Positions 1-64,000 of a stretch of DNA of 64,000 bases are shown one piece after another (within the stretch, counting starts at the first letter, position 1; each line of letters opens with the position of its first letter). The notes under the pieces were generated by a model. It was not told the DNA's origin. It made no database searches and saw only the letters and a program-made list of their open reading frames with translations. The position numbers were made by a program, and so were the translations under genes. Source of the DNA: Candidatus Eiseniibacteriota bacterium (GTDB lineage: Bacteria > Eisenbacteria > RBG-16-71-46); contig OY970178.1 of assembly GCA_963707915.1 (NCBI GenBank), positions 512,001 to 576,000 on the forward strand, written 5' to 3'.

Positions 1-1
1 G

Positions 2-694
2 CTGGGCGCCGCGGCGTTCACGCTGGCGGGCGCCGCCTGGCGGGTGCTGCCGCATCCGCAACCGCTGGAGGAACTGTCGTACTACCCCTCGGGGCGCTAC
101 CTCGAACCCGCGACGCTCGGTCACGCCGCGACCGCGGCCGACCTCGCGTGGCTGCGGGCGGTGCAGTACTACGGCCAGCACCGTGCCACCGACAACCAGT
201 TCGTGAGGATGGGGCACGTGTTCGACATCCTCACCACGCTCGACCCCCGGTTCGAGCCGGCCTACTCGTTCGGCGCCTTCGCCCTGGCCCAGGAGGGCCG
301 GGACTTCCCGGCGGCCGAGCGCCTCATGCGGAAGGGCCTCGCGGCCAACCCGGCGAGCGGGGAACTGGCGTTCGAGATGGGCTTCCTCTACTACGTGCGC
401 CCCGGCGCGCGGGACTTGGAACGTGCCGCCGACTTCTTCGAGCAGGCCGCGCGCCTGCCGGACGGCCCTCCCCAGTCGGCCCGCTTCGCGGCCTTCGCCC
501 GGCAGAACTCCGGCGATCTCGCGGCGGCCTACGAGCTCTGGTCCCACGTCGAACGCACCTCACCCAACCGCTACCTGCGCGAAATCGCCCAGCGGGAGAT
601 GGCCCGGATCGTCGAGGCGCTGCAGCGCGGCCGCCGGGAGCACGCCATGGATCGCCTCGCCACGCCGGTCGTGCTGCTCCGGGAGCGGTCGTGA
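2..694 (+). CDS. TPR-like helical repeat protein, probably membrane-anchored (5' partial)
   Basis: The frame is open from the window edge (LGAAAFTLAGAAWRV...). It contains TPR-like helices (AAERLMRKGLAANP, LAFEMGFLYY, AADFFEQAA). Confidence 0.65.
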   Translation: MGAAAFTLAGAAWRVLPHPQPLEELSYYPSGRYLEPATLGHAATAADLAWLRAVQYYGQHRATDNQFVRMGHVFDILTTLDPRFEPAYSFGAFALAQEGRDFPAAERLMRKGLAANPASGELAFEMGFLYYVRPGARDLERAADFFEQAARLPDGPPQSARFAAFARQNSGDLAAAYELWSHVERTSPNRYLREIAQREMARIVEALQRGRREHAMDRLATPVVLLRERS

Positions 695-734
695 GGGCGC
701 GCCCGGGGGCCCCGCCGGGGGGGGCAATGTCCGC

Positions 735-762
735 TCAAGTCCAATCCGCGTACCGCCGATAA
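735..762 (+). promoter_or_regulatory. Putative sigma28 (FliA/WhiG-type) promoter upstream of pilM
   Basis: TCAAG (735-739), 15 nt spacer, then GCCGATAA (755-762), in the intergenic region. Confidence 0.55.
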
Positions 763-915
763 GCACCATGACAGGTCACCCGACTGGGTCCCCGGATCCA
801 GGGGTGGCCCGGAGTTCGGCCCGTTGTCGTTCGTTCCGCCGCGAGTGGCCAGAGAGCCCCGCGGTCCAGCCCGCCGTGCCGGGTCAGGCCCGCACCGCGT
901 CCAGGGAGTGAAGAC

Positions 916-1971
916 ATGCTCTTCGGCAAGAAGCAGTCCCTCGTGGGGCTGGACATCGGCAGCCACACCATCAAGGCGGTCGAGCTGGAGTCGTTGCCCA
1001 ACAAGTCCTGGCGGCTCACCCGCTGGGGCGTCTCCGCTCCGCTCGCCGAGGCCATCGTCGACGGCGAGATCATGGACCGCCAGCTGGTGACCGACGCCAT
1101 CTCCAACCTGTTCGAGTCGCGCGGCATCAAGTCGCGCAGCGTCGTGGCGGCGGTGAGCGGCCGCGCGGTGATCGTGAAGAAGATCACGATGAACCGCCTC
1201 TCCGCGGCCGACGCGCAGCAGGCGGTCTACTGGGAGGCCGAGCAGCACGTCCCGTACGACATCAACGACGTGTCGCTCGACTTCGAGATCGTGGGCCCCG
1301 CGCCGAACGACCCGAAGCAGATGCAGGTGCTGCTGGTCGCGGCGAAGAAGGACATGGTCACCTCGTTCGGCGACCTGATCCGCGAGGCGGGGCTCTCGCC
1401 GGCCGTGGTGGACGTCGACTCGTTCGCGGCGCAGAACGCGCTCGAGGCCAACTACGACTTCGCGCCCGAGGAGGTCGTCGCGATCCTGAACATCGGGGCG
1501 GAGATGACCAACATCAACATCGTCCAGGCCGGCGTGCCGTACTTCACCAAGGACCTGCAGGTGGGCGGCACGACGTTCGTCGAGGCCGCGCAGCGCAAGT
1601 TCAACCTGAGCCAGGCCGAGGCCGCGGCCGCGGTGCGCGGCGAGTCGGGCTCGAGCCTCGAGCTCGCGCCGGTGATCGAGCAGGCCTGCGAGGGGCTGGC
1701 GACCGCGCTCGAGCGCGCGCAGGCGTTCCTGCGCACGTCGGGCGAGGCGGGCGCCATCTCCCGCATCATGCTGTGCGGCGGGAGCGCGCTCACGCCGGGC
1801 GTGCCGGAGTTCATGCAGCGCCGCTTCGGCGTCACGACCGAGATCGCCAACCCGCTGGCCCGTGTCAGCTATGACCCCGCGTTGTTCGCCGGGCAGGACG
1901 TCATGAAGGTGGCGCCGCTTCTGACGGTCGGGATCGGACTCGCGCTGCGCCGCGTGGGAGACAAGAAATGA
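916..1971 (+). CDS. pilM: Type IV pilus assembly protein PilM (actin-like)
   Basis: VGLDIGSHTIKAVEL N-terminus, EAEQHVPY, VLLVAAK, IMLCGGSA, and C-terminal IGLALR. Confidence 0.95.
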   Translation: MLFGKKQSLVGLDIGSHTIKAVELESLPNKSWRLTRWGVSAPLAEAIVDGEIMDRQLVTDAISNLFESRGIKSRSVVAAVSGRAVIVKKITMNRLSAADAQQAVYWEAEQHVPYDINDVSLDFEIVGPAPNDPKQMQVLLVAAKKDMVTSFGDLIREAGLSPAVVDVDSFAAQNALEANYDFAPEEVVAILNIGAEMTNINIVQAGVPYFTKDLQVGGTTFVEAAQRKFNLSQAEAAAAVRGESGSSLELAPVIEQACEGLATALERAQAFLRTSGEAGAISRIMLCGGSALTPGVPEFMQRRFGVTTEIANPLARVSYDPALFAGQDVMKVAPLLTVGIGLALRRVGDKK

Positions 1972-2537
1972 TCCGGATCAATCTCCTCCCCGGGGAGGAC
2001 AAGCGGCAGCGCAAGTCCGCCGTCGCGCTGAAGGCCGGCGACATGCTCGTGCCGCTCGCGCTCGTCGTGGCGACGGTGCTGGTCGTGGCGGGGACGGCGC
2101 TCTCGCAGCGCACCCGCGCCGACGGCCTGGTGCGCTCCATCGCGGACGTGGACGCCCAGTCGCGCGTGCTGGCGCCCCAGATCGAGCGGGTCAACCGCCT
2201 GGCGCAGGAGCGCGCCGAGCTGGACCTGCGGCTCGGCATCATCGGCAAGCTGCAGAAGGGACGCACGCAGAGCGTGCGGCTCATGGACGAGCTGGCGCGC
2301 TGCATCCCCGAGCACCTGTGGGTCGGCGTCGTCAACCAGGAAGGCGCCTCCACGCTGAGCATCGAGGGCACCACGCTCTCGAACCTCGTGGTCTCGGACC
2401 TCATGTCGAGACTCGAGCGCTCACCGCTCTTCGCGAACGTGGAGCTCGACGTGGCCGAGCATGCCGCCATCGCCGATCGCGACGTCGTGCGCTTCCGGGT
2501 GACCTGCCAGGTCACTCCGGACGAACCGGCCCAGTAG
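1968..2537 (+). CDS. pilN: Type IV pilus assembly protein PilN
   Basis: Starts with the MIRINLLP signature, then a TM helix and coiled coil. ATGA overlap with pilM. Confidence 0.93.
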   Translation: MIRINLLPGEDKRQRKSAVALKAGDMLVPLALVVATVLVVAGTALSQRTRADGLVRSIADVDAQSRVLAPQIERVNRLAQERAELDLRLGIIGKLQKGRTQSVRLMDELARCIPEHLWVGVVNQEGASTLSIEGTTLSNLVVSDLMSRLERSPLFANVELDVAEHAAIADRDVVRFRVTCQVTPDEPAQ

Positions 2538-2547
2538 GGAGAACGCC

Positions 2548-3192
2548 ATGCCCAACCTCGATCTCAAGAACCCGGTGGTGCAGAAGACGGTGCTCAGCGT
2601 GCTGCTGTCGGTCGGCCTGCTGGGGGTCTTCTTCTTCACGCACTTCCTGCCGTTCGGCTACCCGAACCAGCAGGACCGGCTCAATTCGCTCAAGAGCGAC
2701 TTCGAACGCAAGTCCACCGAGCTGGCCCGGGCCCGCACCACCGTGGCGGACCTGCCCCGCTTCGAGGCGGAGTACGAGCAGCTGCACGACCGCTGGGTGC
2801 TGGCGGCCGAGTTGCTGCCGACGGACCGCCAGCTCGGCTCGCTGCTCCGCAAGATCACGCTCGCGGGCCAGGAGACCGGCGTGCAGTTCGGGCGCTTCAA
2901 GCCCTCGGCCCCCAAGACCGAGACCTACTACACGGAGATGCCGGTGCAGATCGCGGTCAGCGGCGGTTACCACCAGGTGGGGTCCTTCCTCGCCGAGCTG
3001 GCGAACCTGCGCCGCATCGTGACGGTCACGGACCTGCGGCTCAAGACCAACCCGGGCCTCGCGGCCAACCCGCTCGCCACGACCGCCATCGAGGTCACCG
3101 CGTCGGCCTACAGCCTGAACACCACGCCGGCGGTGGCGCCGGCGAAGAGCGCCCGCAAGGGGGGAGGCCCGGATGCGCGCAAGTCTTCGTAA
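2548..3192 (+). CDS. pilO: Type IV pilus assembly protein PilO
   Basis: TM helix, coiled coil, LLP motif and YYTEMPVQIAVSGGYHQVGSFL..LRRIVTV. Confidence 0.93.
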   Translation: MPNLDLKNPVVQKTVLSVLLSVGLLGVFFFTHFLPFGYPNQQDRLNSLKSDFERKSTELARARTTVADLPRFEAEYEQLHDRWVLAAELLPTDRQLGSLLRKITLAGQETGVQFGRFKPSAPKTETYYTEMPVQIAVSGGYHQVGSFLAELANLRRIVTVTDLRLKTNPGLAANPLATTAIEVTASAYSLNTTPAVAPAKSARKGGGPDARKSS

Positions 3193-3928
3193 GCGGATCC
3201 CGCACGCCGGGGTCGCGCGCACCGCGGTGGTGCTGCTGGTCGCGTGCGCCGGCCTGACGGCGGAACCGGTCCTGGCGGGCTCCTCGGTCGAGGCGCGCGC
3301 CGTCCTCGCCGCACGCCAGGTCGCGGCGCGGGCCGAGACCCGCGTGCAGGCGCAGAACGTCATCGCGGGCACGAAGGTGCCCGCACGGAAGCCGGTCCCG
3401 GCGAAGGCCGTGGTTCCGGCGAAGGCCGTTCCGGCGGCGGTCGCGGTCCCGGCAAAGGTCGGGAGTCCCGCGGTCCGCCCGCCGGTGAGCGGCCGGCCCC
3501 GCGTGGCGGCGGTCGTCCGCCCGCAGGTCACGGCGGTCCCCGCGTCGACGCGGCCCGGCATGAGCACCGTGCCGGCGCCCGCGGTCGCGCGGCTCGACGA
3601 CCAGGTGACGTACCAGTACAACGCGCTGGGGCGGCGCGACCCGTTCATGCCGCTCGTGGGCGGCGCGGAATACGTCCCCATCGACGCCCCGCCCGACGTC
3701 GGCGCCCTGCAGGTCGTGGGCATCGTGTGGGGGAGCACGGACAAGTTCGCCATCGTCGAGGATGGCCGGGGGAACAGCTCGGTGCTGCGCCCCGGCGACA
3801 AGGTCATGAACGGAGTGGTGGAAGGTCTGAAGCGGGACGCCATCATCCTGAGCCTCACCACGGACGGTCAGACGCAGTCGGTGACCATTCCACTGACGCG
3901 GAAGGGAGATTCGAATGCGAACCGCTAA
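3173..3928 (+). CDS. pilP: PilP-like type IV pilus assembly protein
   Basis: Lies between pilO and pilQ. Has an RRDPF motif and a C-terminal beta domain (LQVVGIVWG..AIVEDG). The linker is long and Pro/Ala/Val/Lys-rich. Possible LVAC lipobox. Confidence 0.7.
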   Translation: MRASLRKRIPHAGVARTAVVLLVACAGLTAEPVLAGSSVEARAVLAARQVAARAETRVQAQNVIAGTKVPARKPVPAKAVVPAKAVPAAVAVPAKVGSPAVRPPVSGRPRVAAVVRPQVTAVPASTRPGMSTVPAPAVARLDDQVTYQYNALGRRDPFMPLVGGAEYVPIDAPPDVGALQVVGIVWGSTDKFAIVEDGRGNSSVLRPGDKVMNGVVEGLKRDAIILSLTTDGQTQSVTIPLTRKGDSNANR

Positions 3929-5267
3929 GCTCCTGGCGAGCCTGATGCTGGTCGCCGGCACCGTCCTCCTCACCCTGGCGCCCGTCCCGGCCGGCGCGCA
4001 GGACTCGGGATCCATGAAACAGGTGGGCCTCGTCCGCACCGGCTCGGGGACGTTCAGCATCGAGGTGGAGGGCGCGGACATCCGCACCGTGCTGCGCGCC
4101 ATCTCCGAGTTCAGCGGGCGCAACATCGTCATCAGCGGGGAGATCAGCGGCAAGGTGCGGGTCGCCCTCAAGAACGTCGCCTGGCAGGACGCGCTGCGGA
4201 CCGTGCTGCGCTCGAACGGCCTGGACTACGTCGAGGAGAACGGCATCCTGCGCGTGGACCAGATGACGAAGCTCCAGGCGGAGGCCGTCGAGCGCGAGAC
4301 CGCCAGGGCCAAGCAGCAGGAACTGGTGGCGCTCGAGACGCGCATCGTGAAGCTCAACTACGCCAACGCGGGCGAGCTCACCACCGCGCTGGTCGGCTCG
4401 CTGACCAAGCGCGGCAGCATCCTGGTCGAGAAGCGCACCAACTCGCTGATCGTCAGCGACCTGCCCGAGCGGGTGGGCCCGGTCGAGAAGATGGCGCGCG
4501 ACCTCGACACCGCCACGCCGCAGATCCAGATCACCGCGAAGCTGGTGGACGTCGACGTCGAGGCCCTGCGCGGGCTCGGGGTCGAGTGGAACATCGCGCC
4601 GGCGGAGCCGGAGTACTGGAACGGCACGAGCCTGCCCGGCGGCGGCGCGCTGCACAATCCCGACCGCAGCCTCAACCTGGCCGCCGAGCACAAGACCGGC
4701 ATCAGCGATCCCGCGAACCGGCTGACCTTCGGCATCTTCAAGAACTGGGGCTCCATCGAGGCCCAGCTGCAGACGCTGGAGCAGAACCGCAAGGCCAAGA
4801 TCATCTCGAATCCCCGGATCACGACGGTGGACAACCGGGAAGCCAAGATCCTGGTCGGCCAGAAGATCCCGCTCATCGTGCAGGACGTGGCGGGGAACCC
4901 GGTGTCGCAGCTGCAGACCATCGGTGTGCTGCTCCGGGTCACGCCGCACCTGACCGACGACAAGAAGATCGTCATGGACCTCCACCCCGAGGTCAGCGAC
5001 CTGTCCACGCAGAGCACCGTGCAGGGCGGCGTCATCATCAACACCAGCGAGGCCGACACGCGCGTGATGGTGGACGACGGCCAGACCGCCGTCATCGGCG
5101 GCCTGATCCGCACCAACGAGGGCACGGTGCGCCGAGGCGTGCCGTTCCTGAAGGACATCCCGCTGCTGGGGCTGCTGTTCAGCTCCACGAACACGGTGGA
5201 CTCGAGCCGCGAACTGCTCATCTTCGTCACCCCGCGGATCATCACCAGCATGGCCAGCAACGAGTAG
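3915..5267 (+). CDS. pilQ: Type IV pilus secretin PilQ (short form, no obvious AMIN domains)
   Basis: ADIRTVLRAISEFSG, QIQITAKLVDV, IISNPRITTVDNREA, VPFLKDIPLLGLLF, ELLIFVTPRII. Confidence 0.93.
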   Translation: MRTAKLLASLMLVAGTVLLTLAPVPAGAQDSGSMKQVGLVRTGSGTFSIEVEGADIRTVLRAISEFSGRNIVISGEISGKVRVALKNVAWQDALRTVLRSNGLDYVEENGILRVDQMTKLQAEAVERETARAKQQELVALETRIVKLNYANAGELTTALVGSLTKRGSILVEKRTNSLIVSDLPERVGPVEKMARDLDTATPQIQITAKLVDVDVEALRGLGVEWNIAPAEPEYWNGTSLPGGGALHNPDRSLNLAAEHKTGISDPANRLTFGIFKNWGSIEAQLQTLEQNRKAKIISNPRITTVDNREAKILVGQKIPLIVQDVAGNPVSQLQTIGVLLRVTPHLTDDKKIVMDLHPEVSDLSTQSTVQGGVIINTSEADTRVMVDDGQTAVIGGLIRTNEGTVRRGVPFLKDIPLLGLLFSSTNTVDSSRELLIFVTPRIITSMASNE

Positions 5268-5390
5268 CGGGCCGGCTGCGCGCGACGGCCGCCGGTGCTC
5301 CCGGCGGCCGTCGTCGTTGTGCGCCCGGACCACGGGCCTCCGCTGGCCGCGGCTGGCGGTCCTCGAATCATCCGGGGTAGGGTGTCCGCC

Positions 5391-5942
5391 ATGACGATCC
5401 CGGATCAGCGCCCCATCGCCCTGGTGGGCTTCATGGGCGCCGGCAAGAGTACCGTGGCGCGGGCGCTGGGCGAGCGGCTCGGGACGGCCGTCGCCGACCT
5501 CGACGCGATGGCGGAGGCCGAACGCGGCCACTCGGTCGCCGAGCTCTTCGCGCGCGAGGGCGAGCCCGCGTTCCGCCGCCTCGAGGGCCGCATCCTCCAC
5601 CAGGCACTGGCCGCGGGGGCGGGCGTCATCGCCTGCGGCGGGGGCATCGTGCTGGACCCCGCTCACCGGGACGCGCTGGCGGCGCGCTGCCGCGTCGTCT
5701 GGCTGGAGGTCAGCCCGGCCTGCGCGGCGCTGCGCCTGGCGGAGACCGCGGGCTCGCGTCCGCTGCTCTCGACCGCCGCGGCGGGCGGTGCCGCGACGCT
5801 GTCGCAGCGGATCGACGCCCTGCTGGCCGTGCGCCGGCCCCTGTACGAACAGGTGGCGCAGGCGCGGGTCCCGGTCGATGGCCGGACGGCCGACGAGGTC
5901 GCGGACGAGGTGCTCCGCGTGCTGGCGGTGCGGGCGGGATGA
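5391..5942 (+). CDS. aroK: Shikimate kinase
   Basis: P-loop GFMGAGKST, GEPAFRRLE, CGGG, RPLL, RRPLY. ATG at 5391. Confidence 0.92.
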   Translation: MTIPDQRPIALVGFMGAGKSTVARALGERLGTAVADLDAMAEAERGHSVAELFAREGEPAFRRLEGRILHQALAAGAGVIACGGGIVLDPAHRDALAARCRVVWLEVSPACAALRLAETAGSRPLLSTAAAGGAATLSQRIDALLAVRRPLYEQVAQARVPVDGRTADEVADEVLRVLAVRAG

Positions 5943-6766
5943 CCAGGCTCCGGCGGGCCGTCGCGCGGGCGGCGATGATGTTGGCGCTGGTCGCGGGATG
6001 CGCGCCGCGCCCGACGGGAGTCGCGCCGGTGACCGGCGGGGCGCGCGAGGAGCTCTACCTGTCGCAGCTGTCGCGACGCGAACAGCGCGCGGCCATGGTC
6101 GAGGGGGCGGCGACGGTCTGGGCACGGGCCGGTGCGGCGTGCGACAGCTGCCCGCCGCTCCGGCTGCCGGCCGTGCAGGCGGGGTTCGTGGTGGCGTGGC
6201 CGGAGGCCTTCCGGCTGCGCGTCGGATCGCTGTTCGGCGCGGCCCTCGATGTCGCCCTGGACGGCGACTCGATCACGGCCTACGTGCCCTCGCAGCGGCT
6301 CGGCCTGGCGCTCGACGCGGGGAGCGACTCGCTCGGCGTCGAACGGCCGGGGCGCTTCGCGACGCGCCTGGTGAGCGCCGGGTGGCGGCCGCCGCGGCCG
6401 GCCTGGGCGGACGGGACGTGGGAGGGACGGTGGCTGGTGCTGCGCTGGGCGGAGGCCGCGGATTCGATCGCGCTGGCGGTCGACGCGGCCGGCGTCCCGG
6501 CGTGGGCGCGCCAGTGGCGGGACGCCGGCCGCGGGGTGGTCATCGAATACCAGCGCTGGGAGTCGGTGGACGGCGTGGACTGGCCGGCCCTGGTCGAAGT
6601 GCACGCGCCGGCCGGCCCGCTCGACCTCACGCTGCGGCTCGACCGCGTGACGTTCCCCGCCGTCCCCGACCGCTCCCGCTTCGGGGTGCGCATCCCCGGG
6701 GACGCCGAGCGCGTCGGGCCCGAGCGGCTGCGGGGGATGCTGGAGCGCGCGGGAGGCCGGCGATGA
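5939..6766 (+). CDS. Lipoprotein, possible LolB/DUF4292-like fold
   Basis: Lipobox LVAGC and a beta-rich body (WPEAFRLRV..LFG, VVIEYQRW..VDG..WPALVEV). The family assignment is tentative. Confidence 0.5.
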   Translation: MTRLRRAVARAAMMLALVAGCAPRPTGVAPVTGGAREELYLSQLSRREQRAAMVEGAATVWARAGAACDSCPPLRLPAVQAGFVVAWPEAFRLRVGSLFGAALDVALDGDSITAYVPSQRLGLALDAGSDSLGVERPGRFATRLVSAGWRPPRPAWADGTWEGRWLVLRWAEAADSIALAVDAAGVPAWARQWRDAGRGVVIEYQRWESVDGVDWPALVEVHAPAGPLDLTLRLDRVTFPAVPDRSRFGVRIPGDAERVGPERLRGMLERAGGRR

Positions 6767-7386
6767 GGCGGGCCCTGTGGATCCTGTCGTGCGCGCTGCT
6801 GGGGCTGCCGGCCGCGGGCCCGGTCGCCGCCGCCGTGGGCGACGCACCGGCTTCGAGCCGCGCCCTGCTGGCCAGGCTGCGCTCGGCGGGGCGCGCCGAG
6901 GCCACGCTGCGGCTCGGCCGGCTCGACCCGCTGAGCGGGCGCACCACCGTCGTGCGCGGGCGGCTCGTCCTGGAGCTGCCGCGGTTCGCGCGCCTGGAGC
7001 TCGAGGACGGGCAGCGCCTCACGCTGCGCGCGGACGGCGGCGACTGGCTCCAGCCGGCGACGCGCCAGCTGGTGCGCGCGGGGAACCGCTCGGCAGCGGG
7101 GGCGCTGGTGTGGTGGGGCGTGCTGCTGGACCCGCAGTCGACCGGGATCCTGGAACGCAAGGTCGGTGCGCGCCAGTACCTGCTCCGCTGGCCGGCGGCG
7201 GGTGAGCCCGTGATGCAGCGGGTCGAGCTGGGGACGGACGGACTGCCGCGCCGCCTGACGGTCGAGGCGGGCCCGGGAGAGCGCGTGGAGTACGTCCTCA
7301 CCCGCTGGCGCTTCGTGCGGTCGCGCGGCCCCGCCGAGTTCACGCTCGCGGCCCCGGCGGGCTTCGAGGTCGTGGAGCTGCCGTGA
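6763..7386 (+). CDS. LolA-like outer-membrane lipoprotein carrier family protein
   Basis: ATG at 6763 overlaps the upstream stop. Signal peptide, GRLVLELPRFARLEL, DGGDWLQP..RQLV, and a C-terminal FTLAAPAGFEVVEL like LolA 'F.F.PP.G..V'. Confidence 0.65.
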   Translation: MRRALWILSCALLGLPAAGPVAAAVGDAPASSRALLARLRSAGRAEATLRLGRLDPLSGRTTVVRGRLVLELPRFARLELEDGQRLTLRADGGDWLQPATRQLVRAGNRSAAGALVWWGVLLDPQSTGILERKVGARQYLLRWPAAGEPVMQRVELGTDGLPRRLTVEAGPGERVEYVLTRWRFVRSRGPAEFTLAAPAGFEVVELP

Positions 7387-7446
7387 CGCTCCTCGACCGC
7401 GGCCGATCCCGTGGGCGCGTGGATGCGCCGAAGTCGCGCCTCCCGC

Positions 7447-7475
7447 TTGACACCCTCCGGATGCTCGCGGAGACT
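7447..7475 (+). promoter_or_regulatory. Putative sigma70 promoter for the rsmD-coaD operon
   Basis: TTGACA-N17-GAGACT. Confidence 0.4.
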
Positions 7476-7486
7476 CGCAGCCGCTC

Positions 7487-8065
7487 GTGCGCGTGATCGC
7501 GGGGTTCCTCGGAGGGCGCAGGCTCAAGGCGCCGCGCGGCCGGGAGACGCGGCCGACCTCGGACCGCGTGCGCGAGTCGCTCTTCATGGCGCTCGAGCCC
7601 CTGGCCGGGCTGATGGTGGTCGACCTGTACGCCGGCTCGGGGGCGCTGGGGATCGAGGCCCTCTCGCGCGGCGCGGCCCGGGCGGAGTTCGTCGAACGCG
7701 AGGCGGCGGCGCGCCGGGTGCTCGAGGAGAACCTCGCGGCGCTCGGACTGGCCGGTTGCAGCCGGGTTTGGGCGCTCGACCTGCCGCGCGGGCTCGAGCG
7801 GTTGCGCGGGGAGCTGGCGCGGGCCGACCTCGTGCTGGCCGACCCGCCGTACGGCGGAGGGCCGGCCCGGGAGGTCCTGGAGACGCTGGGGCGGCCGGGG
7901 ACGCTGAAGCCGGGGGCGCGGGTGGTGGTCGAGCATCACGCGAAGGACGAGGTGCCGGAATCGAGCGGGTGTCTCGCGCGGATACGCACGCGGCGGTACG
8001 GCGAGACGACGCTGAGCACGTACCAGGCGGCGGAGCCATCCGCCGCCGAGGAGCGAGGGCGATGA
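7487..8065 (+). CDS. rsmD: 16S rRNA m2G966 methyltransferase RsmD
   Basis: MRVIAG..GRRL, TRPTSDRVRESLF, DLYAGSGALGIEALSRGA, DPPY. Confidence 0.95.
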   Translation: MRVIAGFLGGRRLKAPRGRETRPTSDRVRESLFMALEPLAGLMVVDLYAGSGALGIEALSRGAARAEFVEREAAARRVLEENLAALGLAGCSRVWALDLPRGLERLRGELARADLVLADPPYGGGPAREVLETLGRPGTLKPGARVVVEHHAKDEVPESSGCLARIRTRRYGETTLSTYQAAEPSAAEERGR

Positions 8066-8610
8066 CCACGAGCCGGACGGCGCTGTTCCCCGGGACGTTC
8101 GATCCGTTCACCAACGGGCACCTCGACCTGGTACAGCGGGCGGCGCACCTCTTCGACCGGGTGGTCGTGGCCGTGGCCGACAACCCGGCGAAGGGAGTGC
8201 TGTTCACGCTGGAAGAGCGCGTGGAGATGATCCGCGACGCCACGCGGGGGATGAAGAGCGTGGCCGTGGTGTCGTTCGGAGACCTGGTGGTGGACTGCGC
8301 GCGCCGGGTGCGCGCTCAGGTGATGATCCGGGGCCTGCGGGCGGTCAGCGACTTCGAATTCGAGTTCCAGATGGCGCTGATGAACCGCCGGCTCTCGCCG
8401 CGGCTCGAGGTCGTCTTCCTGATGCCGAGCCAGCAGTACACCTACCTGAACTCGACGCTGGTGAAGGAAGTCGCGCGCCTGGGCGGCGACGTGCGGGACC
8501 TGGTGCCGCGGCTGGTGGCGGCGCGGCTGGACGAGCGCCTGCGGCCGGCGGCGCGCCGCGGGGCGCGGACCCGCGGCGCGGCACGGACGACGGGGCGACC
8601 ACCGGCTTGA
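8062..8610 (+). CDS. coaD: Phosphopantetheine adenylyltransferase
   Basis: FPGTFDPFTNGHLD, RGLRAVSDFEFE, STLVKEVA. ATG at 8062. Confidence 0.96.
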   Translation: MTTSRTALFPGTFDPFTNGHLDLVQRAAHLFDRVVVAVADNPAKGVLFTLEERVEMIRDATRGMKSVAVVSFGDLVVDCARRVRAQVMIRGLRAVSDFEFEFQMALMNRRLSPRLEVVFLMPSQQYTYLNSTLVKEVARLGGDVRDLVPRLVAARLDERLRPAARRGARTRGAARTTGRPPA

Positions 8611-9602
8611 GTGCGATCCTGGAGCGTCTGCGGCGTGCGGCGCGGTCGCGTCCCCAGCGGCTGCTGCTGGCGGAGGCGGAGGACGAGCGCGTGGTGCGCG
8701 CGGCGGAGACGATCGTCCGCGAGCGCATCGCCCGGGTGGCCGTGGTGGGCTCCCGCGCCGTGCTGCGGGAGACCGCGCGCAAGGCGGGCGTGGGGCTCGC
8801 CGGCGTCGAGCTGATCGAGTCGGACGGGGCGGACGAGATCGCGCGCACCGCCGCCGAGTTGCGCGCGGCGCGCGGTGACCGCCTGGGCGGTGCCGACCTC
8901 GAGCGCTACGCCCGCGACCCCCTCTTCCAGGCGGCGTGCCGCGTCCGGGTGGGGCTGGCGGACGGATTCGTGTGCGGGGCGGTAAGGACCACCGCGGACG
9001 TGCTGCGGGCGTCGCTGTACCTGGTGGGCCTGGCGCCGGACACCCGCACGCTGTCCTCGTACTTCCTGATGGTGCTGCCCGCCGCCGCCGGGCGCGAGCG
9101 CGTGCTGGTCTTCGCGGACTGCGCGGTCGTGCCCGACCCGACCGCGGAGCAACTCGCGGACATCGGCATCATGGCGGCGACGCACTTCCGGCGCCTGACG
9201 GGGGAGATCCCGCACACCGCCTTCCTGTCGTTCTCGACGCGCGGGTCGGCCGACCATCCGCACGTGGCGAAGGTGCGGCAGGCCGTGTCGCTGGCGCAGG
9301 AACGGCGGCCGGACCTGCACCTGGACGGCGAGTTGCAGCTCGACGCGGCCATCGACCCGCAGGTGGGCCGCCGGAAGGCGCCGGGCAGCGTGGTCGCGGG
9401 AGCCGCGAACGTGCTGGTCTTCCCGGACCTGGACGCCGGCAACATCGGTTACAAGCTGGTCCAGCGGCTGGCCGGAGCGCGGGCCTGTGGCCCGATCCTG
9501 ATGGGACTCGCCCGGCAGTGCAACGACCTCTCGCGGGGGTGCAGCGCAGCGGACGTCGTCGAGACCGGCACGATCGCCTGCGCGCTTTCCGCGACGAACT
9601 GA
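8607..9602 (+). CDS. pta: Phosphate acetyltransferase (short form)
   Basis: FADCA, LSFSTRGS, DGELQLDAA, FPDLDAGNIGYK, NDLSRG. Confidence 0.92.
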   Translation: MSAILERLRRAARSRPQRLLLAEAEDERVVRAAETIVRERIARVAVVGSRAVLRETARKAGVGLAGVELIESDGADEIARTAAELRAARGDRLGGADLERYARDPLFQAACRVRVGLADGFVCGAVRTTADVLRASLYLVGLAPDTRTLSSYFLMVLPAAAGRERVLVFADCAVVPDPTAEQLADIGIMAATHFRRLTGEIPHTAFLSFSTRGSADHPHVAKVRQAVSLAQERRPDLHLDGELQLDAAIDPQVGRRKAPGSVVAGAANVLVFPDLDAGNIGYKLVQRLAGARACGPILMGLARQCNDLSRGCSAADVVETGTIACALSATN

Positions 9603-9617
9603 GGGAGGACGGACTCC

Positions 9618-10016
9618 ATGCCCACCTACGACTACCGGTGCCGCAAGTGCGGACACTCGTTCGAGCTCTTCCACGGCATCAAGGACGATGCGCCGAAGCG
9701 GTGCCCGAAGTGCAGGGGCAGGGCGCAGCGCGTCCCGGCCGGAGGGGCCGGCGTACTGTTCAAGGGGACCGGCTTCTACGTCACCGACTACCGGAGCAAG
9801 GCGTACAAGGAAAGCGCCCGGCAGGAGAAGAGCGCGAGCGGCGGGAGCGGTGGCAGCGGCTCGTCGGGCGGTGGCAGCGGCTCGACCGGCGGTGGCAGCG
9901 GCTCGGCCGGCGGTGGCAGCGGCTCGTCGGGCGGTGGCAGCGGCTCGGCTGGCGGTGGCAGCGGCTCGTCGCGCGGTGGCGGCTCGACCGGCGGCAAGAC
10001 GCCCGCGGGCGCCTGA
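9618..10016 (+). CDS. FmdB-family zinc-ribbon regulatory protein with a Gly/Ser repeat tail
   Basis: MPTYDYRCRKCGHSFE...CPKC...FKGTGFYVTDY. Confidence 0.9.
   Translation: MPTYDYRCRKCGHSFELFHGIKDDAPKRCPKCRGRAQRVPAGGAGVLFKGTGFYVTDYRSKAYKESARQEKSASGGSGGSGSSGGGSGSTGGGSGSAGGGSGSSGGGSGSAGGGSGSSRGGGSTGGKTPAGA
9846..9989 (+). repeat. 21-bp coding tandem repeat (GGCGGTGGCAGCGGCTCGnnn), six copies plus one shortened copy, encoding GGGSGSx
   Basis: Read directly from the sequence. Variation is almost confined to the last codon of each unit. Confidence 0.9.
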
Positions 10017-10028
10017 GAGCCTGCGCCC

Positions 10029-11906
10029 GTGGCCTTCGGTCTGGTGCAGGCCGTCCTGGAGTCGCACGGGCTCGAGCGGACGGTGGTGGAGCGCACCCGC
10101 GACGCGGGGATCCGGATCGTCGACCAGGTGGTGCTCGGAAGTGAGCAGGTCCCGCTGGTCGTCGCCCTGCTGAGGCGCGCGGGCGTCGAGTCCGCACGCG
10201 TGAGTCCCGCCCTCGCGGATCCCGGCAGCGGCAACGACGGAGACGAGGACGAGCCGGCGACCGACTGGCGGCGTGCGGCGCTCGAGCTCGGGATGCTGAT
10301 GCCGCGGCCCGGGCACGGCGACCTGCGCGTGCTCCACCGCGAGCGGCTGGCGGCGCCGGGGCGCCTGGCGCTGGTCTCGGGACGGATCGCCGCCTGCGGT
10401 GCGCTGGGGATGCTGGCGCTCGAGGCGGACGCGCTCGTGGCGGCGGCCGTCCTGGCCGGCGGGCCGTTCGTCCCGGAGGAGCCGCGGGTGCTCGGCGTGG
10501 AACTGGCCGGTGCGCTGTCGCCGGTGGCGGGCGGCGTGGACCTCGCGCTGGCGCTGCTCTCCCGGCTGCGCGAGACCGGCGCGGCGGCGGACGTGCTCGA
10601 GCTCGGAGGCGGCGGAGTCGCGACGCTGGCGATGACCGAGCGGATGAGCGCTGCCTGGGTCCTCGGGGAGGCGGGGTTGCTGGCGCTGTTCCCGTCGGAC
10701 GAGGTGACGCGCGCGGAGCTGGCCGCGCTGGGGCGCGAGCAGGACTGGCGCCGCATCGAGGCGACCCGCGCGGGCGACGGGATCGTGTGGAGCCTGGAAC
10801 TGGGGGAAGTCGCCCCGCTCCTCGCTCCGCTCGAGGAACTCGGGCGCCCGCAGCCGGCGAAGGCGTTCGCCGGGACGCCGATCGAGCGCGTGCTGGTGGG
10901 GCCGGGCGCCACGCTGGCCGATCTCGCGCGGTTCGCGGCCCGGCTCGAAGGCCGCCGGGTCCACGAGCGGGTCGAGTGCACGGTGGTGGCGGGGAGCCGG
11001 GCGGTGCTGGATCGCCTGGTGTCGTCGGGCGTGACGCAACGGCTGGCGGTCGCGGGGGCGCGGGTGACGGAGGGACGGGTGGCGGCCCACACCGCGGGCG
11101 CGGGTGCAGGGCTGTGCGTCGGCGTGCCGCACGACGCCGTCGCGGCGGGCCGTGCACGATGGCTCGTGGGAGGCGTAGAATGCTGCGCGGCGGCGGCGCT
11201 GGCGGGAGCCGTCACGGTCCCGGCGGGCGGCGACGTGCCGGCGGTGGTCGAGGTCGGGGGCGGGAGCCCGGCGGATCCGTGGAGGCCCGGGGCCGCCGCT
11301 GGGCCGGCCGCGGAGCGCGCGCGGCCCGGGGCGCCGGGGATGGCGCAGGGCCGGTACCGCGGAGAAGTGCTCGCGATCCTGGGCGACGAGGTGGAGTGCG
11401 CGCGGTTGCTCGCTCCCGGCGCCCGGCTCGAGGGCCTGCGCGGCCGGCTGCGCGCGTTCGCGGGGCAGTTGCTGGCCGGGATCGATCCCGGCTTTGCAGC
11501 CCGCGCGCACGAGCGGGGCGGAGGCTTCGTGGTGGCGGGGACGGGGTTCGCTCGCGGGGAGCCGCGCGCGGCCGTCGCCGTCTGCCTGGCCGAGTGGTCC
11601 GTACGGGCCGTGCTGGCGCGTTCGTACGCGCCCGGAGCGGCGCAGGCGCTGGTGAACGCGGGGGTGATGCCGTTGAGGTGGACGCAGGTGGGGACGACGG
11701 GACCGTTCGATCGGGGTGACGAGCTGGAGTTGCCGGGTTCGCCGGAGGCGCTGCTGCCGGCGCAGCCGCTGACGGTCCGCAACCTGACGCGCGGCACTCA
11801 CGTGACGCTGCTGCACGACCTGTCGGCGCAGGCGATCGCGGTGCTGCGGGCCGGCGGGCTGCTCCCGTTCGTGATCGGACACGCGCCGGGCGCGGGGAGG
11901 CCGTGA
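10029..11906 (+). CDS. Aconitase-family protein (single chain, about 625 aa) with degenerate catalytic motifs; probable pseudo-enzyme
   Basis: Scaffold motifs RPGHG, GGGGVATLAMTER, FPSDEVTR..L...GREQDW, GSRAVL...L.VAGARV and the swivel-domain end (LRAGGLL) are present. The DSH, GSCTN, CxxC and GSSRE motifs are all replaced. Confidence 0.8.
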   Translation: MAFGLVQAVLESHGLERTVVERTRDAGIRIVDQVVLGSEQVPLVVALLRRAGVESARVSPALADPGSGNDGDEDEPATDWRRAALELGMLMPRPGHGDLRVLHRERLAAPGRLALVSGRIAACGALGMLALEADALVAAAVLAGGPFVPEEPRVLGVELAGALSPVAGGVDLALALLSRLRETGAAADVLELGGGGVATLAMTERMSAAWVLGEAGLLALFPSDEVTRAELAALGREQDWRRIEATRAGDGIVWSLELGEVAPLLAPLEELGRPQPAKAFAGTPIERVLVGPGATLADLARFAARLEGRRVHERVECTVVAGSRAVLDRLVSSGVTQRLAVAGARVTEGRVAAHTAGAGAGLCVGVPHDAVAAGRARWLVGGVECCAAAALAGAVTVPAGGDVPAVVEVGGGSPADPWRPGAAAGPAAERARPGAPGMAQGRYRGEVLAILGDEVECARLLAPGARLEGLRGRLRAFAGQLLAGIDPGFAARAHERGGGFVVAGTGFARGEPRAAVAVCLAEWSVRAVLARSYAPGAAQALVNAGVMPLRWTQVGTTGPFDRGDELELPGSPEALLPAQPLTVRNLTRGTHVTLLHDLSAQAIAVLRAGGLLPFVIGHAPGAGRP

Positions 11907-11907
11907 C

Positions 11908-12945
11908 ATGCTGATCGACCAGGCCCGCATCCACGTGCTCTCGGGCGCGGGAGGCGAGGGCTGCGTGAGCTTCCGCAGGGAGAAGTTCGTGCCCAAGGGT
12001 GGGCCGGACGGGGGCGATGGCGGGCGCGGCGGCAGCGTGTTCCTCGAGGTGGACGTGCACGTGCGCACGCTGCTTGACTGCCGCGAACAGCCTCGTTACC
12101 GTGCCGATCGCGGTGGTCACGGCTCGGGCAACCGGCGCTCGGGCAAGGATGGACGGGACCTCGTGGTGCGCGTCCCGCGCGGCACGGTGGTGCGGGACGC
12201 CTCGACCGGCGAGGTGCTCGCGGACCTGGTCCACCCGGGGGAGCGGTTCGCCGCCGGGCGCGGCGGACGAGGCGGACGCGGCAACGCGCACTTCGCGACG
12301 CCGACGCACCAGGCGCCGCGACACGCCGAGCCCGGCGGTCCAGGCGAGGAGCGCTGGTTCGAACTGGAGCTCAAGCTCATCGCCGACGTGGGCTTCGTGG
12401 GCCTGCCCAACGCGGGCAAGTCCACCCTGCTCTCGAGGGTCACGAAGGCGCGGCCCCGCATCGCGCCGTATCCGTTCACGACGCTGGAGCCGCACCTGGG
12501 GATCGTGGCGCTCGACGACGAGCGCCAGTTCGTCGCGGCCGACCTGCCGGGGTTGATCGCGGGAGCGCACGAGGGCAAGGGGCTCGGTCACCAGTTCCTG
12601 CGCCACATCGAGCGCACGAGGGTGCTGCTGTTCATGGTGGAGTCCGGCGCCGAGGATCCGGCGCACGACCTCGAGGTGCTCGAGCGGGAGGTGTCGTTGC
12701 ACAGCCCGGCGCTGAAGGACAAGCCGCGACGCGTGGTCATCACCAAGGCCGACCTGGTCCCGCCGGAGGATCGCGCGGCCGCCTGCGCGCGCCTCGGGAT
12801 CCCGGACGCCCGGCTCATCAGTGCGCAGAGCGGCGAAGGGTTGGCCCCGCTGCTGGAGGACGTCTGGGGACTGATCACGACGAGCCTGGCGGCGGAGGCG
12901 GCCGCGCCCGCGGACGAGGAAGAGGAAGAGGTCGAGGATGAGTGA
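11908..12945 (+). CDS. obgE: GTPase ObgE/CgtA
   Basis: FRREKFVPKGGPDGGDGG, ADVGFVGLPNAGKSTLL, YPFTT, DLPG, FLRHIER. Confidence 0.97.
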   Translation: MLIDQARIHVLSGAGGEGCVSFRREKFVPKGGPDGGDGGRGGSVFLEVDVHVRTLLDCREQPRYRADRGGHGSGNRRSGKDGRDLVVRVPRGTVVRDASTGEVLADLVHPGERFAAGRGGRGGRGNAHFATPTHQAPRHAEPGGPGEERWFELELKLIADVGFVGLPNAGKSTLLSRVTKARPRIAPYPFTTLEPHLGIVALDDERQFVAADLPGLIAGAHEGKGLGHQFLRHIERTRVLLFMVESGAEDPAHDLEVLEREVSLHSPALKDKPRRVVITKADLVPPEDRAAACARLGIPDARLISAQSGEGLAPLLEDVWGLITTSLAAEAAAPADEEEEEVEDE

Positions 12946-13669
12946 CGACCGGCACCCCCCGGCGAGGAGCTACGACGCGCTGAACACGCGCGGCCTCGCG
13001 GCCAAGCGGGAGTACGTGCGCGGGCTCGAGAAGCGCCGCGACAGCGAGGCCCTGTCGCTGCTGGTCGAGTGCCTGTGCGACGAGTCGTGGTACCTGCGGC
13101 AGCTCGCCGAGCAGGCCTTCCTGAACCTGGGCAGCGAGGGGGCCCCACTGCTCCTGCCGTTGCTCGAGCAGGGGCTGTGGTTCACGCGCGTGAGCTCCGC
13201 CGGGATCCTCGGCAAGCTGGGCCACGCTCCGGCGGTGCCGGGGCTGCTCCGCCTGACCGAGGACGAGAACCGCACCGTGGCGGAGGCCGCGCGCGAGGCG
13301 CTGATCGCGGTCGGCCGCTCGAGCGGCGCGGTGCGGATCGCCCACGTGCTGCACCGCCTGGCGCCCGATTCGCGGCGCCGCCGGCTGGAGGACCTCGCTG
13401 CGCGGGACGCCGAGCTGGCGGAGCGCATCCAGCGGCTGATGACGAACGACGAGCTCATGGCGGTCGAGGACACCGAGCTGCTCACCGACGATCATCCGGT
13501 GGTGCGGGCGAGCGAGGACGGTTTCGAATGGGAAGTGCTCACCAGCCCGCCCGCGCCGAAGACGCCCGCCGAGCCCGGGCCCCCGCCGGGGCCGCAGGGA
13601 ACGCCGCCCGCGCCGTCCGGGACGGAGTCCCCCCGCCGCAGGGAGGATGACGGACCGTCCACCGCTTGA
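12938..13669 (+). CDS. HEAT-repeat protein
   Basis: LVECLCDESWYLRQLAEQAF, WFTRVSSAGILGKLG, LLRLTEDENRTVAEAAREAL. Confidence 0.75.
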   Translation: MSDDRHPPARSYDALNTRGLAAKREYVRGLEKRRDSEALSLLVECLCDESWYLRQLAEQAFLNLGSEGAPLLLPLLEQGLWFTRVSSAGILGKLGHAPAVPGLLRLTEDENRTVAEAAREALIAVGRSSGAVRIAHVLHRLAPDSRRRRLEDLAARDAELAERIQRLMTNDELMAVEDTELLTDDHPVVRASEDGFEWEVLTSPPAPKTPAEPGPPPGPQGTPPAPSGTESPRRREDDGPSTA

Positions 13670-14624
13670 AGCGCGGGTGCTCTTCTCCCGCACGCCGGCC
13701 GCGACCGACCCGGGATCCGCCTGGCGGGCCGCGGGCAGCGCTGAACGCGGGACGGCGGCCGGCGTGGCGCGGACCCTCGAGCGCCTGGGCGTCTGCGCCC
13801 CGATGGCGGGGGAGCCGGGCTATCCGGCGGCCCTGCTCGAACTCGCCGACGCCCCGCGCGTGGTGTTCGTCCGTGGGGTGCTGCCCGAACGCAGCCGGGC
13901 GGTCGCCGTGGTCGGTTCCCGCGCCGCCACGCCGTACGGGCTGGCCCAGGCCGGGGCCCTGGGCGCGGACCTCGCCCGGCTGGGCTACACCGTGGTGAGC
14001 GGCCTGGCGCGCGGCATCGATGCCGCGGCGCATCGCGGGGCGATCGAGGCTGGCGGCGCGAGCGTGGCGGTGCTCCCCGGCGGGCTCGACGCGGTCACTC
14101 CGCGGCACCACGCCGCGCTGGCCGAGGAACTGTGCGCTCGCGGCGGGCTGCTCAGCGAGCGGGCCAGCGGGCCGCCGCCGTTCCGCGCGACGTTCCTCGA
14201 GCGCAACCGGCTCATCGCGGCGCTCGCGGCGGCGACGGTGGTGGTCGAGGCGGCGGCGCGCAGCGGCGCGCTCGCCACGGCGGCCCGCGCGCGCCAGCTC
14301 GGCCGGCCGGTGCTCGCGGTTCCGGGCGATGTCGACCGCGAGACGAGCCGCGGCACGCACGCGCTGATCCGCGCCGGGGCGCTGCTGTGCGAGGGCGCCG
14401 GCGACGTGCGGAACGCCATCGGGTGCGGTGCGGGCCGCGGCGGAGAGGCGACGCCGCAGTCGCGGCTGGGCGCCGCCCTCGGGGTGGAGCCGCGCGGCGT
14501 GGACGAGATCGCCGGGGCCGCGGGTCTCGCGGTGGACGAGGCGCTCGCGCTGCTGCTCCAGTTCGAGTGGGCGGGCGCGGCCGTGGCGGTCCCGGGGCAG
14601 CGCTGGCGGAGGGCCGGCTCGTGA
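13647..14624 (+). CDS. dprA: DNA-processing protein DprA
   Basis: YPAALLELADAP, VAVVGSR, VVSGLARGIDAAAHRGA, RNRLIAAL, VVEAAARSG, and a C-terminal winged helix. Confidence 0.92.
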   Translation: MTDRPPLEARVLFSRTPAATDPGSAWRAAGSAERGTAAGVARTLERLGVCAPMAGEPGYPAALLELADAPRVVFVRGVLPERSRAVAVVGSRAATPYGLAQAGALGADLARLGYTVVSGLARGIDAAAHRGAIEAGGASVAVLPGGLDAVTPRHHAALAEELCARGGLLSERASGPPPFRATFLERNRLIAALAAATVVVEAAARSGALATAARARQLGRPVLAVPGDVDRETSRGTHALIRAGALLCEGAGDVRNAIGCGAGRGGEATPQSRLGAALGVEPRGVDEIAGAAGLAVDEALALLLQFEWAGAAVAVPGQRWRRAGS

Positions 14625-15535
14625 AGGCGGGGGACCGGGCGGTCGGGCTGCTGGCACGCGGGATCCTGGGCGGCCTGCGCGCGATGTCGTGGGAACGTTC
14701 GCGGGCGGCGGGCGAACGCCTGGGCGATGCCGTGCGCGCGCTGGGGCTGCGGCGGCGCGTGGCGCGGGAGAACCTCGCGCACGCCTTCCCGCAGTGGAGC
14801 GCCGCCGAGCTCGAGCGCGTGCTGCGGGAGCACTACCGCGAGCTGGGACGCGTGGTCGCCGAGTACGGACACCTCGACCGGCTGGCGCGTGCGCCGCTGG
14901 GGGAGGTCTTCGTCGAGCGGAGCGGGATGGAGGCGCTCGATGCGCTGCGGGGCCGCGGCGCGATCCTGATGAGCGGACACTACTCGAACTTCGAGCTGAT
15001 GGGCGCGATGCTGGCGCGGCTGAACCCGGTGGACTTCCTGGTGAAGCCGCTCTCGAACGCGGGAGTCGAGCGGCTGATCGACGGACGCCGTGCCGCGGCG
15101 GGGGTGGGCTGCATCAGCACGAGCGAGGGCACACGGGGCGTCTACCAGGCGCTGGCGGCGGGCCGCTGGGTCGCCATCCTGGCCGACCAGGACGCGGGAC
15201 GACGCGGCCTGTTCGTCCCGTTCTTCGGGCGGCCGGCGAGCACGCCCGCGGGTCCGGCGCGCATCTCGATCAAGACCGGGGCGCCGATCGTGGCGGGGTT
15301 CGCGGTGAGGCGGCCGGACGGGCGCTTCGACCTGCGGATCGAGCCGCCCTTCGAGCTGGAGGAACCGGCGGCCCCGGATGCGGTCCTGCGTCTCACCGCG
15401 CTGCACGTGGGCTTGCTCGAGGCGCGGGTCCGCGAGCGCCCGGAGCTGTGGTTCTGGCTCCACCGGCGGTGGAAGAGCGTCCCGCCCGCGGGCGGGGCGG
15501 GGGACGGGGCGACGAGCGTGGAGAGACCGGCGTGA
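14621..15535 (+). CDS. Lipid A biosynthesis (LpxL/HtrB-family) acyltransferase
   Basis: GTG at 14621. GHYSNFE (HxxxxE), ADQD, FFGRPAST, PELWFWLHRRWK. Confidence 0.88.
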   Translation: MKAGDRAVGLLARGILGGLRAMSWERSRAAGERLGDAVRALGLRRRVARENLAHAFPQWSAAELERVLREHYRELGRVVAEYGHLDRLARAPLGEVFVERSGMEALDALRGRGAILMSGHYSNFELMGAMLARLNPVDFLVKPLSNAGVERLIDGRRAAAGVGCISTSEGTRGVYQALAAGRWVAILADQDAGRRGLFVPFFGRPASTPAGPARISIKTGAPIVAGFAVRRPDGRFDLRIEPPFELEEPAAPDAVLRLTALHVGLLEARVRERPELWFWLHRRWKSVPPAGGAGDGATSVERPA

Positions 15536-15960
15536 GCGGCGACCGGGTGGCGCCCGGCTTCCGTTTCGTGGAGCGCGTCCGCTACGCGGACACCGACCAG
15601 ATGGGGATGGCCTACCACGGGAACTACGTCCGCTGGTTCGAGGTGGGCCGCACGGAGATGCTCCGCGCGCAGGGGATGAGCTACCGGGAAGTGGAGGAGG
15701 CGGGGGTCCGGATGCCGGTGCTGGAAGTCCACTGCCGCTACCTCAAGCCGGCGCGCTACGACGACGAGCTGGCGATCGAGACGATGCTCACCGAGCTGGG
15801 ACGGGCCTCGCTGCGCTTCGAGTACCGCGTGGTGCGCGTGGCGGACGGCGAGCTGCTGGCCTGCGGCGCCACGCGGCACTGCTTCGTCGATCCCGCGGGC
15901 AGGCCGGTGCGGCCGCCGGCCTTCTTCGCGGAGCTGCTGGAGCGGGTCGCGCGCGGCTGA
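15532..15960 (+). CDS. Acyl-CoA thioesterase, YbgC/FadM hotdog family
   Basis: VRYADTDQMGMAYHGNYVRWFEVGR, YLKPARYDD. Confidence 0.92.
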   Translation: MSGDRVAPGFRFVERVRYADTDQMGMAYHGNYVRWFEVGRTEMLRAQGMSYREVEEAGVRMPVLEVHCRYLKPARYDDELAIETMLTELGRASLRFEYRVVRVADGELLACGATRHCFVDPAGRPVRPPAFFAELLERVARG

Positions 15961-16039
15961 GCGCGTCGGGCCAGACCGACGACGAAGGCCGTGCGGGAAC
16001 CGGCCGGGGAGCGCTCCGACCGTTCCCCGCGGGGCTCGA

Positions 16040-16348
16040 TCAGGACTTGAAGCCGAGTCCCTTGGACGGGCTCTGTTCGCCGTGGAGCTTGATCGCCCCG
16101 AACTGCGCTTCGTAGTTCTTGAGATTCTGCTCGAGCGCGCCGAGCAGCGACTTGGCATGCTGCGGGGTCATGATGACCCGGGCGTGGACGCGTGCCTTCG
16201 GCAGCCCGGGCAGGGCGCGCGCGAAGTCGAGGATGACCTCGGACGGGGAGTGGGCGATGAAGACGAGGTTGGAGTAGATGCCCTCAGCTTCCTTCTCGCC
16301 CACCTCGACCTGGAACTGGGGCGGGACCTGGTTTTGGCCATTTTCCAC
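16040..16348 (-). CDS. DUF3467-like small protein
   Basis: GTG start after a CAGGAG RBS. AEGIYSNLVFIAHSPSEVILDF...RVIMTPQHAKSL..AL..N...YE..FG.I. Confidence 0.85.
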   Translation of the reverse strand: MENGQNQVPPQFQVEVGEKEAEGIYSNLVFIAHSPSEVILDFARALPGLPKARVHARVIMTPQHAKSLLGALEQNLKNYEAQFGAIKLHGEQSPSKGLGFKS

Positions 16349-16427
16349 GATGGTCTCCTGTCTGCACCCAAGTGGCACCGGATGGGGCCTCCGGCGGGGC
16401 CTCACCGCCCCGCGAACGAGCTTGCGC

Positions 16428-16456
16428 ACCATATGAGGGTGGCTGTCTAGCGTCAA
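16428..16456 (-). promoter_or_regulatory. Putative sigma70 promoter for the DUF3467 gene
   Basis: Minus strand TTGACG-N17-TATGGT. Confidence 0.6.
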
Positions 16457-16530
16457 GCAGAAAGCCGAGTTAGCCGCCTGGCACCGGCGTGCCAGTGGCC
16501 CGGCGGCAAAGGCGACGGGCGGCCGAAGGA

Positions 16531-16545
16531 TGGCATGCGCCTTGC
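16531..16545 (+). promoter_or_regulatory. Putative sigma54 (-24/-12) promoter
   Basis: TGGCAT-GCGCC-TTGC, with exact GG-N10-GC spacing. Confidence 0.6.
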
Positions 16546-16594
16546 GCACACCCACTTGTGCCCTTTCCGACGTCCTTCTCGCTGGGAGGTTGAT

Positions 16595-18478
16595 CTGAGC
16601 CCTGACGCTTACCCGGGCGATCTGCCCGACGGCCTGGACGCCTGTGCTGCCGGCGACCTCGCGGGCAGTTGGGAGCTGGTCCGCGCGCTGACCGGGGCGC
16701 GGGACCTGGAGAGCCTGGAGCGCGGCGCGCTGGCCGCCGCGGTGCATCCGGCGGGGGCCGGCTTCGAGCGGGCCTGGCTCTTCGACTGGGACGCCGGCTC
16801 CGGCCGGCTCGAGGGCCGTGAGTCCGCCGGCTCGCCCGCCACCCCCATGTCGCTCGTCGCCTGGGTGGGGCGGCATGCGATGCCGCGCGGCGAACCGGAG
16901 GCGCGCACCCGGTCGCTGGCTCTTCGTCCGGAGCGCCTGGGTGCCGTGGTGGGCCAGGCGTGGAACCCGGGCGCGACGCCTTCCGCCGAGCCCGAGCCCG
17001 ACGCTCCGTGGGCCGGGGCCGCGCAGGTCGGCGCGATGGCGCTGCGCCGCTCGGGACTTCCCTGGGCGCTGGTCGTCGGCACGTGGAGCGCACCCCCGGA
17101 GCCCGAGCGGCGCCGGGCGCTGGAGGCGATCGCGGGCCTGTGCGGGCAGGCCGCGCGCGCGCTGGACCAGGAGCGCGAGGGCCGTCGTCGCACGTTGCAC
17201 GCGACCCTCCTCGCGCAGGCGGCGCACGCCGTCTGCGCCTCGCTCGATCTCACCGAGGTGCTGCAGCGGCTGACGCGCATCGCCGCGCAGGGCGCGGGTG
17301 CCCGCGGCGGAGCGCTGTGGGTCGCGGAACCGGGCGGCCTTCGTCTCGAGGTCGCGCACGGTCCCGCGGGCCGACGGGAGCGCACCGCGGGGGTGCTGCT
17401 CGGCCTCGCACGGAAGGTGGTCGAGGAAGGGCGGGCGCGCGTGGTGGACCGGGCGACCGAGGAGTTGCTGCTCGCGCCCGAGGCGGCCGCGGAGGTGGAG
17501 ACGGTGGTGGTCTGCCCGCTGGGCGTCGGCGGGCGCGTGCTCGGGGCGCTGGCCTGCTACGACCGCCAGCTCGCGCACCCGAGCGAGCGCGCCGGCTTCC
17601 CGGCGGCGGACGTGGAGCTCCTCGCCGCGCTCGCGGACCTTGCGGGGTTGGCGCTCGACCAGGCGGGGCGGTTCGCGGAGCTGCGCCAGGGTGAGCAGCA
17701 GCGACGCGAGCTGGCCGGTCGGCTGCAGCGGCAGGAGCGCATGGCCTGGCTCGGGGAGCTGGCCGGCCGCATGGCGCAGGAGACGCGCAACCCGCTGGCG
17801 TCCATCACCGCGTTCTCCCTGCGCACGCAGCGCACGCTCGCCGAGGACCACCCGGGCCGGGGCTACCTGGAGATCGTCCTGCGCGAGGCGGAGCGGCTCG
17901 AGCGCCTGCTGGGCGAGCAGCTCGGCTACGCGCCGTCGAGCGAGGGCGCGCTGCGGCTCGAGAACCTCAACGGCGTGGTGCAGGAGGTGCTCGCCGGGGC
18001 CGCCGACGCCCTGGTGCGCCGGCGCGTGCGGCTCGTCAAGAAGCTGGCGCCCGACCTGCCCACGCTGCTGCTCGACCGCGACCGCATCCAGCGCGTGGTC
18101 GCGAACATGCTCGAGAGCGCCCTCGAGTGCGTGGGGGTCGGCGGCCGTGTCCGCATCGAATCGCGCCGGCTCGGGGCCGCGGTGCTCCTGGAACTGGCGC
18201 ACGACGGCCCGCGCGCCCCGGGTGACCTGCTGGAGCAGGTCTTCGTGCCCTTCGCGAGCCAGCGGCCCGGCGGACCCGGGGTGGGGCTGGGCGTCGCGCA
18301 GCAGATCGTGCGCGAGCACGGCGGCGAGATCCGCGTGCGCAGCGACGGCGAGTGGGGGTGCGTGTTCTCCCTGAGCCTGCCGGTGATCGAGAACCAGGAT
18401 CGCCGGCGCGCGGGAGGGGGACGGCGCCGGAGCCGCTCCGACCGCCGCTCGCGACCACCCGACCCGGGACCGGTTTGA
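16595..18478 (+). CDS. GAF-GAF-HisKA-HATPase sensor kinase-like protein lacking the phospho-accepting His
   Basis: Two GAF-like domains. H-box reads MAQETRNPLASI; F/G2 boxes read VFVPF..GPGVGL..QIVREHGG. The start is uncertain: ATG 16535, or CTG 16595 after GGAGGT. Confidence 0.85.
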   Translation: MSPDAYPGDLPDGLDACAAGDLAGSWELVRALTGARDLESLERGALAAAVHPAGAGFERAWLFDWDAGSGRLEGRESAGSPATPMSLVAWVGRHAMPRGEPEARTRSLALRPERLGAVVGQAWNPGATPSAEPEPDAPWAGAAQVGAMALRRSGLPWALVVGTWSAPPEPERRRALEAIAGLCGQAARALDQEREGRRRTLHATLLAQAAHAVCASLDLTEVLQRLTRIAAQGAGARGGALWVAEPGGLRLEVAHGPAGRRERTAGVLLGLARKVVEEGRARVVDRATEELLLAPEAAAEVETVVVCPLGVGGRVLGALACYDRQLAHPSERAGFPAADVELLAALADLAGLALDQAGRFAELRQGEQQRRELAGRLQRQERMAWLGELAGRMAQETRNPLASITAFSLRTQRTLAEDHPGRGYLEIVLREAERLERLLGEQLGYAPSSEGALRLENLNGVVQEVLAGAADALVRRRVRLVKKLAPDLPTLLLDRDRIQRVVANMLESALECVGVGGRVRIESRRLGAAVLLELAHDGPRAPGDLLEQVFVPFASQRPGGPGVGLGVAQQIVREHGGEIRVRSDGEWGCVFSLSLPVIENQDRRRAGGGRRRSRSDRRSRPPDPGPV

Positions 18479-18563
18479 CCCGTTTGCGGCGGGCGTGATA
18501 ATCGTGTGCGGTCTGCCGGGCCTGCCGGTGGCGCCTCCGCGCGGCGCGCCCGACGGATGCGGT

Positions 18564-18639
18564 GCGACCCTAGCTCAGTTGGTAGAGCACGTGACTGAAA
18601 ATCACGGTGTCCCCAGTTCGATTCTGGGGGGTCGCACCA
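18564..18639 (+). tRNA. tRNA-Phe (GAA)
   Basis: Cloverleaf with acceptor GCGACCC/GGGTCGC, anticodon arm CGTGA-CTGAAAA-TCACG, T-loop TTCGATT, and encoded CCA. Confidence 0.97.
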
Positions 18640-18694
18640 TAGCAGTGCCGGTGGAGGTCGGGGTCGTGCGCCCGCGTTCGCCGGAGGAGAGAGA

Positions 18695-18770
18695 GCCGGT
18701 GTAGCTCAGTTGGTAGAGCATGCGATTCGTAATCGCAAGGTCAACGGTTCGACCCCGTTCACCGGCTCCA
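18695..18770 (+). tRNA. tRNA-Thr (CGT)
   Basis: Acceptor GCCGGTG/CACCGGC, anticodon arm TGCGA-TTCGTAA-TCGCA, encoded CCA. Confidence 0.97.
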
Positions 18771-19095
18771 CAGATGCCCCGCAGGTGCGAGGTCTTCGGA
18801 AGAACGCGGCGGCGGCTGCCGACCGGCCGCCTCCGAGCTGGCGGGCACCTCGGGCGAAGCGGCCCCGGCGCGCGTGCGCCGGGGCCGCTCCGTCTCCGGG
18901 GTCGCTCGCGGTGCGGCTCCGGTTGGCGCCGTTGCGCATTGTTTGGCAGTATCCGGCGGTGCCGGATCGGATACGCGCTCGAGCGACCGGCGGTCCGGAC
19001 AGGTTCATGGGCGCGAGCCCCGGGCCGAAGGCGCGGGGAAGGCCCGGCCCGGCGATCCGGCGCGGCGGGCGGTGGCCCTGGGAGGGGCCCGGACG

Positions 19096-20445
19096 ATGAC
19101 CTCACCCTTGATGATCAGCGTGGCGGGCGTGCGTGGCGTGGTAGGGGACTCGCTGACCCCGCCGGTGGTGACGCGGTTCTCGGCGGCCTTCGCCCGCTCG
19201 CTCGGTCCGGGTCCGGTGGTCGTGGGCCGCGACGGGCGGCCCTCGGGCCCCGTGGTCTATCACGCCGTGGCCGCCGGGCTGCGCTCGGCCGGCCGCGAGG
19301 TCGTGGACCTCGGGCTCGCGACCACCCCGACCACCGAGATCGCGGTCGAGCACCTGGGCGCGGCGGGGGGCGTGATCATCACCGCGAGCCACAACCCCGC
19401 GCCGTGGAACGCGCTCAAGTTCCTCTCGTCGCGCGGCGAGTTCCTCGGGCCGGTCGAGGGCGCCGCGGTGCGCGCGGCGTTCGAGGCGGACGCGGACCTC
19501 TGGGTGGAGGCCGCCGCGCTGGGAGGCGAACGCGCCGAGTCGGCCGCGCTCGACTGGCACCTCGAGCGCGTGCTCGGGCTCGACGTGCTGGACCTCGGCG
19601 TGATCCGCGCCCGCGCCCTGCGCGTGGTGGTGGACGGCTGCTCGAGCGTCGGGGGCCTCGCGGTGCCGCCGCTGCTACGCGCGTTGGGCGCACAGGTGGT
19701 CGAGCTGGACTGCGTGGCGGACGGCGACTTCCGCCGCGAGCTCGAGCCGCTGCCCGAGCACCTCGGCGGCCTGTCGCGCGCCGTGGTCGAGTCCGGTGCG
19801 GACTTCGGCGTCGCGCTCGACCCCGACGGCGACCGCGCGGCGTTCGTGGACGGCGCGGGCGTGCCGCTGGGGGAGGAGTTCACGCTGGCCCTCGGCCTGC
19901 AGGTCGTGCTGGCGCGGCGGCGCGGCCCGGCGGTGACAAACCTATCCACCTCCCGTATAGTCGACGCGGTCTGCACCCGCGCGGGCGTGCCCCTTCACCG
20001 CACGCCGGTGGGCGAGGCGCACGTCGTGGCGGGAATGCGCGCCTGCGGCGCGGTGGCGGGAGGGGAGGGCAACGGCGGGATGATCCTGCCGGCGGCCCAC
20101 CACGGACGCGACGGCCTGGTGGCCGCGGCGCTGGTGGCGCAGGCGGTGGCGGCGGGAGGCGTCAGCCTGCGCGTCCTGGCGGACGCGCTTCCCGTGCTGC
20201 ACATGGTCAAACGCAAGTTCCCGCTGGTCGGGGGGAGCTGGGAAGGCCCTTCGGGCCGGTTGCTGCGTCGTTTCGCCGGTCACGGGGTGAACGAGGCGGA
20301 CGGGCTGCGGTTCGACCGCGGCGAGGAGTGGGTGCATGTGCGGCCCTCGGGCACCGAGCCGGTGGTCCGCATCATCGCGGAAGCCCCCGCGGCGGAGCGC
20401 GCGCTGGAGTTGATCGAGCAGGCGCGCGAGGCGTTGCAGGGGTAG
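19096..20445 (+). CDS. glmM: Phosphoglucosamine mutase (phosphohexomutase family)
   Basis: ISVAGVRG, ITASHNP, DPDGDR, GGEGNGG, VRPSGTEP. Directly upstream of glmS. Confidence 0.85.
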   Translation: MTSPLMISVAGVRGVVGDSLTPPVVTRFSAAFARSLGPGPVVVGRDGRPSGPVVYHAVAAGLRSAGREVVDLGLATTPTTEIAVEHLGAAGGVIITASHNPAPWNALKFLSSRGEFLGPVEGAAVRAAFEADADLWVEAAALGGERAESAALDWHLERVLGLDVLDLGVIRARALRVVVDGCSSVGGLAVPPLLRALGAQVVELDCVADGDFRRELEPLPEHLGGLSRAVVESGADFGVALDPDGDRAAFVDGAGVPLGEEFTLALGLQVVLARRRGPAVTNLSTSRIVDAVCTRAGVPLHRTPVGEAHVVAGMRACGAVAGGEGNGGMILPAAHHGRDGLVAAALVAQAVAAGGVSLRVLADALPVLHMVKRKFPLVGGSWEGPSGRLLRRFAGHGVNEADGLRFDRGEEWVHVRPSGTEPVVRIIAEAPAAERALELIEQAREALQG

Positions 20446-20458
20446 GGGGGTCCTTCTC

Positions 20459-22291
20459 ATGTGCGGCATCATCGGCTACGTGGGGCTCAGGCCCTGCCTT
20501 CCCATCATGATCGAGGGCCTGAAGCGGCTCGAGTATCGCGGCTACGATTCCGCGGGGGTGGCGGTGCAGACGCCGGAGGGGCTGCGCGTCATCAAGGCGG
20601 CGGGCAAGATCCGCGAACTCGAAGCGCGCCTGCCGAAGGAGGGCCTGACCGGCACGGTCGGCATCGCGCACACGCGCTGGGCCACTCACGGCGAACCCAA
20701 CGACACGAACGCCCACCCGCACATGGACTCGTTCGGGCAGCTCGCCCTGGTGCACAACGGCATCATCGAGAACTACGCCGTGCTCAAGGCCGCCCTGCAG
20801 GCCGAGGGCCGCGTGTTCACCACCGAGACCGACACCGAGGTGCTCGCGCAGCTCATCGAGAAGTACCGGCAGCGCGGGCTGAAGCTCGAGCAGGCGGTGG
20901 TGAAGGCCCTGGCCGACGTCGAGGGCACCTACGGTATCGCGGTGGTCTGCGCGGACGAGCCGGACACCGTGGTGGGCGCGCGCAAGGGCAGCCCGCTGGT
21001 CGTGGGCGTCGGGGACGGCGAGTACTTCCTGGCCTCGGACGTCGCGCCGCTGGTGGACCACACGCGGCAGGTGGTCTACCTGGACGACGGTGAGATGGCG
21101 GTGCTCACGCCCGCGGGGTTCCACACCGCGACCATCAAGGCGGAGCGCATCGACAAGGCGGTCCACGAGGTGGAGTGGGACCTGGCCCAGATCGAGAAGG
21201 GCGGCTTCCCGCACTTCATGCTGAAGGAGATCTTCGAGCAGCCGGTCTCGGTGCGGAACTCGATGCGCGGCCGCCTCGACGTGAAGGAGGGCCTGGCGCG
21301 GCTGCACGGCCTCAACCTGACGGACGAGGAGTTGCGCGAGATCCGGCGCCTCATCATCCTGGGATGCGGCACCTCGTGGCACGCGGGGCTGGTCGGCGAG
21401 TACCTGATCGAGGAGCACGCGCGGGTCCCGGTCGAGGTCGAGTACGCTTCCGAGTTCCGCTACCGCAACCCGGTGGTGGGCGACGGGACGAGCGTGCTGG
21501 TGATCTCCCAGTCGGGAGAGACCGCCGACACGCTGGCGGCGATGCGCGAGGCGCAGCGCCGGGGATCCCGCGCGCTGGGGATCGTGAACGTGGTCGGTTC
21601 CACGATCGCGCGCGAGTCGGACGGCGGCGTGTACATCCACGCCGGACCCGAGATCGGCGTGGCCTCGACCAAGGCGTTCACCGGACAGGTGGCGGTGTTG
21701 TCGCTCCTGACGCTCGCCCTGGGACGGCTGCGCGAGATGAGCGCGGACGCCGGCATCCAGCTGGCGCGCGAACTGGACTCGATCCCGTCGAAGATGGAGC
21801 GCATCCTGGAGCGCAGCGACGCGATCCGGACCATCGCCGAATCGTACTGCCACCACAACAACTTCCTGTACCTCGGGCGCGGCTACCAGTTCCCGGTGGC
21901 GCTCGAGGGGGCCTTGAAGCTCAAGGAGATCTCCTACATCCACGCCGAGGGCTACCCGGCGGCCGAGATGAAGCACGGTCCGATCGCGCTCATCGACGAG
22001 CACATGCCGGTCGTGTTCCTGTCCACCCGCGACAGCGCCTATGACAAGGTGATGAACAACATCATGGAGGTGCGCGCGCGCAAGGGCGCGATCATCGCGA
22101 TCGCGACCGACGGCGACACCGACGTGGCGCACCACGCCGACCACGTCATCCACGTGCCGCAGACCCTGTCGATGCTGCAGCCGCTGCTCACCGTGATCCC
22201 GCTCCAGCTGCTGGCCTACCACATCGCGGTGCTGCGGGGCTGCGACGTGGACCAGCCCCGGAACCTGGCGAAGAGCGTCACGGTCGAGTGA
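20459..22291 (+). CDS. glmS: Glutamine--fructose-6-phosphate aminotransferase
   Basis: MCGIIG, LEYRGYDSAG, HTRWATHG, SQSGETADT, PRNLAKSVTVE. Confidence 0.99.
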   Translation: MCGIIGYVGLRPCLPIMIEGLKRLEYRGYDSAGVAVQTPEGLRVIKAAGKIRELEARLPKEGLTGTVGIAHTRWATHGEPNDTNAHPHMDSFGQLALVHNGIIENYAVLKAALQAEGRVFTTETDTEVLAQLIEKYRQRGLKLEQAVVKALADVEGTYGIAVVCADEPDTVVGARKGSPLVVGVGDGEYFLASDVAPLVDHTRQVVYLDDGEMAVLTPAGFHTATIKAERIDKAVHEVEWDLAQIEKGGFPHFMLKEIFEQPVSVRNSMRGRLDVKEGLARLHGLNLTDEELREIRRLIILGCGTSWHAGLVGEYLIEEHARVPVEVEYASEFRYRNPVVGDGTSVLVISQSGETADTLAAMREAQRRGSRALGIVNVVGSTIARESDGGVYIHAGPEIGVASTKAFTGQVAVLSLLTLALGRLREMSADAGIQLARELDSIPSKMERILERSDAIRTIAESYCHHNNFLYLGRGYQFPVALEGALKLKEISYIHAEGYPAAEMKHGPIALIDEHMPVVFLSTRDSAYDKVMNNIMEVRARKGAIIAIATDGDTDVAHHADHVIHVPQTLSMLQPLLTVIPLQLLAYHIAVLRGCDVDQPRNLAKSVTVE

Positions 22292-22310
22292 GGCCGCGGC
22301 GGAGGAGCCC

Positions 22311-22712
22311 ATGAAGACCCCCCTGAACGTCCCGGACGCGCCGGCCGCGATCGGCCCCTACAGCCAGGCGCAGGTCGTGCGTCTCCACGGCGGCAGCCGG
22401 ATGGTCTACACCTCCGGCCAGCTCGGGCTCGACGCGGCCAGCGGGAAGCTGGCCGGGGGCGGGATCGCCGGGCAGGCGGAGCAGGCGCTGCGCAACCTCG
22501 CCGCGGTGTTGCGCGGGGCGGGGCTGACGCTCGCCGACGTGGTGAAGACCACCGTCTACCTCGCGGACATGGCGGACTTCGGGGCCATGAACGAGGTCTA
22601 CGGGCGGCACTTCGCCAGCGACCCGCCCGCACGGACGACGATCGCCGCGGCCGGCCTGCCGAAGGACGCGCGGGTCGAGATCGAGGCGGTGGCGGTCGGA
22701 CGCGAGCCCTGA
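22311..22712 (+). CDS. ridA: RidA/YjgF/UK114 reactive-intermediate deaminase
   Basis: APAAIGPYSQA, SGQLG, VVKTTVYL, PPART, LPKDARVEIEAVA. Confidence 0.9.
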   Translation: MKTPLNVPDAPAAIGPYSQAQVVRLHGGSRMVYTSGQLGLDAASGKLAGGGIAGQAEQALRNLAAVLRGAGLTLADVVKTTVYLADMADFGAMNEVYGRHFASDPPARTTIAAAGLPKDARVEIEAVAVGREP

Positions 22713-22719
22713 GCGGCCG

Positions 22720-23778
22720 GTGAGCGAGCGACGACGCATCGAGGTGCGCCTCACCGCGCAGGTCGCCTGCGCTGGCTGAGCGTCCAAGCTGGGTCCGGCG
22801 GACCTGAGAGCCATCCTGAGCGGGCTGCCCGCACGACCGCGCGACCGGCGGGTGCTGGTGGACCAGTCCACCCTCGACGACGCGGGCGTCTTCGCCTTCG
22901 GCCGTGGCACGGCGCTGGTGCAGACGGTGGACTTCTTCACGCCGGTGGTGGACGACCCCTACGACTTCGGGCAGATTGCCGCGGCCAACGCGCTGTCCGA
23001 CGTCTACGCCATGGGCGGGCAGCCGCTCACCGCGCTGGCCATCCTGTGCGTGCCCGAGAAGCAGGTCGTTCCGGAGGTGCTGCGCGAGGTGCTGCGCGGC
23101 GGGCAGGACAAGATGCGCGAGGCGGGCGTGAGCATCGTGGGCGGCCACTCGGTGACCGACCCCGAGCTCAAGTTCGGCTACAGCGTCACCGGGGTGGTGC
23201 AGCGCCGCCGGCTGCTCACCAACGCGGGCGCGCGCCCGGGGGACCGCCTGGTGCTCACGAAGCCGCTCGGGACGGGCGTGCTGGCCACCGCGCTCAAGCA
23301 GGGCCGGCTCGACGCCGCGCAGACGCGCCGGCTGACGCGGACGATGGCGGCGCTCAACCGCGGCGCGGCCGAGGCGGCGGTGGAGTTCGGCGCGCACGCC
23401 GCGACCGACGTCACCGGTTTCGGGCTGGTCGGCCACGCGGCGCAGCTGGCCGAGGCGAGCGGCGTGACCCTTCGCCTGAGGCCGGTGCGGGGTTGGTTCC
23501 TGCCCCGCACGCTCGAGCTGGCGGAGCAGGGCGCGGTGGCGGGCGGGCTGAGGCGCAATCGCGAGTACTACGCCCCGGCGGTGGGCGGCGACGCGCTCGC
23601 GGAGCCGCTGGCCCTGGCCCTGCACGATCCGCAGACCTCGGGCGGCCTGCTGATCGCCTGCTCGTCCCGGCGGACGGCCGGCCTGCTCGTGGCGCTCAAG
23701 CGGCGCCGCGTGTGGGCCGCCGAGCTGGGCGAGGTGCTGCCGCGCGCGGCCCACGCGCTCGAGTTCGTCGCTCCCTGA
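22720..23778 (+). CDS. selD: Selenide, water dikinase (selenophosphate synthetase); selenoprotein with an in-frame UGA
   Basis: From GTG 22720: ...RLTAQVACAG-TGA(22777-22779)-ASKLGPADL, in frame with DDAGV, TVDFFTPVVDDP, AAANALSDVYAMGG, TDVTGFGL and DPQTSGGLL. Confidence 0.95.
22791..22805 (+). promoter_or_regulatory. Candidate bacterial SECIS hairpin of selD
   Basis: GGGTCC-GGC-GGACCT stem-loop beginning 11 nt after the UGA. Confidence 0.6.
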
Positions 23779-23917
23779 CGGCGCGACGACCGCGCGAAGC
23801 GGCCGCGGCGGCCGGCGCCGGCCGGTCCGGACCGGGTTGGCGCGCGGGGCCGACTCTCTGGTAAGAGTGTAGCAATGGATCTCGTGCGAGCGGGCCCCGG
23901 TGGGGCGGCAGCGGTGC

Positions 23918-24015
23918 GGGAACGAATGGGATCTGGTGGTCCCCGGGGACTTCAAATCCCGCGGTCGGGCGTTAAGAGCGTCCGAGGTGGGTTCGATTCC
24001 CACGCGTTCCCGCCA
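23918..24015 (+). tRNA. selC: tRNA-Sec (TCA)
   Basis: 98 nt. 6-bp D-stem with 4-nt loop (GGGATC-TGGT-GGTCCC), anticodon loop CTTCAAA, long variable arm, G73 discriminator and CCA. Adjacent to selD. Confidence 0.95.
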
Positions 24016-24039
24016 TTCCGACGACGGGCCGCCCGGCTC

Positions 24040-24717
24040 GTGGCGGGGATGGCGGTGGTGCTGGCCCTGTGCGGTGGGCCGGGAGTGGCGCGGGCGATGC
24101 CGCCCCCAGGGCCCGCGGAGGCGGTCCCGCCGGCGCCGGCGCCGGCGGATGCGCTGGCTCCGTTGCCGGCGGACTCGAGCACGGGGAGCGACCAGGGTGC
24201 GACGGGGCCGCTCCTGGTGACGGGTGCGCGGCGGGGGGCACGCCTGGATCGTCGCGCGGACGGGAGTCCCGACACGGTGCGCGCGCGGGTCCGGCGCGGG
24301 CGGTTCGACACGCCGCGCTGGGTCATGCTGCGGTCGCTGGCGGTGCCGGGCTGGGGGCAGCTTCACAACGGGTCGTGGCTCAAGGCGGCCGTCCTGGGCG
24401 GCGGGGAGATCTGGATCGTGGCAGGGCTGGTGGACGACGATCGGCGCATGCGGCAACTCAAGGTGGAGGCGGACCTGGCGAAGTCGGAAGGGGACAGCGA
24501 GCGCTCCAACCAGCTGATCGACGCGTACAACAGCCGTCTCGACCGGTTCGTCGCGCGCCAGTGGTGGCTGGGAGGGCTGCTGATGTACGCGCTGATGGAC
24601 GCCTACGTGGACGCGCATTTCCGGGACTTCAAGGTGGAGTTCGAGTACGACCGCGCGCTGAAGGGCGGGAAGCCGCCGGCCGGCCAGACGAGGCTCTCGC
24701 TGCGGTGGGCGTTTTGA
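24040..24717 (+). CDS. DUF5683-like exported/membrane protein
   Basis: Signal peptide, [24 protein letters not shown], and an aromatic C-terminus (LRWAF). Start at 24040 or 24049. Confidence 0.7.
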
Positions 24718-26522
24718 GCGGATCGCGCCAGGACCGCATCCGCAACTTCTGCATCATCGCGCACATCGACCACGGCAAGAGCACGCTCGCCGACCGGTTG
24801 CTCGAGCTGACGCACACGCTCACGCCGCAGCAGATGAAGGCCCAGGTCCTGGACGACATGGACCTCGAGCGCGAGCGGGGCATCACCATCAAGTCGCACG
24901 CCATCGCCATGGAGTACACGGCCCGCGACGGCGCGACCTACGAGTTGAACCTCATCGACACCCCCGGGCACGTGGACTTCACCTACGAGGTGTCGCGCAG
25001 CCTGGCGGCCTGCGAGGGCGCGATCCTGGTGGTGGACGCCTCGCAGGGCATCGAGGCGCAGACCCTCTCGAACTACCTGCTGGCGCGCGAGCAGGGCCTG
25101 ACGCTGACCGCGGCCATCAACAAGGTGGACCTGCCGTCGGCGCGCCCGGACGACGTGGCGCTCGAGATCGAGCACGCCACCGGCCTGCCGGCCGAGCACG
25201 TGGCGCGGATCAGCGCCAAGACCGGGGTGGGCGTGACGGAACTGCTGGAGCAGGTCATCCGTGACATCCCGCCGCCGGCGGGCGACCCGGACCAGCCGCT
25301 GCGGGCCCTGATCTTCGATTCGCGGTTCGACCAGTACCGTGGCGTGGTCGCGCTGGTCCGGGTGGTGGACGGCCAGGTGCGGGCCGGCGACGCCATCCGC
25401 TTCCTCTCGACCGGGAAGGTCCACGAGGTCACCGAGGTCGGGCACCTGCGCCTGAAGCTCGAGCCCACGGAGACGCTGGGGGCCGGCGAGGTGGGGTACA
25501 TCGTGGCGGGCGTGAAGACCGTCGCGGACGCCCGCGTCGGCGACACGGTGGGTGCGGCGGGGACCGCGGAACTGGCCGCGCTGCCGGGGTTCCGCGAGGT
25601 GAAGTCCATGGTCTACTCCGGCCTCTACCCGATCGAGTCCGAGGGGTACGAGTCCCTGAAGGAGGCGCTGGCGAAGTTCGCCCTGAACGACGCCGCGCTG
25701 GTCTACGAGCCCGAGACCTCGGTCGCGCTGGGCTTCGGCTTCCGCTGCGGCTTCCTCGGCCTGCTCCACATGGAGATCGTCCAGGAACGGCTGCGCCGCG
25801 AGCACCAGCTCGACCTCATCGCCACCACCCCGAGCGTCGAGTACCACGTGCTGCTCGAGAGCGGCGAGCAGGTCAAGGTGGACAACCCGAGCCAGATGCC
25901 GTCCGCGGGGGACATCGTCCTGGTGGAGGAACCGTACGTGCTCTCGCACGTGCTCACGCCGGCCGAGTACCTCGGCGCGGTGATGAAGCTGTGCCAGGAC
26001 CGGCGCGGGGTGTTCGTGAGCCTCGACTACCTGGAGGAGCAGCGGGCGCGGGTCGCCTACCGGCTGCCGCTGGCGGAGATCGTGCTCGACTTCTACGACC
26101 GGCTGAAGAGCGTCTCGCGGGGCTACGCCTCCCTGGACTACGAGTTCGAGGGGTGGCGCGAAGGTGACGTCGTGAAGCTTGACATCCTCTTGAACGGCGA
26201 CCGCGTGGACGCGCTCTCGGCCATCGTCCACCGGGAGAAGGCCTACGAGTGGGGGCGCGACATCTGTGCGAAGCTCAAGGAGTTGATCCCGCGCCAGATG
26301 TTCCAGGTCGCCATCCAGGCGGCGCTGGGCGGCAAGGTGATCTCGCGCGAGACGGTCGGAGCGCTGCGCAAGAACGTCACGGCCAAGTGCTACGGTGGCG
26401 ATATCACCCGCAAGCGCAAGCTGCTCGAGAAACAGAAGGAAGGCAAGCGCCGTATGAAGCAGATCGGCACGGTCGAGGTGCCCCAGGAAGCCTTCCTGGC
26501 GGTGCTGAAGGTCGAACGTTAG
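24714..26522 (+). CDS. lepA: Elongation factor 4 (LepA)
   Basis: TTG 24714. [49 protein letters not shown]. Confidence 0.98.
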
Positions 26523-26530
26523 GGGAACCC

Positions 26531-27184
26531 ATGGCGGCCAAGAAGCGTTCCATCGTCCGCGAGTACGTCGAGGCAGCGCTCTGGGCGCTGGTCCTCACGT
26601 TCGTGCTGCGCGCCTTCGTCATCCAGGCGTTCCGCATCCCGTCCGAGTCCATGGTCCCCACGCTGCTCAAGGGGGACTTCCTGTTCGTGAACAAGTTCCA
26701 GTACGGGCCGAAGATCCCCTTCACCCACGTCCGCCTGCCCGGGCTGCGGGGCCCCCGCACCGGGGACATCATCGTCTTCCAGTTCCCGGCCAACCCGAGC
26801 CTGGACTACATCAAGCGCTGCATCGCGACCGGCGGCCAGACCGTGGAGGTGCGGAACAAGGTGGTTTACGTGGACGGCGTGCCGTCGCTCGCGGCGGATC
26901 GCTACGCCTACCACATGGACGCGGGCATCTCCTGCGGCGGACAGGTCGGGCCCTTCCCGGAGGACGTCGAACTGCAGACCTGCCGCGACAACTTCGGCCC
27001 GTTCCGGGTGCCGCCCGGCCGCCTGTTCATGATGGGCGACAACCGCGAGAACTCGAACGACAGCCGCTTCTGGGGCACCGTGCCGATGGACTACGTGAAG
27101 GGCCGCGCCATGTTCATCTACTGGTCCTGGGACGGCACGCGCTTCATGCCGCGCTGGGAGCGCCTGCTCCGCATCCTGCACTAG
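26531..27184 (+). CDS. lepB: Signal peptidase I
   Basis: FRIPSESMVPTL..GD, YIKRCI, MGDNRENSNDSRFWG. Confidence 0.96.
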   Translation: MAAKKRSIVREYVEAALWALVLTFVLRAFVIQAFRIPSESMVPTLLKGDFLFVNKFQYGPKIPFTHVRLPGLRGPRTGDIIVFQFPANPSLDYIKRCIATGGQTVEVRNKVVYVDGVPSLAADRYAYHMDAGISCGGQVGPFPEDVELQTCRDNFGPFRVPPGRLFMMGDNRENSNDSRFWGTVPMDYVKGRAMFIYWSWDGTRFMPRWERLLRILH

Positions 27185-27196
27185 GCGGGACGGCCC

Positions 27197-28480
27197 ATGC
27201 CGCGCGGCATCGAGGGCCCCGGCGCGGCCGCGCGGGAAGCGGCGCGTGCGGGGCTCTACGTCCACGTGCCGTTCTGTGCGGCGCGTTGCGCCTACTGCGA
27301 CTTCTCGAGCGGCACGTTCTCGGACGCCTCCGCCCAGCGCTGGCTCTCGGCCCTGGAGCGCGAGATCGGGCTGCGGGCGCCGCCGGCCGCGGGGCTGGTG
27401 TTCAGTTCCGTGTTCCTCGGCGGCGGGACGCCCTCGACGCTCTCGCCGGAGCACGTCGGACGGCTCTTCCGCTCGTTGCGCGGCGGCTTCGCGCTGGCGC
27501 CGGACGCCGAGGTCACGCTCGAGGCGAACCCGGAGTCGGTGGACGAGCGCCGGCTCGCCGCCTGGCGGGCGGCCGGCGTGAACCGGCTCTCGGTCGGGGC
27601 GCAGAGCTTCCACGCCGACGAGCTGGCGCGGCTCGGGCGCATCCATCCGGCCGGGCGGCCGGCCGAGGCCTTCGCGCTCGCCCGGGCGCACGGCCTGCGG
27701 AGGCTCTCGCTCGACCTGATGTTCGGCTTCCCGGGCCACACCATCGAACGCTGGGAAGGGAGCCTCGAGCGGGCGCTCGAACTGGAGCCCGAGCACCTGT
27801 CCGCCTACGCGCTATCGCCGGAGCCGGGCACGCGGCTCGGCGACGCCGTCCTGGGCGGGGCGGCCCCGGTGCCGCCGGACTCGCAGCTGGCCGAGTCCTA
27901 CGAGCGGTTCCTGGAGCGCGCCGCCGGCGCGGGCCTGGGGAGCTACGAGACGTCGAACGCGTGCCGCCCGGGTGCGGAGGCCCGGCACAACCTGGTCTAC
28001 TGGCTCCGTCGGCCCTACGTCGGGCTCGGGCCGTCGGCCCACGGCCTGCTGGGGGGCGCGCGCTACGGGAACCTCCGTGACCTCGAAGCGTGGGCGGCAG
28101 CGCTCGAGTCGGGTGGCGCGCCCGAGGCGGAGCGCGAGGTCGAGAGCACGGCGGCGGCGGCGCGCGAGGTGCTCCTGCTGGGGCTGCGGCTCACGACCGG
28201 GGTGCACCGGGGCGACTACCCGGCGGGGCTCTGGGATGCGGTGTCGCGGCGCTACGGGGCGGCGCTGGAAGAGGCCGCTTCGACCGGGCGGCTGCTCGCC
28301 AGCGCGGATGGCTTCGCCATCCCGCCTGCGCTGCGCTACCTCGCCGACGACCTGCTCGCCTGGATCGAGGCGCGCGCCGAGGCGCACGGATTTGACAGTG
28401 ACTCCGCGCACTCCGTACCTTCGCCCTCATGTCCAACCCCGCCGTCATCGGCAACCGGAGCGTCTCCGACCCGGACCTGA
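27197..28480 (+). CDS. hemW: Radical SAM heme chaperone HemW (HemN-like)
   Basis: LYVHVPFCAARCAYCDF, GGGTPS, EANP, HNLVYW. Confidence 0.9.
   Translation: MPRGIEGPGAAAREAARAGLYVHVPFCAARCAYCDFSSGTFSDASAQRWLSALEREIGLRAPPAAGLVFSSVFLGGGTPSTLSPEHVGRLFRSLRGGFALAPDAEVTLEANPESVDERRLAAWRAAGVNRLSVGAQSFHADELARLGRIHPAGRPAEAFALARAHGLRRLSLDLMFGFPGHTIERWEGSLERALELEPEHLSAYALSPEPGTRLGDAVLGGAAPVPPDSQLAESYERFLERAAGAGLGSYETSNACRPGAEARHNLVYWLRRPYVGLGPSAHGLLGGARYGNLRDLEAWAAALESGGAPEAEREVESTAAAAREVLLLGLRLTTGVHRGDYPAGLWDAVSRRYGAALEEAASTGRLLASADGFAIPPALRYLADDLLAWIEARAEAHGFDSDSAHSVPSPSCPTPPSSATGASPTRT
28392..28421 (+). promoter_or_regulatory. Putative sigma70 promoter of hrcA, inside the hemW 3' end
   Basis: TTGACA-N18-TACCTT, 7 nt before the hrcA ATG. 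Confidence 0.55.
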
Positions 28481-29469
28481 GCGCCCGCCTGTGCGAGGTG
28501 TTCTCGGCGCTGGTCCAGGTCCACCGCGAGACCGCCCACCCGGTCGGGGCCGAGACCCTGGCCCACCGGGCGCGCATCCGGCTCTCGCCGGCCAGCATCC
28601 GCAACGCGCTGGCGGAGCTGGAGCTGCTGGGGCTGCTCGAGCAGCGCCACGCCTCCGCCGGCCGCGTGCCGACCTCGCGCGGGGTGGACCTGTACGTGCG
28701 CACGCTGCTGGCGCCCGCGTTGCTCCCGCCCGAGATGGTCGCGGAGATCGAGCGCACGCTGTCGCGGTCGACCCGCGACATCCAGGACCTGCTCAGCGAG
28801 GCGTCGCGGCTGCTCTCGACGCTGACGCACCAGCTGGGGCTCGCCGTGGCGGAGCTGCTGGACGACGAGCCGGTGCTCGAGCTCGAGCTGGCCCCGCTGG
28901 ACCCGCGCCGCAGCCTGATGGTGCTGAACCTCGGGGCCGGCAACGTGCGCACGCTGGTGCTCGAGCTGGAAGGCCCGCTGCAGCGCGAGGAGCTCCAGGA
29001 GGTGGCCGACGTCCTGCGCGAGCGCCTGTCGGGGCGGCCGCTCTCCGAGGTGCGCGAGCGCCTCGCCACCGACGCCGACCTGGCGCGGTACTCGGCGGTG
29101 CGGGTCGTGGCGCGTGCGGCGATGGCGGGCTGGAGCCGCCCGGTCTCCACGCCGTTGTTCTCTTCGGGCGCCATGCACATCGCCGAGTTGCCGGAGTTCG
29201 CGGACGCTGCGCGGCTGGGCTCGGTGCTGCGCTCGGTCGAGTCGGGCTCCCCGCTCGACCGGCTGATGGTGAGGAACGTCGAGGGCCAGGTGGCCGTGCG
29301 GGCCGGGGTGGACGAGGACCGTGCGTTGCTGGGCTGCAGCCTGGTGAGCTACTCGCTGCCGGGCTCCGTGCGCGGGGCGGTGGGCGTGCTGGGGCCGTTG
29401 CGCATGGACTACGCGCGCACGCTCGCCGTGGTGGACGCGGTCGGCAGCCGGGTGGCGGACCTGCTGTGA
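28429..29469 (+). CDS. hrcA: Heat-inducible transcription repressor HrcA
   Basis: PVGAETL, SPASIRNALAELE..GLLEQRHASAGRVPT, GVLGPLRMDY. Confidence 0.95.
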   Translation: MSNPAVIGNRSVSDPDLSARLCEVFSALVQVHRETAHPVGAETLAHRARIRLSPASIRNALAELELLGLLEQRHASAGRVPTSRGVDLYVRTLLAPALLPPEMVAEIERTLSRSTRDIQDLLSEASRLLSTLTHQLGLAVAELLDDEPVLELELAPLDPRRSLMVLNLGAGNVRTLVLELEGPLQREELQEVADVLRERLSGRPLSEVRERLATDADLARYSAVRVVARAAMAGWSRPVSTPLFSSGAMHIAELPEFADAARLGSVLRSVESGSPLDRLMVRNVEGQVAVRAGVDEDRALLGCSLVSYSLPGSVRGAVGVLGPLRMDYARTLAVVDAVGSRVADLL

Positions 29470-29500
29470 CGCCAGGCCGCCGGCACGGGAGACCCAGGCC

Positions 29501-30112
29501 GTGAGCGAGCACCGCAAGGGCAGACACGCCCGGCCGCCGGGCGAGCCGGCGGACGGGCACGCCGCGGGCCCCACGCCCGACGTCACCGCCCCGGTCCCGG
29601 AAGGTGAGACTGCCGGCGGGATGCGCCCGGCGGAGGCGGCGGGCGCCGGACCGAGCGAGGCCACGGAGGATGCCGCGGTCCTGAAGGACCGCTGGCTGCG
29701 CGCGGAGGCCGAGCTGCAGAACTTCCGCCGGCGCGCGGCGCACGACCGCGAGGAGAGCCGCCGCAACGCCGAGGAGAGCGTGATGCTCGAGATCGTCGCG
29801 GCGCTCGACGACCTCGACCGCGCGCTGACGACGGTGCCCGAGTCGGGCTCGCAGGAGGCGTGGGCCGAGGGAGTGCGGATGGTGGGGAGGCGACTGGTCG
29901 AGTACCTCGGGCGCCAGGGTGTGACGCCCGTGGACCCGGTGGGCCAGCCCTTCGACCCGGCCTTCCACGAGGCCGTGCTCGAGATGCCGGTCGCCGACGT
30001 GCCGCCCGGGCAGGTGACGCAGGTCCTGGTGAGGGGCTGGCGGCGCGGGAAGCGGACCTTGCGCGCGGCGCGCGTGGTGCTGGCGCGGGCGGCGGACGAG
30101 GCATCCGGATGA
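29501..30112 (+). CDS. grpE: Nucleotide exchange factor GrpE
   Basis: [37 protein letters not shown]. Confidence 0.95.
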
Positions 30113-31254
30113 CCCGGCGCGACTACTACGAGGTGCTGGGGATCCCGCGCGGGGCGAGCGAGGACGACGTCAAGAAGGCCTATCGGAAGATCGCCTTCGA
30201 GAGTCATCCCGACCGCAACCCGGGCGACAAGGAGGCCGAGCGGCGCTTCAAGGAGGCCACCGAGGCGTACGAGGTGCTGCGCGACGCCGACAAGCGCGCG
30301 CACTTCGACCGGTTCGGACACGCGGCCCCCGCCGGTGCCGGGCCGCAGGGCTTCGACGTCAGCGGCTTCGACCTGGCCGATGCGCTGCGCGCCTTCATGA
30401 ACGAGTTCGGCGGCGACATGGGCGGCCTCGGGGACCTGTTCGGCGGGGGCGCGGGGCGCGGCGGCGGGCGCCTGCGGCGGGGCGACGACCTCCAGGTCCG
30501 GGTGCGGTTGACGCTCGAGGAGGTCGCCACCGGGGTCGAGAAGAAGATCCGGGTGAAGCACCTGCGCTCGTGCGCGGCCTGCCAGGGCCGCGGCGGGACC
30601 GGCGAGGGCGCCTGCCCGCAATGCCAGGGCCGCGGCCAGGTCCGGCGCGTGCAGCAGTCCATCTTCGGGCAGTTCGTGAACGTCTCCACCTGCCCGCAAT
30701 GCGGGGGCGCGGGCCAGGTGGTGCGCGAACGGTGCCGCGAGTGCAAGGGCGAGGGCCGTGTGCCGGAGTCCGACACCATCGCCGTCAAGGTCCCGCGCGG
30801 GGTCGCGAGCGGCAACTTCATCCCGCTGCGGGGCATGGGCGACGCCGGTCCGCGGGGCGGCCCTGCGGGCGACCTCATCGTGCTCATCGAGGAGAAGCCG
30901 CACGCGGTCTTCGATCGCGACGGGGACGACCTCCATGTCGACCTGCCGATCGGCTTCGCGGTCGCGGTCATGGGCGGCAAGGTCGAGGCCCCGCTGGTGG
31001 ACGGCACCAAGGCGGCGGTGAACGTGGCGGCGGGCACGCCGACCGGCCACGTGCTGCGCCTGCGCGGCAAGGGGCTGCCGTCATTGCGCGGCGGGACCGG
31101 CGACCTCCTGGTCCGCCTGGTCGTGTGGGTCCCGGCGCGGGTGAACAGCGAGGATCGCCGCCTGCTCGAGCAGCTGGGGCGTTCCGAGGGCTTCAAGCCG
31201 CCCGCCCCCTCGCGGAGCCTCTTCGAGCGGGTCAAGGACACCCTTGGTGGCTGA
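30109..31254 (+). CDS. dnaJ: Chaperone DnaJ
   Basis: DYYEVLG, HPD, a G/F region and four CxxCxGxG repeats. Confidence 0.97.
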
Positions 31255-31954
31255 GGCCGCACCGGCCCTGCTCTACCTGCCCGGTCTCCCGGAGCCCGGG
31301 TCGCGCGTCGAACTCGAGGCCGCCGACGCCCACTACGTGGCGCGGGTCTGCCGGGCACGCGTAGGGGAGCGCGTGGAGGCCACCGATGGCCGGGGGGCAG
31401 GTGCGGTCCTGCGGCTGGTCGAGATCCGCCGCGGGGTGACCGTGGAGGTCGAGGCGGTCACGCGGCAGCCGGCCCCGCGGCAGTCGTGGGTGATGTGCGG
31501 TGCCCCCGAGGGCGAGCGGGCGGACTGGCTGGTGGAGAAGCTGGCGGAACTCGGGGTCGGACGCTTCCAGCCGGTGGACGCGGCGCGGGGGCGCTGGCGG
31601 GCCGGCCCGGGAAGGCAGGCGCGCTGGGAGCGCCTCGCCATCGCCGCACTGCGCCAGTCGAGGCGACTGCACCTCATGGCGGTAGGGGTGCCCATGCCCC
31701 TGCGGGAGGCGCTGGCTTCGGTCCCCCCGGGCAGTTCCGGCTGGCTCGCCGACCTGTCCGGGGTCGCCGGTCCGGCTTCGGCGGCCGGGGACCCGGCGGT
31801 CGGGCTGGTCGGGCCGTCCGGGGGACTGGATGACCTGGAGAGGGGCCTGGCGCTGTCCGCCGGTTTCCAGCCGGTGCGTCTGTCGGACGCCCGCCTCCGG
31901 ACGGAGACGGCCGCCCTGGCATGGGCTGCCTGGTGGGCCGCCCGGGGGGCCTGA
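31244..31954 (+). CDS. rsmE: 16S rRNA m3U1498 methyltransferase RsmE
   Basis: [30 protein letters not shown]. Confidence 0.88.
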
Positions 31955-31976
31955 AGGTCCTCCAGCCCGGCCCGGC

Positions 31977-32005
31977 TTGACGCTTGGTGCCAGCGGCCAT
32001 AGACT
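31977..32005 (+). promoter_or_regulatory. Putative sigma70 promoter of the rpsU operon
   Basis: TTGACG-N17-TAGACT. Confidence 0.65.
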
Positions 32006-32104
32006 CCACATGCTCGTTCACGCCCAGGTCGTTCCCCGAGGGGCGTCCTCAAGGCAGTTCAATCATGAATATATTTCGCGACTGGGCGGAGAGGGGGGGA
32101 TTGA

Positions 32105-32299
32105 TTGCCCGGAATCAGGGTGAAGGACGGCGAGTCCTTCGAGAGTGCCCTGCGTCGATTCAAGAAGAAGTGTGAGAAGGCTGGGATCTTGGCTGACCTG
32201 CGCCGTCATCAGCACTTCGAGAAGCCGAGTGAGCGGCGCAAGCGCAAGCTGAACGCGGCCAGGCGCAAGAACCTGGCTCGACGTCAGCAGGAGATCTGA
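32105..32299 (+). CDS. rpsU: 30S ribosomal protein S21
   Basis: TTG start. [23 protein letters not shown]. Confidence 0.96.
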
Positions 32300-32877
32300 A
32301 GAGCCTGAACCTCTGGCATGGGTTCACCGCGCTGGACTGGGGCATCCTCGGTCTGGTCGTGGTGTTTATGGTTCGAGGTGTCATCCGCGGGTCGGTACGG
32401 CAGGTGTTCGGCCTGCTGGGCGTGCTGATCGGCCTCTGGGTGGCCGTATGGGTTTCACGGTGGGTCGGAGCGCAGTGGCCTGGCGCCCGACCCGCCTTGG
32501 TCTATTGGCTTCTGCGGTGGCTGGTGGCAGCCGTCGCGGGGCTGGCGGTGGCTTCCATCTTCCATTGGTGGGGAAGCCTGCTCGGCAAGGCCGCACAGGC
32601 CGGGCCGGCGGGTTGGCTGGATCGCGTCCTTGGCGTCGCGCTGGGGGCGTTGATCGGCATGATGTGGGTGGTCGCGCTGGTGACGCTCGCGTTGTTCGCT
32701 CCTCGGCTGACCGGGGCGCGGACCGCGGTGACACGGGCGGTGACGGCCCACGCGCTGGTGAGCACGGGTGCGCGTGCGTGCGATGCGATCGAGCCGCGGG
32801 TGCCCATGCTCCACGGGTTGGGGCGTCTGCTCCACGAGGCAGAACGCCGCGCCCGGGCGCAATCCCGAGGTTCGTGA
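32296..32877 (+). CDS. cvpA: CvpA (colicin V production) family membrane protein
   Basis: ALDWGIL....RGVIRG and [11 protein letters not shown]. The start is probably CTG 32296 (or 32305), upstream of the first canonical start at 32359. Confidence 0.8.
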
Positions 32878-32923
32878 CATCCAAGTGCGAGCGCGGGAGG
32901 GCACCCGCGCCGAGGGGGGCGGC

Positions 32924-35284
32924 GTGGACGATCATTCCCTGCGACTCCTCGAATACGATCGCGTGACCGCCGCGATCGCGGCGCGCACGGCCGGGAACGG
33001 TGCCCGCGCGCGCCTGCTGGCCTGGCGCCCGTGGACCGACCCCGCGGAGCGGGCGCGCGAGAACGCGCTGCTCGACGCGGCGATCCGCCGCCAGCACGAG
33101 CCCGGCCCGTGGTGCCGGGTGGGCGCGGAAGACCTCGCGACGCGACTGGCGCCCGACGCGCGCGAGGCCCTCGACGGGCCCGGCCTGGTCGAGGTGCTCG
33201 GCTGGATCGAGGCGGCGCGCGAGACCCGCGGACTCTGGTCCGATGCGGGGGTGCGCGCGCGTTACGCCGGGCTGGCCGAACTCGTGGACGCGCTGCCCGA
33301 GTTGGAACTCCTGCGGCGCCGGCTGGCCGCCTCGCTCGAGCCGGACGGGCGCGTGGCGGACGGTGCCTCTGCCGACCTCGCCCGGCTGCGGCGCGGGCTC
33401 GAGCAGGGCGAACGCGGGGTCCAGCAGCGCCTCGAGCGCTGGGCGCACGGCTTCGGGGAATCGGCCTACGTGACCCGGCACGACGAGCGCTTCGTGGCGC
33501 TGGTGCCCGCGGCGGGCTTCCCGCGGCGGCGCGGCATCGTGCACGACGTCTCCGGCTCCGGGCACTCGCTGTTCGTCGAGCCGATCGAGTTGTGCGAGGC
33601 CAACAACGAGGTCATCGAGCTGCGCGCCGGGGTCGCGGAGGAGGAGCGCCGCATCCTCGTCGAGCTCGCCGCTGCGGTCCGGCAGGCGGGGCCGGAGCTC
33701 GAGGCCCTCGAGCAGGGGCTCGTCCGGCTCGACGGCCTGCACGCCCGCGCCCGCTGGGCGGCGGAGTTCGGCGCGATCGCCGTGGAGCCCGGCGGGGAGC
33801 GGCTCGCGCTGCGCGCCGCCCGGCACCCGTTGCTGGCGATGGGCGAGGGGCGCTCCGCCATCGTTCCGCTCGACCTCGAGCTCACCGCGCCGGGCCGCAT
33901 CCTGCTGGTCAGCGGGCCCAACATGGGGGGCAAGACGGTGCTCCTCAAGACCGTGGGGCTGGCCGTGGCGCTGGCGCACTCGGCGCTGCCGGTCCCGGCG
34001 GCCGAGGGCAGCGCGGTGCCGGTGATGGACACGATCGTGGCCGACCTCGGTGACGAGCAATCGGTGGACGAGGGGCTCTCGACCTTTGCGGGCCACTTGC
34101 GCGCCCTGGGGTGGATGGCGGAGCGCGCGGGCCCGCGTTGCCTGGTGCTGTGCGACGAGCTCGGGGCGGGGACGGACCCGGAGGAGGGCGCCTCGCTGGG
34201 CCGTGCGCTGCTCGAGCACTTCGCGGCGCGCGGCGCCTGGGGGGTCGTGACCACGCATCTCGGGAGCCTCAAGCGCGCGGCCGGCGAGGTGCCGGAGGTG
34301 GTGAACGGCTCGCTCGACTTCGACCTCGCGACCATGGCCCCCCGGTACCGCTTCCTCGCGGGGATCCCGGGTGCGAGCCACGCACTGGCGGTGGCCGAGC
34401 GGCTGGGGTTCCCGCCGGCGCTGGTGGCGCGTGCCCGCTCGCTGGCCCCGGCGGAAGCCGTGGCGCTCGAGCGGCTGCTGGCGGAGCTGCAGGAGACCCG
34501 GGCGCGGCTCGAGGACGAGCGCGCCCGCCTGGCGCAGTCCGAGGCGGACGCGCAGGCGGCCGCGGCGGAAGGCCGGGCGGCGGCCGAGGGGGCGCGGCGC
34601 GCGCTGGAGGAGTTGCGCCGGCGGCTGACGCGCGAGAGCGAGGCGGTGCTGGCGCGCGCGCGGGAACTGTGGCAGACGGTGCGGCGCGAGGCGCGGAGCG
34701 CGGAGCGGAGCCGCAACGGGGCCGAGCGCATCGGCGCGGAGATCGTGGCGGTGGAGGGCCAGGTGGAGGCGCTGCTGCGCACGGCCGACGAGGCGCTGGG
34801 CACGCCGCCGCCGGCCGGGGTGACCGGCCCGCTGGAGGCCGGGCGCCGGGTGCGGGTGCGGAACCTGGACGTCGAGGCCGAGGTGGTGAGCGGCCCCGAC
34901 GGCGAGGGGCGCGTGCGGCTGCGTCGCGGCAGCTGGAACATCCAAAGCCACGTGGGCCAGCTGGAGCCGGTCCGCCCGGCGGCGTCCGGAGCGGCCTCGG
35001 CGCCGGGCCCGCGGGCGTCGTGGAACGTTCCCGAGGACGCGCCGGGGATCGAGATCGACCTGCGCGGACTGGAGGCGGACGAGGCGCTGCGGAAGCTGGA
35101 CCAGGGGCTGGACCGCGCGGTCCTGAGCGGCTTCTCCGGGCTGAGGATCATCCACGGCGTGGGCCGGGGCGTGTTGCGCAACGTGGTGGAGCGCCACCTG
35201 CGCGGGCATCCGCAGGTCGCCTCGCAGCGGCTGGGTGGCGTCGGCGAAGGCGGCCGCGGGGTGACCGTGGTGGTGCTGCGATGA
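32924..35284 (+). CDS. mutS2: Endonuclease MutS2
   Basis: [41 protein letters not shown], and an Smr domain ([16 protein letters not shown]). Confidence 0.95.
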
Positions 35285-37066
35285 GGGACGACGTGCGGGG
35301 CGGCGCGGCGGTCCGCGGTCCGCGCGGGCTCGACGACTGGGTGGAGCGCGTGCGCGCGGCCAGCGACATCGTCGAGATCGTCGGGCAGACCGTGGCGTTG
35401 AAGCGCACCGGGCGGAACCTGGTCGGGCTCTGCCCGTTCCACAAGGAGAAGAGCGGCTCGTTCTCGGTGAACGCGGAGCGCCAGTTCTACCACTGCTTCG
35501 GCTGCAAGGCGGGGGGCGACGTCTTCCGGTTCGTGCAGGAGACGGAGAAGGTGGGCTTCATCGAGGCGGTCGAGATCCTGAGCCGGCGCGCGGGCATCGC
35601 GGTGCCCCCGCGCCACGGCGAGGCCGCCGGGGCCGCCGGCGGGCGCGGGCGGCTGAGCGAGGCGCTCGAGGCGGCCGCGCAGGCGTACGAGCAGTGGCTG
35701 GGGGATCCCGACGCGGGCGCGGCCACGCGGGCGTACCTCGAGCGGCGCGGCCTGACCCGGGACACGCAGCGCGCCTTCCGCCTCGGGCTCGCGCCCGCGG
35801 GCTGGGAGAACCTGGTCCAGCGCCTGCGCGGGCGCGTCGCGGACGACGTGCTGGTCGAGGCGGGCCTGGCGGCGCGCCGGGAGAGCGGCCGTGGCGGCCT
35901 CTACGACCGCTTCCGCAACCGGCTCATGGTGCCGCTGGTGGCACCCGGCGGCGCGGTGGTGGGATTCGGCGCGCGCGCCCTCTCGGACGCGGAGCAGCCG
36001 AAGTACCTCAACTCGCCGGAGACGCCGGTCTACCACAAGGGCGCCTTCCTGTTCGGCCTCGACCAGGCGCGGCGCAAGACCGACCGCGACGGGGAGATGA
36101 TCGTGGTCGAGGGCTACTTCGACGCCATCGCCCTCCACCAGGCCGGGCTGGGGAACACGGTGGCGACCTCGGGAACGGCGTTGACGCCGGACCAGGCGCG
36201 GCTGCTGAAGCGCGTGGTGCCGCGGATCGTGCTGACCTACGACGGCGATACCGCGGGCCAGGAGGCGATGATGCGCTCGCTCGGCGTGCTGCTGGCCGAG
36301 GGGCTCGACGTGGCGGTCGCGGACCTGCCCGCGGGCGAGGACCCGGACACGCTGGTGAAGCAGGGCGGGCTCGAGGCGTGGAGCGCGGTGCGCGCCCGCG
36401 CCGCCGACCCGGTCGAGTTCATCCAGCGGCACGTGCTGCGCGGCCACGCCGGCGGGCGCGATCCGCGCGAGCGCGCGCTCCAGGCCGTCGTCGACCTGGG
36501 CGTGAGGGTCCCGGACCCGATCCGGCGCCAGGCCCTGGTGGAGCGCGCCAGCCAGGTGTTCCGCCAGCCCGAGCGCGTGATCGCGCGGGCCATGGACCTG
36601 CGCCGCGCGGGGCAGCCGTCGGAGCGCCCGGTCGAGGCGGCGGTCCGGCAGCAGCGCGCCGGCGAGGTCCACGGCGAACGCCGGCTGCTCGAGGCGCTGC
36701 TGCACCGGCCCGAGAGCCTCGACCGAGGTCCGCGCGCTGGTCGCGCCGCAGGACTTCGGCGACCCGCTGTGCGCCGCGCTGGCGGAGTGGCTCTGGGCGG
36801 GACGCGCGGGCTTCCCGGCGGAGGACGAGGCCGCCGCGCTGGCGCGCGAGCTGGCCACGTCCGAGCCCGAGGACTGGGAGGCGCTCGCGCGGGGCGCGGC
36901 GCGGCGCCTGCTGCAGCACCGTCTCGCCCGCCAGCACCGCGAGAAACAGGAGGAGTTGCGCCGCGACCCCCACGGTCCGGGGGCGGCCCGGCTCCTGCAG
37001 GAGATCCAGCAGATCGCACTTTCCATCCGAGAGATCGACCTATCCGTACAAGGGCCCTCCCGTTGA
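35281..37066 (+). CDS. dnaG: DNA primase, with an apparent +1 frameshift near 36724 in the C-terminal domain
   Basis: CPFH..CFGC zinc finger, [32 protein letters not shown]. After 36724 the DnaG-like tail ([16 protein letters not shown]...) continues in the +1 frame to TGA 37064-37066. Confidence 0.93.
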
Positions 37067-37082
37067 GGAGAATCTGAATCCC

Positions 37083-38888
37083 ATGGCGACCGCTTCCACG
37101 AAGACCAAGAAGGTGAAGCTCCAGGAGAAGGCCGAGAACCGCAAGCGCCTCGACGAGATCAAGGGGCTGGCGGTGCGGCAGGGCTACATCACCGAGGACC
37201 AGGTCGTCTCGCTGCTGGGAGACGACGACGATCCCGAGGTGCAGGTCGAGCAGATGGAGGAAGTCCACGACATGCTCAACCAGCTGCACATCGAGGTCTT
37301 CGCCGGGGAGGAGGAGGCGCACGAGCGCGCGAAGCAGCTGCGCAAGCTCGACGACAAGAAGCCGCCCGCGCCGTCGAAGGCGCTGCCGCAGCAGCCGGTC
37401 CGTTACGACGACCCGGTCCGCATGTACCTGCGGGAGATGGGGCGCGTGCCCCTGCTCACGCGCGAGGGCGAGGTCGAGATCGCGCGCCGCATCGAGGCGG
37501 GGGAGCGGCAGATCGTGGCCGCCCTGTTCCGGGCGGGGCCGTCCAAGGCCGAGATCCGTTCGCTCGGCAAGCGGCTCCGGGACGAGCAGCTCAAGATCGA
37601 GGACTTCATCAAGGTGGACGAGAACGCCACCACCGAGCAGGCGCTGCTGCGCGAGCGGCAGCGGGCGCTGAAGATCCTCGACCGCGTCTTCCTGCTGCAG
37701 AAGCGCTACGACGAGAACCTGAAGAAGGAAGGCAGCCGCATGAGCGAGCGGGTGCGCCACAGCTACCAGGCGAACTTCGCCAAGAACGAGGCGGAGCTGA
37801 CCCAGGAGCTGCACAAGCTCTCGATGAACCCCCGCATGGTCGAGGACCTGGCCGCCCCGGTGAAGGCGCTCGCCGAGCGCGCCCAGCAGCTGGACGAGCG
37901 CGAGGCCGAGCTCGAGCGCCAGTTCGGCCACGGGGTCGACGAGATGAACCGGTTCGCCAAGCGCCAGAAGAAGGGCGGGCGCGAGCTGCGCGCGGTCGAG
38001 CGCGAGTCGGGGCTCAAGCACACGCAGGTGGCCGAGTTCCAGAACGAGCTCAAGGAGGTCCGCAAGGAGACCAAGGCGCTCGAGGCCGAGGGCGACATGA
38101 CCCGGGAGCACCTGCACGAGCTCTACCGGCAGATCATCGACGGCGAGCGCGCCACCGGGCAGGCCAAGAAGGAGATGATCGAGGCCAACGTCCGGCTGGT
38201 CATCTCGATCGCCAAGCGCTACACCAACCGGGGCCTCGAGTTCCTCGACCTGATCCAGGAGGGCAACTCGGGCCTGATGCGCGCGGTGGACAAGTTCGAC
38301 TACACCAAGGGCTACAAGTTCTCGACCTACGCGACGTGGTGGATCCGGCAGGCCATCACCCGTGCCATCGCCGACCAGGCCCGGACCATCCGCGTGCCGG
38401 TGCACATGATCGAGCACATCAACCGCGTGGTGCGGGTCTCGCGCCGGCTGGTGCAGGAGCTCGGGCGCGAGCCGACCCCCGAGGAGATCGCGGAGCGGCT
38501 GGACCTGCCCGCCGACAAGGTGAAGAGCATCCTCAAGGCGGCGCAGGAGCCGATCTCGCTCGACCGTCCGATCGGCGAGGACGACGACTCGAACCTCGGC
38601 GACTTCATCGAGGACACCAGCGTCGTGAGCCCCGCGCACTCGGCCGCCTCGGCGATGCTGCGCGACGAGGTCAGCGACGTGCTCAAGACGCTCACGCCGC
38701 GCGAAGCGAAGGTCATCCGCCTGCGCTTCGGGCTCACCGAGGACGGCGCCCAGCGGACGCTGGAGGAGGTCGGCGCCTTCTTCAACGTGACGCGCGAGCG
38801 CATCCGGCAGATCGAGGCGAAGGCGCTGCGCAAGCTGCGGCACCCGACCCGCAGCCGCCGGCTGAAGGCCTACACGGAGCTGTTGTAG
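37083..38888 (+). CDS. rpoD: RNA polymerase primary sigma factor RpoD
   Basis: [58 protein letters not shown]. Confidence 0.98.
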
Positions 38889-38921
38889 CGGCACACCGGG
38901 CCGATGGGGGGCGGGCGCGCC

Positions 38922-38951
38922 TTGACACCCCTCGCGAGCGGGTGCTAGAAA
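38922..38951 (+). promoter_or_regulatory. Putative sigma70 promoter (extended -10) of the tRNA pair
   Basis: TTGACA-N18-TAGAAA, preceded by TGC. Confidence 0.55.
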
Positions 38952-38991
38952 CACTCGGTTTCGGGCGCCGGTGACGTGAAGTTCGGGCACC

Positions 38992-39065
38992 GGGCCCATA
39001 GCTCAGTGGTCCAGAGCGGCCGGCTCATAACCGGCAAGACCCTGGTTCGAATCCAGGTGGGCCCA
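38992..39065 (+). tRNA. tRNA with CAT anticodon, most likely Ile2 (lysidine); elongator Met not excluded
   Basis: Acceptor GGGCCCA/TGGGCCC and anticodon arm GCCGG-CTCATAA-CCGGC. The paired G1-C72 excludes fMet. CCA is not encoded. Confidence 0.9.
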
Positions 39066-39107
39066 GAATCGAACGCCGCAGGTGGCCCGCGCGGGCCGCG
39101 TCGAGTG

Positions 39108-39183
39108 GGGCGGGTAGCTCAGCTGGCAGAGCACCTGGATCACAACCAGGGGGTCACAGGTTCAAGTCCTGTTCCGCCCACCA
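39108..39183 (+). tRNA. tRNA-Val (CAC)
   Basis: Acceptor GGGCGGG/TCCGCCC, anticodon arm CCTGG-ATCACAA-CCAGG, encoded CCA. Confidence 0.93.
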
Positions 39184-39342
39184 TCTCCGACGCGAGCGCG
39201 GCCGAACGAGGGAGTGCGTGAGCCGATGATGTCGCCACCGCGTGCGAACGCCGGCCGCCGGCCGGCCCGGAGGTGGCGCAGTCGGGCGCCGCTCTGCCCG
39301 GGCCGCGTGCGCGGTTCTGCCGGAGCGGCGGTGCGCGCTGCC

Positions 39343-39382
39343 GAGCGGGGACGTCCCCAGGGGACGTCCCCGCTCTTCATTT
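39343..39382 (+). terminator. Strong hairpin, probable intrinsic terminator after the tRNA pair
   Basis: Perfect 15-bp stem GAGCGGGGACGTCCC-cag-GGGACGTCCCCGCTC followed by TTCATTT. Confidence 0.65.
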
Positions 39383-39395
39383 ACGGGGAGAGACG

Positions 39396-40109
39396 ATGAG
39401 CGAGGAGATCGACCGGCTGTGGGCTCTGCAGGAGCTCGACGAGCAGGCCGCCGGCCTGCGCGAGGTCCTGGCGCGGTTCCCGGAGCAGCGCCGCGAGCTC
39501 GAGCGCCGGATCGTGGAGGCGCGCCAGCGGCTCGAGCAGGCCAGGGCGCGGGTGGCGGAGGCCCAGCGGCAGCGCCGCGAGCTCGAGCGTGAGGCGGGCG
39601 CGCTGGTCGAACAGGAACGGCGCTTCCAGCAGCAGCTCCCCGCGATCAAGAAGAACGAGGAGTACACGGCGCTGCTGCACGAGATCGAGGGCTCGCGCAA
39701 GAAGCGGTCGGCGATCGAGACCCAGGTGCTCGAGCGGATGGAGGAGGAGGAGCGCGAGCAGCGGGAGCGGCCGGCGCTCGACCAGGCGCTGAAGACCGCG
39801 GAGGGCGAGGCGGCCGCCCGGGCGAAGCAGATCGAGGCCGAGCAGGCCGCCGAGCAGGCGAAGCTGGACGTGATCGAGGCCCGCCGCGACGCGCACGTCC
39901 GGGAGCTGGCCCCGGCGACCCGGTCGCGCTACGAGCGCGTCCACGCCTCGCGCGAGGGGCGCGCGGTGGTGGCGATCCTCAAGGGTGCCTGCGGTGGCTG
40001 CTACCGCACGCTGCCGCCGGCCGTGCTGCAGGAGGCCCGCCGCCGCGACCGGATGATGAGCTGCGAGGGTTGCGGACGCATCATCGTCTGGCCCCCCGTC
40101 GAACCGTAG
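39396..40109 (+). CDS. Coiled-coil protein with a C4-type zinc ribbon (DUF164/CT398-like)
   Basis: LWALQELD, KNEEYTALLHEI, YERV, CGGC...CEGCGRII. Confidence 0.9.
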   Translation: MSEEIDRLWALQELDEQAAGLREVLARFPEQRRELERRIVEARQRLEQARARVAEAQRQRRELEREAGALVEQERRFQQQLPAIKKNEEYTALLHEIEGSRKKRSAIETQVLERMEEEEREQRERPALDQALKTAEGEAAARAKQIEAEQAAEQAKLDVIEARRDAHVRELAPATRSRYERVHASREGRAVVAILKGACGGCYRTLPPAVLQEARRRDRMMSCEGCGRIIVWPPVEP

Positions 40110-40119
40110 CCGGCCCGCG

Positions 40120-41639
40120 ATGCACGATCCCGTGAGCGAGGGTCCGGCGGACGGTCGGACGCCGGGGCCGCGCCGGCTGCGGTCCGACCTGCCGTTCCGG
40201 CGCATCGCGCTGGTGCTCTCCGGCGGCGGCGCGCTCGGCGCCTACGAGGTCGGCGTGCTGCGGGTGGTGGAGGCGGTCCGGCTGGCGCCCACCATCGTGG
40301 CCGGGGTCTCGGTCGGGGCGATCAACGCGGTGGTGTGGCGCGCGCACGGCGGGCGCACCGCGGTGCTCGAGGAGGTCTGGCGGCGGATGACCGCGGCCGA
40401 CGTCGGTTTCCGCTGGGTGACGCTGGTGCTGCGCGGCGCTGGGCGCACTGGTGGCGACGCTGGGACTGGTCGAGCTGGTCCTCACCCTGATCGGCTCGCG
40501 CGAGCTGTCCGGCTCCTACTGGCTCTGGAAGCACGGCAGCGCCCGCATCGACCGGGCCTCGACGATGCTCGACCTGTGGATGTGGGGGCTGTTCGCGATG
40601 GTCGGCCTGCTGGCGATGGCGCTCATCGCGCCCGGTGGAGTCGTGGCTGGCGCGCCAGCGTCCGGTCGCGGACCTCGGCCGCGCCTCGCGCCGCTTCGGC
40701 CGCATCGTGCTGGGGCTCTGGATGGCGTACGCCGTGGTCTGGATCCTCGGGGTGCCCTGGCCGCACCGCTTCACCGTGAGCGCCCTGCTCGCGCTCGCGG
40801 TGGTGTGGCTGGCGAACCGCCCGGGTCGCACCGAGCGCCTGGGCGCGGCGGGTGACACACCTGCTCACGCCGGAGACGCGGGGCCGCGGGCTGTGGGGCG
40901 TGGCGGGGCGGCGAGCGCATGCTCCAGCGCCTGGTGGGATCCGGCGACGCGGCCCGGCTCATGGATCCCGCCGTGCGCCTGGTGATCAGCGCGCTGGCCA
41001 TCGATTCCGGGCGCATCGCGCACTTCGTGACCGGCCCGCCGCCGGGGGACGCCTTCGTGCAGCGGCTGGAGGGCAGCCTGGGCGAGGTCGTGCGGGTGCG
41101 CGAGCCGGACGAGGTCCTGCAGGCGGTGCTGGCCTCGTCGGCCATCCCGGGAGTCTTCGAGCCGGTCCGCATCCGCGGCCGCGACTTCGTCGACGCGGGC
41201 GGCTTCGCGAACCAGCCGCTGCACGTCGCGCTGGCGGCCGACGCCGACGCGGCGCTGGTGGTGCTGCTGTCGCCGAGCGGCCCGCCGTCGCCGGCGCCGC
41301 CGCCGTCGAGCCTGTTCGCGCTCGGCAGCCGGCTGCTCGAGGTGGCGAACTGGCGCGACATGCAGGCGGAGTTGCGCAGCCTCCCGCCGGGCTGGTCGCG
41401 CGAGGGCGACCCGGCGCGCATGTGCGTGGTCGAGCCCGACACGACGCTGCCCGGCGGCGTGCTGGGATTCGATCCGGCGCAACGCCGCGGCGCTCATCGC
41501 GCGCGGCGAGGAGGACGCCTGGGAGGCGCTCGAGCGCGCCGGCTGGCTGGCGCCGGCCGGGAGCGCGGCGCGGCTGAGCAAGCCCGGGCGCGGCGCGCGC
41601 GCGGCGCGTGCGCTTGTGACTCCGGGGGCGTTCGTCTAA
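40120..41639 (+). pseudogene. Patatin-like phospholipase with an internal membrane segment, broken by about five +1 frameshifts (pseudogene or sequencing error)
   Basis: LVLSGGGALG, AGVSVGAIN, ASSAIPGVF and FVDAGG..NQP fall in successive frames. Shifts are near 40435, 40630, 40851, 40918 and 41480. Confidence 0.75.
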
Positions 41640-41648
41640 CCTCGGCGC

Positions 41649-42069
41649 GTGAGCATCCCGACCGGCGGTGAGTGGATCGTGCGCTGCGACGGCGGCTCCC
41701 GGGGCAACCCCGGGCCGGCGGCGCTGGGCTACGTGCTCCTCGACCCCGCGGGCCGCGAGGCGGAAGCGCGCGGCGAGCGCATCGGGGCGGCCACCAACAA
41801 CGTGGCCGAGTACCGGTCGCTGATCGCGGGGCTGGAGGCGGCGGCCCGCGCCGGGGCCGATCCGCTGCTGGTGTGCATGGATTCCGAACTGGTGGTGCGT
41901 CAGATGACGGGTGAGTACCGCGTGAAGAACGCCGGCCTGAAGCCGCTGCACGCGCAGGCCCGGCGCGTGCTCGCGAAGCTCGGCCGGGTGCGGTTCAGCT
42001 CGGTGCGGCGCGAGGCCAACACGCACGCCGACCGGCTCGTCAACGAGGCACTCGACGAAGTCCTGGGTT

Positions 42070-42086
<17 letters not shown>
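41649..42086 (+). CDS. rnhA: Ribonuclease HI family protein
   Basis: CDGGSRGNPGPA, TNNVAEY, DSELVVRQM.GEYRVK, RREANTHADRL.N.A. Confidence 0.92.
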
Positions 42087-42486
<400 letters not shown>

Positions 42487-42718
42487 GTGTTTCCTTCCGG
42501 AGAGCCGCCGCGCGCACGGGACCGCCCAGGCGGATCCTGCCGCGCCGGCGGTGCCGGACGGCCGGGACGCGGCATCACGCGCGCGACCGACGGCGCCGGG
42601 CCGATACAGGTCCGAGGCCGGCGGTGGCGCGTCCTTGACCCTTTGGAAGCGAGGCTGACAGCGTGACCGAAGCGTCGTCCTCCGTCGCGCGCCGCGTGCT
42701 CCCGTTCGTGGGCCTTCC

Positions 42719-44465
42719 TTGAGCCGCTCCGGCCCCCGCTGCGAAGTGGGTCCCGCACCCGCGACGGGACCCGGCCCGGGCCCTGGCGCTGGCCCGCGAC
42801 CTGGGCGCGCCGGTGGCCGTCGCGCACGCCCTGGTGAACCGTGGCGTGCTGGACGCGGAATCGGCCCGGCGCTTCCTCGATCCCGGCATCGAGGACCTCC
42901 ACGACCCGTTCCTGCTGCGTGACCTGGACGTGGCGGTGGCGCGGATCGAGCGGGCGCTGGCGGACGGCGAGCGCATCTTCGTGCACGGCGACTACGACGT
43001 GGACGGGATCACCTCGACCTTCCTGCTCTCCTCGGTACTGCGACAGCTCGGCGCGCGGGTGGAGGTGCGGATCCCGCACCGCACCCGCGACGGCTACGGG
43101 CTGTCGGTGGAGGCCATGAACGACGCGCACCGCCGCGGCTGCGGGCTGGCCATCACCGTGGACTGCGGCGTCACCGCGGTCGACGCCGTGGCGCGCGGGC
43201 GCGAGCTGGGGCTCGACACGATCATCACCGACCACCACGAGCCGCCCGCGGTCCTGCCCGCGGCGCTGGCGATCGTGAACCCCCGGCGCGCCGGCTGCGC
43301 CTACCCGTTCAAGGCGCTCGCCGGCGTCGGCGTGACCTTCAAGCTGGCCGAGGCGCTGCTGCGCGGGCGCGGCGGCTTCGAGCTGGCGCGCCGGTTCCTC
43401 GACGTGGTGGCGCTGGGGACGATCGCGGACGTGGTCCCGCTGGAGGGGGAGAACCGCGTGCTGGCGCGACTCGGGCTCGAGAGCCTGAACCGCGCTCCGC
43501 GCGTGGGGCTCAAGGCGCTGATGGAGGTTTCGGGCCTGGCCGGCCGCCCGGTGACCAGCCGCCAGGTGGCGTTCGTGCTCGCGCCGCGCATCAATGCCGG
43601 CAGCCGCATGGGCAACGCCGAGCAGGGCCTGCGGCTGCTGGAGGCCCGGGAGCCGACCGAGGCCCGCGACCTGGCCCAGAGCCTCGACGACGACAACCAG
43701 CAGCGGCGCCGCCACGACGAGGAGGCGCTCGCGGAGGCGGCCCAGCGCGTCGAGCACGAGCTGGGGAAGGACTGCGCGTCGATCCTGCTCTGGTCGGAAC
43801 ACTGGCACGCGGGGGTGATCGGCATCGTGGCCTCGCGCCTGGTGGACCGCTTCCACCGACCGGCGGTGCTGGTGCGGCTCGACGGCGAGCGAGGGCGGGG
43901 CTCGGGCCGCAGCGTTCCGGGGCTCGACCTGAACGCCGTGCTGGCCGAGTGCAGCGACCTGCTCGAGGCGTACGGTGGTCACGCGTTCGCGGCCGGCCTG
44001 ACGGTGCACCGCTCGCGCCTGCCCGAGCTGCGCGAGCGGCTCGAGCGGCTGGTGGGCGAGCGGCTCCCGGCGGGCGCGCGCGCGCCGCTGCCCGAGATCG
44101 ACGCCGAGGTGACGCTGGCCGACTGCGACCTCGGCCTGGTGGGCTGGCTCGAGCGCATGTCCCCGCACGGTCTCGGGAACCAGGAGCCGCTGTTCCAGGT
44201 CACCGACCTGACCGTGGACTCGGTCAGCACCATGGGGCCCCGTGACGAACGGGGGCAGGGGCTGCACCTGCGGCTGCAGGTGCACGACGCGACCGGCGGA
44301 GCGGAGGCGGTCGGCTTCGGCCTGGGCGCGCGCGCGCGCGAGGTGCGGGGCGCGGCCCGCTGCGCGCTGGCGATCTGGCCGATGCGCAACGAGTGGCGGG
44401 GGGAGACCCGCGTGCAGCTCAAGGTGAAGGAGATGGACGTCGTCGAGCGGGCGGGCCGCCCGTGA
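42719..44465 (+). CDS. recJ: Single-stranded DNA exonuclease RecJ (start ambiguous)
   Basis: GDYDVDG, DGYG, TVDCG, TDHH, LGTIADVVPL, APRINA, GSGRS, GGH. The conserved-looking N-terminus (KWVP..LARDLG) begins before the first in-frame start at 42813. Confidence 0.93.
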
Positions 44466-46672
44466 GCTCGGCCGGGCAGGCCCCGGAGGCGGCGGAGCTC
44501 CGCGCATCGCTGCTGGCCGTCCTCGACGAGAAGGTGCCGCGGGTGGACCGCGACCGCGTCGCCGCCTGCTTCGACTTCGCCGCGCAGGCGCACGGCGCGC
44601 AGCGCCGCGCCTCGGGACAGCCCTACATCTCGCACCCGGTGGCGGTCTGCCGCATCCTCATCGACCTGCTCGAATCGCGGCTCGACACGACCCTGGCCTG
44701 CGCGGCGCTGCTTCACGACGTCGCGGAGGACACCGCGACGCCGCTCGCGGAGGTCGAGAAGCGCTTCGGCCGCGAGGTCCGGGGCCTGGTCGAGGGCGTG
44801 ACCAAGCTGGCCGGGCTGCACGTCGACAGCCGCGAGGCGCAGCAGGCCGAGAACTTCCGCAAGATGCTGCTCTCGATGTCGCGCGACCTGCGCGTCATCT
44901 TCATCAAGCTCGCGGACCGCCTGCACAACATCCGCACCCTGGAGTTCCTGCCGCGCGAGCGGGCCGAGCGGATCGCCATCGAGACGCGCGACATCTACGC
45001 GCCGCTCGCCCACCGCCTGGGGATGGCCGGCATCAAGCGCGAGCTCGAGGACCTGAGCCTGAAGGTGCTCGACCCGCCGGCCTACCAGGAGCTGGCCCAG
45101 CGCATCCAGGCACGCCGGCAGGAGCGCGAGCGCTTCCTGTCGGGCGTGCGCGAGCGCCTCGAGGAGGGTCTCAAGGCGGTCGGCATCCGGGCCGAGGTCA
45201 GCGGCCGCCCCAAGCACTTCTACTCGATCTACGCCAAGCTCCGCGGGGGGCACGACTTCAAGAACATCTACGACCTGTTCGGTCTGCGCATCATCACGCA
45301 CACCCGCGGCGACTGCTACCGCGCGCTGGGCGTGGTGCACGACCTGTTCGAGCCGGTGCCGGAGCGCTTCAAGGACTACATCGCCACCCCCAAGAGCAAC
45401 ATGTACCAGTCGTTGCACACCACCGTGCTCGCCACCGGCCAGGAGATGGTGGAGGTGCAGATCCGCACGCGCGAGATGCACCGCACCGCGGAGACCGGGA
45501 TCGCCGCCCACTACGTGTACAAGCAGGGCGGCAAGGTGGACGAGGAGCTGGACGCGAAGCTCGGCGGGTTCATGGCGCAGACCGCGGACTGGCAGCGCGC
45601 CGCGAACGACGACGAGTACATGGACTTCCTGCGCACCGCCCTCTACCAGGAGGAGGTGTTCGCCTACACCCCGCGGCGCGAGCTCAAGCGCCTCCCCAAG
45701 GGGGCGACGGCGCTGGACTTCGCCTTCATGATCCACACGGCGGTGGGCCAGCACACGGTCGGCGCGCGCGTCAACGGCGAGCTCGTGCCCCTGCGGCACG
45801 CGCTGCAGAACGGCGACACGGTCGAGATCATCACCTCCCCGCAGGCCCAGCCGCACGAGGACTGGCTGCACATCCTCCAGCTGCCGGGCGCGCGCAGCCA
45901 GGTGCGGCACTGGCTGCGGCAGCGGCGCCGCACCGACAGCGTGGCGCTGGGGCGCGAGATGCTGGAGCGCGAGCTCAAGCGCCTGCGCAGCCGGCCCACG
46001 GAGGTGCCGCTCGAGGAGGTCGCGCGGGCCTTCGGCTGCGCGGACCTCGAGACGCTCTACGCGCGCGTGGCCGAGGGGCAGGTCTCGCTGACCCAGGTGA
46101 CGCAGAAGCTCCTGCCGCCGAAGGAGGGGCTGGCGGAGCGCCTCACGAAGGGGCCGCTCGAGGCGCTGGGCCTCGGACGGCGGCCGACCGGCGGCATCCG
46201 CATCCAGGGCGTGGAGAACGTCATGGTGACCTACGCGCGCTGCTGCCAGCCGGTGCCGGGCGATCGCGTGGTGGGCATCGTCACGGTCGGGCGCGGCGTC
46301 TCGGTGCACCGGCAGGACTGCCCGAACACCTTCGGCGACCGCGTGCCGCGCGAGCGCCGGGTCTCGGTCGACTGGGACGTGAGCCTCGACCACAAGTTCC
46401 CGGTGCGGCTGCTGGTGTACGGCCACGACCGGAATTCCCTGCTGGCCGACATCGCCCGGGCCATCTCGCAGACCTCGGTCAACATCCGCAGCGCCGGCGT
46501 GGCGAGCGAGGACCGCCGGGCGCGCGGGGTGTTCGTGATCGAGGTGCCGCACCTGGCGAAGCTGCAGGACGTCATCCACACCATCCGGCAGGTGAGCGGC
46601 GTGACCCGGGTCGAGCGGCGCCAGCGGCTGCTCCGCGCCGACCGGCCGCCGGGCGGCGGAGACCGGCGGTGA
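44462..46672 (+). CDS. rel: Bifunctional (p)ppGpp synthetase/hydrolase (long RSH)
   Basis: HD motif LLHDVAED, IKLADRLHN, RFKDYIATPK, YQSLHT, plus TGS, CCQPVPGD and ACT regions. Confidence 0.95.
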   Translation: MSSAGQAPEAAELRASLLAVLDEKVPRVDRDRVAACFDFAAQAHGAQRRASGQPYISHPVAVCRILIDLLESRLDTTLACAALLHDVAEDTATPLAEVEKRFGREVRGLVEGVTKLAGLHVDSREAQQAENFRKMLLSMSRDLRVIFIKLADRLHNIRTLEFLPRERAERIAIETRDIYAPLAHRLGMAGIKRELEDLSLKVLDPPAYQELAQRIQARRQERERFLSGVRERLEEGLKAVGIRAEVSGRPKHFYSIYAKLRGGHDFKNIYDLFGLRIITHTRGDCYRALGVVHDLFEPVPERFKDYIATPKSNMYQSLHTTVLATGQEMVEVQIRTREMHRTAETGIAAHYVYKQGGKVDEELDAKLGGFMAQTADWQRAANDDEYMDFLRTALYQEEVFAYTPRRELKRLPKGATALDFAFMIHTAVGQHTVGARVNGELVPLRHALQNGDTVEIITSPQAQPHEDWLHILQLPGARSQVRHWLRQRRRTDSVALGREMLERELKRLRSRPTEVPLEEVARAFGCADLETLYARVAEGQVSLTQVTQKLLPPKEGLAERLTKGPLEALGLGRRPTGGIRIQGVENVMVTYARCCQPVPGDRVVGIVTVGRGVSVHRQDCPNTFGDRVPRERRVSVDWDVSLDHKFPVRLLVYGHDRNSLLADIARAISQTSVNIRSAGVASEDRRARGVFVIEVPHLAKLQDVIHTIRQVSGVTRVERRQRLLRADRPPGGGDRR

Positions 46673-47139
46673 GGGCGCTGGTGCAGCGGGTGACGCGCGC
46701 GCGCGTCAGCGTGGCGGGACAGGTCACCGGCGAGATCGGCCCGGGCCTGCTGGTGCTGCTCGGGGCGGGCCACGCCGACGGCGAGGGGCAGGCGGCGTGG
46801 CTGGCGCGGAAGCTCGCCGGGCTGCGGGTCTTCGCGGACCCGGAGGGCCTCATGAACCTGGACCTGCGCCAGGCCGGCGGGGCCGCGCTGGTCGTGCCGC
46901 AGTTCACGCTGTACGGCGACACCCGGCGCGGCCGGCGCCCGGATTTCACCGCGGCCGCGCCCCCCGCGCAGGCGGAGCCCCTGTTCGAGCGGTTCTGCGC
47001 GCTGCTGGCCGCCGAGGGCGTGCCGGTCCGGCGCGGCGTCTTCGGGGCGCACATGGCGGTCGAGCTGCTCAACGACGGGCCGGTGACGCTGCTGGTCGAG
47101 ACGCCGCCCGCGGGCACGGCGGGGGCGGAGGGGGGATGA
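46669..47139 (+). CDS. dtd: D-aminoacyl-tRNA deacylase
   Basis: MRALVQRV, QFTL, FGAHM.V.L.NDGPVT. Confidence 0.95.
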   Translation: MRALVQRVTRARVSVAGQVTGEIGPGLLVLLGAGHADGEGQAAWLARKLAGLRVFADPEGLMNLDLRQAGGAALVVPQFTLYGDTRRGRRPDFTAAAPPAQAEPLFERFCALLAAEGVPVRRGVFGAHMAVELLNDGPVTLLVETPPAGTAGAEGG

Positions 47140-47738
47140 GCGCGCCGCGCCGCGACCCGGGTGGGCTGTTCTACGCGGGCAGCGCGCCCGTCGTGCTGGC
47201 GTCGGCCTCGCCGCGCCGCGTCGCGCTGCTGCGCCAGGTCGGCCTGGCCTTCACGGTGGCGGACCCGGGGCCCGACCGCGACTGGCCCGGGCGGGCCGAG
47301 CCGCGCCACGGGGTGCGCGCCCTGGCGCTCGAGAAGGCGCGGCGGGTGGCGGCGCGGCGCCCCGGGGCGCTGGTCATCGGTGCCGACACGCTGGTGGTGG
47401 CGCGCGGGGTGCGGCTCGGCAAGCCCGCCAGCGAGGCCGAGGCCCTCGAGATGCTGCGGCGGCTCCAGGGCCGCACGCACGAGGTCTGGACCGGCCTCGC
47501 CGTCGTGAGCGGCGGCGAGCAGCGCACCGCCGCCGAGGTCACGAAGGTGCAGTTCGCGCGGCTCGACGACGACGAATTGCGCGCCTACGCCCGCAGCGGC
47601 GAGCCGCTGGACAAGGCGGGGGCCTACGGCATCCAGGGGCTGGCCGCGCAGCTCGTCCGCCGGATCGACGGGGACTACAGCAACGTGGTCGGGTTGCCGC
47701 TGGCCCGGTTGCGGCAGGTGCTGAAGGAGTTCGCGTAG
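47136..47738 (+). CDS. maf: Maf-family nucleoside triphosphate pyrophosphatase
   Basis: LASASPRR, GADT, LGKP, DKAGAYGIQG, NVVGLP. Confidence 0.95.
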   Translation: MSAPRRDPGGLFYAGSAPVVLASASPRRVALLRQVGLAFTVADPGPDRDWPGRAEPRHGVRALALEKARRVAARRPGALVIGADTLVVARGVRLGKPASEAEALEMLRRLQGRTHEVWTGLAVVSGGEQRTAAEVTKVQFARLDDDELRAYARSGEPLDKAGAYGIQGLAAQLVRRIDGDYSNVVGLPLARLRQVLKEFA

Positions 47739-47812
47739 GGGTGGCGCGGCCGCCGGGCGCGCGGGGCCGGCGTGCCCCGGAAGGCGGCCGGGAGGGGCGG
47801 GAGCGCCCCGGC

Positions 47813-47842
47813 TTGACACCCGTTTCCGCAGACTGCTAGTCT
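47813..47842 (+). promoter_or_regulatory. Putative sigma70 promoter (extended -10) of the rplM operon
   Basis: TTGACA-N18-TAGTCT, preceded by TGC. Confidence 0.6.
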
Positions 47843-47945
47843 CCGACGCTTCTTGTGGATACGGGGGAGTCCCTGTAACCGGTGGCTGCGGCTCGCCGTG
47901 GCCCCGCCGAGGCTCGCCCGACGGGATCGTGTAGCGGAGGATGGC

Positions 47946-48377
47946 ATGAAGACTTATTCCGCCCGGCCGACCGACGTCCAGCGGCAGTGGCTGGTCGTGG
48001 ATGCCGAGGGCAGGACGCTGGGGCGGCTCGCGACTCAGGTTTCGATGGTGCTGCGAGGCAAGCACAAGGCGATCTACACGCCCCACATCGACACCGGCGA
48101 CCACGTCGTCGTGATCAACGCGAGCAAGGTGGTCCTCACCGGTCGCAAGCCCGAGGACAAGCGGTACTTCCACCACTCGATGTACCCGGGCGGCGCCTCG
48201 TGGACCTCGATCCGCGAGCTCATGGCCAAGCATCCCGAACGGGTCGTGATGAAGGCGGTGCACGGCATGATGCCCAAGACGAAGCTGGGCCGGGCCATGG
48301 AGAAGAAGCTCAAGGTGTACGCGGGGGCGGAGCACCCGCACGTGGCGCAGCAGCCGGTTCTCTGGAACCCCGAGTAG
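47946..48377 (+). CDS. rplM: 50S ribosomal protein L13
   Basis: WLVVDA....LGRLA, LRGKHK..YTPH.DTGD. Confidence 0.98.
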
Positions 48378-48390
48378 GACGAGGAGAGGC

Positions 48391-48789
48391 ATGGCGACCG
48401 AGATCACGAACAAGCCCCTGACGGGGCGGCGCAAGCAGGCGGTGGCCCGCGCGTTGTTGACGCCCGGCAATGGCAAGCACCTGGTGAACGACCGCACCCC
48501 GCTCGAGTACCTGACGCGGGAGACGCTGGTCCAGACGGCCTTCCACGCGCTGGTCGTGGCGGGCGCCGAGGGCAAGTTCAACGTCGTGGCGCGGGTGCAC
48601 GGCGGCGGGCTCACGGGCCAGGCCGGCGCCATCCGTCTCGCCGTGGCGCGGGCGCTGGTGCGCCAGGACGAGGCCCTGCGTGCCGTGCTCGGCCGCGCCG
48701 GGCTGCTGACGCGCGATCCGCGCATGAAGGAACGCAAGAAGTACGGACAGCCGGGGGCGCGCAAGCGCTTCCAGTTCAGCAAGCGCTAG
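48391..48789 (+). CDS. rpsI: 30S ribosomal protein S9
   Basis: TGRRK, GGGLTGQAGA, ERKKYG..GARKRFQFSKR. Confidence 0.98.
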   Translation: MATEITNKPLTGRRKQAVARALLTPGNGKHLVNDRTPLEYLTRETLVQTAFHALVVAGAEGKFNVVARVHGGGLTGQAGAIRLAVARALVRQDEALRAVLGRAGLLTRDPRMKERKKYGQPGARKRFQFSKR

Positions 48790-48802
48790 TCCGGGAAACC
48801 AA

Positions 48803-48883
48803 ACCACACGCCCTGCCGGAGCGCCGGGGTCCCCGAGGGGGGCCGCGCTCGTGGACGACGGACGGGGCGGAGGGCAGAACCCC
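48803..48883 (+). ncRNA. rpsB leader (S2 autoregulatory, t44-like) RNA
   Basis: CACACG...CCGGGGT-CCCC-GA-GGGG...GGAGGGCAGAACCCC. This mirrors the E. coli rpsB leader, including GGGGU/ACCCC complementarity. Confidence 0.7.
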
Positions 48884-48890
48884 GAGGAGG

Positions 48891-49661
48891 ATGGTCGTGG
48901 CGGACATCGTGATGAAGGAACTGCTCGAAGCCGGTGTGCACTTCGGGCATCAGACGCGGCGGTGGAATCCGCAGATGAAGAAGTTCATCTTCATGGAGCG
49001 GAACGGCATCTACATCATCGACCTCCAGAAGACGCTGAAGTGCGCGCAGGAGGCGAAGGCCGTGATCGAGAAGGTGGTGCGCGGCGGGGGGCACGTGCTC
49101 TTCATCGCGACCAAGAAGCAGGCCAAGCCCATCGTGGTCGAAGAGGCCACGCGCTGCGGCCAGTACCACGTGACCGAGCGCTGGCTGGGCGGCATGCTCA
49201 CGAACTTCAAGACCATCCGGACGAGCATCAAGCGGTTGCACGATCTCGACCGCATGGCGACCGACGGGACGTTCGAGAAGATGAGCAAGAAGGAGGTCTC
49301 GCGCCTGTCGCGCGAGCGCGCCCGCCTGGAGTTCGCCTTCTCGGGCATCAAGGAGATGCCGGGCGTGCCGTCGCTGGTCTTCGTGATCGACACCAAGAAG
49401 GAGAAGATCGCGATCGCCGAGGCGAACCGCCTCGCGGTCCCGATCGTGGGCGTGGTCGACACCAATTGCGACCCGACCGTGGTGAACTACCCGATCCCGG
49501 GGAACGACGACGCGATCCGCTCCATCCGCCTGTTCACGCGCATGGTCGCGGACACCATCCTCGAGACGCGCGCCGTCGCCCTGGAGGGCGCCGACCAGGA
49601 GACCGTCTCGTTCGGCGGCGAAGAGGCCGAGGGCGAGGTCCAGACCGCGAGCCCTCGGTAA
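48891..49661 (+). CDS. rpsB: 30S ribosomal protein S2
   Basis: LLEAGVHFGHQTRRWNP, RWLGGMLTN, IPGNDDAIRS. Confidence 0.98.
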   Translation: MVVADIVMKELLEAGVHFGHQTRRWNPQMKKFIFMERNGIYIIDLQKTLKCAQEAKAVIEKVVRGGGHVLFIATKKQAKPIVVEEATRCGQYHVTERWLGGMLTNFKTIRTSIKRLHDLDRMATDGTFEKMSKKEVSRLSRERARLEFAFSGIKEMPGVPSLVFVIDTKKEKIAIAEANRLAVPIVGVVDTNCDPTVVNYPIPGNDDAIRSIRLFTRMVADTILETRAVALEGADQETVSFGGEEAEGEVQTASPR

Positions 49662-49734
49662 CCGGGGACCGGGTTCGATGGACGCCCGTCCGTGAGTTCG
49701 TCGCGGGCGGGCGTCGTGACGACAGGGGAGTGAG

Positions 49735-50331
49735 ATGACGATCACCGCCGAACAGGTGAAACAACTCCGGGACCGCACCGCGGCCGGGATGATGGAGTGC
49801 AAGAAGGCGCTGAACGAGGCCGGCGGCGACCTGGAGAAGGCCGTCGACCTGCTGCGCAAGGCCGGCAACGCGCGGATGGAGGGGCGGGTCGGGCGCGCCG
49901 CGAACGAGGGCCTGGTGGAGGCGTACATCCACCCGGGAAACCGCACGGGCGTGCTCATCGAGGTGAACTGCGAGACCGACTTCGTCGCGCGCACCCCCGA
50001 GTTCGCGGAGCTCGTGCGCAACCTCGCCATGCAGGTGGCGGCCCTGGGCGCGGAGTTCGTGAAGCGCGAGGACGTGCCGGCGGAGCGGGTGGAGCGCGAG
50101 CGGGCCATCTACGCGGGCCAGGTCGAGGGGCAGGGCAAGCCGGCGGCCATCGTCGAGAAGATCGTGGAAGGCAAGCTCGAGCGGTTCTATGCCGAGGTGT
50201 GCCTGCTCGACCAGCCGTACATTCGCGACGACAAGATGAAGGCCGGCGACCTGGTGCGGGACGCCGCCCGCAAGACGGGCGAGAACGTCTCCGTGCGTCG
50301 CTTCACGCGGTTCCGGCTCGGACAGGACTGA
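49735..50331 (+). CDS. tsf: Elongation factor Ts (short form)
   Basis: [29 protein letters not shown]. 198 aa. Confidence 0.97.
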
Positions 50332-50335
50332 CCCG

Positions 50336-51049
50336 GTGGCCGGCCGCTGGCAGCGAGTGCTGCTGAAACTCTCGGGCGAGCTGCTCGCCGGGGGGGCCGG
50401 TCACGGCATCGACGAGTCGGTGCTGGACTCGCTGGCCGACGAGATCCGGGACGTGCGCGGGCACGGCGTCGAGGTCGGGATCGTGACCGGCGGCGGGAAC
50501 ATCTTCCGGGGCCTCGCGGCGAGCACGCGCGGGATGGACCGGGTCGGCGCCGACACCATGGGGATGCTGGCCACGGTCATCAACGGGCTGGCGCTGCAGC
50601 ACGCCCTCGAGAAGCGCGGTGTCCACACCCGCGTGATGTCGGCGATCGAGATGGACCGCGTGTGCGAGCCCTACATCCGGCGGCGCGCGGTGCGCCACCT
50701 CGAGAAGGGGCGCGTGGTCGTGCTGGTCGCGGGGACCGGCAACCCGTACTTCACCACCGACACCGCCGCGGCCCTGCGGGCCGTCGAGATCGGTGCCGAG
50801 GTGGTGCTCAAGGCCACCAAGGTGGATGGTATCTTCAGCAGCGATCCGGTCACCCACCCGGACGCGGTGTTCTATCCCGGCATCACCTATCAGGAGATCC
50901 TCGATCGCGGTCTCGCGATCATGGATCTGACGGCGATCACCCTGCTCAAGGAGAACCGCCTGCCGCTGGTGGTCTTCAACGTGGGTCAGCGGGGGAACCT
51001 GCTGAAGCTGGTGCAGGGGGAGGCGCTGGGGACCTCGGTCACGGAGTGA
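50336..51049 (+). CDS. pyrH: UMP kinase
   Basis: [27 protein letters not shown]. Confidence 0.97.
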
Positions 51050-51054
51050 CGGCC

Positions 51055-51612
51055 ATGACGCACAAGATGCTGGTCGAAGCCGAAGATCGGATGAAGAAGG
51101 CGGTCGAGGGGGTGCGCCGGGAGCTGACCGGCATCCGCTCGGGCAAGGCGAGCCCGGCGCTGCTCGACAGCGTGCGCGTGGAGGCGTACGGGCAGGTCGT
51201 GCCCCTGATCCAGGTGGGGCAGGTGTCCGCGCCCGAGCCGCGGCTGCTCATGGTGCAGCCCTACGACCGCAGCCTGGTGAAGGTGGTGGCCCGGGCGATC
51301 CTGCAGTCGGACCTGGGCCTCAACCCGACCGACGACGGGTCGGTCGTGCGCGTGCCGATCCCGACCCTGACGGAGGAGCGGCGCCGGGACCTGGTGAAGC
51401 TGGTGTCGAAGTTCGCCGAGGAAGGCCGCGTGCACATCCGGCAGATCCGTCACGACGTCATCCACGACCTCAAGAAGCAGGGCAAGGAAGGCACGCTCCC
51501 CGAGGACGAGGAGCGCCGGCTCGAGACCGAGACGCAGAAGCTGACCGACCGGTACATCGTGGTCGTGGACGAGCTGCTGAAGAAGAAGACGGCCGAGGTC
51601 ATGGAGGTCTAG
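51055..51612 (+). CDS. frr: Ribosome recycling factor
   Basis: IRSGKASP.LLD, PTLTEERR.DLVK. Confidence 0.97.
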   Translation: MTHKMLVEAEDRMKKAVEGVRRELTGIRSGKASPALLDSVRVEAYGQVVPLIQVGQVSAPEPRLLMVQPYDRSLVKVVARAILQSDLGLNPTDDGSVVRVPIPTLTEERRRDLVKLVSKFAEEGRVHIRQIRHDVIHDLKKQGKEGTLPEDEERRLETETQKLTDRYIVVVDELLKKKTAEVMEV

Positions 51613-51683
51613 CGCGCGCGGTCGCAGGACCGCCCACGCTGGCGCCCCCGCGCCGGGAGCCGTGCCGGGCCCCGGGAGGATCG

Positions 51684-52427
51684 GTGCCCACGCGCATCCC
51701 GACGATCGAGGAACTGAAGGCCCGCGGCAACCTGCCGCGCCACGTCGCCATCATCATGGATGGCAACGGGCGCTGGGCGAAGGCCCGCGGCGCGCCCCGG
51801 CTGTTCGGACACCGCGCCGCGCGGGAGTCGGTGCGCGAAGCGGTGCGCGGTTGCGCCGCGCTGGGGGTCGAGGTCCTCACCCTCTACACGTTCTCGACCG
51901 AGAACTGGGACCGGCCGGCGCGCGAGGTCGCGGCGCTGATGGCCCTGCTGCGTGCGAGCCTGCGCCACGAGCGGGCCGAGCTCAAGGCCAACAACGTGCG
52001 CCTGCAGGTCATCGGGCGCATCGCCGACCTCCCCGCGCCGGTGCGGCGCGCCATCGCGGAGACCCAGGAGCACCTGGCCGGCTCCACCGGGATGCTGTTG
52101 AACCTGGCCCTGTCCTACGGCGGCCGGGTCGAGCTGGTGGATGCCGTCCGCCGCATCCTGGGAGAGGGCGCGGAGCGGCGCCTGTCGCCCAAGGACGTGG
52201 ACGAGGAACTGGTGGCGAGCTTCCTCTACACCGCCGGGCTGCCCGACCCGGACCTGCTCATCCGCACCAGCGGGGAGATGCGCATCTCCAACTTCATGCT
52301 CTGGCAGCTCGCCTACACCGAATTCTGGGTGACGGACACGCTGTGGCCCGACTTCCGGCGCCGGCACCTCTTCCAGGCGGTCGCGGAATACCAGCGCCGG
52401 GAACGGCGCTTCGGCCGGGTGGACTGA
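51684..52427 (+). CDS. uppS: Undecaprenyl diphosphate synthase
   Basis: HVAIIMDGNGRWA, FSTENW, DLLIRTSGEMRISNF. Confidence 0.97.
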   Translation: MPTRIPTIEELKARGNLPRHVAIIMDGNGRWAKARGAPRLFGHRAARESVREAVRGCAALGVEVLTLYTFSTENWDRPAREVAALMALLRASLRHERAELKANNVRLQVIGRIADLPAPVRRAIAETQEHLAGSTGMLLNLALSYGGRVELVDAVRRILGEGAERRLSPKDVDEELVASFLYTAGLPDPDLLIRTSGEMRISNFMLWQLAYTEFWVTDTLWPDFRRRHLFQAVAEYQRRERRFGRVD

Positions 52428-52428
52428 C

Positions 52429-53328
52429 GTGGACGGGGGACCGGGGCCGGCGGAGGGCGAGGGCGGGGCGGCGGCGGGCCGCGCGAAGAGCGCGCCGTGG
52501 TCGCTGTGGCTGCGCATCGCGAGCGGCGTGGTCTTCGTGCCCCTGCTGGTGCTGCTGGCCCGCGCGGGCGGCGTCGCCTTCGCCGGGCTGGTCGCGCTGG
52601 TGGTGACGGTCGGGCTGCGCGAGTTCTACCGGATGATGCGGGGCAAGGGCCTCTTCCCGTACCCGCTCCTGGGACTGCTGGGCGGTCTGGGCGTGGTGGC
52701 GAAGTGCTTCCGGCCCCACCAGAGCCAGAGCGACCTGCTATTGACCGGGGCCGTGCTGGTCACGCTGGGGCTGGGCCTGCGGCGCCCGGACCTGAAGGGC
52801 CGCGTCGAGGGCATGGCGGTGACGCTCTTCGGCGTGCTCTACGTCGGCTGGCTGTCCGCGCACCTGGTGCTGTTGCGGGAGCTGCCGTGGCGCGCCGGCA
52901 CGCCGTATGCGGACGGCGCGGCCTACGTGCTGCTCGCCTTCTTCCTGACCTGGAGCTGCGACACGGCGGCGTACGCGGTGGGGCGTGCCTTCGGGCGCAC
53001 GCGGCCGTGGACGCGGATCTCCCCGCGCAAGTCGGTGGAGGGGGCGTGGGGTGGACTGGCCGCGGCGGTGGTGGCGGGCTTCGTGGCGCGGGCCTGGTTC
53101 GCGCCGTTCCTCACCCTGCTGGACGCCGCGGTGCTGGGCCTTGGCGTCGGCGTGTTCGCGCAGGTCGGGGACCTGGTCGAGTCGATGCTCAAGCGCGACG
53201 CGCAGCACGGCGACTCCTCGGACTTCATCCCGGGCCACGGTGGCGTGCTCGACCGCTTCGACTCGCTGCTGTTCGCGGCTCCGCTGGTGTTCTACTACCT
53301 CAAGATCGCCGTCTTCCGGATCCCGTGA
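52429..53328 (+). CDS. cdsA: Phosphatidate cytidylyltransferase
   Basis: DTAAY, ISPRKSVEG, GDLVESMLKR, IPGHGGVLDRFDS. Confidence 0.95.
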   Translation: MDGGPGPAEGEGGAAAGRAKSAPWSLWLRIASGVVFVPLLVLLARAGGVAFAGLVALVVTVGLREFYRMMRGKGLFPYPLLGLLGGLGVVAKCFRPHQSQSDLLLTGAVLVTLGLGLRRPDLKGRVEGMAVTLFGVLYVGWLSAHLVLLRELPWRAGTPYADGAAYVLLAFFLTWSCDTAAYAVGRAFGRTRPWTRISPRKSVEGAWGGLAAAVVAGFVARAWFAPFLTLLDAAVLGLGVGVFAQVGDLVESMLKRDAQHGDSSDFIPGHGGVLDRFDSLLFAAPLVFYYLKIAVFRIP

Positions 53329-54488
53329 GCACGGCGGTGAAGCGACTCGCCGTGCTGGGTTCGACCGGCTCGATCGGGACCCAGGCCCTCGAGGTCGCCG
53401 CACGGGCGCGCGGGCGCGTGCAGGTCGTGGCCCTGGCCGTCGGTCGATCGTTGGACGCGCTGGTGGCGCAGGCGCGCGTTTGGCGCCCCGCCGCGCTGGC
53501 GCTCGAGTACGCGGCGGACGGTGCCGCGGCGCGGGCGGCCCTGCAGGCGGCGGCGCCGGGCGCCGCCGTCGAGGTCGGGCCGGGTGCGGCGGCCCGGCTG
53601 GCGGCCGGGTGCGGTGCGGACGTGGTGCTGAACGGCATCGTGGGATCGGCCGGGCTGCGCGCCTCGCTCGCGACCCTCGCCCGCGGGGCGCGCCTGGCGC
53701 TCGCCAACAAGGAATCGCTGGTGGTGGGAGGGGCGTTGGTGAGGGCCGCGCTGGCGAAGGGCGGCGAGGTCGTCCCCGTGGACAGCGAGCACAGCGCCGC
53801 CCTCCAGTGCCTCGGCGGGCGCCCGCCGCGGGAGGTCCTGCGCCTGACGCTCACCGCCTCGGGCGGGGCGTTGCGGGGCCATCCGGACTGGCGGCGCGCG
53901 ACGCGCGAGGAGGTGCTGGCCCACCCGGTTTGGAGCATGGGTCCGCGCATCACGGTGGATTCCGCGCTGCTGTTCAACAAGGGACTCGAGCTGATCGAGG
54001 CCCAGGCGCTCTTCGGGCTGGAGTGGGAGCAGCTCGGCGCGGTGCTGCACCCGCAGACCGTGGTCCACGCCGTGGTGTCGTTCCGGGACGGCTCGTCGGT
54101 CGTGCAGGCGGCGGTGCCGGACATGCGGCTGCCGATCCAGCTCGCGCTCTCGTGGCCGGAGCGCTGGGACGAGGCCGTGCGCCCGCTCGACCCGGTGGCG
54201 CTCGGCGGCCTCGAGTTCGCGCCGCTCTGCGCCGACCGCTTCCCGGCGTTCGCGCTCGCGCTCGCGGCGGGACGGGCGGGCGGCACGGCGCCGTGTGCCC
54301 TCAACGGGGCGGACGAGGTGGCGGTCGCCGCGTTCCTGGATGGCGCGATCACGCTCGACCAGGTCCCGGAGGTGGTCGCGCGGGTGGTGGAGGCGCACCG
54401 CGTGGAGGTGGTGGAGTCGGTGGAACAGCTGGAGCGCGTGGACGCGTGGGCGCGGGAAGCGGCACGCGTCGCGGTGTCGGCGCGATGA
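53325..54488 (+). CDS. dxr: 1-deoxy-D-xylulose-5-phosphate reductoisomerase
   Basis: LGSTGSIG, LANKESLV, PVDSEHSA, HPVWSMG..ITVDSA..NKGLE. Confidence 0.97.
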   Translation: MSTAVKRLAVLGSTGSIGTQALEVAARARGRVQVVALAVGRSLDALVAQARVWRPAALALEYAADGAAARAALQAAAPGAAVEVGPGAAARLAAGCGADVVLNGIVGSAGLRASLATLARGARLALANKESLVVGGALVRAALAKGGEVVPVDSEHSAALQCLGGRPPREVLRLTLTASGGALRGHPDWRRATREEVLAHPVWSMGPRITVDSALLFNKGLELIEAQALFGLEWEQLGAVLHPQTVVHAVVSFRDGSSVVQAAVPDMRLPIQLALSWPERWDEAVRPLDPVALGGLEFAPLCADRFPAFALALAAGRAGGTAPCALNGADEVAVAAFLDGAITLDQVPEVVARVVEAHRVEVVESVEQLERVDAWAREAARVAVSAR

Positions 54489-54549
54489 ACCGGGCCGGCC
54501 TGCGGCTCGCGCGCCGGAGACGACGGGTGACGTCGTCGCACCGGCGGGC

Positions 54550-54579
54550 TTGACCCCCTGCGCCGGAGCGCGATAGCCT
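54550..54579 (+). promoter_or_regulatory. Putative sigma70 promoter of rseP
   Basis: TTGACC-N18-TAGCCT. Confidence 0.45.
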
Positions 54580-54611
54580 CGCAGAAACCGGCCCCTTAGA
54601 AGGGAACCCTC

Positions 54612-55988
54612 TTGCACTGGATGAGCGTCGTGAAGGCCATGGCCCCCGGCATCGTGCTGCTGGGCCTCGTCATATTCGTGCACGAGCTGGGGCACTTCCT
54701 CGCCGCCAAGCTGCGGGGGGTGCGGGTCACGCGCTTCTCGATGGGGTTCGGCCCCGCGATGCTCAGCACGACGCGGGGCGGGACCGAGTACCGGCTGGCG
54801 TGGTTCCCGCTCGGCGGTTACGTCCAGATGGCCGGCGACAGCCCGGGCGAGGACGGCGCCATGCCCGGCCGGCGCGAGGAGTTCCTCTCGCACCCGTGGC
54901 CGGGCCGGCTGCTCATCGCCCTCGCCGGCCCGATGGCGAACCTGTTCACCGCCTTCCTCGTGATGGTCTCGGTGGGGCTGGTCGGGGTCCAGTACCCGGA
55001 CTTCCCGAACCAGCTCGGCGCCACCCCCGACACCAGCCAGGCGTTCCAGGCGGGCCTGCGCGAGGGGGACCGCGTGCTGGAGGTGGGCGGCCGGCCGGTG
55101 AAATCGTGGATCGAGATCTTCACGAAGAGCGAGCGCCAGCCCGCCGACCGCCCCCTGCCGGTGGTCGTGCAGCGGGGAGCGGCGCGGATCGCGGTCACGC
55201 TCGCCCCGGAACGGCGCGAGCCGGTGTTGTCGAGCCTGCGCCGCCCGTCCGATCCGCCGGTGGTGGGAGTGGTGGTGACCGGCATGCCGGCATACAAGGC
55301 CGGGCTCAAGGAGGGCGACCTCATCCTGACCGTGAACGGCAGGCCCGTCCGGGCGTGGGAGGAACTGCCGGCCATGCTCCAGGACCAGGCGGACGTCCCG
55401 GTGAAGCTGCGGGTGCGGCGCGACGGCATGGACTTCGACCTCACGGTGACGCCGATGAGCTCGGGCGAAGGCGTCTCGGGCGGCCGCATCGGGATCGAGG
55501 CCCCGCGGCACGGCACCTACGTCGAGCGGCACAACCTGGTCGAGTCGGTGGACATGGGCTTCCGCGCCACCGGCGCGCTGATCGTCAACGTGTACGCCGG
55601 CATGTGGCTCACCGTGAGCCGCCCGATCTACTACCGCGAGTACCTCGGGGGACCGCTCTTCATCGCCCAGGCCGCCAGCCAGCAGGCGCAGCGCGGCCTC
55701 GACTCGTACCTGCAGTTCCTGGCCATGATCAACATCGCCATCATGGCCTTCAACCTGCTCCCCATCCCCATCCTCGACGGCGGCCACATCGTGCTCGCCC
55801 TGCTGGAGGCGGCGCGGCGCCAGGCCATCTCGGCCCGCGGCTACATCTGGTTCCAGAAGATCGGGCTGGTGGTGATGGGTGCGCTCTTCATCATGATCCT
55901 GGCCAATGACCCGTTGCGGTGGCTGCAGCGCCAGCGCGCGCTCGACCGGGCTCCCCAGGAAGAGAAGCTTGCCCCGACGCCGCCCTAG
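54612..55988 (+). CDS. rseP: Intramembrane zinc metalloprotease RseP with two PDZ domains
   Basis: HELGH, PLGGYV, AGPMAN, NLLPIPILDGG. Confidence 0.96.
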   Translation: MHWMSVVKAMAPGIVLLGLVIFVHELGHFLAAKLRGVRVTRFSMGFGPAMLSTTRGGTEYRLAWFPLGGYVQMAGDSPGEDGAMPGRREEFLSHPWPGRLLIALAGPMANLFTAFLVMVSVGLVGVQYPDFPNQLGATPDTSQAFQAGLREGDRVLEVGGRPVKSWIEIFTKSERQPADRPLPVVVQRGAARIAVTLAPERREPVLSSLRRPSDPPVVGVVVTGMPAYKAGLKEGDLILTVNGRPVRAWEELPAMLQDQADVPVKLRVRRDGMDFDLTVTPMSSGEGVSGGRIGIEAPRHGTYVERHNLVESVDMGFRATGALIVNVYAGMWLTVSRPIYYREYLGGPLFIAQAASQQAQRGLDSYLQFLAMINIAIMAFNLLPIPILDGGHIVLALLEAARRQAISARGYIWFQKIGLVVMGALFIMILANDPLRWLQRQRALDRAPQEEKLAPTPP

Positions 55989-57927
55989 GCTCCGCGCGCG
56001 GGACGGGCGACGGACGGTCGCCGTTCTGCTGGGGCTCCTCCTGTCCATCCCGGGCCCCGCCGCTTCCCGGAGCGATCTCGAGAGCCAGCTCAAGACGGTC
56101 GCCGCGGTCGGGATGCGTGGCCGGCACTCGGTGAGCGCCGGCGAGCTCCGCGCGGTCCTGAAGACCCGGCCGCCGTCGTTCTGGCCGTGGACGGAACGGC
56201 AGCCGCTGCGCACCGACTTCGTCAACGCGGACTGCGCGGCCATCGAGGGGGTCTACCACCAGCACGGCTTCCTCGACGCCACCGTGCGGGACAGCCTCCT
56301 GCCGGTGAGGGACCCGGGCCGGGTGCGCGTGCTGTTCCTGGTCCACGAGGGCCCGCGCTCGCGCATCGCCACGGTGGACTTCGAGGGCGTGCGGGCGGTG
56401 CCGGTGGAAGCGCTGCGCCGGGCGATCTACGCCCGGCCGCGCCGGCCCTTCAACCCGGCCTACCTGGTCGCCGACACGGCGATCATCGCGCGCGAGGAAG
56501 GCGAACGCGGGCACCTCCCGCGCGTCGTCGGCACGGCGAGGCGCGACGAGCGGGACTCGCTCCAGGTGCGCGTGGTCTACCGGGTGGAGGAGGGGCCGGC
56601 CTACCGGGTCGGCGCGGTCCACATCGTGAGGCCGGAGTCCCTGCGGGTGAGCGAGCGCCTGGTGTGGCGGGAACTGCTGCTCAAGCCCGGGAGCGTCTAC
56701 CGGCAGTCGAAGATGCAGGAGACCGAGGAGCGGCTCTACGAGACCGGGCTGTTCAGCGAGGCGCAGGTCAGCCCCCGGCCCGACTCCGCGAACAACCGGA
56801 TGGAGTTCCTCGTGCGGGTGCGGGAGCGCAAGCTGCGGTGGCTGGACGCCGGGGTGGGCAGCGGCACGCAGGAGCGTCTGCGCTTCGAAGGGGAGTGGGG
56901 GCACCGCAACCTGGGCAAGCACGGCCTGCAGGGCCTGCTCGGGGCGCGCCTCGCGCTCGACAAGGACGCGAAGTTCCTGCTGTCGCGGGGCGAGGCGTCG
57001 GTGCTGGAGCCGTGGCTGCTCGGGACGCGCAACCGGGCCCAGGTGACGGTCTACATCGAGAAGCGCAAGGACTTCCGCGTCGACACGCTCGAGATCGAGA
57101 AGCGGGCGCGCGGGGTCGCCTTCCAGGTGCAGCGCGGCTTCGGTCGGCTCGCCTACGTGAGACTCACGCAGGACAACACCTGGGTGGTGGACCAGCGGGC
57201 GACGTTCCTCACCGCCGCGCTGTCGCCCGCGGTGCGCGACAGCCTGCTGCAGGGGTTCCTGCCGTCGTACTCGACGCATCGCGTGCAGCTGTCCGGGATG
57301 CGCGACCGGCGCGACAACCCGCTCAGCACCACGCGCGGCAACCTGCAGGTGGCCTCGGCGGACCTCGCGGGCGGGCCGTTCAAGGGCTCCACCAGCTTCA
57401 CCAAGTTCCAGGTCAGCTCGTCGTGGTTCGCGCCGCTGCGCCACCCGGGATGGGTGCTGGCGGCGCGCGCGCGCGGCGGGGTGGTGAAGCCCTTCGGCGC
57501 GGGCCAGGACTTCATCCCCCTGGCCGGCGTCGACCGCGAGGTCGCGCGGGTCCCCACCGAGGACTTGTTCCGCCTCGGCGGGGTGAATTCGGTCCGCGGC
57601 TACGCCGAGAATGAGATCGCGTCCACCGGGGGGCTCGCGCTGCTGAACGCCAACCTGGAGCTGCGCGTCCCGGTCGTGGGGCTGTTCGGCCTGGAGCTGT
57701 TCCTGGACGCCGGGAACGTATGGGCGCGGCCCGAGTTCATCCGGGCCGCGGATTTCACGCCGCGCTTCGGGCGCGCGACGCTGGGTGCCAACGACGTGCG
57801 GTACGTGATCGGGGTGGGGGGGCGGTTCAACCTGGCCTTCGCGCCCGTGCGATTGGACGTCGCGTGGGGCGCGGAGGCCGGCCACCGTGTCGGCAGCGTG
57901 CAGTTCGCCGTCGGCCCGACCTTCTGA
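55969..57927 (+). CDS. tamA: Omp85-family outer-membrane protein, TamA-like (about three POTRA domains)
   Basis: Signal peptide, POTRA motifs (YHQHGFLDA, RLYETGLFSE), GGVNSVRGY, FLDAGNVW, and C-terminal FAVGPTF. Abuts a TamB-like gene. Confidence 0.8.
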   Translation: MPRRRPRLRARDGRRTVAVLLGLLLSIPGPAASRSDLESQLKTVAAVGMRGRHSVSAGELRAVLKTRPPSFWPWTERQPLRTDFVNADCAAIEGVYHQHGFLDATVRDSLLPVRDPGRVRVLFLVHEGPRSRIATVDFEGVRAVPVEALRRAIYARPRRPFNPAYLVADTAIIAREEGERGHLPRVVGTARRDERDSLQVRVVYRVEEGPAYRVGAVHIVRPESLRVSERLVWRELLLKPGSVYRQSKMQETEERLYETGLFSEAQVSPRPDSANNRMEFLVRVRERKLRWLDAGVGSGTQERLRFEGEWGHRNLGKHGLQGLLGARLALDKDAKFLLSRGEASVLEPWLLGTRNRAQVTVYIEKRKDFRVDTLEIEKRARGVAFQVQRGFGRLAYVRLTQDNTWVVDQRATFLTAALSPAVRDSLLQGFLPSYSTHRVQLSGMRDRRDNPLSTTRGNLQVASADLAGGPFKGSTSFTKFQVSSSWFAPLRHPGWVLAARARGGVVKPFGAGQDFIPLAGVDREVARVPTEDLFRLGGVNSVRGYAENEIASTGGLALLNANLELRVPVVGLFGLELFLDAGNVWARPEFIRAADFTPRFGRATLGANDVRYVIGVGGRFNLAFAPVRLDVAWGAEAGHRVGSVQFAVGPTF

Positions 57928-60900
57928 TGAACATGAACCCGCTCGATCCGCACGACTCGAAGGAAGCCCCCCGCCGGGGCGAAGACGCGCGGCCCCCCCG
58001 GCACGAGGGCGTGGTCGAGTCCCTCCGGGAGGAGGTCCAGGAGCTGCACGACCGTGTCGAGGACGCGGTGGAGCACGCCCTGCCGCCCCGGGCGCGGTGG
58101 TCGGCGGGGCGCATCGCCTGGCTCATCGTGCTCTCGACGCTCGGCCTCCTGGCGGTGCTGGTCGGCGGCGGCGTGGCGTGGCTGACCCAGCACACGCAGT
58201 ACGTCGCGGGCACCCTCACCGGGGTCGTCAACCGCGTGCTGGCCGACCACAGCGACGTCGTGCTCGAGGTGCGCGACGTGCGCGGCAACCCGTTCCGGAG
58301 CGTGACCATCGTCGCGCCCCGCCTGCGCTTCCGCGGCGACTCCGGACCGGCGCTGCTCGAGGCGCGCTCGATGGTGCTGCGTTTCGCGCCCTGGGACCTC
58401 GCCTTCGGCAGCCGGCGCTCGCTCGAGATCGGTCTCGAGCGGCCCGTCGTCCACCTGGCCCGCGGCGCGGACGGGAAGCTGCGCCTCCCGCGCTGGCGCT
58501 CGGGGCCGGCGGGACGGGGGCCGGCGCGCGAGTTCGACGTGCGCCTGTCGATCGGCGGCGGGGAGGTCCACGCCCCCGATTCGAGCCTGGACATCCGTGG
58601 CCTGGAATTGCGCGCGCGCGCGCAGCTCGGGAGGCTGGACGAGATCGAGGTGCTGGGCATGAGCTGGGCGCGGGGCCCGCTGGACACGCGGCTCGAGGCG
58701 CTGCGCGGGCGGCTGGTCGCCGGCGACAGCACGCGCTTCGAGCTCGCCGAACTGCGCACTCCGGACCTGGCGCTCTCGGCGAAGGGCGGCTGGCGGCGGG
58801 GCGGACCGGCGCGATTCGCAGCGGTCGATCTCGTGCAGGTGCGCTGGCGCTGGCTGGCGAAGGTGTTCAGGAACCCGCTGTTCGATGTGCCGGGCGAGGG
58901 CGGAGGCCACTTCGACGTGCGCTTCGACCGCGCGGTCAGCGGCACGGGCACGGCCGAGGCGGTGTGGGACAGCGTGCCGTTGAAGGCGCGCGCCGGGTTC
59001 CGATGGGAACGCGGCCGGTTGACGGTGGCCCCGCTGGACGGCGTCTCGCCGGCCGGCGCGTTCCGCGGGCGGGTGGTGTACACGGCGCGCGACCTCGATA
59101 TCCGCGCCGCCGTGACCCACGGCAACCCGGTCTTCTGGCGCGCCATCGGTCTCGCGGGCTGGCCGGCGGGTGACCTGACCGGCGAGATGCACTACTGGTC
59201 GTGGCGCGCGGCGCCCGCCGGCTCGCGTTTCGAGGCGGAACTGGGCGCTTCGGAGCTGGCGGGCTGGCGGGCGGACTCGGCGCACGTCCAGGTCGACGCC
59301 CCGTCGCAGGCGCCGGGCACGTTCGACGTCCTGATGCACCGTCGGGGCGGCCGCGTCGACCTGCACGCCGGCATGGACCACGGCGCCTGGCAGGGGACCT
59401 GGCAGGCCACGCGCTTCCCGCTCGACGAATGGCCGGACGGACGGGCCACGGACATCCGGGGGCTGCTGGGCGAGGGGCGCGGGACCGTGGAGAGCCGGAG
59501 CGGTGCCCTGCGGGTCGCCGGCCGGCTCGCCGGCAGCCCGGCCAGCTGGCTCGGGATGCAGGCCGGCTCGTGGCGGCTCGGCGAGGTGAGCGGGGCCCTG
59601 CTGCCGAAACCGGACCTCGTGCTGAGCGACGTGGCGCTGCGGGACGTGTTCTTCCTGGGCGTGCACTTCGACAGCGCGCGTGCCGTCGTGCGCGTGGGAG
59701 ACGGCGAGGCGCGGCTCGAGCAGGTGACGGCGGCGGGGGGCGACACGGTGGTGACCGCCGCCGGGGCCAGCCGGTGGGGAAAGGCGGGGTGGGGGACGAC
59801 GCTGGCGCGGGCCGCGGCCCGCAGCAGGCAATTCGACTGGGTCGCGGAGGGGCCCCTGGAGCTGGAGGGCGACAAGGAGGGCGTGACGTTCCGGCGCTTC
59901 GCGGCCCGTGACGGCGAGGCCCGGCTCGAGATCGAGGGCCGTTGGGCCGCGCCCGGGGGCAGCTACGACTGGACCGGGAGCGCTGCGGGCCTCGACCTGC
60001 ACCGCCTCGGCCTGCCGCCCGAGTGGGAGCTGGCCGGGACGGCGGACGCGGTCCTCAGGGTCACGGGCCGCTCGGGCGACCCGCGCTGGACACTCGAAGG
60101 CCGGGCGCTGCGCCCGGGCGCGCTGGGACACCGCGGCGACTCGCTGCGCATCGCGCTCTCGGGCGCGCCGTCGCGCGTGACGGTGGAGGACTTCGTCTAC
60201 CGCCTCGGGAGCGGCTCGCTCCGGGCCGCCGTCGTGTTCGAGGGGACGGGCAGGGCGTGGCCGGACACGCTGACCGGGCCGGGCGTGACCCGGTGGTTGT
60301 CGAGCGCGGGGGCCTGGAACGGACGGATGGAGGCGGATGGCTTCCCGCTCGACCGGCTCGGACGGCTGGTGCCGGGGGCGCGGGGCGTGTCGGGCCGGCT
60401 TTCGGGGACGCTGGGCCTGGCAGGACGACCCGCAGTACCGCTGCTCGACCTGCGTGCGGAGGCGGCGCCGCTCGCATGGGACAGCCTGGCGGCGGAGCGC
60501 GTCGTCCTGCGCGCGAGCTACCGCGACGAGCGCGTCGACGTGCCGGAGCTGCGGCTGGTCCGCGCCAGCAGCGTCTCGACCGCCTCGGGCAGCCTGCCCC
60601 TGCGCCTCGCGCTGGGCGCGCTGCCGGTGATGCCGGAAGCGCCCATGAACGGGCGCGTGGACCTGGAGAACGGGGACCTCGCCATCCTGCCGCAGTGGGT
60701 CCCGCAGATCGCGGCCGCCCGGGGCCGCCTCGACCTGCACGGCACGGTGGGCGGCACGCCGCGGCATCCGGACCTCGCCGGCTCCGCGCTGGTGCGCGAC
60801 GGCCAGTTGCTGATCTCCGGCCGGAGCGAGCTGATCGAGGGCCTGAGGGCCGACTTCCGGCTCGAGGAGACGCGCATCACCATGGACAGCCTGTTCGCGC

Positions 60901-62114
60901 GCTCGGGGCGCCGGGGCACGGTGCGCGCCGCGGGGGCGATCGACTTCGACGGCGGACGGATGAAGCACTACGCCTTCCGCCTCGCCATGAACGGCTTCAC
61001 CGCGGTGGAGCCGGGCCTCTACGCGGCGGAGTTCGACGCGCCCCGGCTCACGGTCACCGACGGGCCGCGCCTGAACGGCCAGGTGCTCCCGCACGTGGAG
61101 GGTGACGTGACCCTGCGCGGCGCGCGGGTGCTGTTCGACTTCGCCAACCAGAGCGAGACCCAGCAACTGGCGGCGCGCACCCAGCCGCTCTACTGGACGT
61201 ACCGCATCCGGCTGCTGGCGAACAGCAACCTGCGCTGGCAGCCGCCCGACGGCGACATCGAGTTCAACGCGGACCTCACGCTCGAGCAGACCGAGCAGAC
61301 CCTCGGGATCTTCGGGGACCTGAGCGCGCTGCGCGGGACCTACGACTTCCTGAGCAACCGGTTCAACGTGGCCGTGGCGGACCTGACGTTCGACAACGTC
61401 GGTGGCGTCAACCCGACGCTGGACATCGAGGCGACCACCCGCGTGGTGCCGGTGGCCCGCGCGACCGGGGGCGGCGAGCTGCAGGGCGGGTCGGGCGCGG
61501 CGGGGAAGGTCCACACCATCACCGTGCGGATCAGCGGCCGGGCCGCCACCCCGACCATCGTGTTCGAGAGCGACCCGGGCGACTGGGACCAGCCCACCAT
61601 CCTGAGCCAGCTGACGGTGGGTCGTTTCCTGGGCGGCGGAACGCTGAGTCAGTTGCCGGTCCTCAGCGGCGGCACCATGGTCGCGCAGCTCAGCGACCCG
61701 CTCGACAGCTACGTGACGCGGAAGATCAACGACCAGCTCTCGCCGCTGCTGTCCCGCACCTTCCTGCGGGACGTCGGGCAGTGGCGGCTGGAGCGGCAGC
61801 AGGGCGGCCTGTTCGGCGGTCGGGGGGAGCTGTTCGTGACCCTCGCCCAGCAGTTCAACTCGCGGATGCAGGCCAGCTTCAGCCAGCGGCTGCCAGGCTT
61901 CGAACGGCCCGGTGCCGCGAGCCTCGGGAGCACGGGCACGGTGAATTCCATCGAGCAGGGGCTGCTGGAGCGCAACGTGGCGCTCGAGTACCGGATCAAC
62001 CGGTTCTTCTTCGTCACGACCGAGCTGGCCCAGCGGCGCACGCAGACCGCGACCACGGTCCCGACGCTGGTGCCGGAATTCAACGTCAACCTGAAGGCGC
62101 GCTGGGAATACTGA
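57927..62114 (+). CDS. tamB: Translocation and assembly module TamB (AsmA-like)
   Basis: N-terminal TM anchor and about 1390 aa of beta-rich repeats. The C-terminal region is DUF490-like (G.YDFLSNRF, NPTLDIEA, LEYRINR, ARWEY). Confidence 0.8.
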   Translation: MNMNPLDPHDSKEAPRRGEDARPPRHEGVVESLREEVQELHDRVEDAVEHALPPRARWSAGRIAWLIVLSTLGLLAVLVGGGVAWLTQHTQYVAGTLTGVVNRVLADHSDVVLEVRDVRGNPFRSVTIVAPRLRFRGDSGPALLEARSMVLRFAPWDLAFGSRRSLEIGLERPVVHLARGADGKLRLPRWRSGPAGRGPAREFDVRLSIGGGEVHAPDSSLDIRGLELRARAQLGRLDEIEVLGMSWARGPLDTRLEALRGRLVAGDSTRFELAELRTPDLALSAKGGWRRGGPARFAAVDLVQVRWRWLAKVFRNPLFDVPGEGGGHFDVRFDRAVSGTGTAEAVWDSVPLKARAGFRWERGRLTVAPLDGVSPAGAFRGRVVYTARDLDIRAAVTHGNPVFWRAIGLAGWPAGDLTGEMHYWSWRAAPAGSRFEAELGASELAGWRADSAHVQVDAPSQAPGTFDVLMHRRGGRVDLHAGMDHGAWQGTWQATRFPLDEWPDGRATDIRGLLGEGRGTVESRSGALRVAGRLAGSPASWLGMQAGSWRLGEVSGALLPKPDLVLSDVALRDVFFLGVHFDSARAVVRVGDGEARLEQVTAAGGDTVVTAAGASRWGKAGWGTTLARAAARSRQFDWVAEGPLELEGDKEGVTFRRFAARDGEARLEIEGRWAAPGGSYDWTGSAAGLDLHRLGLPPEWELAGTADAVLRVTGRSGDPRWTLEGRALRPGALGHRGDSLRIALSGAPSRVTVEDFVYRLGSGSLRAAVVFEGTGRAWPDTLTGPGVTRWLSSAGAWNGRMEADGFPLDRLGRLVPGARGVSGRLSGTLGLAGRPAVPLLDLRAEAAPLAWDSLAAERVVLRASYRDERVDVPELRLVRASSVSTASGSLPLRLALGALPVMPEAPMNGRVDLENGDLAILPQWVPQIAAARGRLDLHGTVGGTPRHPDLAGSALVRDGQLLISGRSELIEGLRADFRLEETRITMDSLFARSGRRGTVRAAGAIDFDGGRMKHYAFRLAMNGFTAVEPGLYAAEFDAPRLTVTDGPRLNGQVLPHVEGDVTLRGARVLFDFANQSETQQLAARTQPLYWTYRIRLLANSNLRWQPPDGDIEFNADLTLEQTEQTLGIFGDLSALRGTYDFLSNRFNVAVADLTFDNVGGVNPTLDIEATTRVVPVARATGGGELQGGSGAAGKVHTITVRISGRAATPTIVFESDPGDWDQPTILSQLTVGRFLGGGTLSQLPVLSGGTMVAQLSDPLDSYVTRKINDQLSPLLSRTFLRDVGQWRLERQQGGLFGGRGELFVTLAQQFNSRMQASFSQRLPGFERPGAASLGSTGTVNSIEQGLLERNVALEYRINRFFFVTTELAQRRTQTATTVPTLVPEFNVNLKARWEY

Positions 62115-62293
62115 CCCTCGGGGGCCGGGGATCGCGATGGGCGAGCGCAGGGTGCCCCGGCTCGCCCTGAGCGGTCCGCGGTCCGGTCGCTTCGCGGCGG
62201 GTCGCCCGGGCGGGCGGAGGTTGGACGGCCCCGCAGCGTTCCGCTAGATTGCGCGCGACCTCCTCCACCACCTCCCCGACCCGACGAGCGCCC

Positions 62294-64000
62294 TTGGACC
62301 TCCTCGAGAGCCTCAATCCCGAACAGCGTGCCGCCGTCGAGCACCCCGGAGGGGCGCTGCTCGTCATCGCCGGCGCCGGCAGCGGCAAGACCCGCGTGCT
62401 CACCGCCCGGGTCGCGCGGTTGCTCGCGGACGGCGTGCCGCCGCGCGGGATCCTCGCGTTCACGTTCACCAACCGCGCCGCGCGCGAGATGCGGGCACGG
62501 ATCGACGCCGCGGTGGCTTCGTTCCTGCCGGCGGGCTCCGCGGCCGGCGAGATGTGGGTGGGGACGTTCCACGCGACCTGCGTGCGGCTGCTGCGGCGCG
62601 AGGCGGAGGCGGCGGGTATCCCGCGCGGATTCGCGATCTACGACCGCGAGGACCAGGAGACCGTGATCCGCGGCCTGGTCAAGAAGCTCGAGCTCCCGGA
62701 GGCGGCGTACCGGGTCGGGATGGTGCTCGCGCGCATCTCGGACGCCAAGAACGCGCTGGTGGGTCCGACGGAGTTCGCGGGCGCGGCGGCCAGCCCGCAC
62801 GAGCGTCGGCTGGCGGAGCTCTACGGTCTCTACCAGCGTGAGCTGGCGTGCAGCGGGGCGCTGGATTTCGACGACCTGATCGGCTCGACGGTGCGGCTGC
62901 TGCTGGAGCGGCCCGACGTGGCCGAGCGCTACGGGCGGCGCTTCCAGCACGTGCTGGTGGACGAGTACCAGGACACCAACCACGCCCAGTTCCGGCTGGT
63001 GCACGCGCTGGCGGCGGTGCACGGCAACCTGTTCGTGGTCGGCGACGACGACCAGTCGATCTACGGCTGGCGCGGCGCGGACCTGTCGAACGTGCTCGAG
63101 TTCGAGCGGGCCTTCCCGGGTTCGACGGTGCTGCGGCTCGAACAGAACTACCGCTCGACCGGGAACATCCTCGGCGCGGCGAACGCGGTGATCGCGCACA
63201 ACCGGGCGCGCAAGGGGAAGACCCTGTGGTGCGAGCGCGAGGCGGGGGCCCGGCTGCGCTTCGCGCTGGCGACCGACGAGTCCGACGAAGCCCGGCGCGT
63301 GCGGCGCTTCCTCGAGGAGCGCGTGCGGCGCGGGGGTCGGCTGGACGAGGTCGCCGTGCTGTACCGCACGAACGCCCAGTCGCGCGCGCTCGAGTCGGAG
63401 CTGCTCCACCAGGGGATGGCGTACGAGATCGTCGGGGGCGTGCCCTTCTACCAGCGGCGCGAGGTGAAGGACCTGCTGGCGTACCTGCGGGTGGCGGTGA
63501 ACCCCGCGGACGCGGTGGCCTTCTGGCGCATCTGGAACACTCCGCGGCGCGGCCTGGGGGCGGCGGTCCGCGCCGCGGTCGAGGCCGTGGTGTCGGGGCG
63601 CGGTGCCACCCCCGTCGAGGCGCTGCGCGTGCTCGTCCGCGAGGACGGCCTCGCGCGGGCGGCGGCGCAGGGGGCCGAGCGGCTGCTCGGCGTGATCGAC
63701 GAGCTGGCCGGTCGGCTCGAGGACCCGGTGGACGTCCTCCTCATGCGGTTGCTGGCGGGCACGGACTACCTGCGCCACCTCGAGTCGCTGGGGGAGGAGA
63801 ATCACGAGGACCGCCGGGCCAACGTCGAGGAGCTGGTGGCGACCGCCGGGGGCTTCGCGGCGCGTGGCGAGGGCACGCTCGCGGACTTCCTCGCCGAGAC
63901 CTCGCTGCTCAGCGACGCCGACCGGCTGGCCGAGGGCGTGGACCGCGTGCTGCTGCTGACGGCGCACAACGCGAAGGGACTCGAGTTCGACGCGGTCGTG
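62294..64000 (+). CDS. pcrA: ATP-dependent DNA helicase PcrA/UvrD (3' partial)
   Basis: LNPEQRAAV, AGAGSGKTRVLT, FTFTNRAAREM, DEYQDTN, VGDDDQSIYGWRGA, LEQNYRST, LTAHNAKGLEF. Confidence 0.95.
   Translation, partial: MDLLESLNPEQRAAVEHPGGALLVIAGAGSGKTRVLTARVARLLADGVPPRGILAFTFTNRAAREMRARIDAAVASFLPAGSAAGEMWVGTFHATCVRLLRREAEAAGIPRGFAIYDREDQETVIRGLVKKLELPEAAYRVGMVLARISDAKNALVGPTEFAGAAASPHERRLAELYGLYQRELACSGALDFDDLIGSTVRLLLERPDVAERYGRRFQHVLVDEYQDTNHAQFRLVHALAAVHGNLFVVGDDDQSIYGWRGADLSNVLEFERAFPGSTVLRLEQNYRSTGNILGAANAVIAHNRARKGKTLWCEREAGARLRFALATDESDEARRVRRFLEERVRRGGRLDEVAVLYRTNAQSRALESELLHQGMAYEIVGGVPFYQRREVKDLLAYLRVAVNPADAVAFWRIWNTPRRGLGAAVRAAVEAVVSGRGATPVEALRVLVREDGLARAAAQGAERLLGVIDELAGRLEDPVDVLLMRLLAGTDYLRHLESLGEENHEDRRANVEELVATAGGFAARGEGTLADFLAETSLLSDADRLAEGVDRVLLLTAHNAKGLEFDAVV

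Follow-up and report, generated by a model that had tools for sequence, protein, structure and literature searches.

We examined a gene, here called pAcn, within a 64,000-nucleotide stretch of DNA from a Candidatus Eiseniibacteriota bacterium (the window). The genes at the locus are listed below, with positions numbered from the start of the window.

8607..9602, plus strand: pta, phosphate acetyltransferase gene (PF01515, E 3.1e-101)
9618..10016, plus strand: fmdB-type zinc-ribbon gene with a Gly/Ser-repeat tail (PF09723, E 1.6e-15)
10029..11906, plus strand: pAcn, 625 aa, predicted dead, fused LeuC+LeuD-like aconitase homologue of the PRK07229/TIGR01342 type
11908..12945, plus strand: obg GTPase gene (PF01018, E 8e-62)
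12938..13669, plus strand: HEAT-repeat protein gene, overlapping the end of obg (PF13646, E 7.1e-10)

pAcn is a single open reading frame with a GTG start and no stops, and third-position GC peaks in the annotated frame (GC3 0.92). It starts 12 nt past the stop of fmdB and ends 1 nt short of the ATG of obg. The uninterrupted frame and both distances agree with what had been noted in an earlier reading made from the sequence alone (the sequence-only reading). The gene occupies one slot of a housekeeping operon with the order rsmD-coaD-pta-fmdB-(pAcn slot)-obg-HEAT-dprA; a scan of the plus strand from 6500 to 15543 found no promoter-like or terminator-like site. An antisense frame of 1208 aa at 8442..12068 is an example of the long chance ORFs that occur here.

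The pAcn protein matched the aconitase superfamily model PF00330 with 77.8 bits (cut-off 28.7, E 1.1e-21). Its match to NF005558 was stronger (E 6.8e-61), at 206.6 bits against an enzyme cut-off of 612, and another family model of active aconitases gave 199.8 bits against a cut-off of 719.15. The C-terminal domain scored 12.7 bits against PF00694 (cut-off 22.8) and 33.6 against TIGR02087 (cut-off 108.95); of the two Pfam models that the sequence-only reading had proposed for alignment, PF00330 was matched and PF00694 stayed below its cut-off. Sequence matches in the PDB were to IRP2, IRP1 and mitochondrial aconitase (E 1.7e-13 to 5e-9). The homology to aconitases is far beyond chance, and pAcn is a full-length member of the family, in agreement with the sequence-only reading. 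Structure prediction, also proposed earlier, gave an AF2 model with a predicted four-domain aconitase fold (pLDDT 83.6, pTM 0.86), whose top Foldseek match was mitochondrial aconitase 1b0m (E 2e-36, TMq 0.71). The C-terminus of the model resembled LeuD small subunits (TMt 0.73-0.76), and the match to IRE-bound IRP1 had a TMq of 0.60-0.62. AcnA models matched residues 123-239 only, with 50-63 bits, and the 625-aa protein does not have the AcnA/IRP architecture of about 890 aa.

Functional motifs were mapped in an alignment (A1) of pAcn with 12 intact fused aconitases, A1 comprising 43 of 80 matches. The following replacements were assigned from the alignment columns.

10317..10337, plus strand: GDLRVLH (residues 97-103) in place of GICHQVH
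10374..10388, plus strand: VSGRI (residues 116-120) in place of GSDSH
10896..10913, plus strand: VGPGAT (residues 290-295) in place of IGSCTN, a 2-residue deletion dropping the first cluster cysteine
11115..11117, plus strand: C363, aligned to the last cysteine of CGPC and the sole remaining cysteine at a ligand position
11394..11408, plus strand: ECARL (residues 456-460) in place of TTDHI
11556..11576, plus strand: GEPRAAV (residues 510-516) in place of GSSREHA

In addition, a 17-residue deletion takes out NRNF. These five motif replacements and the loss of NRNF had all been read by eye and were upheld by the alignment. A sixth, ESACGPC to EGRVAAH, was not, for pAcn carries an insertion in this stretch and CGPC aligns to A-G-L-C (360-363), the alignment being least certain there. 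The claim that all Fe-S ligands are replaced consequently holds for two of the three, the third position being kept by C363 in the window copy. This cysteine is conserved in just 15 of 44 orthologues.

We extended the comparison to 48 pAcn copies from one family of uncultured Eisenbacteria (f1). All were equally motif-less, with GSDSH, GSC(T/S)N and CGxC found in none of the 48. The window copy contains 7 cysteines. A majority of the 44 orthologues share a single cysteine column, that of C386 (32/44), which is present in intact enzymes too. Rebuilding of a cluster site by alternative cysteines (GLCVG, VECC), which the sequence-only reading had named as a finding that would tell against it, was rejected, there being no alternative conserved set of cysteines in the 44 orthologues; the reading of pAcn as dead stands. 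The arginine equivalent to R644 is variable among the f1 copies, and at the former active-site positions no His, Asp, Ser or Cys peculiar to the dead copies is conserved. The former cleft is the least conserved region of the family. The lack of conservation at the canonical substrate site argues against sensing of citrate or isocitrate there.

The search for a working aconitase, suggested by the sequence-only reading, found an intact, canonical gene of 750 aa elsewhere in this genome. Other strong PF00330 genes were present in all five near-complete f1 genomes. The 750-aa mitochondrial-type gene occurs in 3 of 87 f1 genomes, this one included; other f1 genomes have an AcnA-sized gene instead, its open frame being about 930 aa long. 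Loss of function through redundancy with the 750-aa aconitase was considered and rejected on this distribution, since pAcn is dead in every f1 copy.

The selection acting upon pAcn was assessed by domain. Three regions are referred to below.

11229..11357, plus strand: linker, residues 401-443, with pLDDT below 50 at 408-412 and 423-440
11358..11882, plus strand: domain 4, the LeuD-like swivel, residues 444-618, the best-conserved part of pAcn
11715..11795, plus strand: GDELE ... RNLTRG hairpin, residues 563-589, conserved more strongly than any other motif in the dead family

The five closest pairs gave NG86 dN/dS values of 0.249, 0.323, 0.273, 0.229 and 0.258, obg giving 0.10-0.16 in the four of these pairs where it was comparable. 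In eight more distant pairs the pAcn value climbs to 0.39-0.60. Median values over 13 pairs were 0.21 for domain 4, 0.27 for domain 2, 0.32 for domain 1, 0.40 for domain 3 and 0.56 for the linker. Within close pairs, domain 4 showed dN/dS of 0.11-0.21, and in the three closest pairs the linker was nearly neutral (1.05, 1.28 and 0.78), serving as an internal neutral control. In 10 of 11 pairs the indels were multiples of three. Third codon positions differed 2-4 times as often as first or second positions. Domain 4 also carries the majority of the conserved residues peculiar to the dead family (R444, R466, E565, E567, R584, L586 and R607), of which E567, R584 and L586 are invariant in 46 of 46 sequences. 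Of 74 dead-type cluster representatives, 49 have an RNLTRG-like motif; none of 20 intact ones does.

pAcn occurs in at least 28 f1 genera. Its identity is 35-57% where obg retains 65-80%, and its composition has drifted with GC pressure to 1 Lys in 625 residues and 18% Ala. Copies split into two or three frames were found in four f1 genomes (G063, G070, G046 and G042); in G046 pta is split as well, and at least this case may be an assembly error. True absence from some f1 genomes was considered and rejected, G195 having the C-terminus at a contig end and obg likewise not being found in G151, G066 and G087. These comparisons support the view that pAcn is an aconitase homologue that has lost catalysis but is maintained by selection, and not a decaying copy. 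A lone decaying copy among intact orthologues would have spoken against the sequence-only reading, and what we found was 48 dead copies of 48 with close-pair dN/dS of 0.23-0.32. pAcn thus fits the operational definition of a pseudoenzyme, a homologue of an enzyme that is without catalytic residues and under purifying selection.

We also examined the organization of the locus across the phylum. Two sets of f1 loci had fmdB upstream of pAcn in 27/28 and 18/19 cases, obg downstream in 26/28 and 19/19, and both flanks in 25/28 and 18/19, so that the fmdB-pAcn-obg synteny singled out for checking by the sequence-only reading is conserved. Three of the four flank exceptions are loci that end before the flank, and the fourth (L050) has no fmdB match. 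Of the 201 genomes in the phylum sample, 168 carry the HEAT-repeat gene. In other families, fmdB-obg-HEAT occurs with no pAcn, the loci of f7, f9 and f11 lack pta, and the content of the fmdB-obg slot varies, with an icd-like gene in f7 and an intact leuC/leuD-like pair in f9. Six f1 loci, each from a different genus, also have an icd-like gene, placed between pAcn and obg, and the f1 and f7 genes of this slot are 64% identical. Of the sequence-only reading, selective maintenance without an active site stood, based on dN/dS and in-frame indels; the module proposed to link acetyl-phosphate/CoA metabolism to the ribosome GTPase was not supported, given this distribution of pAcn, pta and slot content.

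The tree and profile data bear on the origin of pAcn. One branch parts dead from intact sequences (SH-aLRT 100), and pAcn end branches are 0.4-1.2 within one family as compared with 0.14-0.5 among intact enzymes. The pAcn-family profile scored 437 bits with a fused intact enzyme (L036) and about 147 bits with the f9 large subunit, indicating that pAcn derives from the fused type; descent from the f9 slot pair was rejected on these scores. The PRK07229/TIGR01342 fused putative aconitate hydratases (about 645 aa; P0049-P0071, L036) resemble pAcn in length and in their domain order 1-2-3-4, and are both its best family match and its nearest relatives on the tree. The 12 intact fused aconitases are 26-35% identical to pAcn, the alignments covering 77% or more of the query in every case and 87% or more in 10. 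Unlike this type, pAcn is without all catalytic motifs, reaches one third of the curated cut-off and evolves several times faster. Archaeal-type LeuC/LeuD and HacA/HacB (PDB 4KP1, 4KP2, 2PKP, 3VBA) have large and small subunits that match the halves of pAcn, but are active two-subunit enzymes, whereas pAcn is one fused dead chain.

pAcn probably functions by binding something and not as an enzyme. The explanation that we favor, and hold to be reasonably likely, is that pAcn is a pseudoenzyme, an ancestral fused aconitase once paired with icd, that binds a macromolecular partner via domain 4. According to this model, a fused LeuC+LeuD-like aconitase would have sat beside an icd-like dehydrogenase gene in the rsmD-to-dprA operon, and the [4Fe-4S] site and every substrate-contacting motif would have been lost at the base of one Eisenbacteria family. 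The protein would since have been retained in a folded four-domain form. The comparisons above show the loss of the catalytic apparatus, retention of the predicted fold, purifying selection on the protein that is strongest on domain 4 and on domain 2, and a fixed place in the obg operon. It would be unable to hold a cluster or to dehydrate citrate, may be co-produced with Obg, and would bind a protein or RNA partner through a conserved surface of domain 4, putatively formed by GDELE...RNLTRG together with the arginine-rich segment that follows the old TTDH site. The Arg/Glu conservation of domain 4 could also reflect a structural salt-bridge network instead of a binding site. Further counterpoints to this explanation are the fast divergence, the GC-driven composition, the dN/dS of distant pairs, the four split copies and a pI of about 5.9 with no overall basic charge. 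A complex prediction for FmdB residues 1-75, the HEAT protein and pAcn gave no support (score 0.01, mark 0.32), which weighs neither way. A narrower version, in which pAcn is a cluster-free regulator whose swivel domain binds RNA or the Obg/ribosome-assembly machinery, is speculative, and we regard it as improbable.

The alternative with the most to recommend it, though we consider it unlikely, is that pAcn is a dedicated RNA-binding regulator, permanently in the apo state, which would act upon an mRNA or rRNA target with no iron-sulfur switch. RNA binding by IRP1 and CitB needs domain-4 arginines just after the TTDH motif, and pAcn, predicted to be unable to hold a cluster, conserves the domain-4 arginines R444, R466, R584 and R607. 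Two of its operon neighbors, rsmD and obg, have ribosomal RNA or the ribosome as their target. Apo-IRP1, apo-AcnA/AcnB and CitB bind RNA. Apo-aconitases of bacteria are described as binding IRE-like RNA (PMC7527780). However, the proven RNA-binding aconitases are all of the approximately 890-aa AcnA/IRP type or AcnB, and pAcn matches AcnA over a short segment only; the cleft used by IRP1 for RNA contacts corresponds to the least conserved part of pAcn; the model is nearer to closed mitochondrial aconitase than to IRE-bound IRP1; and the global basic charge that would be a sign of nucleic-acid binding is absent, the pI being about 5.9.

It is doubtful that pAcn is instead a relic scaffold or regulatory subunit of an icd-like dehydrogenase or a working aconitase, left from an aconitase-IDH assembly. 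A deposited model of such an assembly (9a4j) was among the Foldseek matches, and the icd-like gene directly 3' of pAcn in six f1 loci, found in the same slot in f7, is consistent with this origin, but 41 of 47 loci of f1 relatives, and that of the window, have no icd at this place. Both IDH-family genes of this genome are located away from pAcn, one beside the 750-aa aconitase and one near leuCD.

A potential concern is that pAcn is a functionless relic, its frame kept open by the rarity of stops at 77% GC and by the need to express the essential downstream obg. Long chance ORFs such as the antisense one, rapid divergence, drifted composition and the split copies would fit this reading; it is already disfavoured, and we consider it very unlikely, because of the low dN/dS in close pairs, lowest in domain 4 and near 1 in the linker, the in-frame indels, the confident fold prediction obtained from family covariation, and retention over the many f1 genera. 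That pAcn is still an enzyme, with a new cluster-free or differently ligated site and another reaction, is hardly credible, for although C363 lies at a ligand position, the window copy has other cysteines and partial-motif intermediates occur among metagenome representatives, its one widely kept cysteine column is shared with intact enzymes, the R644-equivalent varies and the old active-site positions hold no pseudo-specific catalytic residue.

Aconitases are the textbook case of an enzyme moonlighting as a regulator after cluster loss, and IRPs retain the ligand cysteines. IRPs are of the 890-960-aa AcnA type and bind defined IRE hairpins, whereas pAcn is of the short fused type with two of its three ligands gone. 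IRP2 is nevertheless the best PDB sequence match of pAcn (E 1.7e-13), IRPs are also Foldseek matches, and pAcn as proposed would resemble IRP2 and apo-IRP1 (PDB 6VCD, 2B3X, 3SNP) in using the aconitase fold for binding and not for catalysis. If the swivel-domain regulator is real, a TCA-cycle enzyme would have been recruited to control ribosome biogenesis or translation across a whole Eisenbacteria family, as a bacterial analogue of IRP2 that has no switch and evolved separately out of the short fused aconitases. On the pseudoenzyme reading alone, a bacterial lineage has made the apo state permanent. Selection has kept the protein while identity fell to about 35%, and pAcn would represent a natural separation of a non-catalytic function from catalysis. 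The partner of the conserved domain 4 would reveal capabilities of the aconitase scaffold without iron. In the literature listings searched, no paper dealt with a bacterial aconitase homologue lacking its cluster or with Eisenbacteria aconitases. Among the best 150 matches, at least 74 of 107 full-length cluster representatives (50% identity) are of the dead type. The only database name of the pAcn family is 'aconitate hydratase', a label that will lead genome-based reconstructions of the metabolism of these organisms to include pAcn, wrongly, among the TCA enzymes.

The dead aconitase homologue of the window, pAcn, is encoded by a single frame:

10029..11906, + strand: pAcn, GTG start, 625 aa

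At the G+C content of the window (about 74%), chance alone yields long open frames. One antisense ORF (8442-12068, − strand; 1208 aa) lies across pta, fmdB and pAcn as well as the start of obg, an example of how weak a sign of coding an open frame is at 77% G+C. Despite such chance ORFs, the 10029..11906 frame is, to judge from its sequence, a genuine gene. First, second and third codon positions have G+C fractions of 0.84, 0.57 and 0.92, a coding pattern that the neighbouring genes share. The protein matched PF00330 (77.8 bits, E 1.1e-21) and, among fused 'aconitate hydratase' models, NF005558 (E 6.8e-61) and TIGR01342 (E 6.4e-59), as well as the solved IRP2, IRP1 and mitochondrial aconitase (E 1.7e-13 to 5e-9). 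It missed the curated enzyme cut-offs widely (206.6 against 612 for NF005558; 199.8 against 719 for TIGR01342) and scored below threshold with the Pfam model of the C-terminal domain. A pI of about 5.9 is shared by the dead and the intact proteins. AlphaFold2 analysis of pAcn with a 28-row family alignment gave a model with a pLDDT of 83.6 and a pTM of 0.86, confidence being low only at residues 18-28, 69-76, 408-440 and the last seven. The best Foldseek match to this model was mitochondrial aconitase (1b0m; E 2e-36, TMq 0.71); further matches were IRP1 and archaeal LeuC/HacA large subunits, and the C-terminal domain matched LeuD small subunits. pAcn is therefore predicted to keep the aconitase fold.

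Motifs were compared in an alignment of 43 of the 80 database matches, including 12 intact fused aconitases (LeuC+LeuD-like) that carry GICHQVH, GSDSH, GSCTNS, CGPCIG, FNRNF, TTDHI and GSSREHA. The aligned positions of pAcn read as follows:

Residues 97-103: GDLRVLH at GICHQVH
Residues 116-120: VSGRI at GSDSH
Residues 290-295: GP-GAT, with a 2-residue deletion, at GSCTN
Residues 360-363: an insertion, then AGLC, at CGPC
A 17-residue deletion where intact enzymes have NRNF
Residues 456-460: ECARL at TTDHI
Residues 510-516: GEPRAAV at GSSREHA

The sequence-only reading had all motifs and all Fe-S ligands replaced. This held for every motif except CGPC, whose last Cys aligns with C363, so that one ligand-position Cys is left in the window copy; the CGPC stretch is the least certain part of the alignment. 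That reading had also considered whether alternative cysteines might rebuild a cluster site. This idea is unsupported, because only one Cys column, C386, persists in a majority of the copies (32/44), and it is found in intact enzymes too. The Arg at the substrate-binding position of GSSREHA varies among copies from f1, the family of the phylum to which the window genome belongs, which argues against tricarboxylate sensing at the former active site. pAcn lacks the cluster site and the catalytic residues, and it is best classed as an aconitase-superfamily pseudoenzyme.

A pAcn-family profile was run against 201 genomes of the Candidatus Eisenbacteria/Eiseniibacteriota phylum. Long strong matches were almost confined to f1, where 81/86 genomes had one at E<=1e-20. 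The apparent absences in f1 are assembly gaps: in G195 the C-terminus of pAcn lies at a contig end, immediately 5' of obg, and in G151, G066 and G087 obg was likewise not found. Both fmdB and obg flank pAcn in 25 of 28 f1 loci, the other three ending before one flank, and in 18 of 19 loci of a second f1 set, the exception (L050) having no fmdB match. The position of pAcn in the obg operon is thus constant. Together with the window's own, the loci of 47 f1 relatives gave 48 copies; GSDSH, GSC(T/S)N and CGxC were found in none of them, and a few copies carry motif fragments such as GRCE, TTEQ or GSSRV. The loss of the catalytic motifs is a clean, family-wide case. In an unrooted LG+G4 tree of 65 rows, from which four truncated or frameshifted rows were excluded, a single branch with an SH-aLRT of 100 splits dead from intact sequences. 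Two non-syntenic matches lie outside f1: L036 (f11) is a fully intact enzyme, and in L039 (f8) the first ligand Cys is replaced by Ser (GSSAN), the other motifs being kept. L039 and the database matches P0077 and P0079 form a separate fused-aconitase subfamily with GSSANPG and with GVSHP for GICHQ, retaining CxGC, GSDSH, STDE and GSSREHA.

Of the 150 top-ranking cluster representatives (50% identity), 107 were full-length; 74 of these have 0-1 of the seven motifs, 13 have two to four and 20 have five or more. An RNLTRG-like motif occurs in 49/74 of the dead-type representatives against 0/20 of the intact ones. Metagenome representatives in the two-to-four group (P0124, P0131, P0139, P0152, P0160, P0176 and others), some of which retain the cysteines and have lost the acid/base motifs, may be intermediate or independent degenerations, and the motif regular expressions may overlook variant spellings in them. 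Source databases name the family's proteins 'aconitate hydratase' or leave them without a name, and we found no description of the family in the parts of the literature consulted.

A potential concern is whether pAcn is simply a decaying copy. Nei-Gojobori dN/dS (own script) in the five closest pairs was 0.249, 0.323, 0.273, 0.229 and 0.258; for obg and pta, each comparable in four of these pairs, it was 0.10-0.16 and 0.17-0.26. Eight more distant pairs gave 0.39-0.60 for pAcn, at a dS of 0.6-1.0 that is near saturation. Medians over 13 pairs were 0.21 for domain 4 (444-618), 0.27 for domain 2 (96-250), 0.32 for domain 1, 0.40 for domain 3 and 0.56 for the linker (401-443). This disordered linker, for which the three closest pairs gave 1.05, 1.28 and 0.78, serves as an internal neutral control within the gene. 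In uncorrected nucleotide alignments, indel lengths were divisible by three in 10 of 11 pairs (in the remaining one, indels of 2 and 10 add up to 12), and third positions differed 2-4 times as often as positions 1 or 2. Some features run counter to constraint: identity is 35-57% where obg keeps 65-80%, the amino-acid composition has shifted (1 Lys, 60 Arg, 18% Ala), and the gene lies over two or three frames in G063 (L056), G070 (L067), G046 (L068) and G042 (L069), although in G046 pta is also split and sequencing error is likely there. The close-pair ratios, the indel pattern and the dead state of 48/48 f1 copies nevertheless bear out the view that pAcn is not a decaying copy, and the substitution patterns show protein-level selection, strongest in domains 4 and 2.

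Conservation was examined in 46 dead-type sequences, excluding three truncated loci, one frameshifted locus, L036 and L039. Columns kept at >=85% are mostly conserved in intact enzymes too and represent structural core. Those conserved only in the dead family fall mostly in domain 4 (R444, R466, E565, E567, R584, L586 and R607), the others being D239, R112 and E137. Conservation relative to intact enzymes is highest in domain 4, with a mean top-residue frequency of 0.56 in dead and 0.69 in intact sequences; the values for domain 3 are 0.45 and 0.73.

pAcn lies in a one-strand run of rsmD, coaD, pta, fmdB, pAcn, obg, a HEAT-repeat gene, dprA and a lipid-A acyltransferase gene, which begins with:

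7487-8065, + strand: rsmD
8062-8610, + strand: coaD

Junctions throughout the run are overlaps or few-base gaps; the fmdB stop is 12 nt 5' of pAcn, and 1 nt separates the pAcn stop from the obg ATG. A simple consensus scan found no promoter-like or terminator-like site on the + strand of the run before 15543. The fmdB tail contains a 21-nt tandem repeat (9847-9980; 6.4 copies, 91% matches) encoding GGSGS-type repeats; only the first ~70 residues of fmdB relatives are alignable, and their tails vary in length and sequence. Other families are arranged differently:

f2 (L058, L064): pta followed by fmdB-obg-HEAT after a stretch of about 1.3 kb, which in L058 holds an aminotransferase gene
f11 (L062): fmdB-obg
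f7 (L063): fmdB, icd-like, obg
f9 (L059-L061): fmdB, glcD-like, intact leuC-like (417 aa) and leuD-like (166 aa), obg

fmdB, obg and the HEAT gene (present in 168/201 genomes) are therefore linked without pAcn, and pta lies outside the locus in f7, f9 and f11, so that the proposed module joining acetyl-phosphate/CoA metabolism to Obg is not upheld. The f9 gene set (L059 1431-4855; also L060 and L061), a glcD-like FAD oxidase gene with the intact leuC-like/leuD-like pair, brings a second aconitase-superfamily occupant to the fmdB-obg slot in one phylum. Descent of pAcn from such a split pair was rejected: the pAcn-family profile gave 437 bits for L036, which is fused and intact, and about 147 bits for the large subunit of f9, a difference that indicates origin from the fused type.

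Six f1 loci in six genera (L017, L026, L027, L038, L045 and L053) have an icd-like gene between pAcn and obg, which shares 64% identity with its f7 counterpart in the fmdB-obg slot. In NCBIfam this gene matches isocitrate dehydrogenases best; it belongs to the isocitrate/homoisocitrate dehydrogenase family, and because it falls below all equivalog cut-offs its substrate is uncertain. On the simplest reading, the f1 ancestor would have carried an aconitase-icd pair in the slot, the aconitase would have become inactive as f1 arose, and most f1 lineages would later have lost icd from the locus.

We suggest a binding role for pAcn, with the contact surface likely in domain 4. RNA is an attractive candidate ligand, since bacterial apo-aconitases bind IRE-like RNA (PMC7527780) and since pAcn has rsmD and obg in its neighbourhood. 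Against this, RNA binding is proven for AcnA/IRP and AcnB proteins, and the fastest-evolving part of pAcn is the cleft that IRP1 uses. A protein partner, such as the icd-like dehydrogenase, Obg, FmdB or the HEAT protein, would be equally possible.

An intact aconitase elsewhere in the window genome, which the sequence-only reading had proposed looking for, is present: a 750-aa mitochondrial-type gene with all motifs (G000:C1:76044-79500 region; L001, L066), immediately 5' of an NADP-isocitrate dehydrogenase gene. It occurs in only 3/87 f1 genomes (that of the window and the two most closely related to it), which rules it out as the cause of pAcn's loss of function throughout the family. This gene may have been acquired recently, since the matches to it that rank next (58-65% identity) come from other families. 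Other strong PF00330 genes are found in 5/5 near-complete f1 genomes, and 4/5 have one of at least 500 bits with an open frame of at least 930 aa unless split between contigs. At about 2158.2-2159.6 kb of G000:C1 (L002), an archaeal-type leuC-like gene extends over at least three frames, with good LeuC sequence in each, beside an intact leuD-like gene; the frame changes reflect genuine frameshifts or else indel errors in the single-contig assembly. The window also contains RNA genes:

18564-18767 and 38992-39180: four tRNA genes
23918-24011: tRNA-Sec gene, 71.3 bits
42071-42489: bacterial class A RNase P RNA, 254.9 bits
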